Part shown: one piece after another, positions 1 through 64,000 of the stretch
Layout of the letters: every line of letters begins with the position of its first letter
Numbering within the stretch: position 1 is the stretch's first letter
Source of the DNA: Podarcis liolepis
Lineage: Eukaryota
Assembly (NCBI GenBank): GCA_965112155.1
Contig: OZ218103.1
Length of the DNA: 64,000 nucleotides
Reading direction: 5' to 3' (one strand)
Translations under genes and position numbers: made by a program
The notes under the pieces: generated by a model
The model's input: the letters and a program-made list of their open reading frames with translations, nothing else
Databases searched by the model: none
Told to the model about the DNA's origin: nothing

Positions 1-3000
1 GCTGAATGTGTGATCATGGTATCTTCTCAGAAGCTCAGAAGTTGAGCACACATCTGGAACGCAGAAGGTTCCAGTCTTCTTAAGCCAGAAATTAGAAGGC
101 AGGACGTCAAAAACTCTTAGCCAGCTTTTTGCCCTTCCCCTTCATAAGCAGAAGAAGATGATGGCATCCCCAGAATAAGCAAATGCATATAGATTGGCTT
201 GAGGTTTTAAAAGTTATTTTTATTAAATGCAAAATTAAGCATAAACAGAATCACCACAGGTTAGAAATACTGAAACAGACACAGAAAGCGGGCCAGAGAC
301 ATCAGTAATATATTCCAAACTTTTGGTATAATGAAAATAATAACAAGTCTATAGAACTAAAAACACCACTAACATGGGAATAGATTGGCTTAATTGACAT
401 TTTTATTCAAGATGCAGAATTCAGTTTTCCTTGGCCCAGACTGTTAGTTTTCCTAGGACATACAGTCCTCCGTATTGCTATCTCCTACTGCTTGCAGAAT
501 CTCCCAGAGGTTCCAGTAGGATGCTGACTAGCGGGACAGGTGGCCCCGTTGTGCACATTAAAATTATACGCCAAGCAAATTTGGACAACAGATTGGGAGA
601 ATCCAGCAGTTGTCATGCCCGTACTGCTGAAATGAATGTTTCATTTAAATTTTGATGTAACATTTTATGCTTGCTTCTCAGCTTTCATTGCTAAATGCTC
701 CTGTGTTGTGGGCTATACATTTATGTTATTCATTGAAGTATTTATCAAATTGAGTGACTATTATTCAATTGAATGAATGCTATTTTTTCAGTTGTTATCC
801 TTAGTAATAACACATCCTTCCCTGTCCCTTCCCATGTAACATGCTCAATCTCTTTCCATATATCCCTATTTCAGTCACATTAGCTAGACTGGAGATGAAT
901 TGGCCCCCGGGGTCTTGCTAGTAGGAGAACATTGGGGCAGCTTCTGCCTCTCCATTCTCCTTCTTTACTTGGGGCCTACAATCTCTTGCCTAATTCTTTG
1001 CTGCTCTGTTTATTCCTGGGGCACCGAGCAACTGAATGCAGCAAGCGAGGCCTTCCGAGGGCTGCACAGCTTGCAGCTTTTGCACTGTGACATTTGGATT
1101 CCTGCTTGCTTGAAAAATTGCAAGGCGGCCGTGGCCCCCCTACCTCTGCCAGCAATTTGGTTGCTGCTGGAGATCCAGGGGGCTAAATGTGCAGCTGAAG
1201 ACTCAGCTTCTCCCTCTCTCCCTCCCTCTCTCTAACCTCTTCACCAGAGCCCATCCTCCACAGGGCACATGGCTGCCTGACTTCCTGCAATGCAGGCCTG
1301 TCCTTCCCTTCCCCAGCTGGGCTCTGTTTGCCTCTGGCATATTTCCCAGGGAGCAAAGAGCTCCTGTTCATATTCCCTGTCCCCTAACAGCGGCGGCAGG
1401 TTGGGCAACCTGGAGGCTGCCCCTGCCGTTGCCTCTGCACGCAGCCAGCAAAGCTATTGTCTGTGCCGATTTTCTCTGCCTATCGGCGGATGACCTCTCC
1501 ATAATGGAAGAGGGCAAGGCCACCAGTACAACTACAATTCAGGAAACTTTCTGCTTGTTTCGACAGTAGACAGCTCTGGCCCTCCCCCAATTCCTTCAAT
1601 TTGGCTCCAGGGAGTGCTAATCTATGCCTTTCAGAGCCTCAGGGGAGCAGGCTGGATCTGCCTGCTTTTCTCAGGCCAGCAAAGCTGCAGCTCTGCTGCG
1701 CTCCACCCCTCTGCTTGAGCTGATCTCATCACATTAGCAGGCCTGTATCCCCTCCTGACCTGGGAGGGCTCTGAGCCATCTTCCCTTTCTGGTGCCCCCA
1801 TCGGGGATGCCGCACTGGACCAGAATTAATATGGAGATGCCAGATTCAGGGGTGAACCCTGTCTCGGTGGGAGGGACTCTGCTGCCACCTCTGTCGGTGC
1901 TTGCCTGCCCCCCCCCCCAGCACTGTGTCTCTGGGTTGAACCACTTCAGAATGCAGGTGAGGGTCCGCGTGATAAAATGAGCCCCCATGCCAAAATGGTA
2001 AAATTAAATTCAAAAGTACCCTGAACATAAAAAAGCTAGGGAAGATTTTTAAAAAAGCCCTAGCCTTCTATGCAATAGGCTACATTTGTGCATGTAGGGA
2101 TTTTCTTGGCAGAGGGAGCATTTGGTGTGAGTTCCTACCTGCAGTCTGAAGTGGCACACCCCAAGACGCAGGTTTACTACCTCTGTGAGAACTAGGCCAG
2201 ATTCAGCAGAGAGTTCGCCTTTGTCTTCCACTTCCAGAGGGCAGCCAATCAGGTTGATAATTTGGAGCTGGAGGTAATTCTCTGCTTGCTTAGGTAGGCT
2301 ATCAGAAATAAATTAGCTGACTGTTTGCAAGAAAGGGCCCCATGGGGACTGGCAGAGTGCTGCAGTCTGGTGTCCCTAATATGGGGAAGTGCAAGAAAGG
2401 TACTTCTTCAAAAGAAATTAAAGAGGTGGCAGAGAAATCATTGTACTACATAGCTACCTGCCTCAGGAGTGGGCTTTGTGATAAACTACATAAACACAGT
2501 GAACTTAACCCCTCATCAGGCAATCCAGCTGCCTCCTCATAGAATGACACTTACTCTGTGCTTAGTTTCTGAAAGGGTCCTGGGACTCAACAGAGTGGCC
2601 ACTTATGCCCCACCACAGATTTGCATAAATTAGCATATATAGCAGTTTACTAACGTATTTGCTAATTTATATGTAAAGGTGCATTATGTACTGTTTGGGT
2701 TCTATCCAAAGTAGTGCTGAGTAATGCATCCCATCGGCACAATGATTTCTGCTTGTGCAATGTTGGGACTTCCCTGCTCTCCTCTCCTCCCCACCCTCAA
2801 ATTTGTTCTCGGGGTTCAGTCTGTTCCTGAGTTTTCAAAATATTCACAGTGCAGGGGACTCTCTGCCTTCTAAAATCCATGCAAGGAATCTTAAGGCCTG
2901 GCAGAAATCTCAAACCAGTGCAGATTTGGCCACATTGGGGGGGGGGGGTTGTACAAATGGAAATCCTTGCACTGACAGAACACCCTAGTTGGATACCAAC

Positions 3001-4994
3001 TTGTGGAATAATAGCTGGTGACTAGAAATACAGGGCATCTCACCGCAGTGGGGAAAACATGATCTGCAATCCTGCTTAGTCGGCTGTCCAGGTATTAACT
3101 GATGACCAGCAATTTCAAGCCCCCCCCCCCATTCTTATGGTTGTTTATCTTTAAACTGCCTTGGACTAGACAGCCTTTCAAGTCGCGGACTCATTGAAAC
3201 AGACTGCCCACTGTAAGGGGGCCATCCTAGGACTCAGAAGACCACCTAGAGTCATGCTCTCCAGTCTGGAAGCCCCTTCCCTTAATCCCAGCAAGCATTC
3301 TGCACATGCTCAAAGGCAACAAGCAGTTCTGCACCTGTTCTAGGACTCAGCCCTGGAACTGAAAATTGTTTTGGGCCCAAGCCATTTTTAGATCTGTCTG
3401 TCCCCATACCTGAGCAGGTATTTCAGGACAGCGGCATTCTCGCCACAAACAGCTCTTAGTCCACGCTAAGGAACTAACTTCCTAAATGAGATCACAACAC
3501 GAAAGTGGCAGAGTTTTTTTAGTACTGCTCCAGAACCACCAGGGGTAACTTCCCACCTGCTTTCCCGATATGGCCATGTTGTGGACAGGTAGCAGCAGAG
3601 GAAGAGTTATTAATATGGCAGCTAGAGGAGCTAGCAGTTATCAGGTGCTTGCTTGCCAGTTCACTGAGTTTACCAAGACTGAGTTGGGACACATTAAAGA
3701 AAGACCATTGCTGTCATTCCCTGCTTCAGGTGGTTGAGATTCCTGTGGAAACCCTGTGGGATTTCATCAGGCCAGGCGCATGAGGTGCGTGAAGTGGTGG
3801 ACTTGAACCTGAGGGTTCTGGCTTCAGATCGCACCCCCCCTCCAGACATGAGGCTCAGTGTGAATGAATTTGGACTGCACTTTTTCTCAGCCAAACCTAC
3901 ATCACAGGGTTGTCGGGAGGCTAAGAATAGGGTGTATCCTTATCTACTAACCCAGGCTGCTTGGAAGAAGGGGGTATATAAACATGTTGAAGTAATTAAC
4001 AGCAGATTCAGTAGTTTGAGCTTCATGCCAAGGGTGTAAGGGTCAATTCATACACCAACTCTACTTGCTCTCTTTTCCTGGCTGACTCACAGCAAGAAAA
4101 GTGTGCTAATGAGCTGGAAACTGGAGAGTTTTAGCCAAAGCAACTATTGTGGTCTGTTGTCATCATTATTTTTTGTATTTTTTCTGATAATGGAAGCTGC
4201 TACAGGCTACCGCCCAAGTAAGCCAAATCCCAGCTGCTACCACATTGCTCTCAAGAACAGGTTTCTCCTGCAAGGGGGGAAAGGAGAAGATGCAAGGGGC
4301 AGAAAGCAGCCTGTGAATTTGCTCAGATCTCCACATTTGGGATCAGAAGAGTTCGGGATTGTTTTTTTCCTTCTCCTCCAGATCAGGATGGCTTCCCCAA
4401 CGGCTCATGAAACTCACTGCTGCTTTTTGCCACACTTTGAACTAAAAAATGGAAGGAGCAAGACGAGGCACAGCTGGGATGCAGTTGTCAGCTCATTTTC
4501 CGATTAGCCAAGCAGCCTCCTCTGTATTGCATCCCTTCTTTGGGCAGCTCCTGAAAGGGGAATTGCTGAGAAATGACTCGTGGGGTCCTTGAGAGAAGAA
4601 GGGGAGGCAGGGTGGCCACTCAGCCAAAAGGGGCTCCAGGAGGCCATGGCAAGTGCTTAGGGAACAACCCTCTTGGCATCTCCAAAGCAGTGTGGGACCA
4701 GGTCGCCCCCCCCCTTGCTCTTTGCCCTGCTGCTTCTTAGCCTGCCAGCAAAAATTGGGTTGTGCTGCCACTTAGTGGAGATAGGTATCTTTATTATTTT
4801 TTTTAAAGAAAAAACCAGGGTGCCTTGTTTCTTTTTAAAAAAATCACTCTTTAAAAATCACTGGGGTTTTTTTTGTTCTTCTCTCTCTTCTAGAAAGGTT
4901 CAGGTCTCTTTTCCTTCTCTGTTTTGATTTTTAAGAGTGAGCTCATGTGATATGTGTCCTAAAGTTCTTCTCATTTTTTTTAAAAAAACCCATA

Positions 4995-5236
4995 CAGTGG
5001 TACCTCGGGTTACATACGCTTCAGGTTACATACGCTTCAGGTTACAGACTCCGCTAACCCAGAAATAGTACCTTGGGTTAAGAACTTTGCTTCAGGATGA
5101 GAACAGAAATCATGCTCCGGTGGCGCGGCAGCAGCAGGAGGCCCCATTAGCTAAAGTGGTGCTTCAGATTAAGAACAGTTTCAGGTTAAGAACAGACCTC
5201 CGGAACGAATTAAGTACTTAACCCGAGGTACTGCTG
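4995..5236. mobile_element. Tc1/mariner (Tigger/pogo-like) MITE
   Basis: TIRs CAGTGGTACCTCGGGTTA ... TAACCCGAGGTACTGCTG; TA at both flanks (4993-4994, 5237-5238). Confidence 0.9.
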
Positions 5237-6499
5237 TACACATATATGTTTTTCTCAGCGCACAAACTGAAAAGGGTTAATTGGAACAGGAAACAGAGGG
5301 TGTTTTCTCCAGTGTTGCTAAGAATGTTTAGTCTCTAATATGACTTTCTCCCTACTCCTCCTCTCCATCCCACCTTTTCTTTTTAACTTAGCGATATGGT
5401 TAATGCCACAGCTATTTATTTATTTGAATAACATCCCTTCCTATAATGTAGCTATTTAATCTGAAAGATCTGGCAGAGGTCCTTCATATTTTTTGGGATC
5501 CTGGGAAGAGACACAAACTTAATGATACACATTATCATGTGCTCTTGCCCATTTTTGCCACAGAGAAACAGGCCATTATTTGAGCGCTCCTGCCGGAGGC
5601 ATGGTTCTCCTACTATGAAAAATGAGGCCCGTTGTGTGAGTTTTTGTAAGGCTGCAGTTCAGATCATATAAATCTGCTTTACAGTGAGCCAAAGAGTGAG
5701 ACCAATGGTGTGTTTAGGCCAGTGTTCTCTCCTTTGCCTGACAGCAGCTCTTCAGGTTTTCCTTTATACCTGAGAACCTTTTAGCTGAAGGTGCCAGAAC
5801 GTGTAGCCCCTTCCTAAAGTAAAATCTGTCTTTCTTCCCTGTTACCTGGCTTGAAAATATGAAGCATACTTGAATATGATTTTTGAAGCTGCCTTAACAT
5901 GTGAAGCATACTTATTTATTTACATTGTTTGTATGCTGTACAATTAGCAATGTCTCCTGGGCGGCAAACAGTAAAAGTAAAAAACAAACAAACATAACAA
6001 CAATCAGCAAGCCGAGTAAATATATTTAGAACCAGGGTGTCAGAGTACGACAATGTTCGGGCCAACTTTACGTTTTACATCATTATTTGTGTTGATATTT
6101 TAAAATTGCAAACCACCTTGGGTGCCTTGTCAGAAAGGTATATAAGTGCAATAAATAAATTATGTCAACATGCCTAATGCATGATGTTGTTGTGCAGAAA
6201 CAGGGAATACTGGCATAGGGCAGGATTCGCTTAACCAGCCCTGTCAGTGGAAATGGGAGCTCAGCGACTTGCGCAACAGGGCTCCTTTTCCATGTTCCCC
6301 TTGAGATTGGCTTGGGGGGCGGCAGTCATGAGAACCCACAGAACAGTTTACAGGGGGAAGAGAGGAGGTGCCGTTCCGCCTGGCAGGCTGCCATGCTTGC
6401 GCAGATGAAACGACTGGAAGAGCGTGATGTTGAATTCCACTCCTGGACTTAAGCCTCTTTTAAGCAACAATGGATGGAAATGGATTGGCAGTAAGTTTA

Positions 6500-6800
6500 G
6501 GACTGGCACACCACAGATGTGGAATTGATTACCCTCAAAGGTGGAAGTGGCCTCTGTCTGAGGTGGCTTTTAAGACAAATTGGTGGAGTGGCAAGGGTGG
6601 TAAATGACCGTTAGTTGTGAGGGCTAAATGTCCATGTTCAGAGGCAGTGTATACCTGACTATCAGATGCTGAGGGCAGGCAAGAAGGGGGTGACTATTTC
6701 TGTTTTGCTCTGCCCTTACGTTTCATGGGGCATCTGGTGGGCTATTCCATTCCTGGAACTAGTCCTGGACTAAACGTCTCCTCGGCCTGATCTCTTATGC
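6500..6800 (+). mobile_element. Degenerate CR1 LINE 3' fragment
   Basis: Resembles CR1 3' ORF2/UTR motifs (tgtggaattgattacc...ggcttttaagac...ggcctgatc...tcttatg). Boundaries approximate. Confidence 0.5.
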
Positions 6801-7414
6801 TTTTGTTTGTGAAATCAGACAAAGAGACACTTCTTCCAAGGCTTTGTTCTTGACATTGCTGATCTCTTTTCCAGAACGTGATCTCAGACAGTTCATGCGG
6901 TTCTGTGTTTTCAAATGTGCTAAAACCTTGGTTTGCTGCTGAGACACGAAATGCCCCACGCTTCTGTCATGGGACTCGCTGGCATTCGCAGCAGCACAAT
7001 GAGGCCACTTTGGCAGGGAATCAGGAGGGGGAAACTGAAAAGGCTTTTCTAACCCCACAGTGAGTGTGCCTGGGAAGGGCCAGAGCTCAGTCTTGTCGAG
7101 CACATGCCTTGAGCGTCCAGGGTCTCAAGTTCAGACTCCGTAGGTTGAAAAGAGCTCAGGTAGTGGGATTGGGAAATGCCACCTTGTTTGAACTGCTCCT
7201 GGTGAGTCAGAGGAGACAATACTGGGCTCCACAGAGGCAGTATAAGGCAGCTTCCTCCATGCCCCCGGTTCAGTTCAGTCATGACTTTGCTTAATGGCCC
7301 TGGGTGCAAGTTGCTGCCCCTTTGGTCACTCTTCTCTACCTGTAAAAAGGGGATAGATGGAAGCATCAGGAATCTTATATGATTCCTGTGAGCATTGGAA
7401 GAGTTGTGAATTAC

Positions 7415-7416
<2 letters not shown>

Positions 7417-7445
<29 letters not shown>

Positions 7446-8429
7446 GTCGTTTAGTCGTGTCCGACTCTTCGTGACCCCATGGACCAGAGCACGCCAGGCA
7501 CTTCTGTCCTCCACTGCCTCCCGCAGTTTGATCAAACTCATGCTAGTAGCTTCAAGAACACCATCCAACCATCTCATTCTCTGTCGTCCCCTTCTCCTTG
7601 TGCCCTCCATCTTTCCCAACATCAGGGTCTTTTCCAGGGAGTCTTCTCTTCTCATGAGGTGGCCAAAGTATTGGAGCCTCAGCTTCACGATCTGTCCTTC
7701 CAGTGAGCGCTCAGGGCTGATTTCCTTCAGAATGGAGAGGTTTGATCTTCTTGCAGTCCATGGGACTCTCAACAGTCTCCTCCAGCACCATAATTCAAAA
7801 GCATCAATTCTTCGGCGATCAGCCTTCTTTATGGTCCAGCTCTCACTTCCATACATCACTACTGGGAAAACCATGGCTTTTACTATACGGACCTTTGTTG
7901 GCAAGGTGATGTCTCTGCTTTTTAAGATGTTGTCTAGGTTTGCCATCGCCTTTCTCCCAAGGAGCAGGCGTCTTTTAATTTCGTGACTGCTGTCACCATC
8001 TGCACTGATCATGGAGCCCAAGAAAGTAAAATCTCTCACTGCCTCCATTTCTTCCCCATCTGTTTGCCAGGAGGTGATGGGCCCAGTGGCCATGATCTTC
8101 GTTTTTTTGATGTTGAGCTTCAGACCATATTTTGCGCTCTCCTCTTTCACCCTCATTAAAAGGTTCTTTAATTCCTCTTCACTTTCTGCCATCAAGGTTG
8201 TGTCATCTGCATATCTGAGGTTGTTGATATTTCTTCCGGCAATCTTAATTCCGGCTTGGGATTCATCCAGCCCAGCCTTTCGCATGATGAATTCTGCATA
8301 TAAGTTAAATAAGCAGGGAGACAATATACAGCCTTGCCGTACTCCTTTCCCAATTTGGAACCAATCAGTTGTTCCATATCCAGTTCTAACTGTAGCTTCT
8401 TGTCCCACATAGAGATTTCGCAGGAGACA
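7417..8429 (-). mobile_element. Bov-B (RTE clade) LINE, 5'-truncated, with an uninterrupted RT C-terminal reading frame
   Basis: Minus ORF 7443-8408 contains GVRQGCILSP and LRYADD RT motifs and the Bov-B C-terminus (VHGVTKSRTRLND); (CAA)n tail; TSD GAATTACTT at 7408-7416 and 8430-8438. Confidence 0.95.
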
Positions 8430-8898
8430 GAATTACTTACTGATGATAAATATATTCTATAACAATAGCAACAGAAGCAGAAGATGTCTGTTTTCAGGGC
8501 TTTGTGCTGGCACTGGAGGTTAGACTAAGCCTGGCACTCTTGCCACAACCATAGTTAATCAGTTTTGGAAATATTACAATGGACCAAATGCAGAAAGAAC
8601 AGGAATGACACAGAACAGCCTCTGGCCAATCGAGCAGCTTCCGCGAGGCTACTCTGGGCAGTCAAGACTTTGAGCATGCTCATGCTCAAAACCTGCTCTC
8701 CAGTCTTTCATGAAAAGCTATGGCAAGAGTATCACAAAGTACTTGGGTGCAGGTCCTGGGAATGACTATGGTGCTTCCATTTTCAAAATCAGCATGTTCG
8801 AACTGTTGATGCTGATGTGATGCTTGTTCTTTTATAGTTCTTCAGACATTTAACTGCAGAAAACCTAGCATAGATTTGGGCCCTGGAAATGTCAGCCT

Positions 8899-8945
8899 TA
8901 TCTATCTATCATCTATCTACGGTATCTATCTATTATCTATCTCTT

Positions 8946-8995
<50 letters not shown>

Positions 8996-9020
8996 ATCTA
9001 TCTCTATCATCTATCTATCT
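8899..9020. repeat. (TCTA)n / GATA microsatellite
   Basis: Directly visible imperfect TATC array. Confidence 0.95.
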
Positions 9021-9458
9021 AAGTTTATTTACATCTTGATTTTTTAAAAAGCCCTCTAATTGGTTTACAAAAATACAAAATAAAGCGTTAACATTCTTCA
9101 GATGCCATCACAGAAATAATGGAAGCCAGCTAGATTTTTCAGAATTTCATATTCTAAATATCACGTTGGCAGAGGGGCAGTTGAAAATATGTCAATTTTA
9201 TTTTGAGCATGGACTTTTTTGCTTCTTTCTCACAAAATTAGGATTTCCTTATTGAGGTTTGTTTGTGGTGGCTTTGTTTTTTGTTTTTTGTTTTTTTGGA
9301 GTAGAGTGCAAACAACCCCGCCTGTTGTTAATATTTGTTAAAGTGTTATCAGTTCCCTGCAGAAAGCATGCTGTCATTGTTAGCCATAACCTTGGTAGGG
9401 AGAATAATGGATTGTTCCTGGAAGGGTGAGTAGGTTGAAATGATGAGAGAAATAAATA

Positions 9459-9718
9459 CCGTATTTTTTGCTCTATAAGACTCACTTTTTCCCTCCTAAA
9501 AAGTAAGGGGAAATGTGTGTGCGTCTTATGGAGCGAATGCAGGCTGCGCGGCTATCCCAGAAGCCAGAACAGCAAGAGGGATCGCTGCTTTCACTGCGCA
9601 GCGATCCCTCTTGCTGTTCTGGCTTCTGAGATTCAGAATATATTTTTTTCTTGTTTTCCTCCTCCAAAAACTAGGTGCGTCTTGTGGTCTGGTGCGTCTT
9701 ATAGAGCGAAAAATACGG
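9459..9718. mobile_element. Tc1/mariner (Tc2/pogo-like) MITE with internal 31-bp perfect hairpin
   Basis: TIRs CCGTATTTTT(T/C)GCTCTATAAGAC ... GTCTTATAGAGCGAAAAATACGG; TA flanks; near-identical copy at 22804-23062. Confidence 0.9.
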
Positions 9719-10189
9719 TAAATTTGAACTGGTTCCCCTGTTCTGAGACTTTCTAAGCAGTTGCAGATATTGGGCCTGAAGAAGTGCTGGGTATTTGGGA
9801 AGTGGCAACTGGAGACCTGTACCCTGAAGGGGATCTTACAAAAGTATTGTTTGCAAAAGTGGCTAAAGAACAGAGAGCCACTGGGTCTCTGTACAACCTC
9901 TTGCTGTCACAGCTGCTATTACTTCCATACTTACCATTTACAGGCAGTGTTGTACCTGGTGTTGCTTGAGAATTCTAAGAACCTCCCAAAATAAGGACAG
10001 GTTTGAAACCAGTTGGTTAAAGTAAGCGCCGTTTTGCATCTTGATTCAAAATGATAGCCAACTGTAACCAAACATAGATGAAAACCTGGTCCTTGATCTC
10101 AGGAATCATCATGCGAAATTTGATCATGATAGCTTAAGAGGTGGTCAAATGTGCAGTGAACAACTTTCCAAAATATAAGCACAGATTAT

Positions 10190-10545
10190 ATTCTATTTTG
10201 CATTTCTACTGAAACTGTACTCAAGGCAGCTAATGACAGAATTACAAATAGAACAGTATATTATTCAAAAAGTAACAATGAAAATGTAAACAGAGTTTGT
10301 CTAAAAGCATGCTGGAAATTTGTGGGCAGTGACCCCGCCCCATCCTGCCAGAGGCTGTTCCAAAGTCTGGGGGCTGCAGCTGAGAAGGTCCTCCCACCAC
10401 ACCCCAGAGGGGAAGTAGCCATGGAAGAGGGCCTTTGGAGTGGAATGGGGTTCTCAGGCAGGATCATACTGGGGGAGGCGGTTCTGCAGATACCTTGATC
10501 TAAGGCCATTCGGCGCTTTAAAGGCTGGAGCCAGCATCTTGCATT
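10190..10545 (-). mobile_element. Old L2 LINE 3' fragment
   Basis: Minus translation GGRTFSAAAPRLWNSL...FQHAFRQTLF is typical of the L2 ORF2 C-terminus. Confidence 0.65.
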
Positions 10546-11039
10546 TATATCACACCAGCAGTGTGCATGGTGCTGTACAGCTGGGCACTGAAGCGAAGGA
10601 GCTTTCTGTTTTCTCCGTCAGTGAAGGCCAGGCTCTGGAATATGGCTGGGTTTTGCTGGAGGGACCAGAGAAACCCACAGTTGCGGTGGGGGACACCCGT
10701 AGCAGCAGTGGGGCTGCCCATGGCAAAGGAGGCAGCGGTGTGTGCGTTCCTGTGACAGTGCCGTGGCTTGCTCACGGAGGCAGGGACATGGCAGGGACAA
10801 GTGATGTCCTCTCCAGGTCCAGATCTACTGCCTAAGGCGACTGTCTCACCTCATCTCATGGGCCTGGGAGGGACCAGGAATGAAATAATATTAGTTCTGG
10901 AAGGACACTCAGCGTCATCAAGCCTATCTCCTGCACCTACCTAAAATGTCTTTGTTAGGTAAAGCTGGGAATGTTCATTTTCCTCCCCAGTGACAGAGCT
11001 CCCTGGGAACAGCCTTAGGAAATAGATCAGTGAGTGCTT

Positions 11040-11210
11040 CTTCTCTTTAGCCTGGAGAAGAGAGGATTGAGGGGGTGACATGATAGCTGTCTTCAAATAT
11101 TTGAAGGGCTGTCATGCAGAGGAAGGAGCAGACTTGTTCTCCATTGCTCTAGGGGGGCAGGAGTAGAACTAACAGAAAGCAGGGAAGCAGAATTTGGTAA
11201 ACTGTAAGGG
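11040..11210 (+). mobile_element. CR1 LINE ORF2 fragment
   Basis: tttagcctggagaagagagg...gacatgatagctgtcttcaaatatttgaagggctgtcatgcagagg corresponds to the CR1 FSLEKRRLRGDMIAVFKYLKGC motif, frameshifted. Confidence 0.75.
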
Positions 11211-11592
11211 GAACTGTCTAACCAGGGATGGGGAACCCTTTCCAGCTCAAGGGCCACTTTCCCTTCCAGGTAACCTTCTGGAGGCCACCTCCCAGAGGTG
11301 GATGGGGCCAGATGCAAAAAAAAATAAATAATAATAATAAAGGGGGGGGGGGACAAGTATAATTTTTACCTTTGTACAGTTGGCTAGTTTCTACGTGTTT
11401 TACTCCTCCCTGTAAGTCGCTCTGAGACATATAGTGAAAAGCAGAATATACATTTCTTAAATAAATAACAAATAAATTGACATTTTCTGTACATTGAACC
11501 TGCACTAAAACAGCAAAGCAAAATATGCTCATGTGGGGCTGACTTACTCATCCAGGATATGGACCGATGTCATCTTCTTGTTTCTCCTCCAG

Positions 11593-11704
11593 ATTGCTGA
11601 AACTTACGCCTTCCTTCCAAGAGAAGCTGTGACCAGGTTCCTGATGAGCTGCACTGAGTGCCAGAAAAGGATGCATTTCAATTCCAATGGGGTGGAGCCC
11701 AAAG
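11593..11704 (+). CDS. NOL4L: NOL4L internal coding exon (IAETYAFLPREAVTRFLMSCTECQKRMHFNSNGVEPK-E), 112 nt, phase 0 to 1
   Basis: Polypyrimidine tract and CAG acceptor at 11590-11592; donor AAG|GTAGGA at 11704/11705. The peptide matches the recalled vertebrate NOL4L sequence (the NOL4 paralog reads ISESYAF...MSCSECQKRMHLN). Confidence 0.96.
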
Positions 11705-11915
11705 GTAGGACTGGTAAGGTTCCCTCCTTGAAACCCTGTAGAGCTGCTGCCAGGCAGTATTGCTGGAAGCCACCCAGAGTGGGTGGGGCAAACCAGCCAG
11801 CTGGGTGCCGTATAAAGAAAAAAATAATCATTATTATTATTGACAGTACTGGGTTAGATAAACCACTGGTTCATCAATAGTCTGACTTGATCCAAAGCAG
11901 CTACAGGCTGCATAC

Positions 11916-12401
11916 CAGTGATTTCCAAACTTCTTAGTCGATGGACCATTTCAAAATCGCTGATGGTCTTGGTGGATCACTTCATGATTTGTTTGCCTCT
12001 TGAATAATAATAGTAATAATAAATTTTATTTATATCCCGCCCTCCCCAGCCGAAGCCGGGCTCAGGGCGGCTAACAACAATAAAACAGTATAAAAGTATA
12101 ACATAAACAACACTCTAAAATCATTCATTGAAGCAGTAGTAATGCACTATTCTAGATTATGTTATTTTTAATTGTATTCTTATTGCTTCTTTTCTTTCTT
12201 ACATTGTGTTTAATTGTATTATGATTTGCGTTCCATAGAATTCAAATTGTCCTACAATAAAATACAACATAAGAAAGAAAAGAAGCAATAAAAATACAAT
12301 TAAAAAATCAGTGTGAGTATTTAGTGGAGGGATGCCACGGATCACCTAAATGAAGCTTGCAGACCACTGGTAGTGCATGGGCCACAGTTTGGGAATCCCT
12401 G
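11916..12401. mobile_element. Old hAT (Charlie-type) non-autonomous element with an internal AT-rich palindrome and a nested L2 3' end (~12003-12125)
   Basis: TIRs CAGTGATTTCCAAACT / AGTTTGGGAATCCCTG; TSD not recognisable. The nested minus-strand L2 tail is (TAA)n-tttatatcccgccctcccc...gggcggctaacaac. Confidence 0.7.
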
Positions 12402-12669
12402 CCCTATGCATTGGGGTATCCCATCTGTTGGTTTCGCTTTTCCAATCCTTTAGTGTGGAATACATCTCCTAAGACCTTTTCTGCTTGCTTCTGTGTTTGT
12501 AATCACCCAGAGACTTTAGCCATAGCAGCTTAAATGGGCAACACTGGCCAAGGAAGACTAAGTGGCCTTCTGTTCGCTGCCCATTGGCTTCATGAAGGTG
12601 GCTGAATATTTTTTACAGAGCAATCCTTAACATGGGAAGCTGGTATAGCTTACACCATCGTAAGTGACC

Positions 12670-12839
12670 CAGTGGCGTAGCGTGGCTTGTCAGCACCCGG
12701 GGCAAGGCAAGTAATTTGCGCCCCCCTAACCCGTGGATTTGTGCCCCCTAACCCGTGGATTTGCGCCCCCTAACCCTAACCCCCAGATGTTGCGCCCAGT
12801 GCGGCCGGCCCCCCCTGCACCCCCCACGCTACGCCATTG
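12670..12839. mobile_element. Non-autonomous hAT element (short form) with CCCTAA-containing internal repeats
   Basis: TIRs CAGTGGCGTAGCGTGG / CCACGCTACGCCATTG; perfect 8-bp TSD AAGTGACC at 12662-12669 and 12840-12847. Confidence 0.92.
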
Positions 12840-13991
12840 AAGTGACCCCTATTCTACATTCTGTTGAGGAACCAATGGGAGGGGCTACTGTCATCTAATA
12901 TGGAAGGGGTGGGGCTTGAGTTTTGAGGATCAGGCACTTGGCCACATGACTGGAGCAGGTGACTCTCCTTGCCTTCTCCCCAAAATACCCCTATCTCAAA
13001 GACTTACACAGGTGTAAGTTTCTCTGGCTGAGCCCCTGCTTGAACCAGGGTGTGGGACTGAGCTTTGGCTCAGATAGGAAAGCCCAAAATCCACCAGATC
13101 CAAACTTGCTCATCCCCGGTGGGTCTTGGGTTTAGATTGCACTGTGAGCCTCATTCTCTTCTTTGCTTAGCAATGATCTTTCAGTCCTGTACCCAGGGTG
13201 CTGCCATGTGTCTGCTGCAATTCCGCAGGAGGGCAGGGAAAACATCCTGTAGGGTATTAAGCACAGAATTCAGCTAGCAGAGAACTTCGGCTCTCAGGGT
13301 AGGGGGAAAGGAGCAGGCTCTGAGCCATGGTGCCTGTGAACAGATGCTTGGAATTGTGTGGGCTGAAACCTCAGAAGCCAGGGCCATTGGGGGGGGAGGG
13401 GCACAGGTACCTTGCAGAACTCCCAGTGGCTAGCTAAACCAGAATGGGAAATATGAAAATAATAAAAGCTGCAGAATAAAAGCGTGCAGAAAACTCTGTT
13501 TGCATAATTTGTACACAAGTTGCAATATCCTGTTTGGGTGTCCTAGGCACAGAACTTAAAACTTTTTTAGCACATACAAAGGCCTACCCATAAAAAATGT
13601 GTAGCATGAGGGTCGATCAGAGCTACTTTTGTGGAGGCAGCTATTGGAAATATTGGTGATCCCTGCTCCCTAGCCAGGCACAATTAAAATTATAATCTAG
13701 AGGCAAGTTTGAACATTTGATTCTCCCTCCCATAAAACCCATAATAATCAGAAGGTCAGTTGAAAACACACCTAACTGCATTATTTATTTTCATTTTCAA
13801 GAGTTAGAAAGCTCAGGTTCAACGTTAGCATGGGTTCACACAGTCATCTTGGGCATGTTACAACTTCTCAACCTCAGTTTCCTACCTGTGAAATGGGAGT
13901 AGTTATTTTTGTTTGTTTGTTATATTTTAAACTCATCCTTGGTTCCATAGGATCGCAGGATGGTTTTCAGCACCACATAAAATGTGTCATA

Positions 13992-14348
13992 GGTAAAGGT
14001 AAAGGGACCCTTGACTACTAGGTCCAGTCGTGGCCGACTCTGGGGTTGCGGCGCTCATCTTGCTTTATTGCCCTAGGGAGCCAGCATACAGCTTCCAGGT
14101 CATGTGGCTAGCATGACTAAGCCACTTCTGGTGAACCAGAGCAGCACACGGAAACGCTTCTTTACCTATTTATCTACTTGCGGTACCTATTTATCTACTT
14201 GCACTTTGACGTGCTTTCAAACTGCTAGGTTGGCAGGAGCAGGGACCGAGCAACGGGAGCTCACCCTGTTGCGGGGATTCGAACCGCCGACCTTCTGATT
14301 GGCAAGTCCTAGGCTCTGTGGTTTAACCCACAGCGCCACCCACGTCCC
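13992..14348 (-). mobile_element. Sauria SINE (Squam1, lacertid POM type)
   Basis: Minus strand starts GGGACGTGGGTGGCGCTGTGGGTTAAACC (A box) with B box GGTTCGAATCC; Bov-B-like 3' end and (ACCTTT)n tail; imperfect TSD aaatgt(g/c)tcata. Confidence 0.92.
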
Positions 14349-16434
14349 TTCAAATGTCTCATAAGTACACGTAAACCAATAAGTAAAATGATAAAACCAA
14401 TCAGCCGCTGCTCCTTAACTATGCATATGCTCCCCAAAGTGCCTGCCTCAAGTTGTGTGTCTTCAGCTGTTGGCAAATGTAATCGATAAAGGGGACAGCC
14501 GTTTTGCCACAGGGAGAGAGTTCCATATTGGGGTCCTCCGTGGATCACCATGTAATGAAGCATAGTAATTGCTGGAACAATGGAAAGGGCCTTCTGCGCA
14601 GATCATAAGGCTCAGACTGTCAGATACAGAGGAGATACTATTCCAAGTTTTTGGGACCTAGGGTGTTTATGAATGCCAGAGTCAATTTATTTAATTGGGT
14701 CCAGTAGCAATTAAATAGCCAGCATACTGATGATACCATGCCTCAGATCCCTAGGTGAAATGCTTCCAGCAGCATCTTCAGGAGGGAATCCTGTGGCACT
14801 CTGTGCCTTAAAACCCAAGGGGCTTAGCAAAAGTTGCCTACTGCTAACAGACCTGAATCCTCATAATACCATGCCTCTGACTCCTAGCCTACAGAGCTGA
14901 TCCAGAAGGATCCTGTGGACATTGATCTCTAAAGCCACCAGGAGAGCCATAAAAACTACATGGCACAGGGGTCCTGCAAAACAAAAGCAAATAAAGCTTG
15001 TAAAGGCTTTTGGAAACTGAAAGTGCTATAGAAAGTGTTCATGGCTAATAATATTGAAGTCTTAGATATCAGGATTTTCTGAGGCCCTGGTCAGTCGCCA
15101 ATTTTCCTTAAGAGCCATTGTGAAAGCAAAAGTGGCCTTGACGACAAGCTCTCTTAGTTTTTCCTCTGCATCTTTTTTCATTCCCAATTTGACCCAGGTA
15201 TTAACTCCTATTTGAAGGGCTGACTCAGATGTTAAGATTTTGAAGGCTGCAAATTCTGAAGAAGAATATTTGTGCTGAATGCTCACCTGCCAACAGCAAT
15301 CTGGCATTTGCCAGGTTCATGAAAACAATTTGCAGTTGATTTTGAAACATGTCCCTTGTTAATCTGCTAAATAACAATGGCCTTCTGCCTTGTGATATAT
15401 TTTTTCCAGTGTGCTCCTTGGCTCTGAGCAAGCATTGCGTCCTTGCTCTGCTTCCTCCCCGCTTTGCACTGAGAATTTGGTTGCAGAGGTTACGGCCAGA
15501 TGGGGGCTACATGGATTGTATTCTGCACAGTATGAATGAAGGTCCTTGTCAATAGCGCCTGTTCCACAATATCCAGAAGGGTAACCATGTTAGCCTGTTG
15601 CAGCAAAAACAACGAAGCGCCTAGGTGCCAGAAGACTCTTTTGTTGTCCCTTCACAATAGGTGCCCTTAAAAATAATCTACACAAGCCAAACTTTTTTCT
15701 TTTTTCTTTAATCCTTCATATGCAAGCCTTTTGCCACTTTGCCAGGAGGGGCAGGGAAAACAAATGGCCCTTTTGTTCCAAAGCTTCATTCTCTCTGTGC
15801 AGGGAGAGGGTGGTGATGGAGGCAGCCTTGTCACCTATGAAGGAGAGATGGATTAGATTATACTTGATCAACTTTCACAAAGGACATGGGCCAACTCTAG
15901 TTACATGAATCTATTGAAAAAAAACCGCATGGAATTGCAGGTAGACGCAAAACTTAACCCTCTCCGTTGGGAATAGGTAACCTTTGGCCCTCCAGGTGTT
16001 GCTGAACTACAACTCCCATCAGACCCAGCAAGCATGGCCTGAAGAGCATCAGGCATAAAGTACAAGGGAGGAGGATCAGACTCCTGTTGTCTATAATAAG
16101 CCTGGCCAGTCCAGAAGCTTCATACTCCCTACCAGTCAGAGATGCTGGTATTGCACAGCTGAGCCCACTTCTGCGCCTAAAGTCCACTCTTGATTCCTGA
16201 GCATATACTCTCTACAGTTACTCATTAGGCTTGGAAGCATTCAGCTCCCCTTGTGCACCTTTCATTGCAACAAATAGACCTAATCAACCCACTTCCATTC
16301 CTTTTATATAGGAGCAGGAAATGTGTGCACTCACTGGGTCTTGTTTGGGCCTTAGTTTGGGGAAAATGTGGACAGATGTTGTTTGGGCTCCTAACTTCCA
16401 AATGACTCCCCTCTTCCTTTCTATTTATTTACAG

Positions 16435-16544
16435 AAAATGAACCTCCTTCCTCTCTGGTCTCTGGCATCATTGACTACAACATGCCTCTCACCTCCACCT
16501 ACCTGAAGCAGATGAAGTTGCGTGTCATGAATTCCCAGGAGCAG
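16435..16544 (+). CDS. NOL4L: NOL4L internal coding exon ([37 protein letters not shown]), 110 nt, phase 1 to 0
   Basis: Acceptor tttatttacAG ending at 16434; donor CAG|GTGAGC at 16544/16545. Joins the previous exon in frame (G|AA = Glu). The ORF track shows only an off-frame reading here. Confidence 0.96.
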
Positions 16545-17797
16545 GTGAGCTTCTTTCTTCATAATTTATCAAATCAGTCTTAATCTAGCAGGCGTACAGT
16601 GCAAAGCGTACAGTGGCTTTTAAATGCTGCCTTTGTCAGGACCAAACTCTGTTTCACAAAGCAGTGCATCATCTTTTTGAATGACACAAAACTCTCTTTC
16701 AGGCTGGATATAGTGAATAAATAAAACCAGGGAGGAGGCTAGTGAGGGGTCTCTGGGTGAAGGCATTTTGTTTTAAGCCTAGCCTTAAATTGGTAAATGG
16801 AGGACACTCTTGCCAGCTAAACAGGTTAGAACTGTGCTTTGTGCAAAAGATCTTGGGCTCCACCAAGAAGAGAAGCAAACGAAGGTGGTTGTTTTTTCCT
16901 TTGGCAACATGAAAGTGAGCAGGAATCTGAATCTCTCTCTAGTGGAATTCATGCATGTAAGGCTGAGCACAGAAATAAGGAAAGACGTACGGTGGTCCAA
17001 CAAAGCTGGAAAATAATTTTAGAAAATGTTTTAGGTTAGCAGACTGAAGCTGAATTAGTTGGCAGTTGGAGGGCTGAATGTTGTTCTTCTGCGGACCAAT
17101 ACTGCAACCCACTTGCCTGGAAGAAAGCCCTATTGAGCACAATAGCCTCTGAGTTGTCATTTATAGGATCGTACTATTAGTCCCATCTCTCTGTGGAGTA
17201 GAAAGTCTGGATAACATATGTGTCTTGACTGTTTTGTCTATTTTCTCAGCTCTGCTGTAGCTGCTAAGTCTGTGTTTAAACCTAGTCTAAAGCTAAGTAT
17301 GAAAGTGCTAAAGATAAAGTGCTAAAGTGAAGGGTGCAGCTTTGGCTGAGGAACAGAACAAATTTTAGCTATGCTACCTGAGAAGAAGAAAGGGGAGGAA
17401 AGGTTTTAAACTGAAGTGTAATTTCGCCAAGTTTGAAGCAGGCCGGGGCCAAAACTGCCAAGTTACGAGTGGTTCTCTGATTTGGAGCAGAGGACCAATG
17501 GAGGGGAAGAGCTCCAAACCCTTTCTTTTACTTTGTCTACCCAGCTGTTCTTCTCCCCATAGTGAGAAAATAGTTGTGTTCATTGCAAGGGAACTGCAGA
17601 ATCTTGCAGTGCCTTAAAGACTAACAAATTTATGATTTGGGTGTGTTGGATTGTATGTGTGTGTGTATTTGAAGGGGATGAGAAAGGGGTTGTTTTCTTT
17701 AACTAGAATTTGTTGTATCTGAAAACATGCTGTAGAGCGGGAGAGGACTTGCATGTCCCAGTTTTTTAATTTGATGGATCTGACCACAATGACTGAA

Positions 17798-18412
17798 ATA
17801 ATAATAATAATATAATAATAATTTATTATTTATACCCCGCCCATCTGGCTGAGTTTCCCCAGCCACTCTGGGCGGCTCCCAATCAGTGTTAAAAACAGTA
17901 CAGCGTTACATATTAAAAACTTCCCTGAACAGGGCTGCCTTAAGATGTCTTCTGAATGTCAGGTGATTATTTATCTCTTTGACATCTGATGGGAGGGCGT
18001 TCCACAGGGCGGGCGCCACTACCGAGAAGGCCCTCTGTCTGGTTCCCTGTAGCATCACTTCTCGCAATGAGGGAACCGCCAGAAGGCCCTCGGCGCTGGA
18101 TCTCAGTGTCTGGGCTGAACGATGGAGGTGGAGATGCTCCTTCAGGTATACAGGACCGAGGCCGTTTAGGGCTTTAAAGGTCAGCACCAATACTTTGAAT
18201 CGTGCTCGGAAACATACTGGGAGCCAATGCAGATCTCTCAGAACCGGTGTTATGTGGTCCCGGCGGCCACTCCCAGTCACCAGTCTAGCTGCCGCATTCT
18301 GGATTAATTGCAGTTTCCAGGTCACCTTCAAAGGTAGCCCCACGTAGAGCGCGTTGCAGTAGTCCAAGCGGGAGATAACCAGAGCATGCACCACTCTGGC
18401 TAGACAGTTCGC
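17798..18412 (-). mobile_element. L2 LINE, 5'-truncated, with open ORF2 C-terminus and (TTA)n tail
   Basis: ORF 17906-18394: VHALVISRLDYCNALY...QNAAARL...HITPVLRDLHWLPV...FKALNGLGP. Confidence 0.9.
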
Positions 18413-19326
18413 AAGAAAGCAAACAGGACATGGGCAAGTTTTTGTTTTTTTGCCTGATCAGGACTGGCAAGGATGTTAAGTGTAGGTTTTTGAAGGAATC
18501 TGGTTCTTCACTTTCCATGAGGCTTCATATTTGCTTTTAGGAAGAGAGAGGACATTCACCTTATTTTTGAAACACAGAGCAAGCCAAGCCAGGCAAAGAA
18601 AGGATCATTTTGTTTAGGATGAAGAGAGCAGGAAGTGTCAGGGGGGTAATCTGTTAAAATGGACTAATCCCTCACAATCGCTTTGACCTGAGATTCAACC
18701 AAATGTTTGTAGTGTTGTCGTTTCTCGTAATCTGCAGTTGGTAACCTGTCCAAGTGGCAACCTTCCCCTCTTCAAATGACTGTTGCGCTCAAGACAGAGT
18801 GGGACAAAAAATGGGGAGGGTACCATGACCTTCCTACTCTGATTGTGGGCTTCCCAGAGATAGCTGACTGCCACTGTTGAAAAAAAGAATACAGTACTAG
18901 AGGGACCTGAAGAGTCATATATTCCCACAACTGCACAAGCATAAACAAAGAATAATATTTATTAGGCTCATGTTCAGTGTCCGACTGAAATATTGCACCT
19001 GTGGTGTTGAAGGTATTGTCCTGCCAAGCCACTCTCTTGCGATATGCACCTTGGTTTCTTTGCCTGAGACATTTAATCTTAATTTCCCTTTACCACAGAA
19101 AACCCAACACATAAAAATACCCCATTATACATCTTCAGTCACTGATGGGGTGTGGTGGGAAGTTTGTCACATAGTGTGGTGATGTTTCAGTGGGTGGTCT
19201 CTATTGCAACTCCTCTGTTTCTGTTTGCTCCATACCTGAGCACCACCTAGCTGCTTTCTTTGTGGTAGCCCCCAATACCCATTTTCATTTATCACTGCAT
19301 GCTGAATGCATGCCTACTTTGGAACA

Positions 19327-19685
19327 ACTGAATTGCAACTCATTACCAAACTTAAAACCATGGAGAGACCTGGTCTGAACAAAGACATTGGATTCTTATC
19401 TCATTATACATGACTAAGCCATGTTTCACCTTCTCACCCCTTGCCTTTTCCTGCAAGACCTATTGCAGTCGTTAAGAGTCGTCAACAGGCTCATCTCAGC
19501 TATCTGCCAATCACCCATTCCCACCACCCTTCTGAGTAATACCCCTCCCCACCTTCTCACTATATAGAAGGATCTGGCAACTTCTGTTTCAGTGTATCTG
19601 AAGAAGTGTGCATACACACGAAAGCTCATACCAAGAACTAACTTAGTTGGTCTTTAAGGTGCTACTGGAAGGAATTTTTTTATTT
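19327..19685 (+). mobile_element. Penelope-like element fragment (GIY-YIG C-terminus plus pLTR with hammerhead motif)
   Basis: Translates TELQLITKLKTMERPGLNKDIGFLSHYT* at 19327-19413; pLTR end ...ttagttggtctttaaggtgctactgg; perfect 13-bp TSD CTACTTTGGAACA at 19314-19326 and 19686-19698. Confidence 0.88.
19594..19631 (+). ncRNA. Minimal type I hammerhead ribozyme motif (Penelope-associated)
   Basis: Stem I GUAU/AUAC; core CUGAAGA(A); stem II GUGUG-CAUA-CACAC; GAAA; palindromic AGCU stem III; predicted cleavage after C19627. Confidence 0.8.
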
Positions 19686-21099
19686 CTACTTTGGAACAGT
19701 TCTCTGAAGATCCCCATACACTCAGTTGTGGGCGATTATGCTGGAGACTGTAATTGTGGTGCAAATGTTGGACTTTTCTCTTTTAATTTTTAGTACGGAT
19801 GTCTTGTGCAAGACCCCATTATCATAATTTGGTATTTTATTGCTGCTGTATTTTTTGGGTGGTGGTGGGGAATGCATGGTTGAAGTTTTAACTCTTACGG
19901 TGGCCTGTGGAGCATTCCTAAATGTTTGGGATATTGCCACCACCCCCGATCCTGCAAAGAGTAGTTTGCTGTAGCTGAATATTACTCTTGTGCAGGACAT
20001 CTGTGCTAAGAACAAAGCAAAACAAAATCAGGTTGAAATTGAAACCTACCTGTCTTGCAAAGGGCACATGTTTTCATTATGCTTTTGCATACTACCTTGG
20101 GGGAAAATTCACATGCACAGGTATCAAAATAGCTTTGTGCATGCCCGAAGTAGCTCTCAACAAAGAGACAGGGACGCATTTCAAGCAAACACTACAAAAA
20201 CTATTTCATCATAACATAGCGAAACAAAAATACAATAATATACAAAACCCATATTTCAATACCATATACAACAAGATTATTAAACAACATATCCAAGTCC
20301 AAAAAAAGGGAATGTGTGGACAGTTGTGGGCACAGCAAAATCAGATCTGAACTACCTGTTTGTGATATAAAGCCCCCAGCCTTGTTTTGGTGTGGAGTCC
20401 GGCAACCAAAGTTAAAGGGAGTACTGGAACATTTTTGAAACCTTCCTGGGCAGCAGCCCAAGAGGAGGTCATTTTGTCAGCGTAGAACACGGCGGTAGCT
20501 GCCGTTGGAACTCAGATACCACATGTCCCTGTTAGGCTTCGTGCTGGTTGCTATGGATTTGCAAGACCCATTAGAGCTATTTTAAGAGACAGAGTTGCCA
20601 TGGCAGGACCCAGCCCTTCCTCTCTTGCATATCCCAAACTCTCCCCTGACATCCGTTGGAATTTGAGGTGTGTTAGGAATGGAGCAGGCGGTCACACCTG
20701 GTGCAGGCGCCAAATTTAGAGAATATCTTCAAGAGGCATTTTTTTTCAAACCAAAGGCATGAGGGCAGGGTGGTGGGAGTAGCAAGACTGGATATTATAG
20801 AAAGCTAGTGAAGTGAGTGGGAGCTGAACATTGCTTTGTGCTGGGGAGGATTTGTGCCCTGTGTTCATCTCTCCTCTTCCCATTCCTGAAAGGCTAAAGG
20901 TAGTTGGGTGGCCTGCGGGTCTTCAATCTGCTATTTATGCTAAACATTTCTTGGTCTCATCTGTGTGTTGGGGCTGCAGAGAGCACAGATGAAAACAGTC
21001 GTCATTGCTGGGACACAAAACATGAACTCTCATTCCCCCTACATAATATCATGATCTTCCTACAATAAGGGTTTTTTTAATATAAAAAAGTACTGTTTA

Positions 21100-21640
21100 T
21101 TTGATTCACATCCTGCCTTTCAGATATGGAAGCCCCCCCTCAAGACACATGAAGACACATTAAAAATTAAACTATTAATTTAAATAACAAAAGTAAACCA
21201 CAATAAGGCCATTTAGCGACAGCTAAATTCCAGAACAATGAATCAGCATCCAGTTTTCCACCCAGAGGCTTGAGGAAAATAAGCATGTTATGTCTTAGTT
21301 GACTGCTTGGTAGTGCGGTCCTATATATGCTTACTCAGAAGTAAGCCCCAAGTAAATGAGTAGAGGATTGCAGCCTAAATCTGCAAGAATGTGCAAATGA
21401 GACCTCAAGTTGTGCGAATGGACAACATTGGGAGTGGCACTCCTTGCGGTGATGGCTCCAAACCATCGAGGGCTTTGTATGTCAGAACCAAAACCTTAAA
21501 TTGTGCTCAGTAGCAAGTAGGCAGCCAATGCAAGTGTCTGAGAATAAATGTTATGTAATTTCAGGTCCATCAGGTCCACCAAGACACTGACTGCTGTGTT
21601 ATGCACTAGCTGCAATCTCTGAACCATCTTCAAGAGTGTA
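21100..21640 (-). mobile_element. Old L2 fragment interrupted by a small palindromic MITE remnant (~21311-21376)
   Basis: L2-like gagggctttgtatgtcagaaccaaaaccttaaattgtgctc...ggcagccaatgcaag and reversed L2 tail. Confidence 0.55.
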
Positions 21641-22803
21641 GATGGTACTCTAGTACATCTAGTATCATCATCAGCAGTATCATTTCAGAAGAGGGACTTC
21701 CTCTTTTCTCGCATAGGAGAACGTAACTCTTCTGCAATAGAAACTGTCATCCAGATCACTGCATTAAAATGGTTATTAAAAAGTTAACATTTGTCGCCCA
21801 GTTAATGGGGGACACTTCTTAGTCTATCAGAATATTTTAATCAGTATAGCTAACTAGCTGACTAGGCGTTGCAGTTTTTATCAGTCTTTCGTAGGAGTCT
21901 GGGTGGGCTTACCTAGGTAGCAAATTCCACAAGGGGGGGGGGGGGCATTGGGAAGGCCTTGCTTCTCTTAGCCACTTTTTAAACCTCAGTTAGTAGTCCA
22001 AGGTATCTGAAGCAGAGCCTTTTTCTTTAAGCAGGGCCACTTTTGAAGACAAAAATGTAGGAGGACGTTTGCATGTGAAAAGGCATTCCCTAAAATATGG
22101 GATATGTTTTCCCCTCCTAACTGGTCTCATGCAAGGTTTACATTTCTAAAGTTCATTACTTAGGACAGCTGGTTGACAATGTGAAGCCTAACATATTCCG
22201 CTATGTATCTATTAACTTTTTTCCAGAGGCACAAGGACATCAAGTGACTAGCACAGACTCATTTTGTGAGTCAATCGCTCTCTTGGGGACCCAAGATCTC
22301 TTGTAATGACCACCAGGGCCTCCCTTAATCATGTTTGCAAAAGGAAGTTACTATATAATTGTTTGTATTTTTGTTTTTTTCTCCACTGCCCTTTGCTCTT
22401 GATTAACTTTTGCAGAACCTTTGCACTGCAGAAATTGGAAAAATCGGGCTGAACAAATGTTATTATCAAACATATTATATCTAGATCTGCATCTGGATAG
22501 GCACAGAGATATACACATACTGTACACAATTAGTGGAACTGAGAGTAGGAGCTTTGTAGCAGTTTGCCTGGAGGTGCAAGATACGGTGTCAGCACCTGTG
22601 ATGGCGTGTCGTGACTCTTTGCATTGAGTAGAAGTATTATGTGTAACTGCAAGGTTCTTGTTCTAGGTTGATCACTGGAGACCTTCTGCTTGCTTGCATT
22701 GACAATGGAAAGGTTGCAGGGGGAGAGCCTGGCGGGGTGGGGTGGGGGGGCATCAAGTACATCCGGTCTACTTAGCAGATCAGCTCAATCATGGTTATAG
22801 TTA

Positions 22804-23062
22804 CCGTATTTTTTGCTCTATATGACTCACTTTTTCCCTCCTAAAAAGTAAGGGGAAATGTGTGTGCGTCTTATGGAGCGAATGCAGGCTGCGCAGCTAT
22901 CCCAAAAGCCAGAACAGCAAGAGGGATTGCTGCTTTCACTGTGCAGTGATCCCTCTTGCTGATCTGGCTTCTGAGATTCAGAATATTTTTTTTCTTGTTT
23001 TCCTCCTCCAAAAACTAGGTGCGTCTTGTGGTCTGGTGTGTCTTATACAGCGAAAAATACGG
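22804..23062. mobile_element. Tc2/pogo-like MITE, second copy of 9459-9718
   Basis: Same TIRs and TA flanks; internal hairpin partly decayed. Confidence 0.9.
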
Positions 23063-25320
23063 TATATTCTCCCTTAAAAGAGTAGTTCAGGTATGAGTTC
23101 TGCAACAGCTTCTACAGGGAAGACTGACATGGAATTTATGTACCACTTTTTAGCAGTGTTCTACCAAAACAGTGTAGAATTAAAACAGCTGTATAAAACA
23201 GCCCCTTCCTCAATACCATAAACAACCAAAATCAATGTAAAAGCACCAGAAAAAATAGGATGTAAAACAGAGAATTATTTTTTAAAATGGCATAAATAGG
23301 CTGATTGAAGAATTCATTTGATGATCTTTAAAATCTCCCCACCCACTTCCACTCCTTTGTCATTGAATGGTTTGGCCTTCTACTTCTTTTTGGCCTTCTA
23401 CTTCTTTTTGTGCTTGGCTTACTGTTAGGCGAAGGAAGCTCAGGCATTATTCATTTTGTTTTCCTCATTTGGGCAAGACTTCCGCTTTTTAAAGGAAGCC
23501 TCCTTGGATTTTACAGCTTCCTTGTCTGTGCTATATAACCACACTGGCATCCTTGTCGGCTTCTTTGTAGCCTTTCTGATCTGATCTGTGTTATATATTT
23601 CATTTATTCAACTAGGTTCATTTAACCTCCAAGCTTCCTGAAAGGACAGAACAGGTCTGACTTTTCTTTTCAAGTTACTTTTAACTAATCCTCTCATTTT
23701 TTAAGAAATCTCCTCTTCCAAATTCAAATGTAACTGTCTTGGACTTTTTATGCCTGGCATCAGTTCATGCAACTGAGCAACAAACAAAAAAGTCCCCCAG
23801 GATCCCATTAGCACAGGGCAATGATTCTCAAAAGAGTAAGGCTTTTGGTCCCATAAACTGCACTGATCAAATAAGGGGTATAATTGTGGGTACTGGCAAC
23901 TGCCTGGCCTTCCTTACGTAGATGGGGGTAAGCATCCATGCACGACGGCAGCAGGGTGCTTGTAAAAACCTGTGCTGAGATTTGTCAGGAAATGACAGGT
24001 CAGTGAATGCGTGGCAGGGAGATGTGTATCCAATTCCTCAAATAAACCCATCTCCCCCTCCCCGCTGCTTTGCTCATGCCACCTCCTCTCCCTTGTCCTT
24101 TCTCAAGACCTCACTTCCCATCAGCCGCTTTGCCTCCAATGCCTTTTCCTATCTCTGTGTCTTTCCCCAACATTGGTGCTCTTGCTGTCTGTTCATCAGG
24201 CTGCTTTACCTTTACTCACTTTCTCCTTTAAGACCCAGGTTTTTTGGGGAGGAATTTCCTCTTAGGTCACACCAAGCAGGGCTCTGTTGTTTTGCAGATG
24301 AGTAATTTGGTAGATTGGACTTTGAATTCTTGCCTCGGCAGTAGTTTTTATGTCTCTGAGTGACAGTGTAGGGGGTCACTTTGCTGGGGGGTCAGCACAG
24401 GAACCACAAAGACAAGTGGCCACAGAGAAAGGTTGGTTAATAATAATAAAAAAGTGTCAGTAGGACAGTTGATGGAATGACTTACCGCTTCTGCAGTGGC
24501 AGCTGAAATGTGTTCCCCCACTTTTGGGAGATGTGCCAATACCCCTGCACTGCCAGTACAGTATTTTATGAAGGATTACTTGATAAATAATGCTTTGTCT
24601 CCCTTGGCTATTTGTCCTCCTTCCTTCGAATGTATGCGGTTGCTAGTTCTCATGGTCCTCCTCCCACCCATGGCTATTATTTTCTTGAACCACCTTAGCC
24701 TCATTTGACCCACTTATCCACTGCAACTAGACTCTCCCTAATCCCAGCGCCACCACCCAGAGGCAGCTTCTCCAGTCTTTTCTCGACACATGTCCTCTAA
24801 GACCCACGCTCTCAACTCCCCCCCGAACCCTTTCTCTTTCAGTCCAGCACAACTCGCTATGATCCTTTTGGGTCCTAAATGTGGAAACAAGGTCACACAC
24901 ACCTTAAGAGGTTTAGGGGCAGTGTGGCAGGCAATGTTTAACTTTCTTGGGATGAGAGAACGCCACATATGTATGAATCGCTGTAATGCATTTTATTGAC
25001 AAAGGTATTTGCAGAACACAGCATGGGTTTAGTGAGCACTGCAGCAGGTGGCAAAAGTGCTGCCTATGCTTCATATTCCCAAAGCAACATTGTGGACAAC
25101 TGCACCCTGGTTCCTTCTACTTCAGCTAAACTTGCAGCTTGTAATTGTCTGTCTCTCTCTCCCCCCCCCCCCTTTCCATGCATGTTTGGCCTTGCAGAAA
25201 ACTCATTCCCCCAAGTCAATTGCTCACTTTTAAGTTGTTGATAAGGTCTAAAACTTTGTCTCTTGTTACTGCTGTTTGCCTTAGTTCTTATAGCTACTGT
25301 TTTGAGAACAGATGCAAATA

Positions 25321-25489
25321 CCGTATTTTTTGCACCATAACACTCACTTTTTTCCTCCTAAAAAGTAAGGGGAAATGTCTGTGCGTGTTATGGAGGGAAT
25401 GCCTACGGGTGGCATGCCTACGGATTTTCCTCCTCTAAAAACTACGTGCGTGTTATGGTCGAGTGCGTGTTATAGAGTGAAAAATACGG
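25321..25489. mobile_element. Shorter related Tc2/pogo-like MITE without the hairpin
   Basis: TIRs CCGTATTTTT / AAAAATACGG; TA flanks; subterminal sequence shared with the two longer copies. Confidence 0.85.
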
Positions 25490-25734
25490 TAATTCATTCA
25501 GCTGCAATCTCCTTTTCCTCCTTTAGCACACCTTTGCCATCTAAAGCTCCAATGGCCTCTCTAGCTAATGTCCTGTTTGAATATATTTAAAGATTTTTTG
25601 GTAGTTGGTCTTCATGTTTTTAGCAATGTGCTCCTTGACTACTTTTATTTTCATCTCTTGAATTTATTTAATCAAAGCTTGTGTTCCTGCTTGTTCTCAT
25701 TGGAACAAGACTTCCATTTTCTGAAGTGAACGTT

Positions 25735-26583
25735 CATAAGAACGTAAGAAGAGCCTTCTGGATCAGGCCAATGGCCCACCTAGTCTAGCATCCTGTTCTC
25801 ACAGTGACCAACCAGATTTCAATGGGAAGCCCAAAAGCAAGACCTAAGCACAACAGCACTCTTCTCATTTTTGCCCCGCCCTGGCCACAGTGATCCATGC
25901 GACGGTCACCTCCAGCCTTGACTACTGTAATTCGCTCTATGCGGGGCTGCCCTTGAAGCTGACCCAGAAACTCCAGAGGGTGCAGAATGCTGCAGTGAGG
26001 CTCCTCACGGGGTCTCTGCCATGGGAGCATATTCACCCAGTGCTTTTCAAACTGCACTGGCTCCCGGTGGAGTACAGGGTCAGATTTAAGGTGCTGCTTT
26101 TGATGTTTAAAGCCCTTCACGGCCTAGGACCCTTGTACCTACGGAACTGCCTCTCCCGGTATGCCCCACGGAGAGCCTTAAGGTCCATAAATAACAACAC
26201 CCTAGTGGCCCAGGGCCCTAAGGAAGTTAGACTGGCTTCAACCAGAGCCAGGGCCTTTTCAACTTTGGCTCCGGCCTGGTGGAACGCTCTGCCTCATGAG
26301 ACCAGGGCCCTGCAGGATCTGATTTCTTTCCGCAGGGCCTGTAAGACAGAGTTGTTCCACCTGGCCTTTGGCTTGGAATCAACTTGATTCTCTCCCCCTC
26401 TTTCTTTTTCCTTTTTCCTTTCTCCTCCTGTGATGAGGCTGCATTTTAATATTTTAATGTTTCAATATTTTAAGGTTGTATTTTAATCTTGTTTTTAAGT
26501 TGTATTCATTCAACTTGTTTTTATTAGTGCTTGTTAGCCGCCCTGAACCTGGCCTTGGTTGGGGAGGGCGGGGTATAAATAAA

Positions 26584-26630
<47 letters not shown>

Positions 26631-26703
26631 CCAACAACTGGTATTTAGAGGCATACTGTCACTGATAGTAGAGGGAAAACATAGCCATCGTGTCTAGTAG
26701 CCC
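25735..26703 (-). mobile_element. CR1 LINE 3' end, split by a nested L2
   Basis: Reverse CR1 tail cataagaacgtaagaagagcc...ggatcaggccaatggccc at 25735-25870, resuming with caactggtatttagaggcatactg at ~26630-26703. Confidence 0.75.
25875..26629 (+). mobile_element. L2 LINE, 5'-truncated, with (TTA)n tail
   Basis: ORF 25890-26387 IHATVTSSLDYCNSLY...QNAAVRLL...LHWLPV...FKALHGLGP; 3' stem-loop gccgccct...agggcggg; (TTA)n at ~26585-26629. Confidence 0.9.
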
Positions 26704-28237
26704 TATTCATATCCTCCAATTGCTTCCTTGACTCTGATCAGCATCCTGTTATTTTTTTTGCTTGTTTGCTGCTTACATACAAAAATGGCTTCTAAGTAGT
26801 TTACAAGTATAAAATCAATTATAAATCCATACATCATTAAGACACACAATAAAACAATTCCCTCAAAGCATTAAAAACACCCATAATTAAGATATACATT
26901 AAATAAGCCAGTTAAAAAGAATGCAGCTGAACAACAATTAAAACAATTTGTTCAGGAAGTTCAGGTTCAGGGGAATGCTTGCCTCAGCTGGTGTATCTTC
27001 AACAGCTGATAGAATGCCAATATGGATGGGGCCTTTTGAATTTCTGCACCACCAGTGAAAAAGTTTGTCCAAAACACCAGTACCATTAGAGAAAAAGCTC
27101 TTGGCTCTAAGTGGTACCTTTCCTTGTTTATGTTCTATAGTCCTGTTGTAATCTTACTATCTGTGGTTTTAAGCATTCCCAAGCATTCTGGGGAGATTTA
27201 ACCCTATATACACTTTCCCCTTCAACATCCTTTTAACCAGCTCCTTCATTTTGGGGAAATTTCCTCTTTGGACTTTCTTGGCAATTGTCCAGTTATATGT
27301 TGGTTTGAATATATGTTGAATTGGATAGCACCGTGCCCACTGTTCCAAATCTGTTCAACAACAGTTGTATCCCACCTTAGGTCCTGGATGCCACTTAAGT
27401 TCTTGCTTGGTGCCCCTCTGGTCAGTTCCAGAGGGGCACCAAGCATGAACTTAACATGGAACTGCATGTTAAGAGTTCACCTCCATTAACATTTGCTTCC
27501 AGTACAATCCGAAACAGGTTTGCATCTCTCCTCATGTCTGTGGCATCTGGATACATTCAGCAACCAAACTGGTTTTCCTGCTGGTTCAAAGGGCTCGTCC
27601 ATGCTTTGCGTGTCCCCTGCCTGGAAAGCAGGGGTCCAAGAGGTTTTCAGTTTGCCTTGTTGCTTTCCACCCAATTGACATTTGCTTTGATTCAGCAGTA
27701 AAAAGTAGATTTTCCCAGGGGAAATTGGTGGGACAAACAGAGCCCAAACATTGGGAGGCATGGAAACCAAATGACAACTTTACAGTTTAATGTAGATTTT
27801 GAATTCCACTTCAAACTGCTCCAATTTCAACTTTCTTTACTTTCTGATTGGAGGCAAGCTGCAAGTCCTATTGAATAATATTAAAGTAATTGATTTGAAA
27901 CAAATAGTGTTGAGTTTAGGCCAGGAGAGGCCAGGGGTCATGCCCTTAGCTTAGGCATTCAAATACCTATGCAGTTATCGGCAGCCTTAAGCAAACAACT
28001 ACAGCACATCCCGACATGTCATATCAGAGAAACACCTTCAACACACATGTGGCAAAAGGTTTGGCCCTTGGAACACAATTCATCTGGAAGCTCTCGCTGA
28101 AATAATGAGAAATAATGAGAGCTGTCATTCTCCGCTTTGCGTGGTGGATTGTGTCCTCTTGTTGAGTAAAGCCATTTGGATTTCCTGCCGCCGGCACCAA
28201 ACTGTCTTGGGCTGGCCTATGAACTTGCTCCCAAGCA

Positions 28238-28455
28238 CAGTGGCACCTCGGGTTACAGACGCTTCAGGTTACAGACTCCGCTAACCCAGAAATAGTACCT
28301 CGGGTTAAGAACTTTGCTTCAGGATGAGAACAGAAATCGTGCTCCAGCGGGAGCGGGAGGCCCCATTAGCGAAAGCGGTACCTCAGGTTAAGAACAGTTT
28401 CAGGTTAAGAACGGACCTCCAGAACGAATTAAGTTCTTAACCCGAGGTACCACTG
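28238..28455. mobile_element. Tigger/pogo-like MITE, same family as 4995-5236, abutting the CpG island
   Basis: TIRs CAGTGGCACCTCGGGTTA / TAACCCGAGGTACCACTG; CA on the left and TA on the right flank. Confidence 0.9.
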
Positions 28456-28459
28456 TAAG

Positions 28460-31166
28460 CAAGAACTTGAACGTGGGTAGTTCCCCGAAAAGTGCCACGG
28501 ACCGGTGTGTGTCTGAGCGAGCGCCCCTTGTGAATAACCTGCTGGGAGCGCCCCTCTTCCTTGCAGGGCACATCCAGCCCTGCCCTTCCTGCAGGATGCC
28601 TCGTACCTGCCTTCCATCATCCTTCCCGGCAAGGAGTCCAGGCCGCTCTTTAGAAAATGGACGGGCTCCCCTCCCTCCCTCCCTCTCTGCCTCCTCCTCT
28701 CCTCGTGCATTTCCCCCCGTTTCTTTCTCTCCACCCTCCGGCGACACAACACAGCGTCTCCCTCTGGCTTTCGCCTCCTTGCGCGCACGGTGTGTGCGCC
28801 TATGTGTCTCCGACAGGGCGTGCGCCGCCTCCTCCGCCTCCTGGTCTCCCCCCCCTCCCGGGATGCGTGTAGGAGGCTCAGGCTGCCTGTGTCCCCCCTC
28901 CCCCAGCCCTCTCTTCCCCGTCTCTCTCTCTCTCGCTCCCCCCTCCCCCCGATCCGGGAGTGACGCGCTCCGCAGTGCCAGCCCTCCTCTCTCCTCTCCG
29001 CTCCCCTCCCGGCGGGGCGCTCCTCCTCGGGCAGCAGCTGGCTGTCAGCCTTCCCCGGAGCGCCCCCTTCTCTCTCGGCCAGGGCTGGCGCAGGCCGGCG
29101 GCGGGCCCCAGGCGCCGCAGCGGCCCCGCAGCAGGTAGGCGATGGCTGGGGCCGGGCAGGAGACGGGCCGCCCCGGCCACAGGGAACGGGAGGAGAGAGA
29201 GGGGGACGGCCGTGCGTCCCCGGACGCGCCGCGCTCCGTGCGCCCTGCTACGAGCAAAAGCAGCGGGTCTTGGCGGGGCGGGGGGGGGCAACTTGTGGGT
29301 CTTGGGGCCAGCCAGCCATTCCCCCACCCCGGGAGGGGGTGGTGGTCCAGTTGAACCCAGGCTAGCCTGGCACTGGGGGCGCGCAGAGAGAGGAAGGTGT
29401 GCGTACCCAAGGAGGAGCGTCCGGAAAGCCCTGGCGACCCCGGGGTGTGCGCCGGCGAATTGGGCGTGCGGGTGGAAGACCCCCGAGAGGTGGCCGCTTG
29501 GGGAGGGATGGGGGGCGGCGGCGGCGGGGCTGCCCTCGCCGCTCTCGCTCTCTTGTTTCACTTTCCGGCAGCCAAAGCGCTTTACACTGCCGGGCGCCTT
29601 TTTCAGGGGGCGGCCACGCGTGGGGGTGGGGAGGGGGCGTGTGGGCACGGAAGGGGCGGAGGCAAGTTTATTGGAGGGGAGCGCCGAGCAGCCTGCGACT
29701 GGAGGGGCGCGTCCTTGATCGGAGGGGGTTCGCTTTTGTTTGCTTGCCACTATAGGAATTCCTCGGGATCCTCGGGTGGGGGGGGGTGGAGGAAGACGAG
29801 CCGCGACTGCGGGGTGGGGACGCGGAGAGAGGAGCGCGCTCAAGGAACGGGGAGGGGGGGTGTCCGTTTGGAGTTAGCCAACGGGCCGCATACACTCTGC
29901 GCTTGGAATGTTCGGGGGGGGAGAATCCGTGGGGGGGGGTCAACGGCAAGAGGTGGAAGAAGAGTGTTCAGCGATGCCTGGCAGTACGGGGGGGGAGAGG
30001 GATGGGAGGCGCGTGGAGGCGGAAGGGGACAGGGGGCGTGTGAATGCCGGACTGAACTCGTGGAGGAGCAGCCGCGCGCCCGGCGATTGTTGACAGGTTG
30101 CTCGGGCTCTGCGTGTACACGGAGGTGGGCAGGGGAGGAGGACCTGGCGGTGGGCGGCTGCTCCGTGTACTCCGGGTAGATACAATGGAGGACGGCCTGG
30201 GGCCCGTCTCCAGGAAGGAAGTTGCGAGGACTTTACTGGGTGGGAGTGAGGGGTGTGTGCATGTGTGGATGCACACCCGGGAACTTATCCGACGAGTGTT
30301 ACAACAGTTGCTGGAGAGTTCCTTTTGCAGACGCACTCCTGTCCCACTGGAACGTGGGCAGCTGCGAAGTGAATGAGTTTGTAGTAACACCGCATTTCTC
30401 CTTCTTGTGCGCGCAAGAGCAGGGCGCTGGGTTTGTGCGCGCGCGTGTGAAAAGTAGTTACAGAGTGCTGCGTGTCGGGCAGGGCTCGCCTGACAGTTTG
30501 CTGGCGTTTTGGCCGGGGTGAGGGGAGCGGGTGGGTGGGTGGGTGGCCTCGCGCGGAATCTGCGCGCAGCCAGCCGGGGGGGTGTCAGACGCGGCGCTCG
30601 GAGTTGTGAGGCTGGTAATGCGTGGATCGGGGCCGGCGGGCCGGGGTCCCGTTGGCTCGAGGGAGGAGGGGCGGAATCTCGCCGTTTTTGAAAACTCCCT
30701 CGTGCGTTCTGATTCCAGACTGGCCCCCACGACTCCTCTACCTACCGACCCTCCTTCCCAGACAGCTACCCGAACCGAACCGCCTCGGCCTCGTCTTCCC
30801 CTCTTTAGCACCTAGAGACAACCCCCCCCCCTCCGAGCGGCCTCTCATTAGCGTCTCTAATGAGCCCGATGCCTGGAGAAAGGTTAAGGTTAGCGCGTCC
30901 TTCCCTTCTCCTCCTTTCCCTTCCTTCGCCAGCATCTTCCCCTCCCCGGAAGAGCACAAAAGCGCAGAAAGAAGAAAGTGGGGAGAGGCGGCGGCGAAGG
31001 CAGATCAATGGGGAGCTCCAGACCCATCAATTCGCCCAGGGAGCTGCTTCTCCTTCTCTCCAGCATCGATTTTCCCTTTCCCACCCTAGGCGCAGGGAGA
31101 GACACCCCCCCTTCCCTAGCCTTCCCTCCATCATCTCCTTTCTACCTGGAGAGTAGGAGGGGCGGG

Positions 31167-31214
<48 letters not shown>

Positions 31215-31300
31215 ATGGCGCTCCTCCTCTTCCAGCTCTTCCTCCCCTTTTGGGTGGGGGTGGGTGGACTGGACTGGAAATAGATTTCTCCCCGGAGGTA
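28460..31300 (+). promoter_or_regulatory. Intragenic CpG island, likely alternative (internal) promoter and first exon(s) of short NOL4L
   Basis: Very high GC and CpG density against CpG-depleted flanks; GC boxes (e.g. GGGGCGGA near 29653); ATTGG at 29670; candidate donors CAG|GTAGGC (29134/29135) and GAG|GTAAAG (31297/31298). Confidence 0.85.
31169..31211. repeat. (CT)n microsatellite
   Basis: Directly visible. Confidence 0.95.
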
Positions 31301-33037
31301 AAGCTGGGCTTTATGGGTCAATCCCTGCTTCAGGCAGCAACCTCCGGGCACCAGCTCGTTGCAAACACTCCGTCAAGATTTGCCTGCCTGAGCTTGGGGG
31401 GGGGGGGAGCTTGGGGGGGGGGAGAGAAGGGTTGGTGCAGAAAAGGAAGGAGGAAAGTCCCCAGGAATGAGTGTATCTGTGGGTAAGGTGAAGGCTTTTC
31501 AAAAGCAAGCCTTGATGCTGTGTTGCGAACAGTACTTTTCTTAATGGGAAATATTTCTGGCTCTGTTTTCGCAAACCCTTTCTCAGGTCTGCTATTTACT
31601 TCCTGTGTTTTTTCTCCCCAGCTGGGTGGAGGAACAATGGAACAGGCGTCACATGCTAATAGTTTCTTGGCAGTAATGTCACTTCCCTTAATATTTGGTG
31701 GAACAGACAGTGAACTGTTGGCAGGGTATAGGTTGGGCAAAGGGGAGAGTTTGGACTTGGGATGGGAGGGAACACTTCCATTAAGGTAGGGTAGGTGGTA
31801 ACTGTCAAATGCCTATTTTCCTCTTCTGCTTTAAATGAATCTTGGTAGGTTTCATTGGAGCCTTTCCTCTGCAATATTGAATCCAGTGCCTATTTGAGTT
31901 CAACAAGTCCCTCATCTACAGTGCAAATACTGTTCATGTTTTATCACTCAGATAGTCACCAGCAAAGTGTGCAAAGTTTTCCCTAGCAAAGTGTGCAAAG
32001 TTTTCTAATTCACTTGTTTACTCCAGAACGTGTCATTTCAAGTTAGAAGACTTTTTTTTTTAGCGCCCACATTGAGATTTCGTATTCTTTGCCAGGGCCA
32101 AAACGAAGCGTTATTTTACCTGGGTCAAAGATGCAGTTTGGCACCCCCCCACACATTTGTGTACACACACTGCCTCAATGGCGCCCCTTATGGGGTCACC
32201 CGGGGCAAAAAAACCCAGTGAGGCCCCCCAAGGCTACAACTCTCATTGTGCTCCCATTTTTCTGTTGAGACTGATCCTGTTGAGCCCTGGCAGAGCAGGA
32301 ACTTGAGCCTTGGCTAGTCCTAGACCTAGAGGGATTTTCATGGCACCTGGGTGTGTAACTCCGAGGATTTTATTGATAGCCTCACAATTTTTTAGACCTC
32401 CCCCAAATACTCACTTGATTATTCCCTCTCGAGAACCAAGTTTGTACAGGAAGACGTATAAAGAGGTATTTTGAGTCGCTGCCTACCATCTGTGGGATTT
32501 CCTTCCCCATGTGGCATGTCAAAACACGAGCCACTTTGGGTTGTACTGTGCCATCTTTTTGTTTAATGCTGAAGAGTGTGGATAATTTGCCTGCTTTGCA
32601 ACCATTTTTAAATGTTTTAATCTGTCCTGAGCTTGAGGGGTGTGAGCAGGTTAGCAATTCAAATAAAATGAATCCATATTTCTTGGCTCTAATGGACTTT
32701 GGAACTGGGTGCCGGTTCTCGCCTGCTGAAGGCTAAGCAAAGCCTTCGAGCTTCAGGAAGGGCAGTTTTGAAAGCCTGTCTGACAGCAGTTTCCCCTGGC
32801 ATGGCTTGTAGCCCTGTTCCCTCCCTCCCCAACAGTGTTCGCTTTAAATATGCCTGGAGGCAGAAATTTGGAAACCTTTTTTCTGTAGAGTTTGCTCCTT
32901 TTTTGCTTCGAGCAGTGACATATGGAATACTTTTCATGTTTAAATATCTGTCTCTTTCTGATCTGGAAAAGGACAGGAATTGAGGGCGATAGGGAATCTA
33001 GCAAATATCAAGTATGCCCATATGAAATCTATATATT

Positions 33038-33123
33038 TGGATTCCTGTATATACTTACCGGGGAGTAAGTCTCATTGAACGTAATAGGAATTACTTCTGA
33101 GTAGACATGTATAGAATTGCCCT
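33038..33123. mobile_element. Short palindromic MITE-like repeat (related decayed copies near 21311, 34565, 54808 and 59410)
   Basis: atacttaccggggagtaagtctcattgaacgtaataggaattacttctgagtagacatgtatagaattgc forms an imperfect fold-back. Confidence 0.55.
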
Positions 33124-36100
33124 GTAAGTACAATTTGGAAATAAGTTTAATATGCCTCTTTCTCAAGTAAAAGTGTTCAGGATCAAGAGGTGTTAGTCAA
33201 ATTTCTTTATAATGTTTTTAAGTAATTAATCAACCGTTAATGTTAAGCTGATTGCCACAATTACCTCTGTCTCAATGTAGGTGGTATTTTGAGCATATTA
33301 TTCAATGAAAGTGATTATTCCTTTACCATAAATAAAAGGCATATCATGTATTGTTTTCAAAATCCTTTTAATGCATGGCTTGTATGCTCCCCCCAAAAGA
33401 GACTATCAGCACTGAACATTCTTTCAGGGCTGACAGCTCTGATTAAAATACATCTGCAGCTAATGTATTATAATTGATTAATCAAGTAATGCTTCCAGCT
33501 CCATTTCTTATATTTTAATGTCTTAGCTGGTACAGTGTTCCTGAGCAGATTCTCTTCTGTTACACCCAAGAGGGGTACAGTTTCATGCAATGGATAATGA
33601 TGAGAGTAGGGCTTGCTGTGAAGAGCAGCACACATTAGCCAACCTGTCAGAAAGGCTTTTGCTGCATGTGATTTGTATAGTGTAAAAGCAGGTAGCATTC
33701 TTTGTCCTTTTGTGTGGTCTTTGGGTATGGCCACTGGGCTTCATTGGTGATTCCATCGGGCTTCTAGGCTTCCAGGTGCAATATCGGCTATGTAACAGCC
33801 CCCAGTGCTTGGAGTCAAAAGAATTTCCCTTTCTATAGAATGCACTTTTCTGTGGACTGAAGTAGTTATGCCATGATTAAATGTGGCTCAGTATCTTCTA
33901 GACATGCTCACAAGACTGTGTTTAATGCTTGATAACTTGGAGAAGTGGTGGATGTTACTGCTTAGATGAAACATTCCTTGTGGCTGCTCACTGTCCCTCT
34001 GTTTAGTGCTACCTTGTGCTGTTCTGTCCTTGTTAATTTGTTTTTTAAAGTAACAACAATAAAATGAGTACCTTACAGAAGAGGTTGGACTATATTATCA
34101 CAACATTATTGACTCACATCCCACCCCTCATCTCTCATGTGGTTTTAGAATAGTTTTCTAAATAATCAGATCTTACGCATGGCTGCTGATTCACCAATTT
34201 TCATAGTTTCCCCATCCCTTTTTCTTAAAAAATTGGACCGCTGTCAGGGGCACGAGTAACTTAGTTTTGAAGTTTTCAACACTATGTGTTGCTTTGGCCT
34301 ATTTTTAGGGAAAGTGACTAATATGTTTTATAAATGAAATGGATACACAAGAGAGCTGAGTAGCGTAATGGTTAAGAGACTCAGCTGTGGACCAGGGCAT
34401 TCCTGGTTCAAATATTGCCTCTGACACAAAGTTCCTAAGTCTGAGCACCCCTTTCCTCACTTGGACCAGTGCAATGGAGGGGATGGTTAAATCTTCCTTC
34501 CGCATGGAAATCTCATCACATCTGCTTTTATTATTATTAATTTTAAAAATCAGTAAGTGACACAGTTACAGCACAAACTTATGCACGTACACTCAGAATT
34601 AATTCCCATTAGGTACAGTGGGGCTCACTCCGAAGGGGAGGTGGGTACAGCCTTAGTTTCGCATCCAGTTTGGACCTCACAGTGTCAACCCACTATCTGT
34701 AATACACAAATGATACCTGCTCACCTCAGAGATGAACTAAACATTGCTGGATAATGCATGTGAGTGGCTTTGGAAACTGGAAAACACCATATAAATGCTC
34801 AGTATCATCATCATATAAATAAAATCCACTTCCCAACATTCCAGGGTGACCAAGAAACAGAACTCAGGGATACTCAGAGGTCCTGTTTGGCCACGAGGCC
34901 ATTTCCCCCAAACCACATCCACCTGACCAACACTGGGTGGCATCAGCTGATGGGCCGGGAGTAGGGTGCAGTCCTGCTGGGTCTTACTTCACCAGCTCTT
35001 TTCCTGTGGGAAACATGCTAGTGAAGTAGACCTAGCAGGATTGAACCTTCCTCTCATCAGCTGGTGAGTGGAGATTTCAATCCTGCTGGAAGCTGCTTCA
35101 CCCACCCTGTGGGGGTCAACCTTGACAGGCGGTTGGGACTGCTTACCTGCCGGTCACCTGATGTCATAATGTCAGATGATTGACAGGTGGGTAGCCCCAC
35201 CCACCTGTTAGTGTTGGCTCATGGGGTATGGGGGCCGTTCTCCAACCTGGTTGAAGAGGTGAGGCTGTCCAGTGAAAGGGCAGGATTGCTCCCCAAAGGC
35301 TGGGGTGCAGGCTTAGTCCCCTTCTCAAGTACACTCCTTATTTATAAATTTTATATCATCCTGCCCTTCACCATGGATGATATCAAGGTGGAGCACACAA
35401 CTATGCAAATTCATTTTTAAAAAAACCAAAAAAACCCCCACATAGGTCACAGGTAACACTGATGCACTCGTTTTGCTAGTTACACTCTGGATAGAGGAAT
35501 GGCTGCTGTTCCTGTGGGGGGAAATAAAAGCACAGCCTCTCTGCTGTAGTGGGGCCAGATTCTCCCCACACCTGCTTTTGACAACAGGGAGCCTTGGAGA
35601 GGGAGCAGACATCTCTCCTTTTTTTCTTTTCTGAAGGCATGTTGTGAGGAAGGGGAAGTTTTCTGCTTGGTTCACCCACCAAGCCCCAGGGGTTAGCTGC
35701 AAGAATTGGGAGAAGGAGCACCGTCCCTGGGCTGTGAGGATTCCTCTCCTGCTCCTCTGGGCTCGGAGGCCATGTTCGAAGGAGAGTGGGGGCAGAACAA
35801 GTTCCCTCGGCCCATGCCAGTGTCCTTTCCATCTCAAATGCATGGACACAGCCTGACACACTTGGTGGGCCTTTTGCTGGCTGCAACCACAGCAAACTGT
35901 TCCAGTGGGGGGGGGGGGAATGACACTCAGGCTCTCTGTGCATAAAGGGCAACACATATCTTGCAAAGCAAAGGGATATGTATTTAAAAACAGAACCACA
36001 CTTCTCTTGAAAAGCATCTCTCCCCGCAGACCCCTCCCACCTCTCCCACTCAAAGGAAGCATTTTGCATCTCTGATCTTGTTCAGAGCAAAAAACCTCGA

Positions 36101-39100
36101 AATCCCACAGAGCGTGTCAAAGCTCTTGGCTGTACCTAAAGCAGCTCTTTGGATCTTTGCGCGAATACTTTTCGAGTGGAGGTGCAGCAGTGCGGAGAAA
36201 GTCTGAGCCCAACTTCACTGGTGCCGCCACCCTCGCCAGTCCTGCTGACCTGTGTGGGTGTAGAGGACTCGGGCAGGCCTCCACAAATGGGAAGCTCTTA
36301 GTGTGGCATGCCTCCTTCGCCTGGCAGTCTTTATAGTTTGGGAGGACTATTGCGTTGATGGCAAAATGGGCAACAAATGGTTGTTTGCATCCAGAAAGAG
36401 AGTAGAGTGTTGTGAGGAATATTGGGGTGTGAAGGAGGAGGTGGGCAGGAGGTGTTCCTGAGTTTGGGATCACACATAACATAAGCCCAGCCCAGGGAAA
36501 TTGACCCTGGCTGTAAAAGAACCAGGTTATTGATAGCACTTGCTTCTTACATTTACCAGGCAGGGTTACATGGTGAGCTCTGGAACAAAATTGTGTCACT
36601 GAAGGTGGTTTCTGTGGGGTGTCTGTATTCCAGAGAAAAATGGAAAGAGGTTCCAGTTGAAGGCTAGAAAGAAAGAAAAAGCAGAATGGAAGACTTTCTC
36701 TGTGGTCCTTCTCACTGCCAGTATCCCCTCCCCTCCCTGTTTTTTTGTGTCATCAGGGAAGCTGGAAGACTTTACAGATGTTTACAAAGCTCTTTTCCAT
36801 GCTGAGGGGCCGGGGTGGTGGCCGGGTGTCACAGAAATGCAATGCGTTGCAGACCGGTGCCTTTTTTCTTTTATCCAGGTGGGACATGATGGGGATATCA
36901 GTCTAGTGTGAATAGTGGAGCAGGTGGAAGGTGTGTGCGTGCGCCTGTCTTTGGACTCCACTCCTTTCTCTGGGTGTTGCCCTATGAACGTACCTGGCAG
37001 GGGTTTGGTTGCTCTTTCGGTAAAGGAGCTGAGTCAATATTCCGTGACCCTAATCGGTGGAACTTTACTGCAGGGTGCTCCTGTGAGCTGGATGTGTTGG
37101 GCGGGGGAATGGGGTGGGGAGGGAGCGAGAGGAGAGGGGAGGGTGAGGAAGGTTAGGCCAGGAGAGGCCAGGCAAGAGATTGTGCTGGCTGATTAGGGCA
37201 GCTGCTGTCGCTTTCACCAGTGTCACCCCTGGCATGGCATGGTTGCTGAGGCGCCCAGCCCGGAGAGGGACCGTGGTAATGGATTTGTGCTCTTTTTTTT
37301 GTAATGAAAGTTTCATTTGTAGTTTGTTTACAAGAAAGAAGAGATTAGCAGAGAGAAAACTCCCCAGAACTCAGGGAGGAAAGGAAAAGAGCTCTCGGGC
37401 TGAAAGGAAGTGGAGGGGGTGCTGGTTGGATTGAGTGGAATTTGTGACTGGGGCAGCTAGGTAGAATGGACTGGTGCACATGACAGAAAGCAACCCCCAC
37501 AAAACGCCTCTCCTGGTCTCATGTTGTGGAAAACCAGATGGAATGTGTTCTTGTGAAGGAGCCCAAAACATTGGATGCACTTGGGTCGCCCCGTAGTTTC
37601 AAGGGCCACAATGACTGTGCACAAAAGAAGAGTGGAACATGGTGCACTGGGAAGGTTGGTCTTGTGAACTGATGAAGGTGGAATTCTCAGAACTGAAAGG
37701 GAAATCCAGCTGCTCATTTGTATTTGGGGTGGGTGGTGGGCAATTTTCAGTTATACAGAAGGCTATAAAATTTCTGACTGGGGTGGGGAAGAGAATGTGG
37801 CTCATGTTCACTTATCTGCTGAGGATGAGAGAAGGAGCAAAGGTTTTAAACAGGTTAGTAAAAAAGCCGTATGTCTGGCTACCCGGGATGAGCAAGAGTG
37901 GCTCTAGACAATCAGGAAGGGGAAATTCTGTTTGTGGCAAGAGATCTGGTCTTTTTTATTTATTTGAAGACGATGACATGCTACAAATGTCTAATGCAGG
38001 CATGTTTGGGCAAGTGGCTAGTAAATAAAAATAATGTGAGCTGGAAACTTTTGTGGGCTTAATTCCAAGTCTTTAAATAAAAACCTGCAGGGAGGTTGAA
38101 TCTGGCAACCTATTAGGAAGTACCTTCTAAACTGCAAGAGCCATTCCATTGGAATGTGCGTCTGAGAGGCTGGGAAATATCAAGAGAATGTTGGTCCCTG
38201 GATCTGCCAAGGAAGGTTAAATGAAGGATGTCCTTTCTTGGGATTTGGGGGGTGAGAGGACTGTTCTGGATAATCTGCCGAGTTCCTTCTAAGTATACTG
38301 CTTCCTATACTTATATATTTTCTGATTTTTTCAGCTTAATGCTTCGGTACAGAGGATGCTGTTTGTATGTTTCTCTGTACAGGCAAGGTAAAGCTATACT
38401 TCTCTATGTGGGAGATTCAAAGGGTTGCGGATGTATACAGCTGATGTTCTTTCAACTCCGAAATCTGCATGCGCTCCTGGCTTTATCTCACATGGGTCTC
38501 CCTGTTCATACCACACAGGCTGCTGTGATTTTGAGTCCAGCGCAGGCCACATTATATGCATGGTGGGAGCAGAATTACAAGCCTCGAAAAGCGGGGACAT
38601 GCATTGCTCACCTTGCGCTTGGTTTAGTAGCAAGCCAGTAATGCAGGGAGTTGCTGTTTGGCTGTGCCATCATTAACAAAAGCTGCCAGAAGATGCTGCT
38701 GACATTGGGACCTGTCTGGCCGGACCTCTTATCACAGGAATCCATGTGGCATAAAGAGGACAGAGATGGCAATTGTGGCTGGCACAGAAAGGGCTTCGCA
38801 AGGAATCCTCCCAGTGTGGGCTCTTACTGGTTATGACAAGGCACCCTGGTGAGATTCTTGGCAAATGCAGAGCTTAGCTGGTAATGACAGGCTGCTTGTG
38901 AAAACCACGAAGAAGCTTACATAGAGTTGGTTCTGGTGGCTCGTTTCTCAGCTGTGCAACATTTCCTGGGAGCTTTGGGTGCCTTCACTGCTTGGGCTGG
39001 CTGTCAGTAGTTTGGCTAAAATGAATTGTGGGGTGGGTCTAGCCAAGGATGCATATTAGACTTGTATTCCATTATACTTTTCCCGCTTGAGTTATGCCTT

Positions 39101-40261
39101 TACCCACTACAAGCCCTCGGTTTGGGTAGACTAAAAATGTGGCATGAATGAATAAAGAATAAGTGTTTACAGATATACCAAAGTTGAATGGGGGAAAATG
39201 AATATTTGAAATGTCTTATATTGAAGCAGGCTACTGTTGCATCTAGCCCTGTGCTGCTTACTCTGACTGGTAGCTCCTCACCAGAGTCACCAGTAGGGCC
39301 CCCTCCCATCACCTGCCACCTGAGCCTTCTAGCTAGAGTTGTGTGGGGATTGGACCTCCATGTAAAGTGAGCCCTGCCGTTGAGCTATGGCCCCTTCTGA
39401 AACGTTTTGACTCCCAGGTTCCAGCATTAAGTATTTGCAACAGAGGGCACCAAATCTAGAGAGAAGGCAAGTCTCAGCAAATTGCAAATGCGGGCTGAAC
39501 AGAGGAAGGAACAGAGGACATAAACTCATAAACTTAAGCGAGAGGGAAAGTAAACTTGGCTGCAGACTAGGCTACCTGATTTGTGCAAACTACGGTAGGT
39601 TGTCTGTATGTCAGGAAGGGCCACAGAAACGCTTGATGAAAAGTTAGTCAGCACAGTGATGCTGCTGCCAAGGAAGCCACCTCTGAACTGAGTTACTTTA
39701 AGAAATAAGAAAGGAAGCAGGCATGGGAGGAAGTGCGTGTTCTCTAGCCTAGTCAGCCTGTGTGCAGCCGTACTGTGCTGAACCTGGACCACTCCGCTTA
39801 TCAAGAAAGGCAAGGGAGGGGCAGGCAATAATCCAAAGCAGAGCAAGAGAAGCCATTGGAAGCATTGAGAATAGATTGGGGGTGGGGCGAACACAGGTGG
39901 TAATGGGTTCACTTGGCTTGGAAATGACTGCAGCCTGTTCCCATAATACCTTCTGCATGGGCTATGCAGGCCTTTAGCTGCGCCGCCACATACTGAGCTT
40001 TTCCTATGGATGCCAAAAATAAAACTTGAAGTGGGCAAAAGTGGTTAGGATCCTATTGCCACATGGGTTAATTTCATGGCCTCAGAATTTTATATGACAT
40101 GATTTGTGTGTGCAGTAGCAAGGCCGAAGGGGCTCAACGTAGCCAAAGGATGCAGTTGCCGTGTGCAGAAAGGGTTGTGAGAATAGGGTCCAGTGAGCGG
40201 AGGGGATGTCACTGAGGATAAACATGTGATTGTTCTCCTTTTCTCCTGTGGATAAGATGAG

Positions 40262-40714
40262 CAGTGGCGTAGCGTGGGGGGTGCCAGGGGGGCCGGCCGC
40301 ACCGGGCGCAACATCTGGGGAGGCGCGCTCGCTGCCTCCGGAGTCGCCGAAGAGCCTCGGGCACAGGCTGTAGTGGAGCCGCATGTCTCGCGGAACCGAC
40401 GAGCTGTGCGCGCGTCCGGGCTGAAGGCGCCCGGCAGGCAGCGGCTCTCAGCGCTCGCTGCGGAGGACGCGCCAGGCAGCCCCTCCTCACAGCCCCGCCT
40501 CCGCCAGTGCTGCTGCAGCTGCTGGGCCGTTGCATTTTCCTCGCCTCTCTGCCCCCCTCCTCCTCCGGGCAAGCGGCGTCGTTTGGGCGGCAGCGCCAGC
40601 GGCAACTCACAGGTTAGGGGTTAGGGGGGGCGCAAATTACTTGCCTTCCCCCGGGTTAGGGGGCGCAAATTACTTGCGTTGCCCCGGGTGCTGACAACTC
40701 ACGCTACGCCGCTG
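40262..40714. mobile_element. Non-autonomous hAT element (long form) with ~290-bp CpG-rich internal segment
   Basis: TIRs CAGTGGCGTAGCGTG / CACGCTACGCCGCTG; perfect 8-bp TSD AAGATGAG at 40254-40261 and 40715-40722; ends match the reverse complement of 12670-12839. Confidence 0.92.
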
Positions 40715-42337
40715 AAGATGAGAACTCTTTGGCATAAACTGCAAGGGAAAATATTCAATCTGTATGTTAGGAAAACTCACTAGCTGCCAGATTGGTGGTT
40801 GCCTTGAGGCACAGTGGTGTGTCTCTCTCACTTGGAGGCCTCTAAGAGCAGGTTTCATAAGTTCAAGTCCCTGGGACAGGGCTCTGTTTCTGTGATGTTA
40901 TTGAGGAGACAGGGTGACCAAGCTGTGACATATGTTCCTCGACAGACTGAGAGGCACTGCGCAGGCCCCTGGGATTCTTCCAGTTGGTGAAGTTTAACCC
41001 TCTACCTGGAATTTTAGCATGTCTTTGCATAGTTGTGAAGACCTGGAATTCCCAGGACACACCTGCACCCAATCTTTATTTGCGCTTAGGAGGCACATCT
41101 TATGAGCCTGTGGTCCACGCTCTGGACAAACTACACAACTTGAGCCCAGGCTAGTCTCCGCCCATCTGCTTGACCATAAGTGCGGACTGTACACTCTTCC
41201 TGGTGGAGTAATTGTGTCTTGAAAGATACTGTTCTTCCTTTTTGGGGAGACTGATACAGGGACCAAGTTGGGGAATTGCGAAGTCTCCTGTTGGAAGATG
41301 CTTTTTCTCAGCCTGAGCCCTCTGCGTATTCAGTATGGGGGAAAGAACTGACGTCCCATTTAGAATCACTATAAGGATTAAAACTGGACAGTATATTTGA
41401 AGTGTGCAGAGCAGTCAAAAGTGCTATATAAATGTCATGTAGTGATTTGAGCGTTCCCATGCTTGTGGAGCTGCAGCCCACAAGAGAGAGAGGTATCAGC
41501 AGACGTTGTGTCAAAACAACAAGAATGAATTATAGAAAACAGTTAGCAGAGAACATTTGTCATAATCTGGCAAATGCCTGGGGAAGAGAGATTTTTACTT
41601 GGTGTTGAAAAGTTGTTAATAATGACTGCTCCAGCAAGGTGGACCTTGCTGGGGGAGCATTCCACAAGCGGAGAGCCACAACTGAAAAGGCCCCTTCCCT
41701 CATCACTCCCTTCTGAACCTCCCTCAAAACAGGCAAGGCTGCAGTGTGGTCTAGAGGTATTTCACCCCTGTTGCAGGTTGAGGTTGGACTGAAGCAGAGA
41801 GTAGCATACAAAAAACCTGCTGTGCAGTTTATTGTTTTTATCCTCGTATTATGGGCTGAGAGAGAGTCATGTATAACAACCCTAATATATATACTTTCCA
41901 GGGAGGTAGGAAGAGTCCTTAAAAATGTGAAAGGAAAGAAACCCAGACAAAACACCTTGAATGGAAGAGCAATTAGTGCCGTAAAGTTCACTGTTATACC
42001 CCTATTGCAGCTTGGAAGGCTGTGCAGAGAGGCAGGGAGGGAGAGTAGCTTACAGGAGCAATGTAGACTACTGTTAATATTGCAGGGTAAAGGAGGACTA
42101 CATGAACTGCTTCCTCCCAGGCCAGAGCAAACACTTAATTGCTTGGAGAAGCCATTTACTTGCATGCAGTCTGCACTTCTTAAATGTTAAAATCTGAAAA
42201 AATAAATACCTAAAAGTAGTTTGTGAAGCTAGATCTGTCAGAGTAGAGATGCCTTTCTTTGATGCTAAGGCCTAGGTAACACTCCCTCCCCCTCCCCCCC
42301 CCAAGATACACTGTAACATTTTCCTGCAGGAAAATGT

Positions 42338-42339
<2 letters not shown>

Positions 42340-42376
<37 letters not shown>
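42340..42376. repeat. (GT)n microsatellite
   Basis: Directly visible. Confidence 0.95.
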
Positions 42377-42379
<3 letters not shown>

Positions 42380-42659
42380 ATTGCTTGAAACACAGAAGTA
42401 CTATCCAAATGGTTTACAATTGACTGTGATCAGTAGGAACTCCTGTGCAGTCAGAGCCATAGGAGAAATTTTTGGACGATTCTGCTCTCCACACACTCCC
42501 TAACTTGGACAATCTGGAGTGACTTGGTAGATAAGAACAGCTAAGGGCACCCCATGACCTAGGGGTGCATGGCCTTTTGCTAATGGCCTTTAGCTTCCCA
42601 CCTGACGTACATCAGCAGTGGGGAACCTGTGGCCTCCCACAGCCACTGTAGCCAGAGAA

Positions 42660-43520
42660 TGATTATTCTGGCTGGCATCCGTCTGTCTCAGGAGACAATG
42701 GAGAAGTGCACCTTTGGGGATGAAGTCAAACTGTCGGAAGGTTGCAGGGCCTTCTGTGGTAGAGACCAATAAGAGAGAGACATGTTTGGTTGCAGCTGGG
42801 GCAGATGAAGGAGTCTGGTTGTGCTGCTGTAGATGCTTCTCTCTGCATCATTCCTTCTCTGGTCACTGCTGTGGATACATGACCTGAGTATCTGTCTCCA
42901 GGGACTGCAGTTGTCTGCAAGGAATTCTCACACAGCGAGGGTGGTGTTGCCAGCCTCCACATCTCATTTGCAGACATCTTTGTAACACAGAGTTTGTCTG
43001 CCAACAGGCCTGGTGCCTGACGCTGGCTCCCCATAGAGCATGTCCTTGGGTATCCTGCCATCTTCCATTCTGTGGACGTGACCAAGCCAGTGTAGACATC
43101 GCTGAAACAGGAGTGCGAACATACTTGGATTGTGGTCATGGGAGAGCATGTCTTTGTTTGAGACTCTGTCCTGCCATGCAGTGCCCAAAATCTTCCTGAG
43201 GCAGCACAAGTGGAAGGCATTGAGGCATTGCTCCTTGTGGCTGTGGGTTGCCCACGACTCACTTCCATAAAGCAGCACACTTAACACGCATACTTGGTAG
43301 ACCTTAATCTTTGTATTGATCATTAGCATCCCATTCTCCAATACCCTTTTGGAGAGGTGAGCCATTGCTGCCTTGCCAAGACACTTGTGCAGCTCAGCAT
43401 TGAAGGAGAGGTTGCTGGTCATGGTGGGACCCAGATGGTCAAAACTCTCCCACCTCAAGTGTGTGGTCCCCAGTGCTGATGTGTGGCATGCTGGTGATGT
43501 TGTCCAACAACTCCTGGAGG
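42660..43520 (-). mobile_element. Degenerate RTE-clade LINE 3' fragment (not Bov-B)
   Basis: Minus translation TKIKVYQVCVLSVLLYGSESW...LNAFHLCCLRKILG...WLGHVHRMEDGRIPKDMLYGE...G, with frameshifts. Confidence 0.85.
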
Positions 43521-43932
43521 GCCACAGGTTCCTCGTTCCAAGGATATAGATCCATCTGTCCCATGGTTCTGCCCACACCACACAAATTCAGCTTTGAAAA
43601 GGGAACTAGAAGTGAGAGCTCTGTGTTACTTTAGACATTTCTAATCTACGTGTAAGAAGAATCCCATGGAAAATGAGTTCCCTCTTCTCTCCCGACCTGG
43701 ACACATAAGAGTGAGTGCGGAAAGTCAACTGTTTGTGCCCCATGGTGGAAGGTGCTGTAGGGATCTATGCTGATGGACATTCTTTTTATTTGTGGCTGTG
43801 TGCTGCATGTTTATTCCAACCTTCCTCTTGGGAGCTATGGGTAGCTTATATGCTTCCCACTTGCGTCCATGAATTGACCTACTGTGAGCTGCTTTGGGGG
43901 GCCATCTTTGGCCAAAAGGCAATCCAAAATTA

Positions 43933-44433
43933 TTATTATTTTTTAAATAATATTTATTAATTTACAACAATTTAAACACAACACTACAAAAAACCAAAAA
44001 AACACACAATACAACAATACAATACCATACAAAAAACACTACACAACACTAACACAAACAATTAACAAAACAAAACAAAAACCATTCAAAACACAATCCA
44101 ATTTCAATATCTTATCTTTCATTCACTTGTTTCCACGACCTCCTCACACCTCCCTTTTTGTCTTCCACTTCTATTAATTGTTTCAGCAATTCCTCTCCAT
44201 CTTCCTCTGTTTTCTAGCCTATAATTATCTTAACACATTCTAACCTTATTTTTCCCTTTAATACCCTATTAATCTATCTATACCTAATTCCTGATAACAT
44301 TTCTACTAAAGCCATATAACTTCATTCCAACATTTTTCTAACATTCATTAATTTTACAGTATTTCTGTAAGTAGTCTTTAAACTTTTTCCAATCTTCTTC
44401 CACTGATTCTTCTCCCTGGTCTCGGATTCTGCC
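43933..44433 (-). mobile_element. 5'-truncated L1-clade LINE (ORF2 end plus AT-rich 3'UTR)
   Basis: Perfect 17-bp TSD AAGGCAATCCAAAATTA at 43916-43932 and 44434-44450; minus translation GRIRDQGEESVEEDWKKFKDYLQKYCKINEC*; AATAAA and A-rich tail. Confidence 0.78.
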
Positions 44434-47400
44434 AAGGCAATCCAAAATTAAAATTGTTGTGCTTGTGACAATCCTGTGAGGTAGGTTAGGCAGAAAGATT
44501 ATCATTGGCCCAGGATGTCACTCTGAGGATTTTGAGAGTGTTGATTTTGGGATTGCTGTAAGGGCTGCTCCTTTAGGACCACACTACACATTAACAGCTG
44601 CATGTACTATATGTCAGAATGCGGATTGTGCTGAATTCTTAGAAAACGTAGTGAATCAGTGAGGCACTCTGAAGTGTGGCACAGGTGGGGAGGCTGTGTG
44701 TGTCGAATGCCTCCCCACCCCCCACACTTAACTACCAAAGTCACATCCCCCCTGATATTTTTGCCTTGGTGAGAATTGCCTGATGCCTCAGAGACCTACC
44801 AGGAGAAACATGGTGGGTGTGGAGTGAGAGATGTGGGAGAACTATTCTGCACATCTCTCCCACCCTCTTGCTTTACAAGCTGACTCGTTTCCCACTAGGA
44901 ATTCAGTGGTAACTGGTTTCTGACACATGGGCCTGCCACCCTCGCGTCTAGTTTGGCAGTTCTGTAAATAGAGCTACCTGGGCAAGTCCCAGATACTGCA
45001 GTGATGGGCACAGTGTAAATGGCTACAGTAATTCCAGCTGCTGAGGTTTGTGGTGTTGGTAGTGAAAGAGGTGGAGAAAATATGCTGGTCTGCCCCCTGT
45101 GTGCATTTTAAATGTGATTATTTTATAGAGACTAGAATAGGTAGCAAGTAGGGTGCAGAAGCCTTGTTTTCTTCCTTATTTTGGATTTCTGTTGCATGTT
45201 CAACATGGAGAATCCTCTGCCATCCTTAAATCTTTTCATGCCCGCAATACACTCATCACTATTATCAGAACGGTGTGCATTCCACTTAAAAAAGGTGGAA
45301 TTCCGCAGCCTGTATAAACTTAAGTAAATTGGACCTGTTGGTATAAATTCTCCTGTTCTGCCTAATTTATTCTGCTTCTGCAACTCATGGCGGAAGGAGC
45401 CCTGCAAGGCATGGAAACTCCATCCCTGACCACAGGCAATCTTGTCCAGCTCCCAAACCTGACCCCTTGAGCTTCCATCATGCACTAGCCACACAGTTCC
45501 AAACCTATTTTCACATCCATAAGGGCTAGAAACTTCAATTTTAAACTGAGATTCTCTGGAAGCTGAATTTTGTGCTCGCACTGAACTGCTGCGTACACAT
45601 AGCCCTTACCTTCCCCAGTTTTTTACAGGTAAGCAACTGGGGCTGTGACACTTTTTCTTTTGCGCATGGCTGAGCAGGGATTTGAACTGGGACCTCCTGA
45701 CCACACCGTGCTAAGGCAGGCTGCTGACATCTCCCCTTGCATGTCTCCATATTGTTGTACGTCCCCTTTTGTACATTTGCCAAAGGAGAATGGGGTGCAC
45801 ACTTAAGACGAGCAGGGTCTGCTGGGTGCTTCCTGTTCTTTGTGACAGGCCCCTTGTGGTACATCTCAGCGTGTGGATCGTCCTGTGGCTTGTGCAAATC
45901 TGAATTTCCAGGGGGTTCTCTAGGCCGTTTTGTCCTGCAACCCGTTTTATAAGCCAGGCAGGCTTGAGGCTGTGCAGAAGCCATAAATTCCAGGAAACTC
46001 CCTGCAAGGCGCATCTCAGTGGGGATTTGGGGTTGGGGGAGGAGGCAGGATGAAGCCACACTTCCTGCCTTGTGTGAGCAGATCTGTCTGCAGCCAGCAG
46101 GACAGGAAGAGGAAGAGGGAGCGCTCAGGCCTGTTCTGAAGATGTTTGTCCTCAAGAAAAATAAGGAGGGAGGGAGGGGGTAGAGCAGCTTTCCAGGGGC
46201 CTGTTTGGGGAAGGGAGGCCAGGGTCCAGACCCTCATAACTTTTTGGCTTCAGGCTGGTACACTGAAAATGAAGGGATTGCTGGGGAATGGATGGAAAGG
46301 ACGAATAAGCCTGCTAGGGTGCATCTCCATTTTAAAATGGTATGTGCAGTTTTGTTGTTGCTCCCAAGCAGACAAGAAGACTCATATAAGGGCAACTAAA
46401 ATGTCCAGGTCGGAATGGGTGGGTTGCACTTTTCCTTATGAAGAACAGCTTGACACCATTCAGTCTTTGCAGGATAAAAGATGAATGAAACAATGAATGT
46501 TTTATGTTATGTTACCCACATTTATAAAGTCATGAGCAGGGAGAAAGTGCTTCCCTGCGAGTTGCAGTTCCTTTGGGTTCTCTTCAGCAATGGATAAGCA
46601 GCAGGTGGACGCCAAGCAGGAGAGAGCATCTCTTTCCCCCGTATCTGAATGACGTATGTCAACAAGAGAGGAGTCAGCTTCCTAAGGGAGGCAGCAGCAG
46701 ATACTTAGGCATTAGCTTTCCAGTAGTCTGAAAAAAAAATGTTTGAGAAGTTCTAAGACCAACCTTTTTTTAAAAAAAGGTGTCCAAGCAACATCTTTTT
46801 CTGCCTTGCCTATAGAACTCATTGCCACAGGATGTTGAGAGAGCCAATAACTGCTTTTAAAAACAGGTTAGATATATGAGTGGAGTATAGATTTGTTTGT
46901 CAGAAGCGCAGCCTTTCTCTGCAGAGGCTGTATACCCCTGGCTGCCAGATGCTAAAAGCTGAAAAGAGATAAGGGGGTTCCGCTCCCACGCCCTCCCCAA
47001 AATCCTCACTGGATTATCTGGTCTGAGGCTCATTTGCAGAGGTAGGCGGGCCAGCGATGGTCTGAGCTGCCTTTGAAAAGCTGTTCAAAGAACAAGGCTA
47101 AAGAGAGCAAAAAACAACAACTCTGTGTTCATATGCCCAGTGGCTCTAGCCCATTACTAGGGATGTGGTCTGCCTATCATTTCAGGAGGAAAAAGGCAGG
47201 CAGAAAACCCATTAAAGCAAATGCCTTGGAACAGGGGCTCGCATCGAGTCCTGCTCTGTCAGCCCTTGCCGCAGGGGTCTTTTAGGGAGGGGTCCCTCTG
47301 CTTTTCCGTTCATGCAGGCTCTTAACTGCCTTTATGGTGACGCTGATGATTTTGAAATCTTGTGGCTGACCTTTCCGGCTCTGGAAGCCATCCAAGGCCT

Positions 47401-49030
47401 GTGCCTTAAAGCACAGTGAAGGTTAGGAAGGAGGGAGGGAGAGGAGAGGAGAGAAAGAGGGTGCACACATGAGAATGTCCTCTTGACCGCGGGAGTGGGA
47501 GACAGGAATGCAATCAATTCCATAGGAAGTGCCGTGGAGATGCCAGGCAAAGTTTTCTGCGACCTTTGAGAGGGTGTGTTTGTTCCCCTTCCAGCAAATA
47601 AGAACCCTTAGACAGAGTATTATTATTCAGCTGGCAGACCAGCGGGAGCACCCTCAAACGGGCACCTGCCACCTGTGGCACCAGGAGATAAGAGGATAAA
47701 AGGCACGATTTGCCAGAAACATCCCCTGCACAAAGTCTGTTGGCCCATGCAGGAGGCAAGAAAGGATGTACCTCCTGTTCACTTCAGCGGAGTCTCTGCA
47801 GTGGGATTCCCCACCATATCAGTTTGTACTTGGCAAGACAAACCATCCCTCAACTCTTTGGTGGAATGAACTGCTCCCTTTGTTTTTGTTCAGCTTCAGA
47901 GATGAACAACTCTCTGGATTTGTAGGAGCAGTGCAGTGTGAATTACGAGTGTGTATCCTTAAATACTCATGTAAAGGCACCTGGGAGCCTCACAGATGCT
48001 CACCATTCTGGATAGAGAGAGGTGCATTTTTGTTAAGTTTATTTGGTGTTTTTCATGCTGTGGCAACCAACTTAACTATGCAAAGTGTGGACCACTTTTA
48101 CTACTGGGCCGTTACGGTGAGGATCACTTTCCATTATTCAGCACCAATGTCTGATTCTTGGAAGTTTGCTGCTTCTGAATAGAAATAAACTGTGTTTGTG
48201 CAAATAGCAAGTTCCTGTGGCGCCTTAGTATGGCACTTGCCTAGAGGCTCATTGCACGACGAACTGATAAATAGAACAAATGAATATAAATATTTATTTA
48301 TTGCAGCAGAAACTCTCATGGACTAGAGCCCACATGATCAAGTGCCTGGAGTGGGAGAATGAATTAGGGAGGCTCCTTAGGCGAACTGTCTTCTCTCTCC
48401 GCCCCCCCCCCCCTTCCCACCAGCATTGGGGTAATAATGCCAGCCTGTCTTCTGGAGTTGTTGTAAGATCATTGTGATAATGTATGTGAAGTGCTTGGAG
48501 CAGTTGGAAATAGCATTAAATATTAGTATAACCATCAGTAAAAATAATTTGTTAAATAGGACTTTAATAGCATTTTAATGGGGGCATTTTATATGCATTT
48601 TCTAATTTTACTTTGCTGCTCTTCTCTCCACATTTCCTGTTAATATCATTTCTGTGTTGGGTTCCTCTCGGCCAAGGCTGGCGAACCTCTGGCCCTCTAA
48701 ATGTTATCGGGCTTCAACTTCCACAATAATTGGCTATGTGAGCATGCAGCTTTCAGGTGGGGCTTGTGGCACAATTACCTATTATTTCTTTATGGGTCCC
48801 GTCTTCTACCACACCTGTCTCTGTGCCTGTGGTCAGGCTTCTTTTCTCTCTGTGGTCGTTTGCCTGAGAGCCTCACTTCTCTAGACCACTGTTTAAGGTG
48901 AGCAGGTGGAGGTTACTCTCCACCTGGTTTCAGGCCATATGTGATTTTCTCCCCAGGGGAAGATCTTCATTGCCAGCCAACTTGCTGGCTCTACACTCTT
49001 GAGTAACTATTGTCACAAACAATAAAAACA

Positions 49031-49136
49031 GGGGTTGCCATATGTCCTCTTTTTCCAGGACATGTCCTCTTTTTCATGGGTAGAGCTGTCATAGTGATTT
49101 GTAGTTAAAAGCAGAAGTTCAGAATATGGCAACCCT
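49031..49136. mobile_element. PIF/Harbinger-like MITE
   Basis: TIRs GGGTTGCCATAT / ATATGGCAACCC; internal direct repeat atgtcctctttttc. Confidence 0.7.
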
Positions 49137-49734
49137 ATCAGGCAGGCATGCCAAAGGCACACATCTCTTTGCTAATTAAGAAAAAGTGGACCAGGAGTGG
49201 GGAGTGGGAGAATGCAGGTAGGTTGTATTGCTTTTATATTTTGATACAAAAAACTTGAACACCAAAAAACATGCAGAATAAACCCATACCGTATTCAGAA
49301 CTAAAAAATTTCAGTTTCCCCTTGCTAGCATCTACTGACCCTCCCTTCCCCAGAGAGCTTAATGTCCTCAGCACAACCAAAGCATATTCATAGCACTTGC
49401 TTACAGCAGGATCAGAGATAGGAGAGGGAGAGGGAGTCAGTGCAAACACGTATCAGGCCTAAAAGAGCCAAACAGATTTGTATTGGATTAGAACCAAGCT
49501 ATTGCCACCTTATGCATTTACATATTCAGTAAAGGAGTACTTTATCCCACAAATGGATCTCACTTTCTTGAGCTGCTTATGTATTCTCCTTTTGCAGGTG
49601 AGGTTTTAAAATAAAGGCACTCCCCAAACCCTTCGCTACCAGTAATCCAAAATAGAAAATTTAAAGTTTTTCTAGAATTTGGCTATGGTGGATCAGGTAT
49701 TTGTATTGTGTTTTTAAGCAATGGTATAGTTAGT

Positions 49735-49943
49735 TCCAGAGGGCAATTCATGTTAGTCTCTTGTAGCAAGCATTCAGATTTTTGTGGGCGCTTAAGGACT
49801 AGTAAATATATTATGACATAAGCTTTTGTGGATTCACAGCCTTGTGTCTGACTAAGTGGGCTTGTGTCTGTGAAAGCTTTTGCCAAAATAAATTTGTCCA
49901 TCTTTAAAGTGTCACATGATTCTTTTGATAGCTTTTGCTACAA
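49735..49943. mobile_element. Decayed Penelope inverted-pLTR remnant (smaller remnants near 15570-15650 and 17595-17635)
   Basis: Fold-back ttgtagcaa...ttgctacaa enclosing cttaaggactagtaaat / aaataaatttgtccatctttaaagtgtcac and two inverted AAGCTT hammerhead remnants. Confidence 0.65.
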
Positions 49944-51049
49944 TTACTGAGGTGTGTTTTACCAAAAAAATACTGCAAAAGCTCTTAATATGTACTGGAT
50001 TTTGTGAGTCATATATCCTCAAGTAGTTTTTTCTTGCTTGCTAAGGGTCTTCCTTAAGCCCCCTCCCCACGGCACAAATATGAAATGGCACTACTGCTGA
50101 TTCTTTGACTATGACTTTCTTGAATTTTCCCCGTAAAATGCATCTCCTTCACCTATCGGTCCTTGATCATCTTGCCCATCCTTGCTTCATTTATTCTATT
50201 TTATTCTTCAGCTTCTTTGTTTTTGCTGCTGTTCTGCCCAAACCAGCCACATCCCTCTCTTGTATATTTTCAAAAACATCTAGGCAGAGACCGCATCACA
50301 TCCATAGTCTGGGCAACACCTGGCACCTGGATGGCACTAGAAAAATGTAAAAGAGCAGCATCGTATTGGTCGCATGGTTGCATTCAGATGTGGGAGATCC
50401 CAGGGTCAAATCCTCACATAGCCAAGAAGCTCCCCAGATGACCTTGTGTGGGTCACACTTTCTTAATCTACCTCCTGGGATTGTTGGAAGGATAAACAAG
50501 ATAAGACTTAGACATGAATGTTGTGTCCCCTGACGGGGGCGATGGCAGGGAGATGCTGGCGAGGGGACTATGAATAATATCCAGGATACAGGATCTCCTG
50601 GTTCTGGTATGTATAATAGGCTCCAACCACAGCAGCTTGTTTTTTCCATGCCAAGTTCCTACAAGCGTTCCATTGTCTGCTACCTGCTTCTAGCAGCTAA
50701 CCTGCCAGTATGCACAAGCTTTGCCCCGTCTGCATGGCTCGTATAGCCAGGCTGGTGCAGGCAGCTCTCTGCCATGGGGAGGGTGGATGTCAGGCAGGGC
50801 AAAAGCAATCTGTCCCTGGAAGCAGACCTTGCCTAATTGCCCTTAATTCAGCTCCCTGTCATTCGTCATCTTCACATCTTCAAACAGGAAGCCTCAGTGG
50901 GAAATGGGCTGTGCTGGGGAAGTCGGGGGCCAGGATTTAGGGGTGGGGAGAGAAGGGTGGGTGGTTGAGGGCTGGTAGAAAGGCGGAATCACCCTCACCC
51001 CTCCCTTTGGTTTATCTTTATCTTTTAACCCTTTCTTGCTCCTCTCTAG

Positions 51050-51191
51050 GATGAGACATCGGTGAGCAGTGAGGACTTTGATATGAGTGACTCCACATGG
51101 ATGTCAGCTGACCAGCATCTTAACTCCAGTCTGAGTCCTAGCCAGGAGGAAGGGATGCGCAGCCCGCAGAACATCCACAGCCAGGAGGATG
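51050..51191 (+). CDS. NOL4L: NOL4L internal coding exon ([48 protein letters not shown]), 142 nt, phase 0 to 1; contains the short-isoform start ATG at 51083
   Basis: Long pyrimidine tract with TAG acceptor ending at 51049; donor ATG|GTGAGT at 51191/51192. In frame with exon 16435-16544 and matches the recalled NOL4L peptide. Confidence 0.96.
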
Positions 51192-52261
51192 GTGAGTGCC
51201 CATTAATGCCATCTGGGGTGAGGGGTATTTTTCAAAACTTTTTTTATAATGTACCCCCCACACAGTGCATAATTATTATGCTCTTTGGCCCTTTGGATCC
51301 TTCTGTCAAAAGTTCTAATTATGCATCTCTTGATGTAATTAGTGCTCTTTGCCATGTGCAAGTTGTAAAGAACTCCAGGCCAGTGATGGAGGCCATGCTT
51401 GCAGTCTCTCTCTGGTGGCAGCTCAGCAACTCTTGTCTTGCGGTGCCTTGAGAGAGAGGCAGGCATGCCAGTGATATGTGCCCTCCCCACTCTTTCTTTC
51501 TGAATTAAAACTTGGTCCACATGTGCAAAAGAATAAGGTCGCGATGAGAGTGGACTGTGCGAGCTCAGGATTCAAACATGGGGTGGGTGTGTTTACGCGC
51601 GCCATTTCTTAATGCTTTCCCCGCATTTAAAAATCCCTCTGCAAGTAGAAAACCAGCGTGCAGCAGAAAGAGCATTATATGCAGGAGAGCGTTAGAAACA
51701 AGATTTCTCCCACCTGCAGCCCGAAATGGTACCCTAATCTGCCACCTCAGGGCTACTTTGTTTTTCTCCTCATGTACATAGTCTAAAGTCATTGCGTAAA
51801 CCTGGAATAGCAGCTAGGTGAGGCCCTGAAAGTGTTCATAACGCCTTTCATTTGTTAAGAAAGCAAAATTACGAACCAACGCGTGGATTTGTTGCATTGT
51901 GCTGTCTCCAGCAAAAGACTACTGCTGACTTTGACTGGTCAGGGAATCATTCAGGAAGCACATTTGACCCTTGGCTCCTCCTCTGTTTGGTGAATTTATG
52001 ATGTCCAAGTGCATATTCCTTTACTCCAAAGTGATGCCATCTTACAGGATCCAGCTGACTGTGGGGTGGGGAGCGGGGGGTGGGAGAGGTGTCCCCCCCC
52101 CCCGATTGTCCATACCCCCAAATTTGCCTGGAGAATAGAATCAGCCCACACAATGGCCATCCCTGTTGTGGTTGTGGACAGTTCTGGGATTGTTATGCCT
52201 GGTGACTGGAACCGGCACTTCTTGAGAGAAAGTGGAATGCAGTGATTCCACATTTAAATGG

Positions 52262-52450
52262 TACCCATAGCTCAAGGGTAGAGCACATGACTTGCATGCA
52301 AAGTCCCTGTCATCTCTAGTTACAGAACCTCACATAGCACAGCTAGGAAAGACCTCTTTCAGATCCTGGAGAGCTACTTCCCATCAGGGCTGGCAGAAAA
52401 AAGGCTTGGTGGACTAATGGCCTGACTCGGTATAAGGCAGCTCCTTATAG
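52262..52450 (+). mobile_element. tRNA-derived SINE with CR1-like tail (Squam2/Anolis SINE2-like), decayed; similar minus-strand copies at ~39235-39395 and ~55510-55652
   Basis: A-box tagctcaagggtagagca; body cctggagagctacttcccatcag; tail ggactaatggcctgactcggtataaggcagctcct. Confidence 0.65.
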
Positions 52451-55214
52451 TTTATGAGCCTGTGAGAGAAGGATGCTGCAATCGAGCCTTTGGAAAGCCT
52501 CGTAAGGAGCTACTGAGAAGGAGTTCTCCCTGCAAGGAGTTCTCCCTTTAAGGGTGGTGTTAGGCAACAGTCCGTTGTGTGCCATGGTGCAGTGCATAGT
52601 GTGTGGGTGACAGGAAACGCCTTGTGACGGGCAGTATATTTTCCAAATTTAGAGAGAGAGGGAGGGAGACGTAGACGCTAGATTGGGAGAGTGGCTTGCA
52701 GGAAAGGGGCTTCAATCCTTCTGCTGCACTGTTTTACCAACTAAAATGTCCTACTCCCAAAGGTGCCACTTACTGCAACGACACTTTCCAGGTCAAACAG
52801 GCACACACCCACACCAGAGATTTACACAGGCGAAGGGGCTCATCCATCCCGGTGAGCTCCCAATCCTTAGTTCCCCATGACTGCTGTTTCTAACAGACAG
52901 CTGCATGGAAAAAATAGCATCTGATTCCAAATTGCAAAACTCTTCTAGATAGAATAAGGGCCTGGCAGAGGACTAGAAAAATCTGATGGTGTTCAACATA
53001 TTTTAGGGATTAGGTTAATAAGTAACAAGTCTTAAGATCTAAAAAATATATATGAGAATTTTAAAAATTTCTGTTCAGAGCATAGAGAACATATTCTACA
53101 ATGATGTTTCTTTCATTGTTGCAAGGTCTTAAAACAAAAACCACTGCTCCCCTGCCCTGTTGTCAGTTCAGTTGCTTGGCTAAATAAGAAAATGTCTTAG
53201 AAGAAACCATCCTGCGAGGTCCTCTCCGTCTTCAGCTTGTTATGAGCACAGGTGGGAGGCATGACTGGATTTTTTTCCGCAGGTGGAATCTTGTGGGTGC
53301 TTCTGCCTTTCTCACCCTTGTGACTCCCCAGGCATCCTGGCAACAGTCAGGGCTGAACAATACTTGCAGGATCTTGAGCATAACCAGCTCTGCTGCAGAA
53401 CGTTCCTCTAACTTGAATCGGTGCCGAAGTCGAGGGCCATGTAGAGAGATCTTGTGCCATGCAGGGCTTGCAGCTGGTTGTGGCTTGAATGGGAGGAAAG
53501 CGTGTGAGTGGAAGTGGAGGTTAATCTCCCTGGGGAGGGGAGCGCAGGTAATTAAGAGGGGTCAAAGTTGAGCTGTGCGGGATGCCTGGGAGGAGGCTAG
53601 CTGGGAAGGGGAGGTGTTGTGTTAACTCTGCAGAACTTGTTAGCTTTTGAGAGTAAATAAGGGGGTGGAAGTCGAGGAGTTTGGGTCAAAGTTCATCTCC
53701 ATGGCATTTGGATTGACTCTTGTTCTGGTTTCTTGGAGAGCTTGAATCCTTCATTGTTCCCAGAGGCCTCTGCACAGAGGCAGCTGGAGGAGCCCGAGAG
53801 GAATTGCCTGGTCCCAGAGCGCACCCAGAGCTGCCTTGTGCTGCTCTGAGACAGGGGTGGGGTAGGAAGAAAAACATCCCTATGTTTAAAGCAAGAAAGG
53901 GCCATTGTCCTAGCACACTCCCTAGCAGGGCCCATGGGAGCAGGGCATTGGGGCCTTGTTCCTTTATGCCTCTATGCACACAGAGAGCTTGTTGCAAAGT
54001 CTCCACCTTTGACGAAAGGCAGGTAGGGGTCCTTAAGGTCTCTTAACACCTTGGGAAACTTTAGAGCAGAATTTGCTTCTTTTGGGAGTGTCATCCAGAG
54101 AATTGCTGTTGTTTGGAAACTGATCAAACTAACCAACTAACAAGCCGCTGGGAGCTGTCAGGATAAGCCTGCACAGTTTGTGAGCAACCCTACCGAACAG
54201 TGCGGTCTACCATGATGGCCTGCAAGATGCTTGACAGCCTCTCCCGTTTGTGCAGCCACAAGTAGCAACAAAATCTGGAGGCTTACTGGGCTCAAGGGGT
54301 CCTGGCTCAGAACAAAGATAATTGATCCAGCGAGTCAGAAATCTGCCTGCCACCATGGCAAGCATCCCATTGCCCTTTGGTGAAGGTGTCTCTCCTCTCC
54401 ATTCTGGAGGTGAGGAGGATGCAGGGACCGTCCTCCACAGCTGGGCTGAGCTTCAGACTCCACAGTACAGCTGATGGGAGCTGGAGAGGAAGGCTGGTGC
54501 TTTCCTTTTTTGGTGCTCTTTGGTTGAATCACACTCAAGAGTGTCCCTGCTGCTTAGTGCCAAAACAAAAACCCACCCTTCCCACTCAGCTCTTTAGGTG
54601 GCTGTTTGACACTTGGCAGCAGAGGCACTCTGAGTGCCTCAATAGGCAAGTGCCAAAACCAGTCCCAGCTCCAAGTCTGAATCTTGAAATGGGGGGGGGG
54701 GGGAGGTTGTCTCTGCAGCTTCACTGGACTTTGAAGACCCTCGAACTCCAGTGCAACTACAGGGACCTTGCTTATCTTCCTCTACAACTGTCAGAGAACA
54801 GGGGTCAGCAATGCAGTCCTATGTGCATCTAGTTGGAAGTGGATCTCTTTGAGTTTTATGGGACATTTCCAAATAAGTGTTCAGAATACTTCATAGGAGA
54901 AGGTATGTTCTGGGGAAAGGGTGTATGATGGATAGGAGATGAATGGGCATTGGGATGGTGTTACAGTGCCCCTTGGAAGCTTTCTCAAAGAGTCTTTCTG
55001 CCGGATCTGGGCCCTTCTGCACCAGCCTAGAGCTGCAGCAGTAACTAGCTGAGACTTTCCACCATCCCACACATAGTTTCCATCCTTGCTAGCATGCGCT
55101 CCCCAGCTGCAGTTAGGATTGCTCTCTTAACTGAGATGTATCAGGAGAACCTCACTTTGCAGTGGCAAGAAAGCAACTGGGTAAACAATTTGGCAGGCCC
55201 AGCAGAAACAAATA

Positions 55215-55440
55215 CAGTGGTACCTTGGTTTACAACCATAATCCGTTCCGGAGGTCTGTTTGTAAACCCAAACAGGTTGTAGCCCAAGGCGTGCTTCCGC
55301 CAATGGGGCCTCCCAAAAAATTTTTGTTCGTAATTGGGGAAAAATGGGTTGTAATTCAAAAAAAGGTTGCAAACTAGGACATGCATTTCTGGGTTTGATG
55401 TGTTTGTAATCCAAAAGGTATGAAAACCAAAGTACCACTG
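55215..55440. mobile_element. Tigger/pogo-like MITE, different subfamily
   Basis: TIRs CAGTGGTACCTTGGTTT / AAACCAAAGTACCACTG; TA flanks at 55213-55214 and 55441-55442. Confidence 0.88.
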
Positions 55441-55738
55441 TATACACACCTCTTGCATTTTGTATTTCCTAAGCACTCAGCCTAGTTATTCAATTTGCTC
55501 ATGAAATCTAGGATGTTAGCTGCCTTATACTGAATCGTATGATTGGTCCATCTAGTTCAGTATTGTCTATGTAGACTGGCAGCAGTTCTCTGGGCTTTCA
55601 GATAGGGATCTCTGTCAGCCAGAGATTGAACTGTGACCTTTTGCATGCAAAGTTTGGAGGTGGAGACGTGCATAAGTTTCACCAAAGAATGTCAAGATCC
55701 TGTCAAAAGAGGAATAATATAATCCTAGAGTTGGAAGG

Positions 55739-56178
55739 CCCCTTCATGGATCACTGCCTTGCCGTGGCAAAGGGGCTTGAATAACTCAGAGAAGCTATGA
55801 GCTATGCAGTGCAGGGCCACCCAAGATGGACAGGTCATAGTGGAGAGTTTTGACCAAACGTGATTCACCTGGAGCAGGAACCGGCAAGCCACTCCAGTAT
55901 CCCTGCCAAGAAAACCCCATGGACAAAGACAACAGGCATATAAAAAGTTATGACACTGGAAGATGAGCCCCTCAGGTCGGAAGGCGTCCAACATGCTACT
56001 GAGGATTGAGGGCACAAGGAGAAGGGGACGACAGAGGACGAGATGGTGGGACAGTGTTCTCGAAGCTACCAGCATGAGTTTGACCAAACTGCAGGAGGCA
56101 GTGGAAGACAGGAGGGCCTGGCGTGCTCTGGTCCAGGGGGTCACGAAGAGACGGACACGACTAAACAACAACAACAAA
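55739..56178 (+). mobile_element. Bipartite non-autonomous Bov-B derivative (5' end fused to 3' end), inserted in a minus-strand CR1 3' end
   Basis: 12-bp TSD AGAGTTGGAAGG at 55727-55738 and 56179-56190; ~56003-56178 matches the 3' end of the Bov-B at 7417-7615; 55739-56001 resembles the recalled Bov-B 5' region; (CAA)n tail. Confidence 0.85.
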
Positions 56179-57473
56179 AGAGTTGGAAGGGACCTTGAGG
56201 GTCATCTAGTCCAACCCCCTACAATGCAGGAAGCAATAACACAAAGGAGAAGGTATGGTTTTGAGAGGAAGAGCCTGGGCAGCAGCTGTCAGGGTTCAGG
56301 TTCAGGTTTGGAGAGGTGCTGGTGTCCTGAAATCGCTACGAGGCCTTGCACTTTGGTGCTTGTTGGCTGGGCTGGTAGATGGAGAATTGTTGTTGCTACT
56401 GGGGAAGCAGAGTTTGAGTCTCACTTCTGCTGTCATGTGGGATTGTATGAGCTCAAGGATCTGCCTCAGTTCTCCCTCTGCCAGAGGGGCATAGTAGCAA
56501 CCTCTCTCATTCTCAGGGGGTTGTGTGGGTAAACCTACTAGAAGTAAGTCAATGGTTAGGTGTCAAGGAGTGCAAGAAGGGTTTGTACAGTAAAACGTAT
56601 TGGGAATTAAAACAGCTTTGGATTTTATTTTATATGGTAATTATAATGAAATATGGAATTAATGTGAGCTGCTTTGAAAGTCCAATGAGAATAAGCAGGA
56701 TCAAAATCTTAGAACAGTGAACCTCAGTCTCAGGAGCAAAATGTGGCCCACCAGTGTCTGTCCCCTTGACTCTCCGAAGGTCACAAGATGCTTTGCATCC
56801 TCCATTGCTTTTGTCTGGTTGGAATGTGGCTCTGAACTGCGTTGAGGCCCCTTTCTGCATGGATGGATGGAGAGAGGGGGCAACATTTGACTTTTGCATG
56901 GGTGTACGAACTCACTCCCATTGCTCTGCCCACTTTTACCTCTGACCCTGCTCCACGGATATGTGCGACCCCCGACCAAGATTGCCCACAATAGAACACA
57001 CTCCACTCCTGTCTTAGGAGAAATAAACATCAATAGTTAATAGGGGACTCAAATTGCAGGGAAATGGCTTCAGAATGTTCTGAAGGGCTGTTGCCATTGC
57101 TGCCCTTGAAACACATAGCACCCCTGTTTTTCTCCTAAGAGAGAGTTATGCGGGGAAATCTTCTTCAGCCTTTTGGAACAGCTCAGGCTACAGCATGGAA
57201 AAGCCAGCCAGCCAGCCATGGTAGGCTCCTGATAACCAGTGCTTGTGACACAAGCACCCTTCACACCCGTGTGTGCGTGTGCATGTGTAATTTCTGGGGG
57301 AAGTTCACAGTTGGTTCATAATTCTTATTAATCATTTCCCCTGGTATGCTGTCTGTTGCTGGCTGCGCCATGCCCTCTGCCAATGAAACTGATTCACTTG
57401 GTGTTACTTGGAGTGGTCTGCCTCTTCAGAGGGCAGGGAGAGAAGCCTGCTTAATTCCTCTCCTAGTTAACTA

Positions 57474-57615
57474 GGGCCGGGCTGGCAAACCTCTGGCCAC
57501 CCAAATGATGTTTGACTCCAACTCCCATCACCTCCAGCCAGGATGGCCTGTTGTCAGGGCTCATGGGAGTTGTAGTCCAGCAGCGCTGGGAGAGCCTCGG
57601 GTTTTCCCATCCTTG
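57474..57615. mobile_element. Palindromic hAT-type MITE (caactcccatca / tgggagttgtagt family; partial copies at ~15970-16040 and ~48672-48820)
   Basis: Fold-back core ccaactcccatca...catgggagttgtagtcc with Charlie-like ends. Confidence 0.6.
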
Positions 57616-59964
57616 TGCCAGTGTAGGGAGGGTGAAACTGAGTAGTCTGGATGGTAAACCGTTTTTGATCCAGTCAGTTTCACTCCTGAGGAAAAGAAAG
57701 AGAATGCTCTTGAATGGCAGGGCAGTAATGTTGCACAGGTGGTGTCTCACCCTCCCCGCCCTTTCTTCTTTTAAAAATATTATAGATGCAGTTAAGTGCT
57801 TGTGTGTTCACATAATTTTAATTAAAATCTATGTAGTAGGTGCCCTGAAAATTGTGCCAGAATATACAGATGTGCAAAAGAGGTCATTAGGTGTGCAGTG
57901 GTGCTGATGCTGAGTCCCCTTAAGGGTCCTGTAGTTCAGTGATTCAGCAGATACTTTGCATGCAGGGATGGAACCTAGCAGGGAAAAACTTTGGAGAGTC
58001 ACCGCAGAGTGGTGAGTTGGGCCATTGGCTCATCTTGCCTGGCCTTCCCCAACCTGGTGCCCTCCAGGTGTCTTGGATTACAGCTCCTTTCTGGCTGGAG
58101 AGTGCCGTGGGGGATCTAACCTGATATTTCAGTGACTTGTACTGTTTCAGCAGATTTACAAAGCAATATGGTAGCCTTGTCTGCTTAGCTCAGTCCACAT
58201 TCATTTCCCAGGTACATCAAATCAATCATATTTACAGTACTTATACGCAATGTTTGCTCAGTAAAATCGCTCTTGAGTTGCTTTATGACAAATTAAGTGA
58301 CAACAATAATAAAGCAACATTCATAAAATCAGACGCATATAAAACAATTTAATAATAATTCATGTCCTAATTGCCATTAATACAAAAATTCATTCCATTA
58401 AAAACAATTCAATGTAAAGAGGTAACTGGTAACAATAAGGCCATGCATAATAAAACTGGCTTTCAAACAATTAAAACATAATTAAATTCAATCACCTATC
58501 ATTACCAATACAGCAAAACACACACACTAAACCCCCTGAAAACAGCCTCCACAGATTTCTCAAAAGGAGCTGTAGAAAGCACAAAAAGCACAATACGACA
58601 ATGCAGTGCAGATGTGCAGTACACTCAAATCCTGGGGAGAGTTCTCCCATGTCAGTCTAATTTAGTAGAAGCAGAATTCAGAATGAAAACCTATACATTC
58701 CTGAAGCACATTCCTCTCATCCCCACCCATCAAACTCAAAAAGGGCTGGATATTTGCATGCCCTATACCAGCTCCACACCAACGGAAATAATCTTAATAC
58801 ACTTTCATGAGGAATGGCCTGTCTCGTTCAGAAACCATTTAGCCTGCTCTTCCCACCTGGGACGCCTTTTACATTTCCTTTCCCCTCCTCTCGCCAGGAT
58901 AAGTTCGAGAAAAAATCCACCTCACGTTCAGAAACCAAGTAGATATTACTCTTGTGACAGAACTCCAAAGCGGGGACACCCAAAAGTGAAATGCCATTGA
59001 GTGCCGTTCACAACCACCTACTTTAAGTACAGTTTGGAGCATTTGGGGTGGGGTCTTCTCAGCAGGCTAGATGGTTCACAGACGGATTCCTTCTTTGTGC
59101 TCTTCCCCAATAAGGCACCGAGAGCAGGAAAAGCAGAAAATGCTGGCCGGAGTGGATATGTGATTAAAGTAAAAAAGAGCCCCTCTGGATTAGATCTAGG
59201 GTGGGTTAGATCTAGTAGGGCATCCTTCTAATTGTGGCAGGGCACGAAGGCAACAGCCCTCCCCTGTGCTTTGTCCTCGGCCCCTTGACTCCAGAGGGCG
59301 CATGCTCCTGCGGAGGTGGAGGTCCCATGCTTGAAGTGCTAGAGTACCTTGCAAAACCAGAGGAAGAAAACAAACAAAAAGCTGTGAGCTACAGGTATTG
59401 GCAGCCCGCCAGTACAGCCATAAGAGTTGTATCCACTAAGTTATGCTCAGAGTTGACCCAGTGATGGGCCTAAGTTAGTCATTCCTTTTAATTTCAGCGG
59501 GTCTTACTCTTGAGTAAGGCTAACGTGGGCTACAACACAGTTTTTATGCAGCCTTTGAGAACAATAGACGACCCAAACCAAGCAAAAGGTGACTCAAACC
59601 TCTCCCCGCCCCTCTTTTGCTGTTTCTGCCTGGAAGTCTTTGGCTGGGTGTCATCCTGCTGCAAGATACTTATAAACCTCCAGAATGGCAGAAGGGAGCC
59701 AATTAGTGCTAATGGATTTGGCACAGAAGGGTTAGCTAAAAGGCATTGGGAAAAAGGCTTTGTCATCAACAGAGCAGGTAGAGTTCGTGCCAGGTGATGC
59801 AAGGATTGGGGCAATGTGTGTAGAACAGCATCCAGCACTCCTGACCTCTGGAAGGCAATGTCACTTCACGCAGTGGTCCTTGTGGCCTCCGATTCCCAAG
59901 GGAGAATGATGCACTCACCAAGTCCTCTGCCGAGGAACAGAGCCTGGGAACACCACCACTGAGG

Positions 59965-60232
59965 AGCAGCGTGTAGTTAAGCTGTGGAACTGGCTCCCAA
60001 ATTCATGGAGGACCCAGCCATCAGTGGCTACCAGCCACAGTGTCTATGTCCTAACTCCGCTTCTGGAGGTGTTAAGCGTCTGAATACCAGTTGCTGGAAG
60101 TCACAAGTGGGCAGAGTGCTGTTGCGCTCATGCGCTGCTTGCAGGCCTCCCATAGGCATTTGGTAGGCCCCTGTGAGCACAGGATGCGGGACTCAATGGG
60201 TCATTGGCCTGATCCAGCAGGCTATTCTTATG
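59965..60232 (+). mobile_element. CR1 LINE 3' fragment
   Basis: tagttaagctgtggaact...aaattcatggaggac...ggcctgatccagcaggctattcttatg. Confidence 0.7.
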
Positions 60233-60299
60233 AAGATCTTTTTATGCCCAGTTGCCAGGTGCGTTCTTGGGATGATGCCCTTTGCCCTGGGTAGCACTC

Positions 60300-60860
60300 T
60301 AGTTTTAAGGAATTTATATCCTGCTGTTTACACAAGTTTCAAAGTAGCTGACAAAAAATAGTACAATAACAATAAAAGCAACAAAGCGTTAAAATCAGTA
60401 AAAACAACAACAGGCCAATAACAAATCAAGCATCAGATTCATTATTTGTAGCCAGTAATTAAAAATATATAAAACAGCAGCCAGCTTATTAAAAGAGGAG
60501 AGGCCACTTAGCATAAAAGCCTGTTGGACTTTTGGAAGCCTAGGTGAGCAGAATGGACTTCACCTGACCCCTAAAAGGTGTCACCATGGAAACGGCTCCT
60601 CTCCCTTAGGCAATCTCTGAAGATGGAGGAGCTTCTGAAGATCTTGGCTGACAAGCAAATGCATTTGGAAGAAGAAGAGGACCCTTCACATATCCTGGTC
60701 CCATGGCTCTTGGGGCTTGAAAGTTGAAGTCTAGTGCCTTCAGTTGAGCATGCAAAATAGCTGGTGTCCAGTTGAGATCTTTCAGCATGGCATGATATAT
60801 TCGCAAGAGTCGAGCCCAGCCTGGCAACCTAGTTGCTGTATTTTGTACCAGTTGTGGTTT
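60300..60860 (-). mobile_element. Old L2 fragment
   Basis: Minus translation YHAMLKDLNWTP...AQLKAL...AMGPGYVK; reversed A-rich tail. Confidence 0.55.
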
Positions 60861-60883
60861 CCAGGTGCTTTGAAGATCTGAAT

Positions 60884-61270
60884 CAGCGCTTTATTTCTTG
60901 AAAGAGAGGTGCTGGAACTCACCGTGAACGCCTCCATGGTTCTCTTTTAATGGCAATGGCATCCACAGAAGAAGAAGAAGAGGAGTTTGGATTTGATATC
61001 CCACTTTATCACTACCCGAAGCAGTCTCAAAGCAGCTAACATTCTCCTTTCCCTTCCTCCCCCACAACAAACACTCTGTGAGGTGAGTGGGGCTGAGATA
61101 CTTCAGAGAAGTGTGACTGGCCCAAGGTCACCCAGCAGCTGCATGTGGAGGAGCGGAGACACGAACCCGGTTCCCCAGATTACGAGTCTTCCGCTCTTAA
61201 CCACTACACCACACTGGCTCTCCAGTGCTGGAACTGAGTTCCAGGGAGTCCCAGCTGAAAAAAAGCCCTG
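60884..61270. mobile_element. hAT-like non-autonomous element hosting a SINE
   Basis: TIR-like ends CAGCGCTTTATTTC / GAAAAAAAGCCCTG; internal gtgctggaact repeats. Confidence 0.6.
60967..61223 (-). mobile_element. tRNA/CORE-type SINE with L2-like tail (Squam3-like)
   Basis: Minus strand starts GGAGAGCCAGTGTGGTGTAGTGGTTAAGAGC (A box) with B box GGTTCGTGTC; core gggtgaccttgggccagtcac; (CTT)n tail. Confidence 0.85.
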
Positions 61271-63309
61271 GTGTTGATCTAGCCTGACTGTTGCGAGGGC
61301 ATGGGTAATTGTGCCAAAGCCATCTCTCTCCAAGAAGGATGCTACCTCCTGCCTCCTGTCAGTTGACTTGCTCCTTTTCCTGGATCAGCACATCGTCTCG
61401 TTCCTCCTCCTCTTAAACTGCACCCCCCCCAGCAACCTGTGGCATTTCATGCTGCTGCTTAGCTTTGACCATTTCATGTCAAGTGTTATTAGAATTGGTG
61501 CATGTGCAGAGTGGCAAATGACACTCGAGGGGTTTTACTTAAAAAATAAAAAAGGGTAAACTTTTTCGGGGAAGAAAAGTTAAGGGAATGTAAAAATGCA
61601 CAAAAGAGCAACAGAAACGGCGTAATACCTCTTAAGGCAGGTTCTTTGGGGACAAACAGTGGGGATGATCCGTTGCACACAATGGTGGTCTGTGGTGGTG
61701 GGTAGGGGGCAGGAACAATGACTGATCTAGGGGAAGGAAGTGCCACATAAATGGCCGGGTTTTTTAACTACTGTAGATGCCAGTGTTGGGTATCCAAACA
61801 TGGATTCATCCCAGCGAGACCCAGACTGAAATTCTTTGAGGTCCTGAAATACCAACCACACAGTTCCATGCTGCAGTTGCAGGTCTGTCTTTCCCCAGAG
61901 AGCATGAGTGTTCAATCCCCCCCCCCCGCCAACAAATGAAAAGGCAAAGTTGAACCTCCCAAGGCCTGGAAGGGGCTGGGGCTGGGAGGGGGCCTCCCCC
62001 ACCACTTCCTGCTATCTCTGGAGAAGCAGCAGTTGCTGTTCCTCTTGGGCTGAGTCAAGACCTCCCCTCTGCTCCTGATGATTGCGGTGGGAAACTTACT
62101 CTTAATACAAGCTGCAGGCAACGTGCATATTCAGCGCTCAGGTGATTCTAAATTCAGCATAAATGATGTAAATGGAGCACATTTACTCGGAAAGTTTCCT
62201 GATGGATGGAAGCAAAGTAAATTACGCAATGGACTGCGATTTTGGGGGGCACAGATGAGGATGAAGAGGGAATGAATGACACAGAGATTCATGCTGTTGC
62301 CAAATGAAAAATAATTTAAGTCCTTTGACTTAACATAGGCTGGGTACAGGTAATAGTTCTTATGAGAGTTGAAAGTGATAGGAAAGAGCCGTAATGGTTC
62401 GTGATGTTCCCGATCATTTATTTTACCCCACTTTCCCCATCTCCAAGTGAAGCTGTTTTTGAAAGTCTACAAGACCTGCCTCGCCGTGTGTGTGTGGCAA
62501 CGATTGGGGGGGGGAATTGTCTTCGGCCTAATTAAGTTGCAGCAATAGTGTGCAGGGTCCCATACAGAATATAGACCCCACCTGCCCCCCAAAAGGGTTT
62601 GTTGGTCACGTTCCACAGGAGTCTCTGCTCTGTTTCTGCATGGGAGGTACTTGAGCTTCGGTTCGATCCTCAAGCTTCTTCTCCAGGGCAGGTGTCAGCC
62701 TTGGAACGCGGAAAGTAACAAGATGGGTGAGAGTGTGCTTGGGCATGTGCAGAGCTTACTTCTTCACCACATAGTGAAACAACTGAGATGCACTGGCATC
62801 TCTGAAATCAGGTGGATGAGATTCCAGGTCAAATGGACGGGCTTTCCAAGTTAGGTTGGGTTTCAGTACCTCCCATCTTAAAGACTTATTATACTCATGC
62901 TCCAGTACGGGGTGGACTGTGTATATGTTTGGGGCAGCCATGCTATGCAGGAGCCCTGCTGGGACTGGTGTTCTTGCATCAGGGTGCTGGGTGCCTTAGG
63001 CAAATGAGAAATGGGAGCTGCCACTGGTCCTCGTGCCTGCCACTCAGCTTTGGCGGCTCCAGCGCTGGCAGCAAGAGAGGAAGGGAAGGGCTGGGAGTCT
63101 GCCGGTACAAGGAGACACCTTTTTTCATACGCAGAGGGCAGCTCCCAGGACAGTGCTTCTTTGTCCTTTCTCCCCACCCAGACTCAGCTGCGGTCATATT
63201 GGGGGAATAGCTAGAAGCTCCCTGTTTTGATTTTGGTACTGCAAAGCATCCCAAGGGCACCAGGTTGCAGGAGACGGGCTTAGACATTCACAGGAAGAAA
63301 GAGCTGAGA

Positions 63310-63410
63310 TCTTCTTCTTCCTTCTCCTCTCCTCCTCCTCCTCCTCCTCCTCCTCCTCCTCCTCCTCCTCCTCCTTCTTCTTCTTCTTCTTCTTCTTCTT
63401 CTTCTTCCCT
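63310..63410. repeat. Compound (CTC)n(CTT)n microsatellite, homopurine/homopyrimidine tract
   Basis: Directly visible; it produces the poly-K/E/R/G ORFs. Confidence 0.95.
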
Positions 63411-63795
63411 CCATCCATAGATCGCAGGATGGTTCACAACATAAAGATAAAAGATAAAAAATGCAAAATAACAAAAACAAGAAGAACAAACAAACAAACC
63501 AATAACCCACTCCCACAATGATATTAATAAGCCAAATGACTGGTTAAAGAGGAATGTTTTCACCTGGTGCCCAAAGATGTATAATGAAGGTGCCCTCCGA
63601 ACCTCCCTGGGGAGAGCATTCCACAAATGGGGAACCACCACAAAAAGGCCCATTCATGTTGCCACCCTCTGGACCTCCTGTGGAGGAGGCACACAAGAAG
63701 GGCCTCAGATGGTGATCTCAGGGTATAGGTAGGTTCATATGGGGAGAGCTGCTCCTTGAGGTATTGCGGTCCTGAGCTGTTTAACGCTTTAGTCA
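63411..63795 (-). mobile_element. L2 LINE 3' fragment
   Basis: Minus translations KALNSSGPQYLKEQLSPYEPTYTLRS and VVVPHLWNALPREVRRAPSLYIFGHQVKTFLF. Confidence 0.8.
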
Positions 63796-64000
63796 GAGCA
63801 GGCATTTGTAGGGAGGGGGTGTCCCCTCTGTGCTTCTGATTTAAAGCTAGTGACCCCCCACTTGGCTATGACTATGCTCAGGGTCCAAATCCAGAGATGT
63901 AGTGTGGTGGGGGCAGGGGGGCAGTGGCCCTGGGCACACAGTTTTGAGGGGGCGTGAGCCAGGTGCACCCACGCAGGGATCCCCACCCTGCCTGCTGCCG

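Follow-up and report, generated by a model that had tools for sequence, protein, structure and literature searches.

The window analysed here, a stretch of 64,000 nucleotides from Podarcis liolepis, carries plus-strand exons of a NOL4-family gene, a 359-bp insertion in one of its introns and, inside the insertion, one minimal hammerhead motif (Table 1).

Table 1. Features of the host gene and of the insertion, in window coordinates
Position	Strand	Feature	Remarks
11593-11704	+	Host coding exon	
16435-16544	+	Host coding exon before the insertion	NOL4-family gene, likely NOL4L
19314-19326	+	Target-site duplication (TSD), left copy, 13 bp	Identical 13-mers; empty-site contigs
19327-19685	+	Young, likely Neptune-type Penelope-like element copy, 359 bp	5'-truncated; tail-less 3' end class
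19327-19413	+	Reverse transcriptase (RT)/GIY-YIG ORF remnant, last 28 codons plus stop	Non-functional; downstream of the GIY-YIG motif
19561-19567	+	TATA-like box of the pLTR, putative element promoter	Same 10-mer in 87/93 near-identical copies
19589-19593	+	Initiator-like motif	Putative element transcription start at ~19590-19592; also 3' splice-site-like CAG
19594-19631	+	Minimal type I hammerhead, predicted cut 19627/19628	Intact core; loop II A at 19614 (family: G)
19686-19698	+	TSD, right copy	Same 13-mer as 19314-19326
28501-31000		Intronic CpG island, candidate internal promoter	Strand undefined; candidate splice donor 29134/29135
51050-51191	+	Host coding exon	End of the 34.5-kb intron

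A young Penelope-like insertion in a NOL4-family intron

The host gene has further exons on both sides of these, starting ~46 kb before the window and reaching ~84 kb (window coordinates); one of those downstream matches the Pfam domain HTH_NOL4_2nd (E 2.5e-38). The preliminary description had placed the insertion in an intron of NOL4L; the assignment to a NOL4-family intron holds, while NOL4L itself is likely rather than established. A weak Atlas lead to NOL4L for one host exon (0.79, under 0.9) and peptide motifs that we take to point to NOL4L favour it over NOL4. Atlas gave no usable match for another host exon, and Pfam no match for five host exon pieces. The insert sits 2.8 kb into the 34.5-kb intron and in sense to the gene. 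Since the host coding exons and the motif are both on the plus strand, the hammerhead does lie on the pre-mRNA strand, as first described. It also lies upstream of a CpG island that the same intron contains at 28.5-31 kb. From its sequence, this island is a plausible candidate for the internal promoter of the preliminary description. A literature search covering a minority of subscription papers found no described internal promoter of NOL4L. A second, smaller CpG-rich stretch occupies window positions 40001-41000 of the same intron.

We compared contigs from four public sequencing runs with window positions 17.5-21.5 kb. In runs X4 and X11 (organisms B and F), contigs join 19313 directly to 19686, which is an empty site: the window minus the insert and one TSD copy. 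Together with the identical 13-mers at its two ends, this bears out the proposal of a TSD-bounded 359-bp insertion. In run X3 (organism A) the contig joins 19318 to 19754 and lacks the element plus 63 nt more, while in run X1 (another sample of organism A, with several differences from the window) both insertion junctions are present. The insertion is thus absent in three of four runs from other samples; depth over the locus in these runs was not taken as copy number. This pattern marks it as young and not fixed, and so speaks against domestication. The break in X3 falls inside the target site, with the 63 nt of flank missing along with the insertion, and reflects either a deletion at an empty site or an imprecise loss.

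The 28 codons and stop at the start of the insert match the C-terminus of a 910-aa family ORF that combines RT and GIY-YIG domains, which upholds the proposed Penelope origin. Of the in-frame GIY-YIG tail reported earlier, these last codons and the stop are real, but the GIY-YIG motif itself (residues 812-864 of the ORF) lies outside the insert. Of 19 other copies examined, 18 reach beyond the upstream end of the window copy by varying lengths, which identifies the latter as 5'-truncated. It differs from the 19 nearest copies examined by one private change in 359 nt, and the best 40 of 1,631 candidate full-length places (self included) in the 1.57 Gb genome match it at 99-100%. The family to which the insert belongs, a Penelope-like retroelement, is very abundant, and this copy of it is recent and not fixed. 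A non-LTR retrozyme, which consists of tandem non-coding hammerhead units, was rejected as an identification, since the window holds a single copy with an ORF remnant.

Full units of the family measure 3,008 nt, occur in partial tandems and contain the 910-aa ORF and two hammerheads 3 kb apart. The ORF matches Pfam RVT_1 (E 1.3e-11) and GIY-YIG (E 2.1e-05), the domain pair of EN+ Penelope-like elements, and the family also has the optional 30-40-nt tail of such elements. Its copies show partial tandems forming pLTRs, 5' truncation and inverted 5' pieces, the window copy being a simple truncation. The ORF starts ~64 nt after C17 of the hammerhead, inside the tail that the window copy lacks. At six loci, full 3-kb units form partial tandems and inverted arrays; three of these loci retain uninterrupted ORFs of >900 codons, consistent with a recently active family. 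Read directly, the family ORF has a C-terminal GIY-YIG domain with two cysteines within the motif and a CX4CxxC linker, a combination common to Neptune and Nematis. Neptune is the likely clade; the choice between the two follows the host group, since Neptune and Poseidon are the clades reported across vertebrates in the available text of bioRxiv 10.64898/2026.07.22.740005. Published Neptune-clade EN+ elements (Craig et al. 2021, PMC8557442, available text) share the C-terminal GIY-YIG, the two cysteines and the linker, as well as 5' truncation, partial tandems, 5' inversions and the 30-40-nt tail. Young and abundant as it is, the family should be useful to Penelope specialists.

An abundant minimal hammerhead

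The motif is the only minimal hammerhead in the 64-kb window. Helix I pairs 19594-19597 with 19628-19631 (4 bp) and helix II pairs 19606-19610 with 19615-19619. The core runs from C3 (19598) to A9 (19604), followed by an extra A at 19605, and continues with G12 to A15.1 (19620-19623), U16.1 (19626) and C17 (19627). It thus contains every element by which the core of a minimal hammerhead is recognised: C3-A9, G12-A15.1, U16.1-H17, the extra base after A9 and G10.1-C11.1. Positions 15.1-16.1 (19623-19626) are palindromic and form no monomeric helix III, as is typical of the class. The earlier statement that all core nucleotides and helices are intact is therefore correct for the core and, as complementary sequence, for helices I and II; a monomeric helix III is absent.

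By the features tested, the motif belongs to the minimal hammerheads of Penelope-like pLTRs. Those described in the available text of Cervera and De la Pena (2014, PMC4209133) are likewise type I with a 4-bp helix I, an extra base between 9 and 10.1, a G10.1-C11.1 pair, a palindromic 15.2-16.2 segment and no loop 3; they occur as thousands of mostly single genomic copies, and reptiles are among the hosts named. The high uniformity of the copies found here resembles that study's D. virilis case of ongoing invasion. By contrast, helix II is 7-8 bp in its schistosome families and 5 bp with a 4-nt loop here. Unlike in the families of that paper, helix II and its loop in the family form (window 19606-19619) make a perfect 14-nt palindrome, which the window's A at 19614 breaks.

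The family form of the 38-nt hammerhead has 9,879 exact copies in the genome (4,999 on the plus and 4,880 on the minus strand) against 0 for its control, and the window's loop variant has 36 against 0 for its reversed control. Since reversed controls gave none, the motif is not a chance occurrence. A search with hammerhead models, suggested in the preliminary description, returned 0 Rfam matches at the gathering score and 0 at E up to 10, a result that says little because the Rfam models are uninformative for minimal hammerheads. The 46-nt hammerhead fold was not more stable than shuffled sequences (z -0.71); the exact core and the copy number, and not folding energy, are the basis for regarding the motif as real. 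Within the family, hammerhead variants are uncompensated (helix I, 2 of 100 listed; helix II, none of the point variants among 30 loci), as expected for drifting dead copies. Eight older, decayed copies share the core but have a different helix II hairpin of 15-17 nt, and they probably represent one or more other Penelope-like families.

Conserved, monomer-competent hammerheads lie in sense in amniote introns, namely HH9 and HH10. A host-selected, self-sufficient ribozyme of that kind, or like the CPEB3 ribozyme, would share with the present motif its sense orientation and intact core, and nothing more. The empty sites largely refute such a reading, and the single private change, the missing monomeric helix III and the lack of an Rfam match further speak against it, so that we consider it vanishingly improbable. 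A canonical or domesticated intronic hammerhead was rejected on the same grounds (no Rfam match, no stable helix III, absence in three of four runs). The CPEB3 ribozyme is likewise a self-cleaving motif in sense within an intron, but it is conserved and monomer-competent (PMC10919898, available text), whereas the motif studied here is part of a young, non-fixed transposon copy without helix III.

Ends of sister copies

We scored ends in the first 70 of the 9,879 exact hammerhead copies, all on one contig and in a region denser than average; sampling by an exact hammerhead is blind to 5' ends downstream of 19594. The 5' end lies at 19588-19594 in 36 of the 70 copies, 22 of which join an inverted piece there, and the other 34 ends are scattered over 550 nt. 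The same pile-up was seen in 88 loci from biased sets, in place of which we used the 70-copy sample. It spans 7 nt immediately upstream of helix I and lies 30 nt past the TATA-like box (window 19561-19594; loci L244-L303). Since the ends fall at this distance from the box and on the initiator-like motif, element transcription likely starts at ~19590-19592, with the hammerhead beginning 2-4 nt later. The same literature search, again covering a minority of subscription papers, found no TATA-to-hammerhead start in Neptune elements or other Penelope-like elements. A 3' splice site behind the pile-up was also considered and is disfavoured, since no spliced junction recurred among 221 junctions (2 single matches).

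The pLTR promoter or splice-like signals, and not the ribozyme, could in principle cause any effect on the host gene. The TATA-like box and initiator, which are in sense, could give rise to RNAs that begin within the intron, or a 67-nt cryptic exon could form between the acceptor-like site at 19592 and a donor at 19659. The position of the box 30 nt before the pile-up fits the first route, and the pyrimidine tract and CAG at 19581-19592 with the GT at 19659 fit the second. However, the donor is weak by eye, the window copy lacks the ORF start codon and none of the 221 genomic junctions is a recurring spliced one, which leaves this explanation very unlikely.

The 3' ends fall into two classes, at ~19676-19692 in 39 of the 70 copies (tail-less) and at 19716-19728 in 29 (with tail), with 2 elsewhere; a second count gave 26/51 and 25/51. 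Two classes are expected if RT starts at two internal sites (compare PMC11167929, available text). In the Anolis Poseidon element PAc, which belongs to a different clade, the available text of Frangieh et al. (2024, PMC11167929) likewise describes a tail delimited by two fixed 3' ends, copying of uncut RNA and a hammerhead within the pLTR/ORF-start region. The ORF of PAc starts inside the hammerhead, whereas the ATG here lies ~64 nt after C17, in the tail, and the sharp 5' stop just before helix I is also unlike PAc.

The copies were also examined for traces of cleavage. The window copy continues 58 nt past the cut site, and its template was therefore uncut. With two-letter exclusion patterns, we counted 34 junctions at the cut site; the two control positions, one base downstream and two bases upstream, gave 32 each. 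Allowing for rough detection rates (0.36, 0.36 and 0.6, respectively), the counts become ~94 at the cut, ~89 one base downstream and ~53 two bases upstream. When 5' ends were scored at 30 loci taken from 369 matches, the largest bin was the cut site (8/30 rows, 6 distinct loci), but the direct counts fail to uphold a spike at that position. Among 30 cut-site junctions, 14 are one recurring inversion junction that uses 4 nt common to both helix I strands. This inversion (~position 1500), found at 14 loci, brings together an inverted copy, which ends at helix I's 5' strand, and a direct copy, which starts exactly at the cut site. Microhomology explains the junction, and cleavage may also have produced it. 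Of 67 copies broken just 3' of the core, no more than 6, judged by eye, have their 3' end at the cut, and several of these are indels or point changes.

Genome-wide, ~5,000 copies stop at the putative start and ~100-140 at the cut site. Since the latter make up ~1% of copies, the copied templates were almost all uncut, and the comparison sets a ceiling of 2-3% cut templates. We lean towards the view that half of the family's hammerheads are run-off copies of an uncut 5' leader, with an in vivo ceiling of ~2-3% cut templates. Genomic copies report solely on reverse-transcribed RNAs, and degraded cut RNAs would escape this view. The ends of family copies thus mark two RT starts and, 2-4 nt upstream of the ribozyme, a likely start of transcription, and almost never the cut site. 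Drawn from genomic data in a second clade, they support what was found in vitro, namely that uncut RNA is copied by Penelope elements.

Cleavage capacity and the host transcript

The preliminary description held that cleavage would generally need a dimer and that a lone copy may well be inactive, and both points agree with our results: the motif has no monomeric helix III, and published minimal hammerheads are inactive as monomers or depend on protein. In the available text of PMC4209133, a single minimal hammerhead shows no cleavage and dimers show low cleavage. The PAc hammerhead cleaves only with the element protein, its cleavage is not needed for insertion and no RNA-seq ends at the cut are described in the available part of that report (PMC11167929). 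On the other hand, nine Xenopus dimers assayed in vitro included one with high activity (bioRxiv 10.64898/2026.07.22.740005, available text).

We scanned 184 kb around the locus (200 N) and found no intact sense partner within the predicted host gene. Two other intact hammerheads lie in this region, one antisense inside the gene and the other in sense, ~11 kb upstream of the first coding exon. The antisense copy belongs to a fold-back stub in the host gene, ~12.5-12.7 kb before the window, where it is joined to a sense half copy that lacks the CUGA core. The predicted probability of helix I is 0.42-0.49 in a 55-nt context and at most 0.04 in four contexts of 110-700 nt; with this and no cis partner, inactivity is the most likely state of the lone copy. 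The predicted active dimer (-12.7 kcal/mol) is less favourable than two monomers (-15.6) or the best cofold (-19.2), and the best cofold of the family form (-32.6 kcal/mol) is a 14-bp helix II duplex without helix III, a predicted inactive dimer. These energies ignore tertiary contacts and proteins. The further proposal that the long isoform carries a meaningful latent cleavage site fares poorly, given the lack of an intact sense partner in the gene, the low helix I probability and the disfavoured active dimer. It is weakened further because the motif is one of ~10,000 copies, is not fixed and belongs to a family whose templates are copied uncut.

Together, these findings make it very probable that the insert is a recent, non-fixed, truncated Penelope-like copy whose minimal hammerhead is an inert passenger in the host intron. 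In the sequence of events we propose, the element endonuclease would have cut the host intron and reverse transcription would have begun at the upstream (~19685) of two fixed internal sites 3' of the hammerhead, the other of which adds a tail of ~34 nt. Reverse transcription would then have continued through the hammerhead, still uncut, and ended after 359 nt. The likely place of the hammerhead in the element itself is the extreme 5' end of a pLTR-initiated RNA, ~64 nt before the ORF start; cutting there would require a dimer or assistance from the element protein. Within the host pre-mRNA there is no cis partner, and the ORF-start sequence that bound the protein in the Anolis element is missing, so that the hammerhead would rarely if ever cut. 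Against an inert passenger stand the fully intact core, the helix I probability in the 55-nt context and the corrected cut-site count (~94), which exceeds one control (~53) but not the other (~89).

Element RNA or protein from active loci might instead complete the hammerhead in trans and cut a few long-isoform transcripts where the element is expressed. The intact core and sense orientation would allow this, and intact ORFs and tandems are present in the genome; protein-assisted cleavage has been shown for the Anolis Poseidon hammerhead (PMC11167929, available text), and an intronic ribozyme can tune mRNA output in the case of CPEB3 (PMC10919898, available text). However, the active dimer is disfavoured, the family form favours the helix II duplex, the Anolis protein (from a different clade, and so a lead only) needs an ORF-start region that is missing from the window copy, and family templates are copied uncut. 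In addition, the 9,879 copies lead us to expect thousands of sense intronic copies, evidently tolerated. We regard cleavage in trans as very unlikely.

A broader form of conditional cleavage, in which protein or pLTR RNA of the active element (for example in the germ line) would switch on lone host hammerheads, is a long shot; the insertion would then be a conditional cutter of long NOL4L, with thousands of others acting likewise genome-wide. If this were true, natural presence/absence alleles would allow a mobile element to tune host isoforms, and the locus would offer a ready allele-specific test. As a regulator of the host gene, the hammerhead is probably unimportant, being one of ~10,000 copies of a known motif. 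The literature search, which covered a minority of subscription papers, found no study of this locus.

Other repeats accompany the insertion in the host gene. A very high-copy repeat at window ~17793-18415, presumably SINE-like, is absent in run X11, where 17792 and 18415 are adjacent in one contig. Positions 7446-8432 of the minus strand, within an upstream host intron, encode a 329-aa fragment of a LINE reverse transcriptase (Pfam RVT_1, E 2.2e-18).

Follow-up and report, generated by a model that had tools for sequence, protein, structure and literature searches.

Did the GC-rich middle of a 453-bp hAT element in the genome of the lizard Podarcis liolepis come from a larger transposon, or was it taken from a host gene? 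The element lies in a 64,000-nucleotide stretch of DNA, referred to here as the window. The original prediction was that a non-autonomous hAT had captured a host promoter or first-exon fragment, with the alternative that a shorter form with the same ends is a deletion derivative of a GC-rich parent. The features of the window that bear on this question are as follows.

40254..40261, plus strand: left 8-bp target-site duplication (TSD), AAGATGAG; the empty allele in other runs skips 461 bases, that is, 453 + 8
40262..40714: non-autonomous hAT of 453 bp, with a perfect 8-bp TSD and shared hAT ends
40262..40332, plus strand: hAT 5' end (15-bp TIR and subterminal region), oriented like the transposase gene of the autonomous element
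40331..40608, minus strand: captured GNAL-XL fragment, 265/302 columns identical to L180:1524-1223
40331..40384, minus strand: decayed GNAL-XL codons 1-18, MRLHYSLCPRLFGDSGG.. where the donor has MGLCYSLRPRLFGDSGG..
40610..40714, plus strand: hAT 3' end, made up of the right TIR and a subterminal repeat, GGTTAGGGG-GCGCAAATTACTTGC, present twice
40715..40722, plus strand: right 8-bp TSD, AAGATGAG
12670..12839, minus strand: 170-bp MITE with the same ends and its own TSD, AAGTGACC
51050..51190, plus strand: NOL4L coding exon, 100% identical to Podarcis muralis NOL4L over 47 aa

The overall build of the element is as first described. The same 8-mer stands at both flanks, the two TIRs agree at 14 of 15 terminal bases, and the ends said to be shared with the 170-bp element match it at 93% (first 59 bp) and 91% (last 66 bp), in opposite orientation. 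This MITE type returned 2299 first-look candidates in the genome. The segment 40321-40611 contains 35 CpGs, the number that had been estimated, and has the composition of a CpG island (G+C 72%, CpG observed/expected 0.93 and length 291 bp, for thresholds of at least 55%, at least 0.65 and more than 200 bp), while the observed/expected ratio of the window is 0.30. A foreign core does exist within this segment, but it runs from 40331 to 40608 and not over the whole of it, the first bases (40321-40330) still being transposon end. The predicted GC box, CCCCGCCTCC, is present at 40493, but the donor reads CCCCGCCGCC there and lacks the box. Its T is found in 28 of 30 aligned copies, so that the box reflects a change in the element lineage (or a later one in the donor). 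The minus-strand frame MRLHYSLCPRLFGD, noted earlier as dissimilar to transposases, begins at 40384 and is the decayed N-terminus of GNAL-XL. The GNAL-XL fragment is antisense to both the window element and NOL4L, and the frame predicted from it continues antisense to NOL4L, through the 5' TIR, into the flank. The insertion was also placed correctly, with a CpG island at about 28.5-31 kb on one side and the NOL4L exon at 51050 on the other. Elsewhere in the window, 9-11 bases are missing at 39893 relative to the contigs of all six DNA runs (in run X1, relative to one of its contigs), and open frames at 25785-26387 and 42726-43587 resemble, by eye, decayed LINE reverse-transcriptase ends.

To find the donor of the core, we used a pattern for its left edge without the element's run of G. 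There were 16 matches, comprising 15 family copies and one locus on contig 8 at 49.755 Mb (L180), which is TIR-free and lies inside a CpG island about 1.1 kb long. A pattern for the 3' junction gave two matches, both elements, and a variant built on a minority allele gave none. The core aligns to L180 at 95% without gaps, with one 22-bp and one 2-bp gap. The reading frame at L180 is exon 1 of GNAL isoform X1 (94% identical to that of Zootoca vivipara), and the captured fragment consists of about 250 bp upstream of the start codon and codons 1-18. No family TIR was found in 3 kb around L180, nor in any of 20 stretches of 10 kb from -40 to +160 kb. Among 83 distinct fetched loci with the core motif, L180 alone has neither element end; 81 have both, and one is a 5'-truncated copy. 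The N-terminal motif of GNAL-XL, MGLCYSLRPRLFGD, occurs in 111/111 homologues returned, from sharks to birds, and this conservation sets the direction of transfer as host to transposon. The core of the window element is host DNA copied from the GNAL-XL first exon and the CpG island upstream of it. First-exon capture had been predicted together with a TIR-less donor at the 5' end of a gene, and exon 1 of GNAL-XL is that donor. The prediction had been staked on two points, and on both the result favors it: the core does not match the autonomous hAT described below, and it has a TIR-free host donor.

The element also has the properties by which Pack-TIRs are recognized. It carries 100-5000 bp of non-transposon DNA between the ends of one element (278 bp in the window copy, 323 bp in an older subfamily). 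Its donor is at least 90% identical with a length ratio of 80-120% (95%; 278/302 bp) and has no such transposon within 100 bp, where family TIRs were what was screened for. A working filter that asks for a unique top hit gives a different outcome, as the best 40 matches are all 97-100% identical. Applied as in the main text of PMC8277862, this filter would likely drop such families.

An autonomous partner was found among 17 DUF4371 loci fetched. This element (L096, contig 7) is 4801 bp long, has the TSD CTGGTCAG and has the same termini as the window element. Its intact 825-aa frame contains DUF4371 (PF14291, E 1e-16) and Dimer_Tnp_hAT (PF05699, E 8e-12), with motifs at 341, 408, 439, 496 and 771 that we take to be D, D, CxxH, RW and E, respectively. 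From this domain content we presume, as a lead, that the transposase belongs to the Tip100-like subgroup of hATs; a search of PDB sequences gave 0 matches. Among the best 55 of 497 candidates, one intact transposase copy was found. The 5' end of the window element is 92% identical to bases 1-66 of the autonomous element, and its 3' end is 92% identical to bases 4736-4801, with junction letters common to another family with these ends (L143). With an 8-bp TSD, short shared TIRs and a partner that encodes a hAT transposase, the window element has the features of a hAT, and the shared ends make it likely that a transposase of the L096 type mobilized the GNAL copies. The autonomous element itself has an added 1.6-kb GC-rich 5' segment (L096:7945-6273), which contains an internal 3' TIR of its own and, nested, a repeat from another family, and truncations of this segment by MITE insertion gave rise to further multicopy families.

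Could the 453-bp form instead be a deletion derivative of such a GC-rich autonomous element? True deletion derivatives do occur among relatives of the window element, including forms of 154-166 bp, and the 5' part of the parent contains CpGs. For example, L356:6809-5429 (contig 14, 55.57 Mb) retains the plain 5' region of the parent, in which CCAAT-like boxes and a likely splice donor can be made out by eye, together with the first 194 transposase codons, and the 5' end of the window element matches it at 92% over 71 bp. However, this derivative lacks the GNAL core, and bases 1-66 and 388-453 of the window element are the only parts in common with the autonomous element. Aligned to the autonomous element, the GNAL core scores 38 and 44, no better than shuffles of it (38 and 40). 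It aligns to neither element but to a conserved host coding exon, and for this core the alternative offered with the original prediction is rejected, with virtually no chance left to it.

The capturing element is not a one-off, being one of hundreds of copies. A search with the core returned 881 first-look candidates, the best 40 of which account for the 97-100% matches given above; all 30 that were fetched from these 40 are family copies that open with the same TIR. Exact matches to a CpG-free 24-mer of the core number 370 including the donor (reversed control, 0), which gives at least 369 GNAL-carrying copies besides the donor. When 20 copies were drawn irrespective of similarity from the first 100 listed 24-mer matches, 19 had both TIRs, and 17 of these 19 had a perfect 8-bp TSD. 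In a set selected by similarity, 36 of 44 copies had a perfect TSD, and five of the remaining eight are length variants. Island-like flanks were seen at 2/19, 1/30 and 2/30 insertions (5/79 in total), which does not support an insertion preference for CpG islands. In 6/6 DNA runs from five organisms, the site lacks the insertion and has the 8-mer only once, as judged from contigs beside which a filled allele may coexist; depths of contigs in these DNA and RNA runs do not equal copy numbers. The core sequence is present in all six DNA runs. At the diagnostic positions examined in one of the organisms (organism F), the letters are mostly donor-like, and capture therefore likely predates the split of organism F, with amplification continuing afterwards. 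An older subfamily carries a GNAL piece of 323 bp (269 upstream of the start codon and 54 coding) that is 96-97% identical to the donor and without deletions, from which the window subfamily has lost 22, 2 and 20 bp.

The GNAL exon is not the only cargo of these ends. A 5'-end pattern that excluded the GNAL core gave 78 matches, and of the 30 extracted, some are plain deletion derivatives (the 154-166-bp forms) and most have other cores. The same hAT ends carry at least eight different CpG-rich cores, with CpG observed/expected ratios of 0.63-0.98 in the island parts of the eight that were followed. Donors were found for four of the eight, namely GNAL, exon 1 of a claudin-like gene, exon 1 of a ubiquitin-specific protease (USP) gene and one CpG-rich locus without a gene name. 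The claudin-like family (L152) has 27 copies with outer TIRs, one of them seen in part, and one TIR-free locus; its donor is exon 1 and the upstream region of the gene, and in the element this DNA follows the first 45 bp of the GNAL piece. The USP family (L141) has seven copies, which come from exon 1 and intron of the gene with 3 kb deleted, and no donor was found for bases 98-148. A third family (L161) has two copies and a CpG-rich donor on contig 9 at 14.29 Mb (L268 / L314), where a tRNA-like stretch just past the junction was not called by ARAGORN. The V family, with 464 candidates and both TIRs in 30/30 fetched, combines 308 bp of the V2 family with the last 167 bp of a window-type element, in which 63 bp of GNAL are contained. 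For the L143 family, exact matches number about 550 (281 counted on one strand). Among the best 40 candidates scored, or among exact matches, no donor was found for the V/V2, L140 and L143 cores; L359, considered as a V/V2 donor, was rejected as another composite. For the L154 core and the 5' core of the autonomous element, 8 and 14 loci were checked, and all have family TIRs (L351 without the outer end).

Of the four donors, three are first coding exons that lie within CpG islands; background rates of island-like 300-bp windows are 10/666 and 15/528. This bias should be read with caution, as the independent count is small, the window element was itself selected for its CpGs and the families share ancestry. 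Since insertion sites are seldom island-like, any bias toward islands acts at capture or amplification. Three other arrangements were seen among the sister elements. A 713-bp cargo element on contig 20 at 35.8-37.3 Mb (L384-L386) recurs at several places with the same flanking 8-mer and a 1.66-kb spacing, and is probably carried in a tandem or segmental repeat. Five V2-type elements on different contigs (L283, L285, L293, L294 and L304) have one common 3' flank, three of them with an extra internal TIR, and are probably part of a larger mobile unit. Finally, L311:2718-3296 (contig 14, 3.0 Mb) lies in DNA rich in CpG and has a 573-bp 5' part of the V2 type, for which no 3' end occurs within 2.7 kb; it is a possible orphan end or larger capture.

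How host DNA came to lie between these ends is partly recorded in the sister families. Their composites consist of a 5' end, cargo and a complete MITE of the short type also found at 12670-12839. Two 5' ends and one 3' end are present at 82 of the fetched loci, where a TSD surrounds the whole composite in 81/82 cases and the inner MITE in 0/82, and the inner MITEs occupy 13 different sites. The USP donor still contains, beside the captured flank, the MITE that provided the new end, together with its own TSD, ACTCCACA; two other donors have an empty MITE site and one copy of the 8-mer. The composites fit the use of outer ends of neighboring elements, as described in the available text of PMC6379663, or a switch of template to a paralogous MITE, with copying carried on into the DNA beside it. 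The GNAL piece could have been acquired by the first of these routes, if two direct-orientation members flanked it, lost their inner ends and remained mobile through their outer ends, as in the Pack-CACTA model, with deletions following later. The composites and the resident MITE at the USP donor make this route visible in sister families, and the founding GNAL event is not preserved in the genome. However, a nested end is present in 0/30 extracted GNAL-carrying elements, the surroundings of the GNAL donor that were screened hold no family TIR, and a single existing family, L143, matches both ends as well as the letters at the 3' junction. Even the resident-MITE pattern can also be explained by a template switch to a paralogous MITE with run-on. 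We regard capture of GNAL between two elements as possible but doubtful.

The junctions themselves point to a core swap by template switching, which we think is probably how GNAL was captured. At the 5' joint there is a GC microhomology to the parental end, and the letters that follow at the 3' joint are those of the L143 family. Microhomologies of 2-4 bp easily arise by chance in DNA of 73% G+C. While an excision gap was being repaired, an element of the L143 type would have replaced its core with 323 bp of GNAL, with joints at 2-bp (GC) and 3-4-bp (CGG) microhomologies. Later deletions would have produced the window subfamily, and the transposase of an intact same-ended element would have spread the copies to hundreds of sites. 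Sister elements may have gained more host DNA by combining the 5' end of one element with the 3' end of a neighboring MITE. Following insertion, copies would have been methylated in the germline and decayed as passengers. Taken as a whole, we consider it probable that the window element is a non-autonomous hAT with a GNAL-XL core that was captured by template switching, spread by a same-ended element and now decays as a germline-methylated passenger. The donor, the junctions, the copy number, the independent TSDs, the empty orthologous sites and the intact transposase frame with identical termini were each observed directly.

The passenger role was read from patterns of decay. Compared to the donor, 19 unselected copies have deamination changes at 105/1389 CpG positions and 35/2634 other C/G positions. 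Compared to the family majority, the counts are 68/1200 for core CpGs, 20/2564 for other C/G and 30/548 for CpGs in the ends. Per site, this amounts to 0.057 for core CpGs and 0.055 for transposon-end CpGs (Fisher p 0.91), with 0.008-0.013 for other C/G, an excess of CpG transitions in the core of about 7-fold to 10-fold. The excess is also seen in a mutation spectrum of 39 copies, left after five of the 44 similarity-selected copies were dropped, a set biased to low divergence. As core CpGs decay as fast as end CpGs, the captured island is not shielded in the germline on average, and the copies appear to be methylated there and to decay as passengers. The original prediction spoke of portable mini CpG islands, which holds for base composition but not for the mutation pattern, which is that of methylated germline DNA. 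Were the copies portable unmethylated islands or promoters, the window copy would start antisense transcripts inside NOL4L. The core does have the composition of an island and derives from a real first-exon island, the mean identity of the 19 unselected copies to the donor is still 95%, and promoter-bearing bat Helitrons reach higher copy numbers, according to the available text of PMC4224331. However, the core CpGs decay like those of the ends and 7x faster than other C/G, and the spread of decay among copies is not clearly above Poisson (p 0.08, driven by one more-decayed copy), which makes this quite improbable. No RNA data set was listed as containing the stretch. In two RNA runs from organism F, which lacks the window insertion, depth is about 0-14 on the core and about 300 on the ends, with no start peaks; because donor-like alleles are present in these reads, the core reads may be GNAL mRNA.

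The transposase (L096:3634-6108, contig 7, 56.30 Mb) is overall 95-97% identical to newt and toad proteins: 788/825 positions to a protein of Pleurodeles waltl, 787/825 to Pelobates cultripes and 593/611 to Pelodytes ibericus. In contrast, full-length alignments of the GNAL-XL exon to frog homologues give about 38-45% identity. On these sequence comparisons, the transposon family was likely transferred horizontally between lizard and amphibians, and a near-identical transposase in a newt and two toads would point to a recent transfer that dates the whole system. A horizontally acquired hAT might even act as a promoter shuffler in lacertids, capturing, chaining and scattering CpG-island first exons as hundreds of polymorphic copies, a minority of them unmethylated and providing new start sites. 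We think this unlikely, but if true, lizard populations would differ in regulatory elements copied from other genes. The family also offers a natural experiment, with hundreds of replicate insertions of a ~300-bp island, of graded age and with empty alleles in relatives. It asks if an island fragment alone resists methylation, and the mutation pattern says that it mostly does not.

Gene capture by cut-and-paste transposons in animals has been described as mostly single-copy and independent of transposition. The lizard family is a plant-like case in an amniote: a single captured first exon is present in hundreds of copies, donors can be identified for several other captures, and the one genome preserves intermediates of two routes of capture. 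High-copy packs may be hidden in repeat libraries as plain "non-autonomous hAT" consensus sequences. In the openly accessible literature, we found no paper on this lizard hAT family, on lizard Pack-hATs or on this lizard–amphibian transfer, and none on cut-and-paste elements of a vertebrate that reached hundreds of copies per capture, took up cargo serially and left intermediates in place. Such behavior had been called little described in vertebrates. This needs qualification, as animal Pack-TIRs were catalogued by Tan et al. in 2021 (PMC8277862), but its main text gives just four multicopy cases. "Lizard", "reptile" and "CpG" are absent from that main text, whose supplementary species and case lists may bear on novelty. 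The closest of its cases is Pack-hAT-N8_XT of Xenopus, with 291 bp of the CAPSL 5' UTR in three copies. Like the GNAL elements, it has hAT ends on a host 5'-end fragment, a distal donor, distinct TSDs and short junction microhomology, and a template-switch model, FoSTeST, is proposed there for Pack-TIRs. In the lizard, unlike the Pack-TIRs of that text, one capture has at least 369 copies, the same ends carry at least eight cores, recombinants between cores occur and intermediates are preserved.

Our lizard family is a cut-and-paste hAT, unlike the rolling-circle Helibats; Helitrons are rolling-circle elements without TIRs or TSDs. In other respects the two are alike. For example, in the available text of Thomas et al. 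2014 (PMC4224331), Helibats of Myotis are vertebrate DNA transposons that amplified promoters, 5' UTRs and first exons, reaching about a thousand copies, and they show a bias to gene 5' ends and serial capture; HelibatN3 carries the NUBPL promoter and first exon. The closest parallels to the route of capture and to its bias are found in plants, in other superfamilies. Pack-CACTA elements, as portrayed in the accessible part of Catoni et al. (PMC6379663), capture DNA between neighboring direct-orientation elements, as may be the case in the lizard sisters. Rice Pack-MULEs (Zhao et al., PMC5861414, as far as the available text goes) acquire fragments with a bias to GC-rich genes in open chromatin. 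There, Pack-MULE insertions lie close to 5' ends, and many of these elements are both hypomethylated and expressed, whereas the lizard insertions are rarely island-like and the copies decay as methylated DNA.
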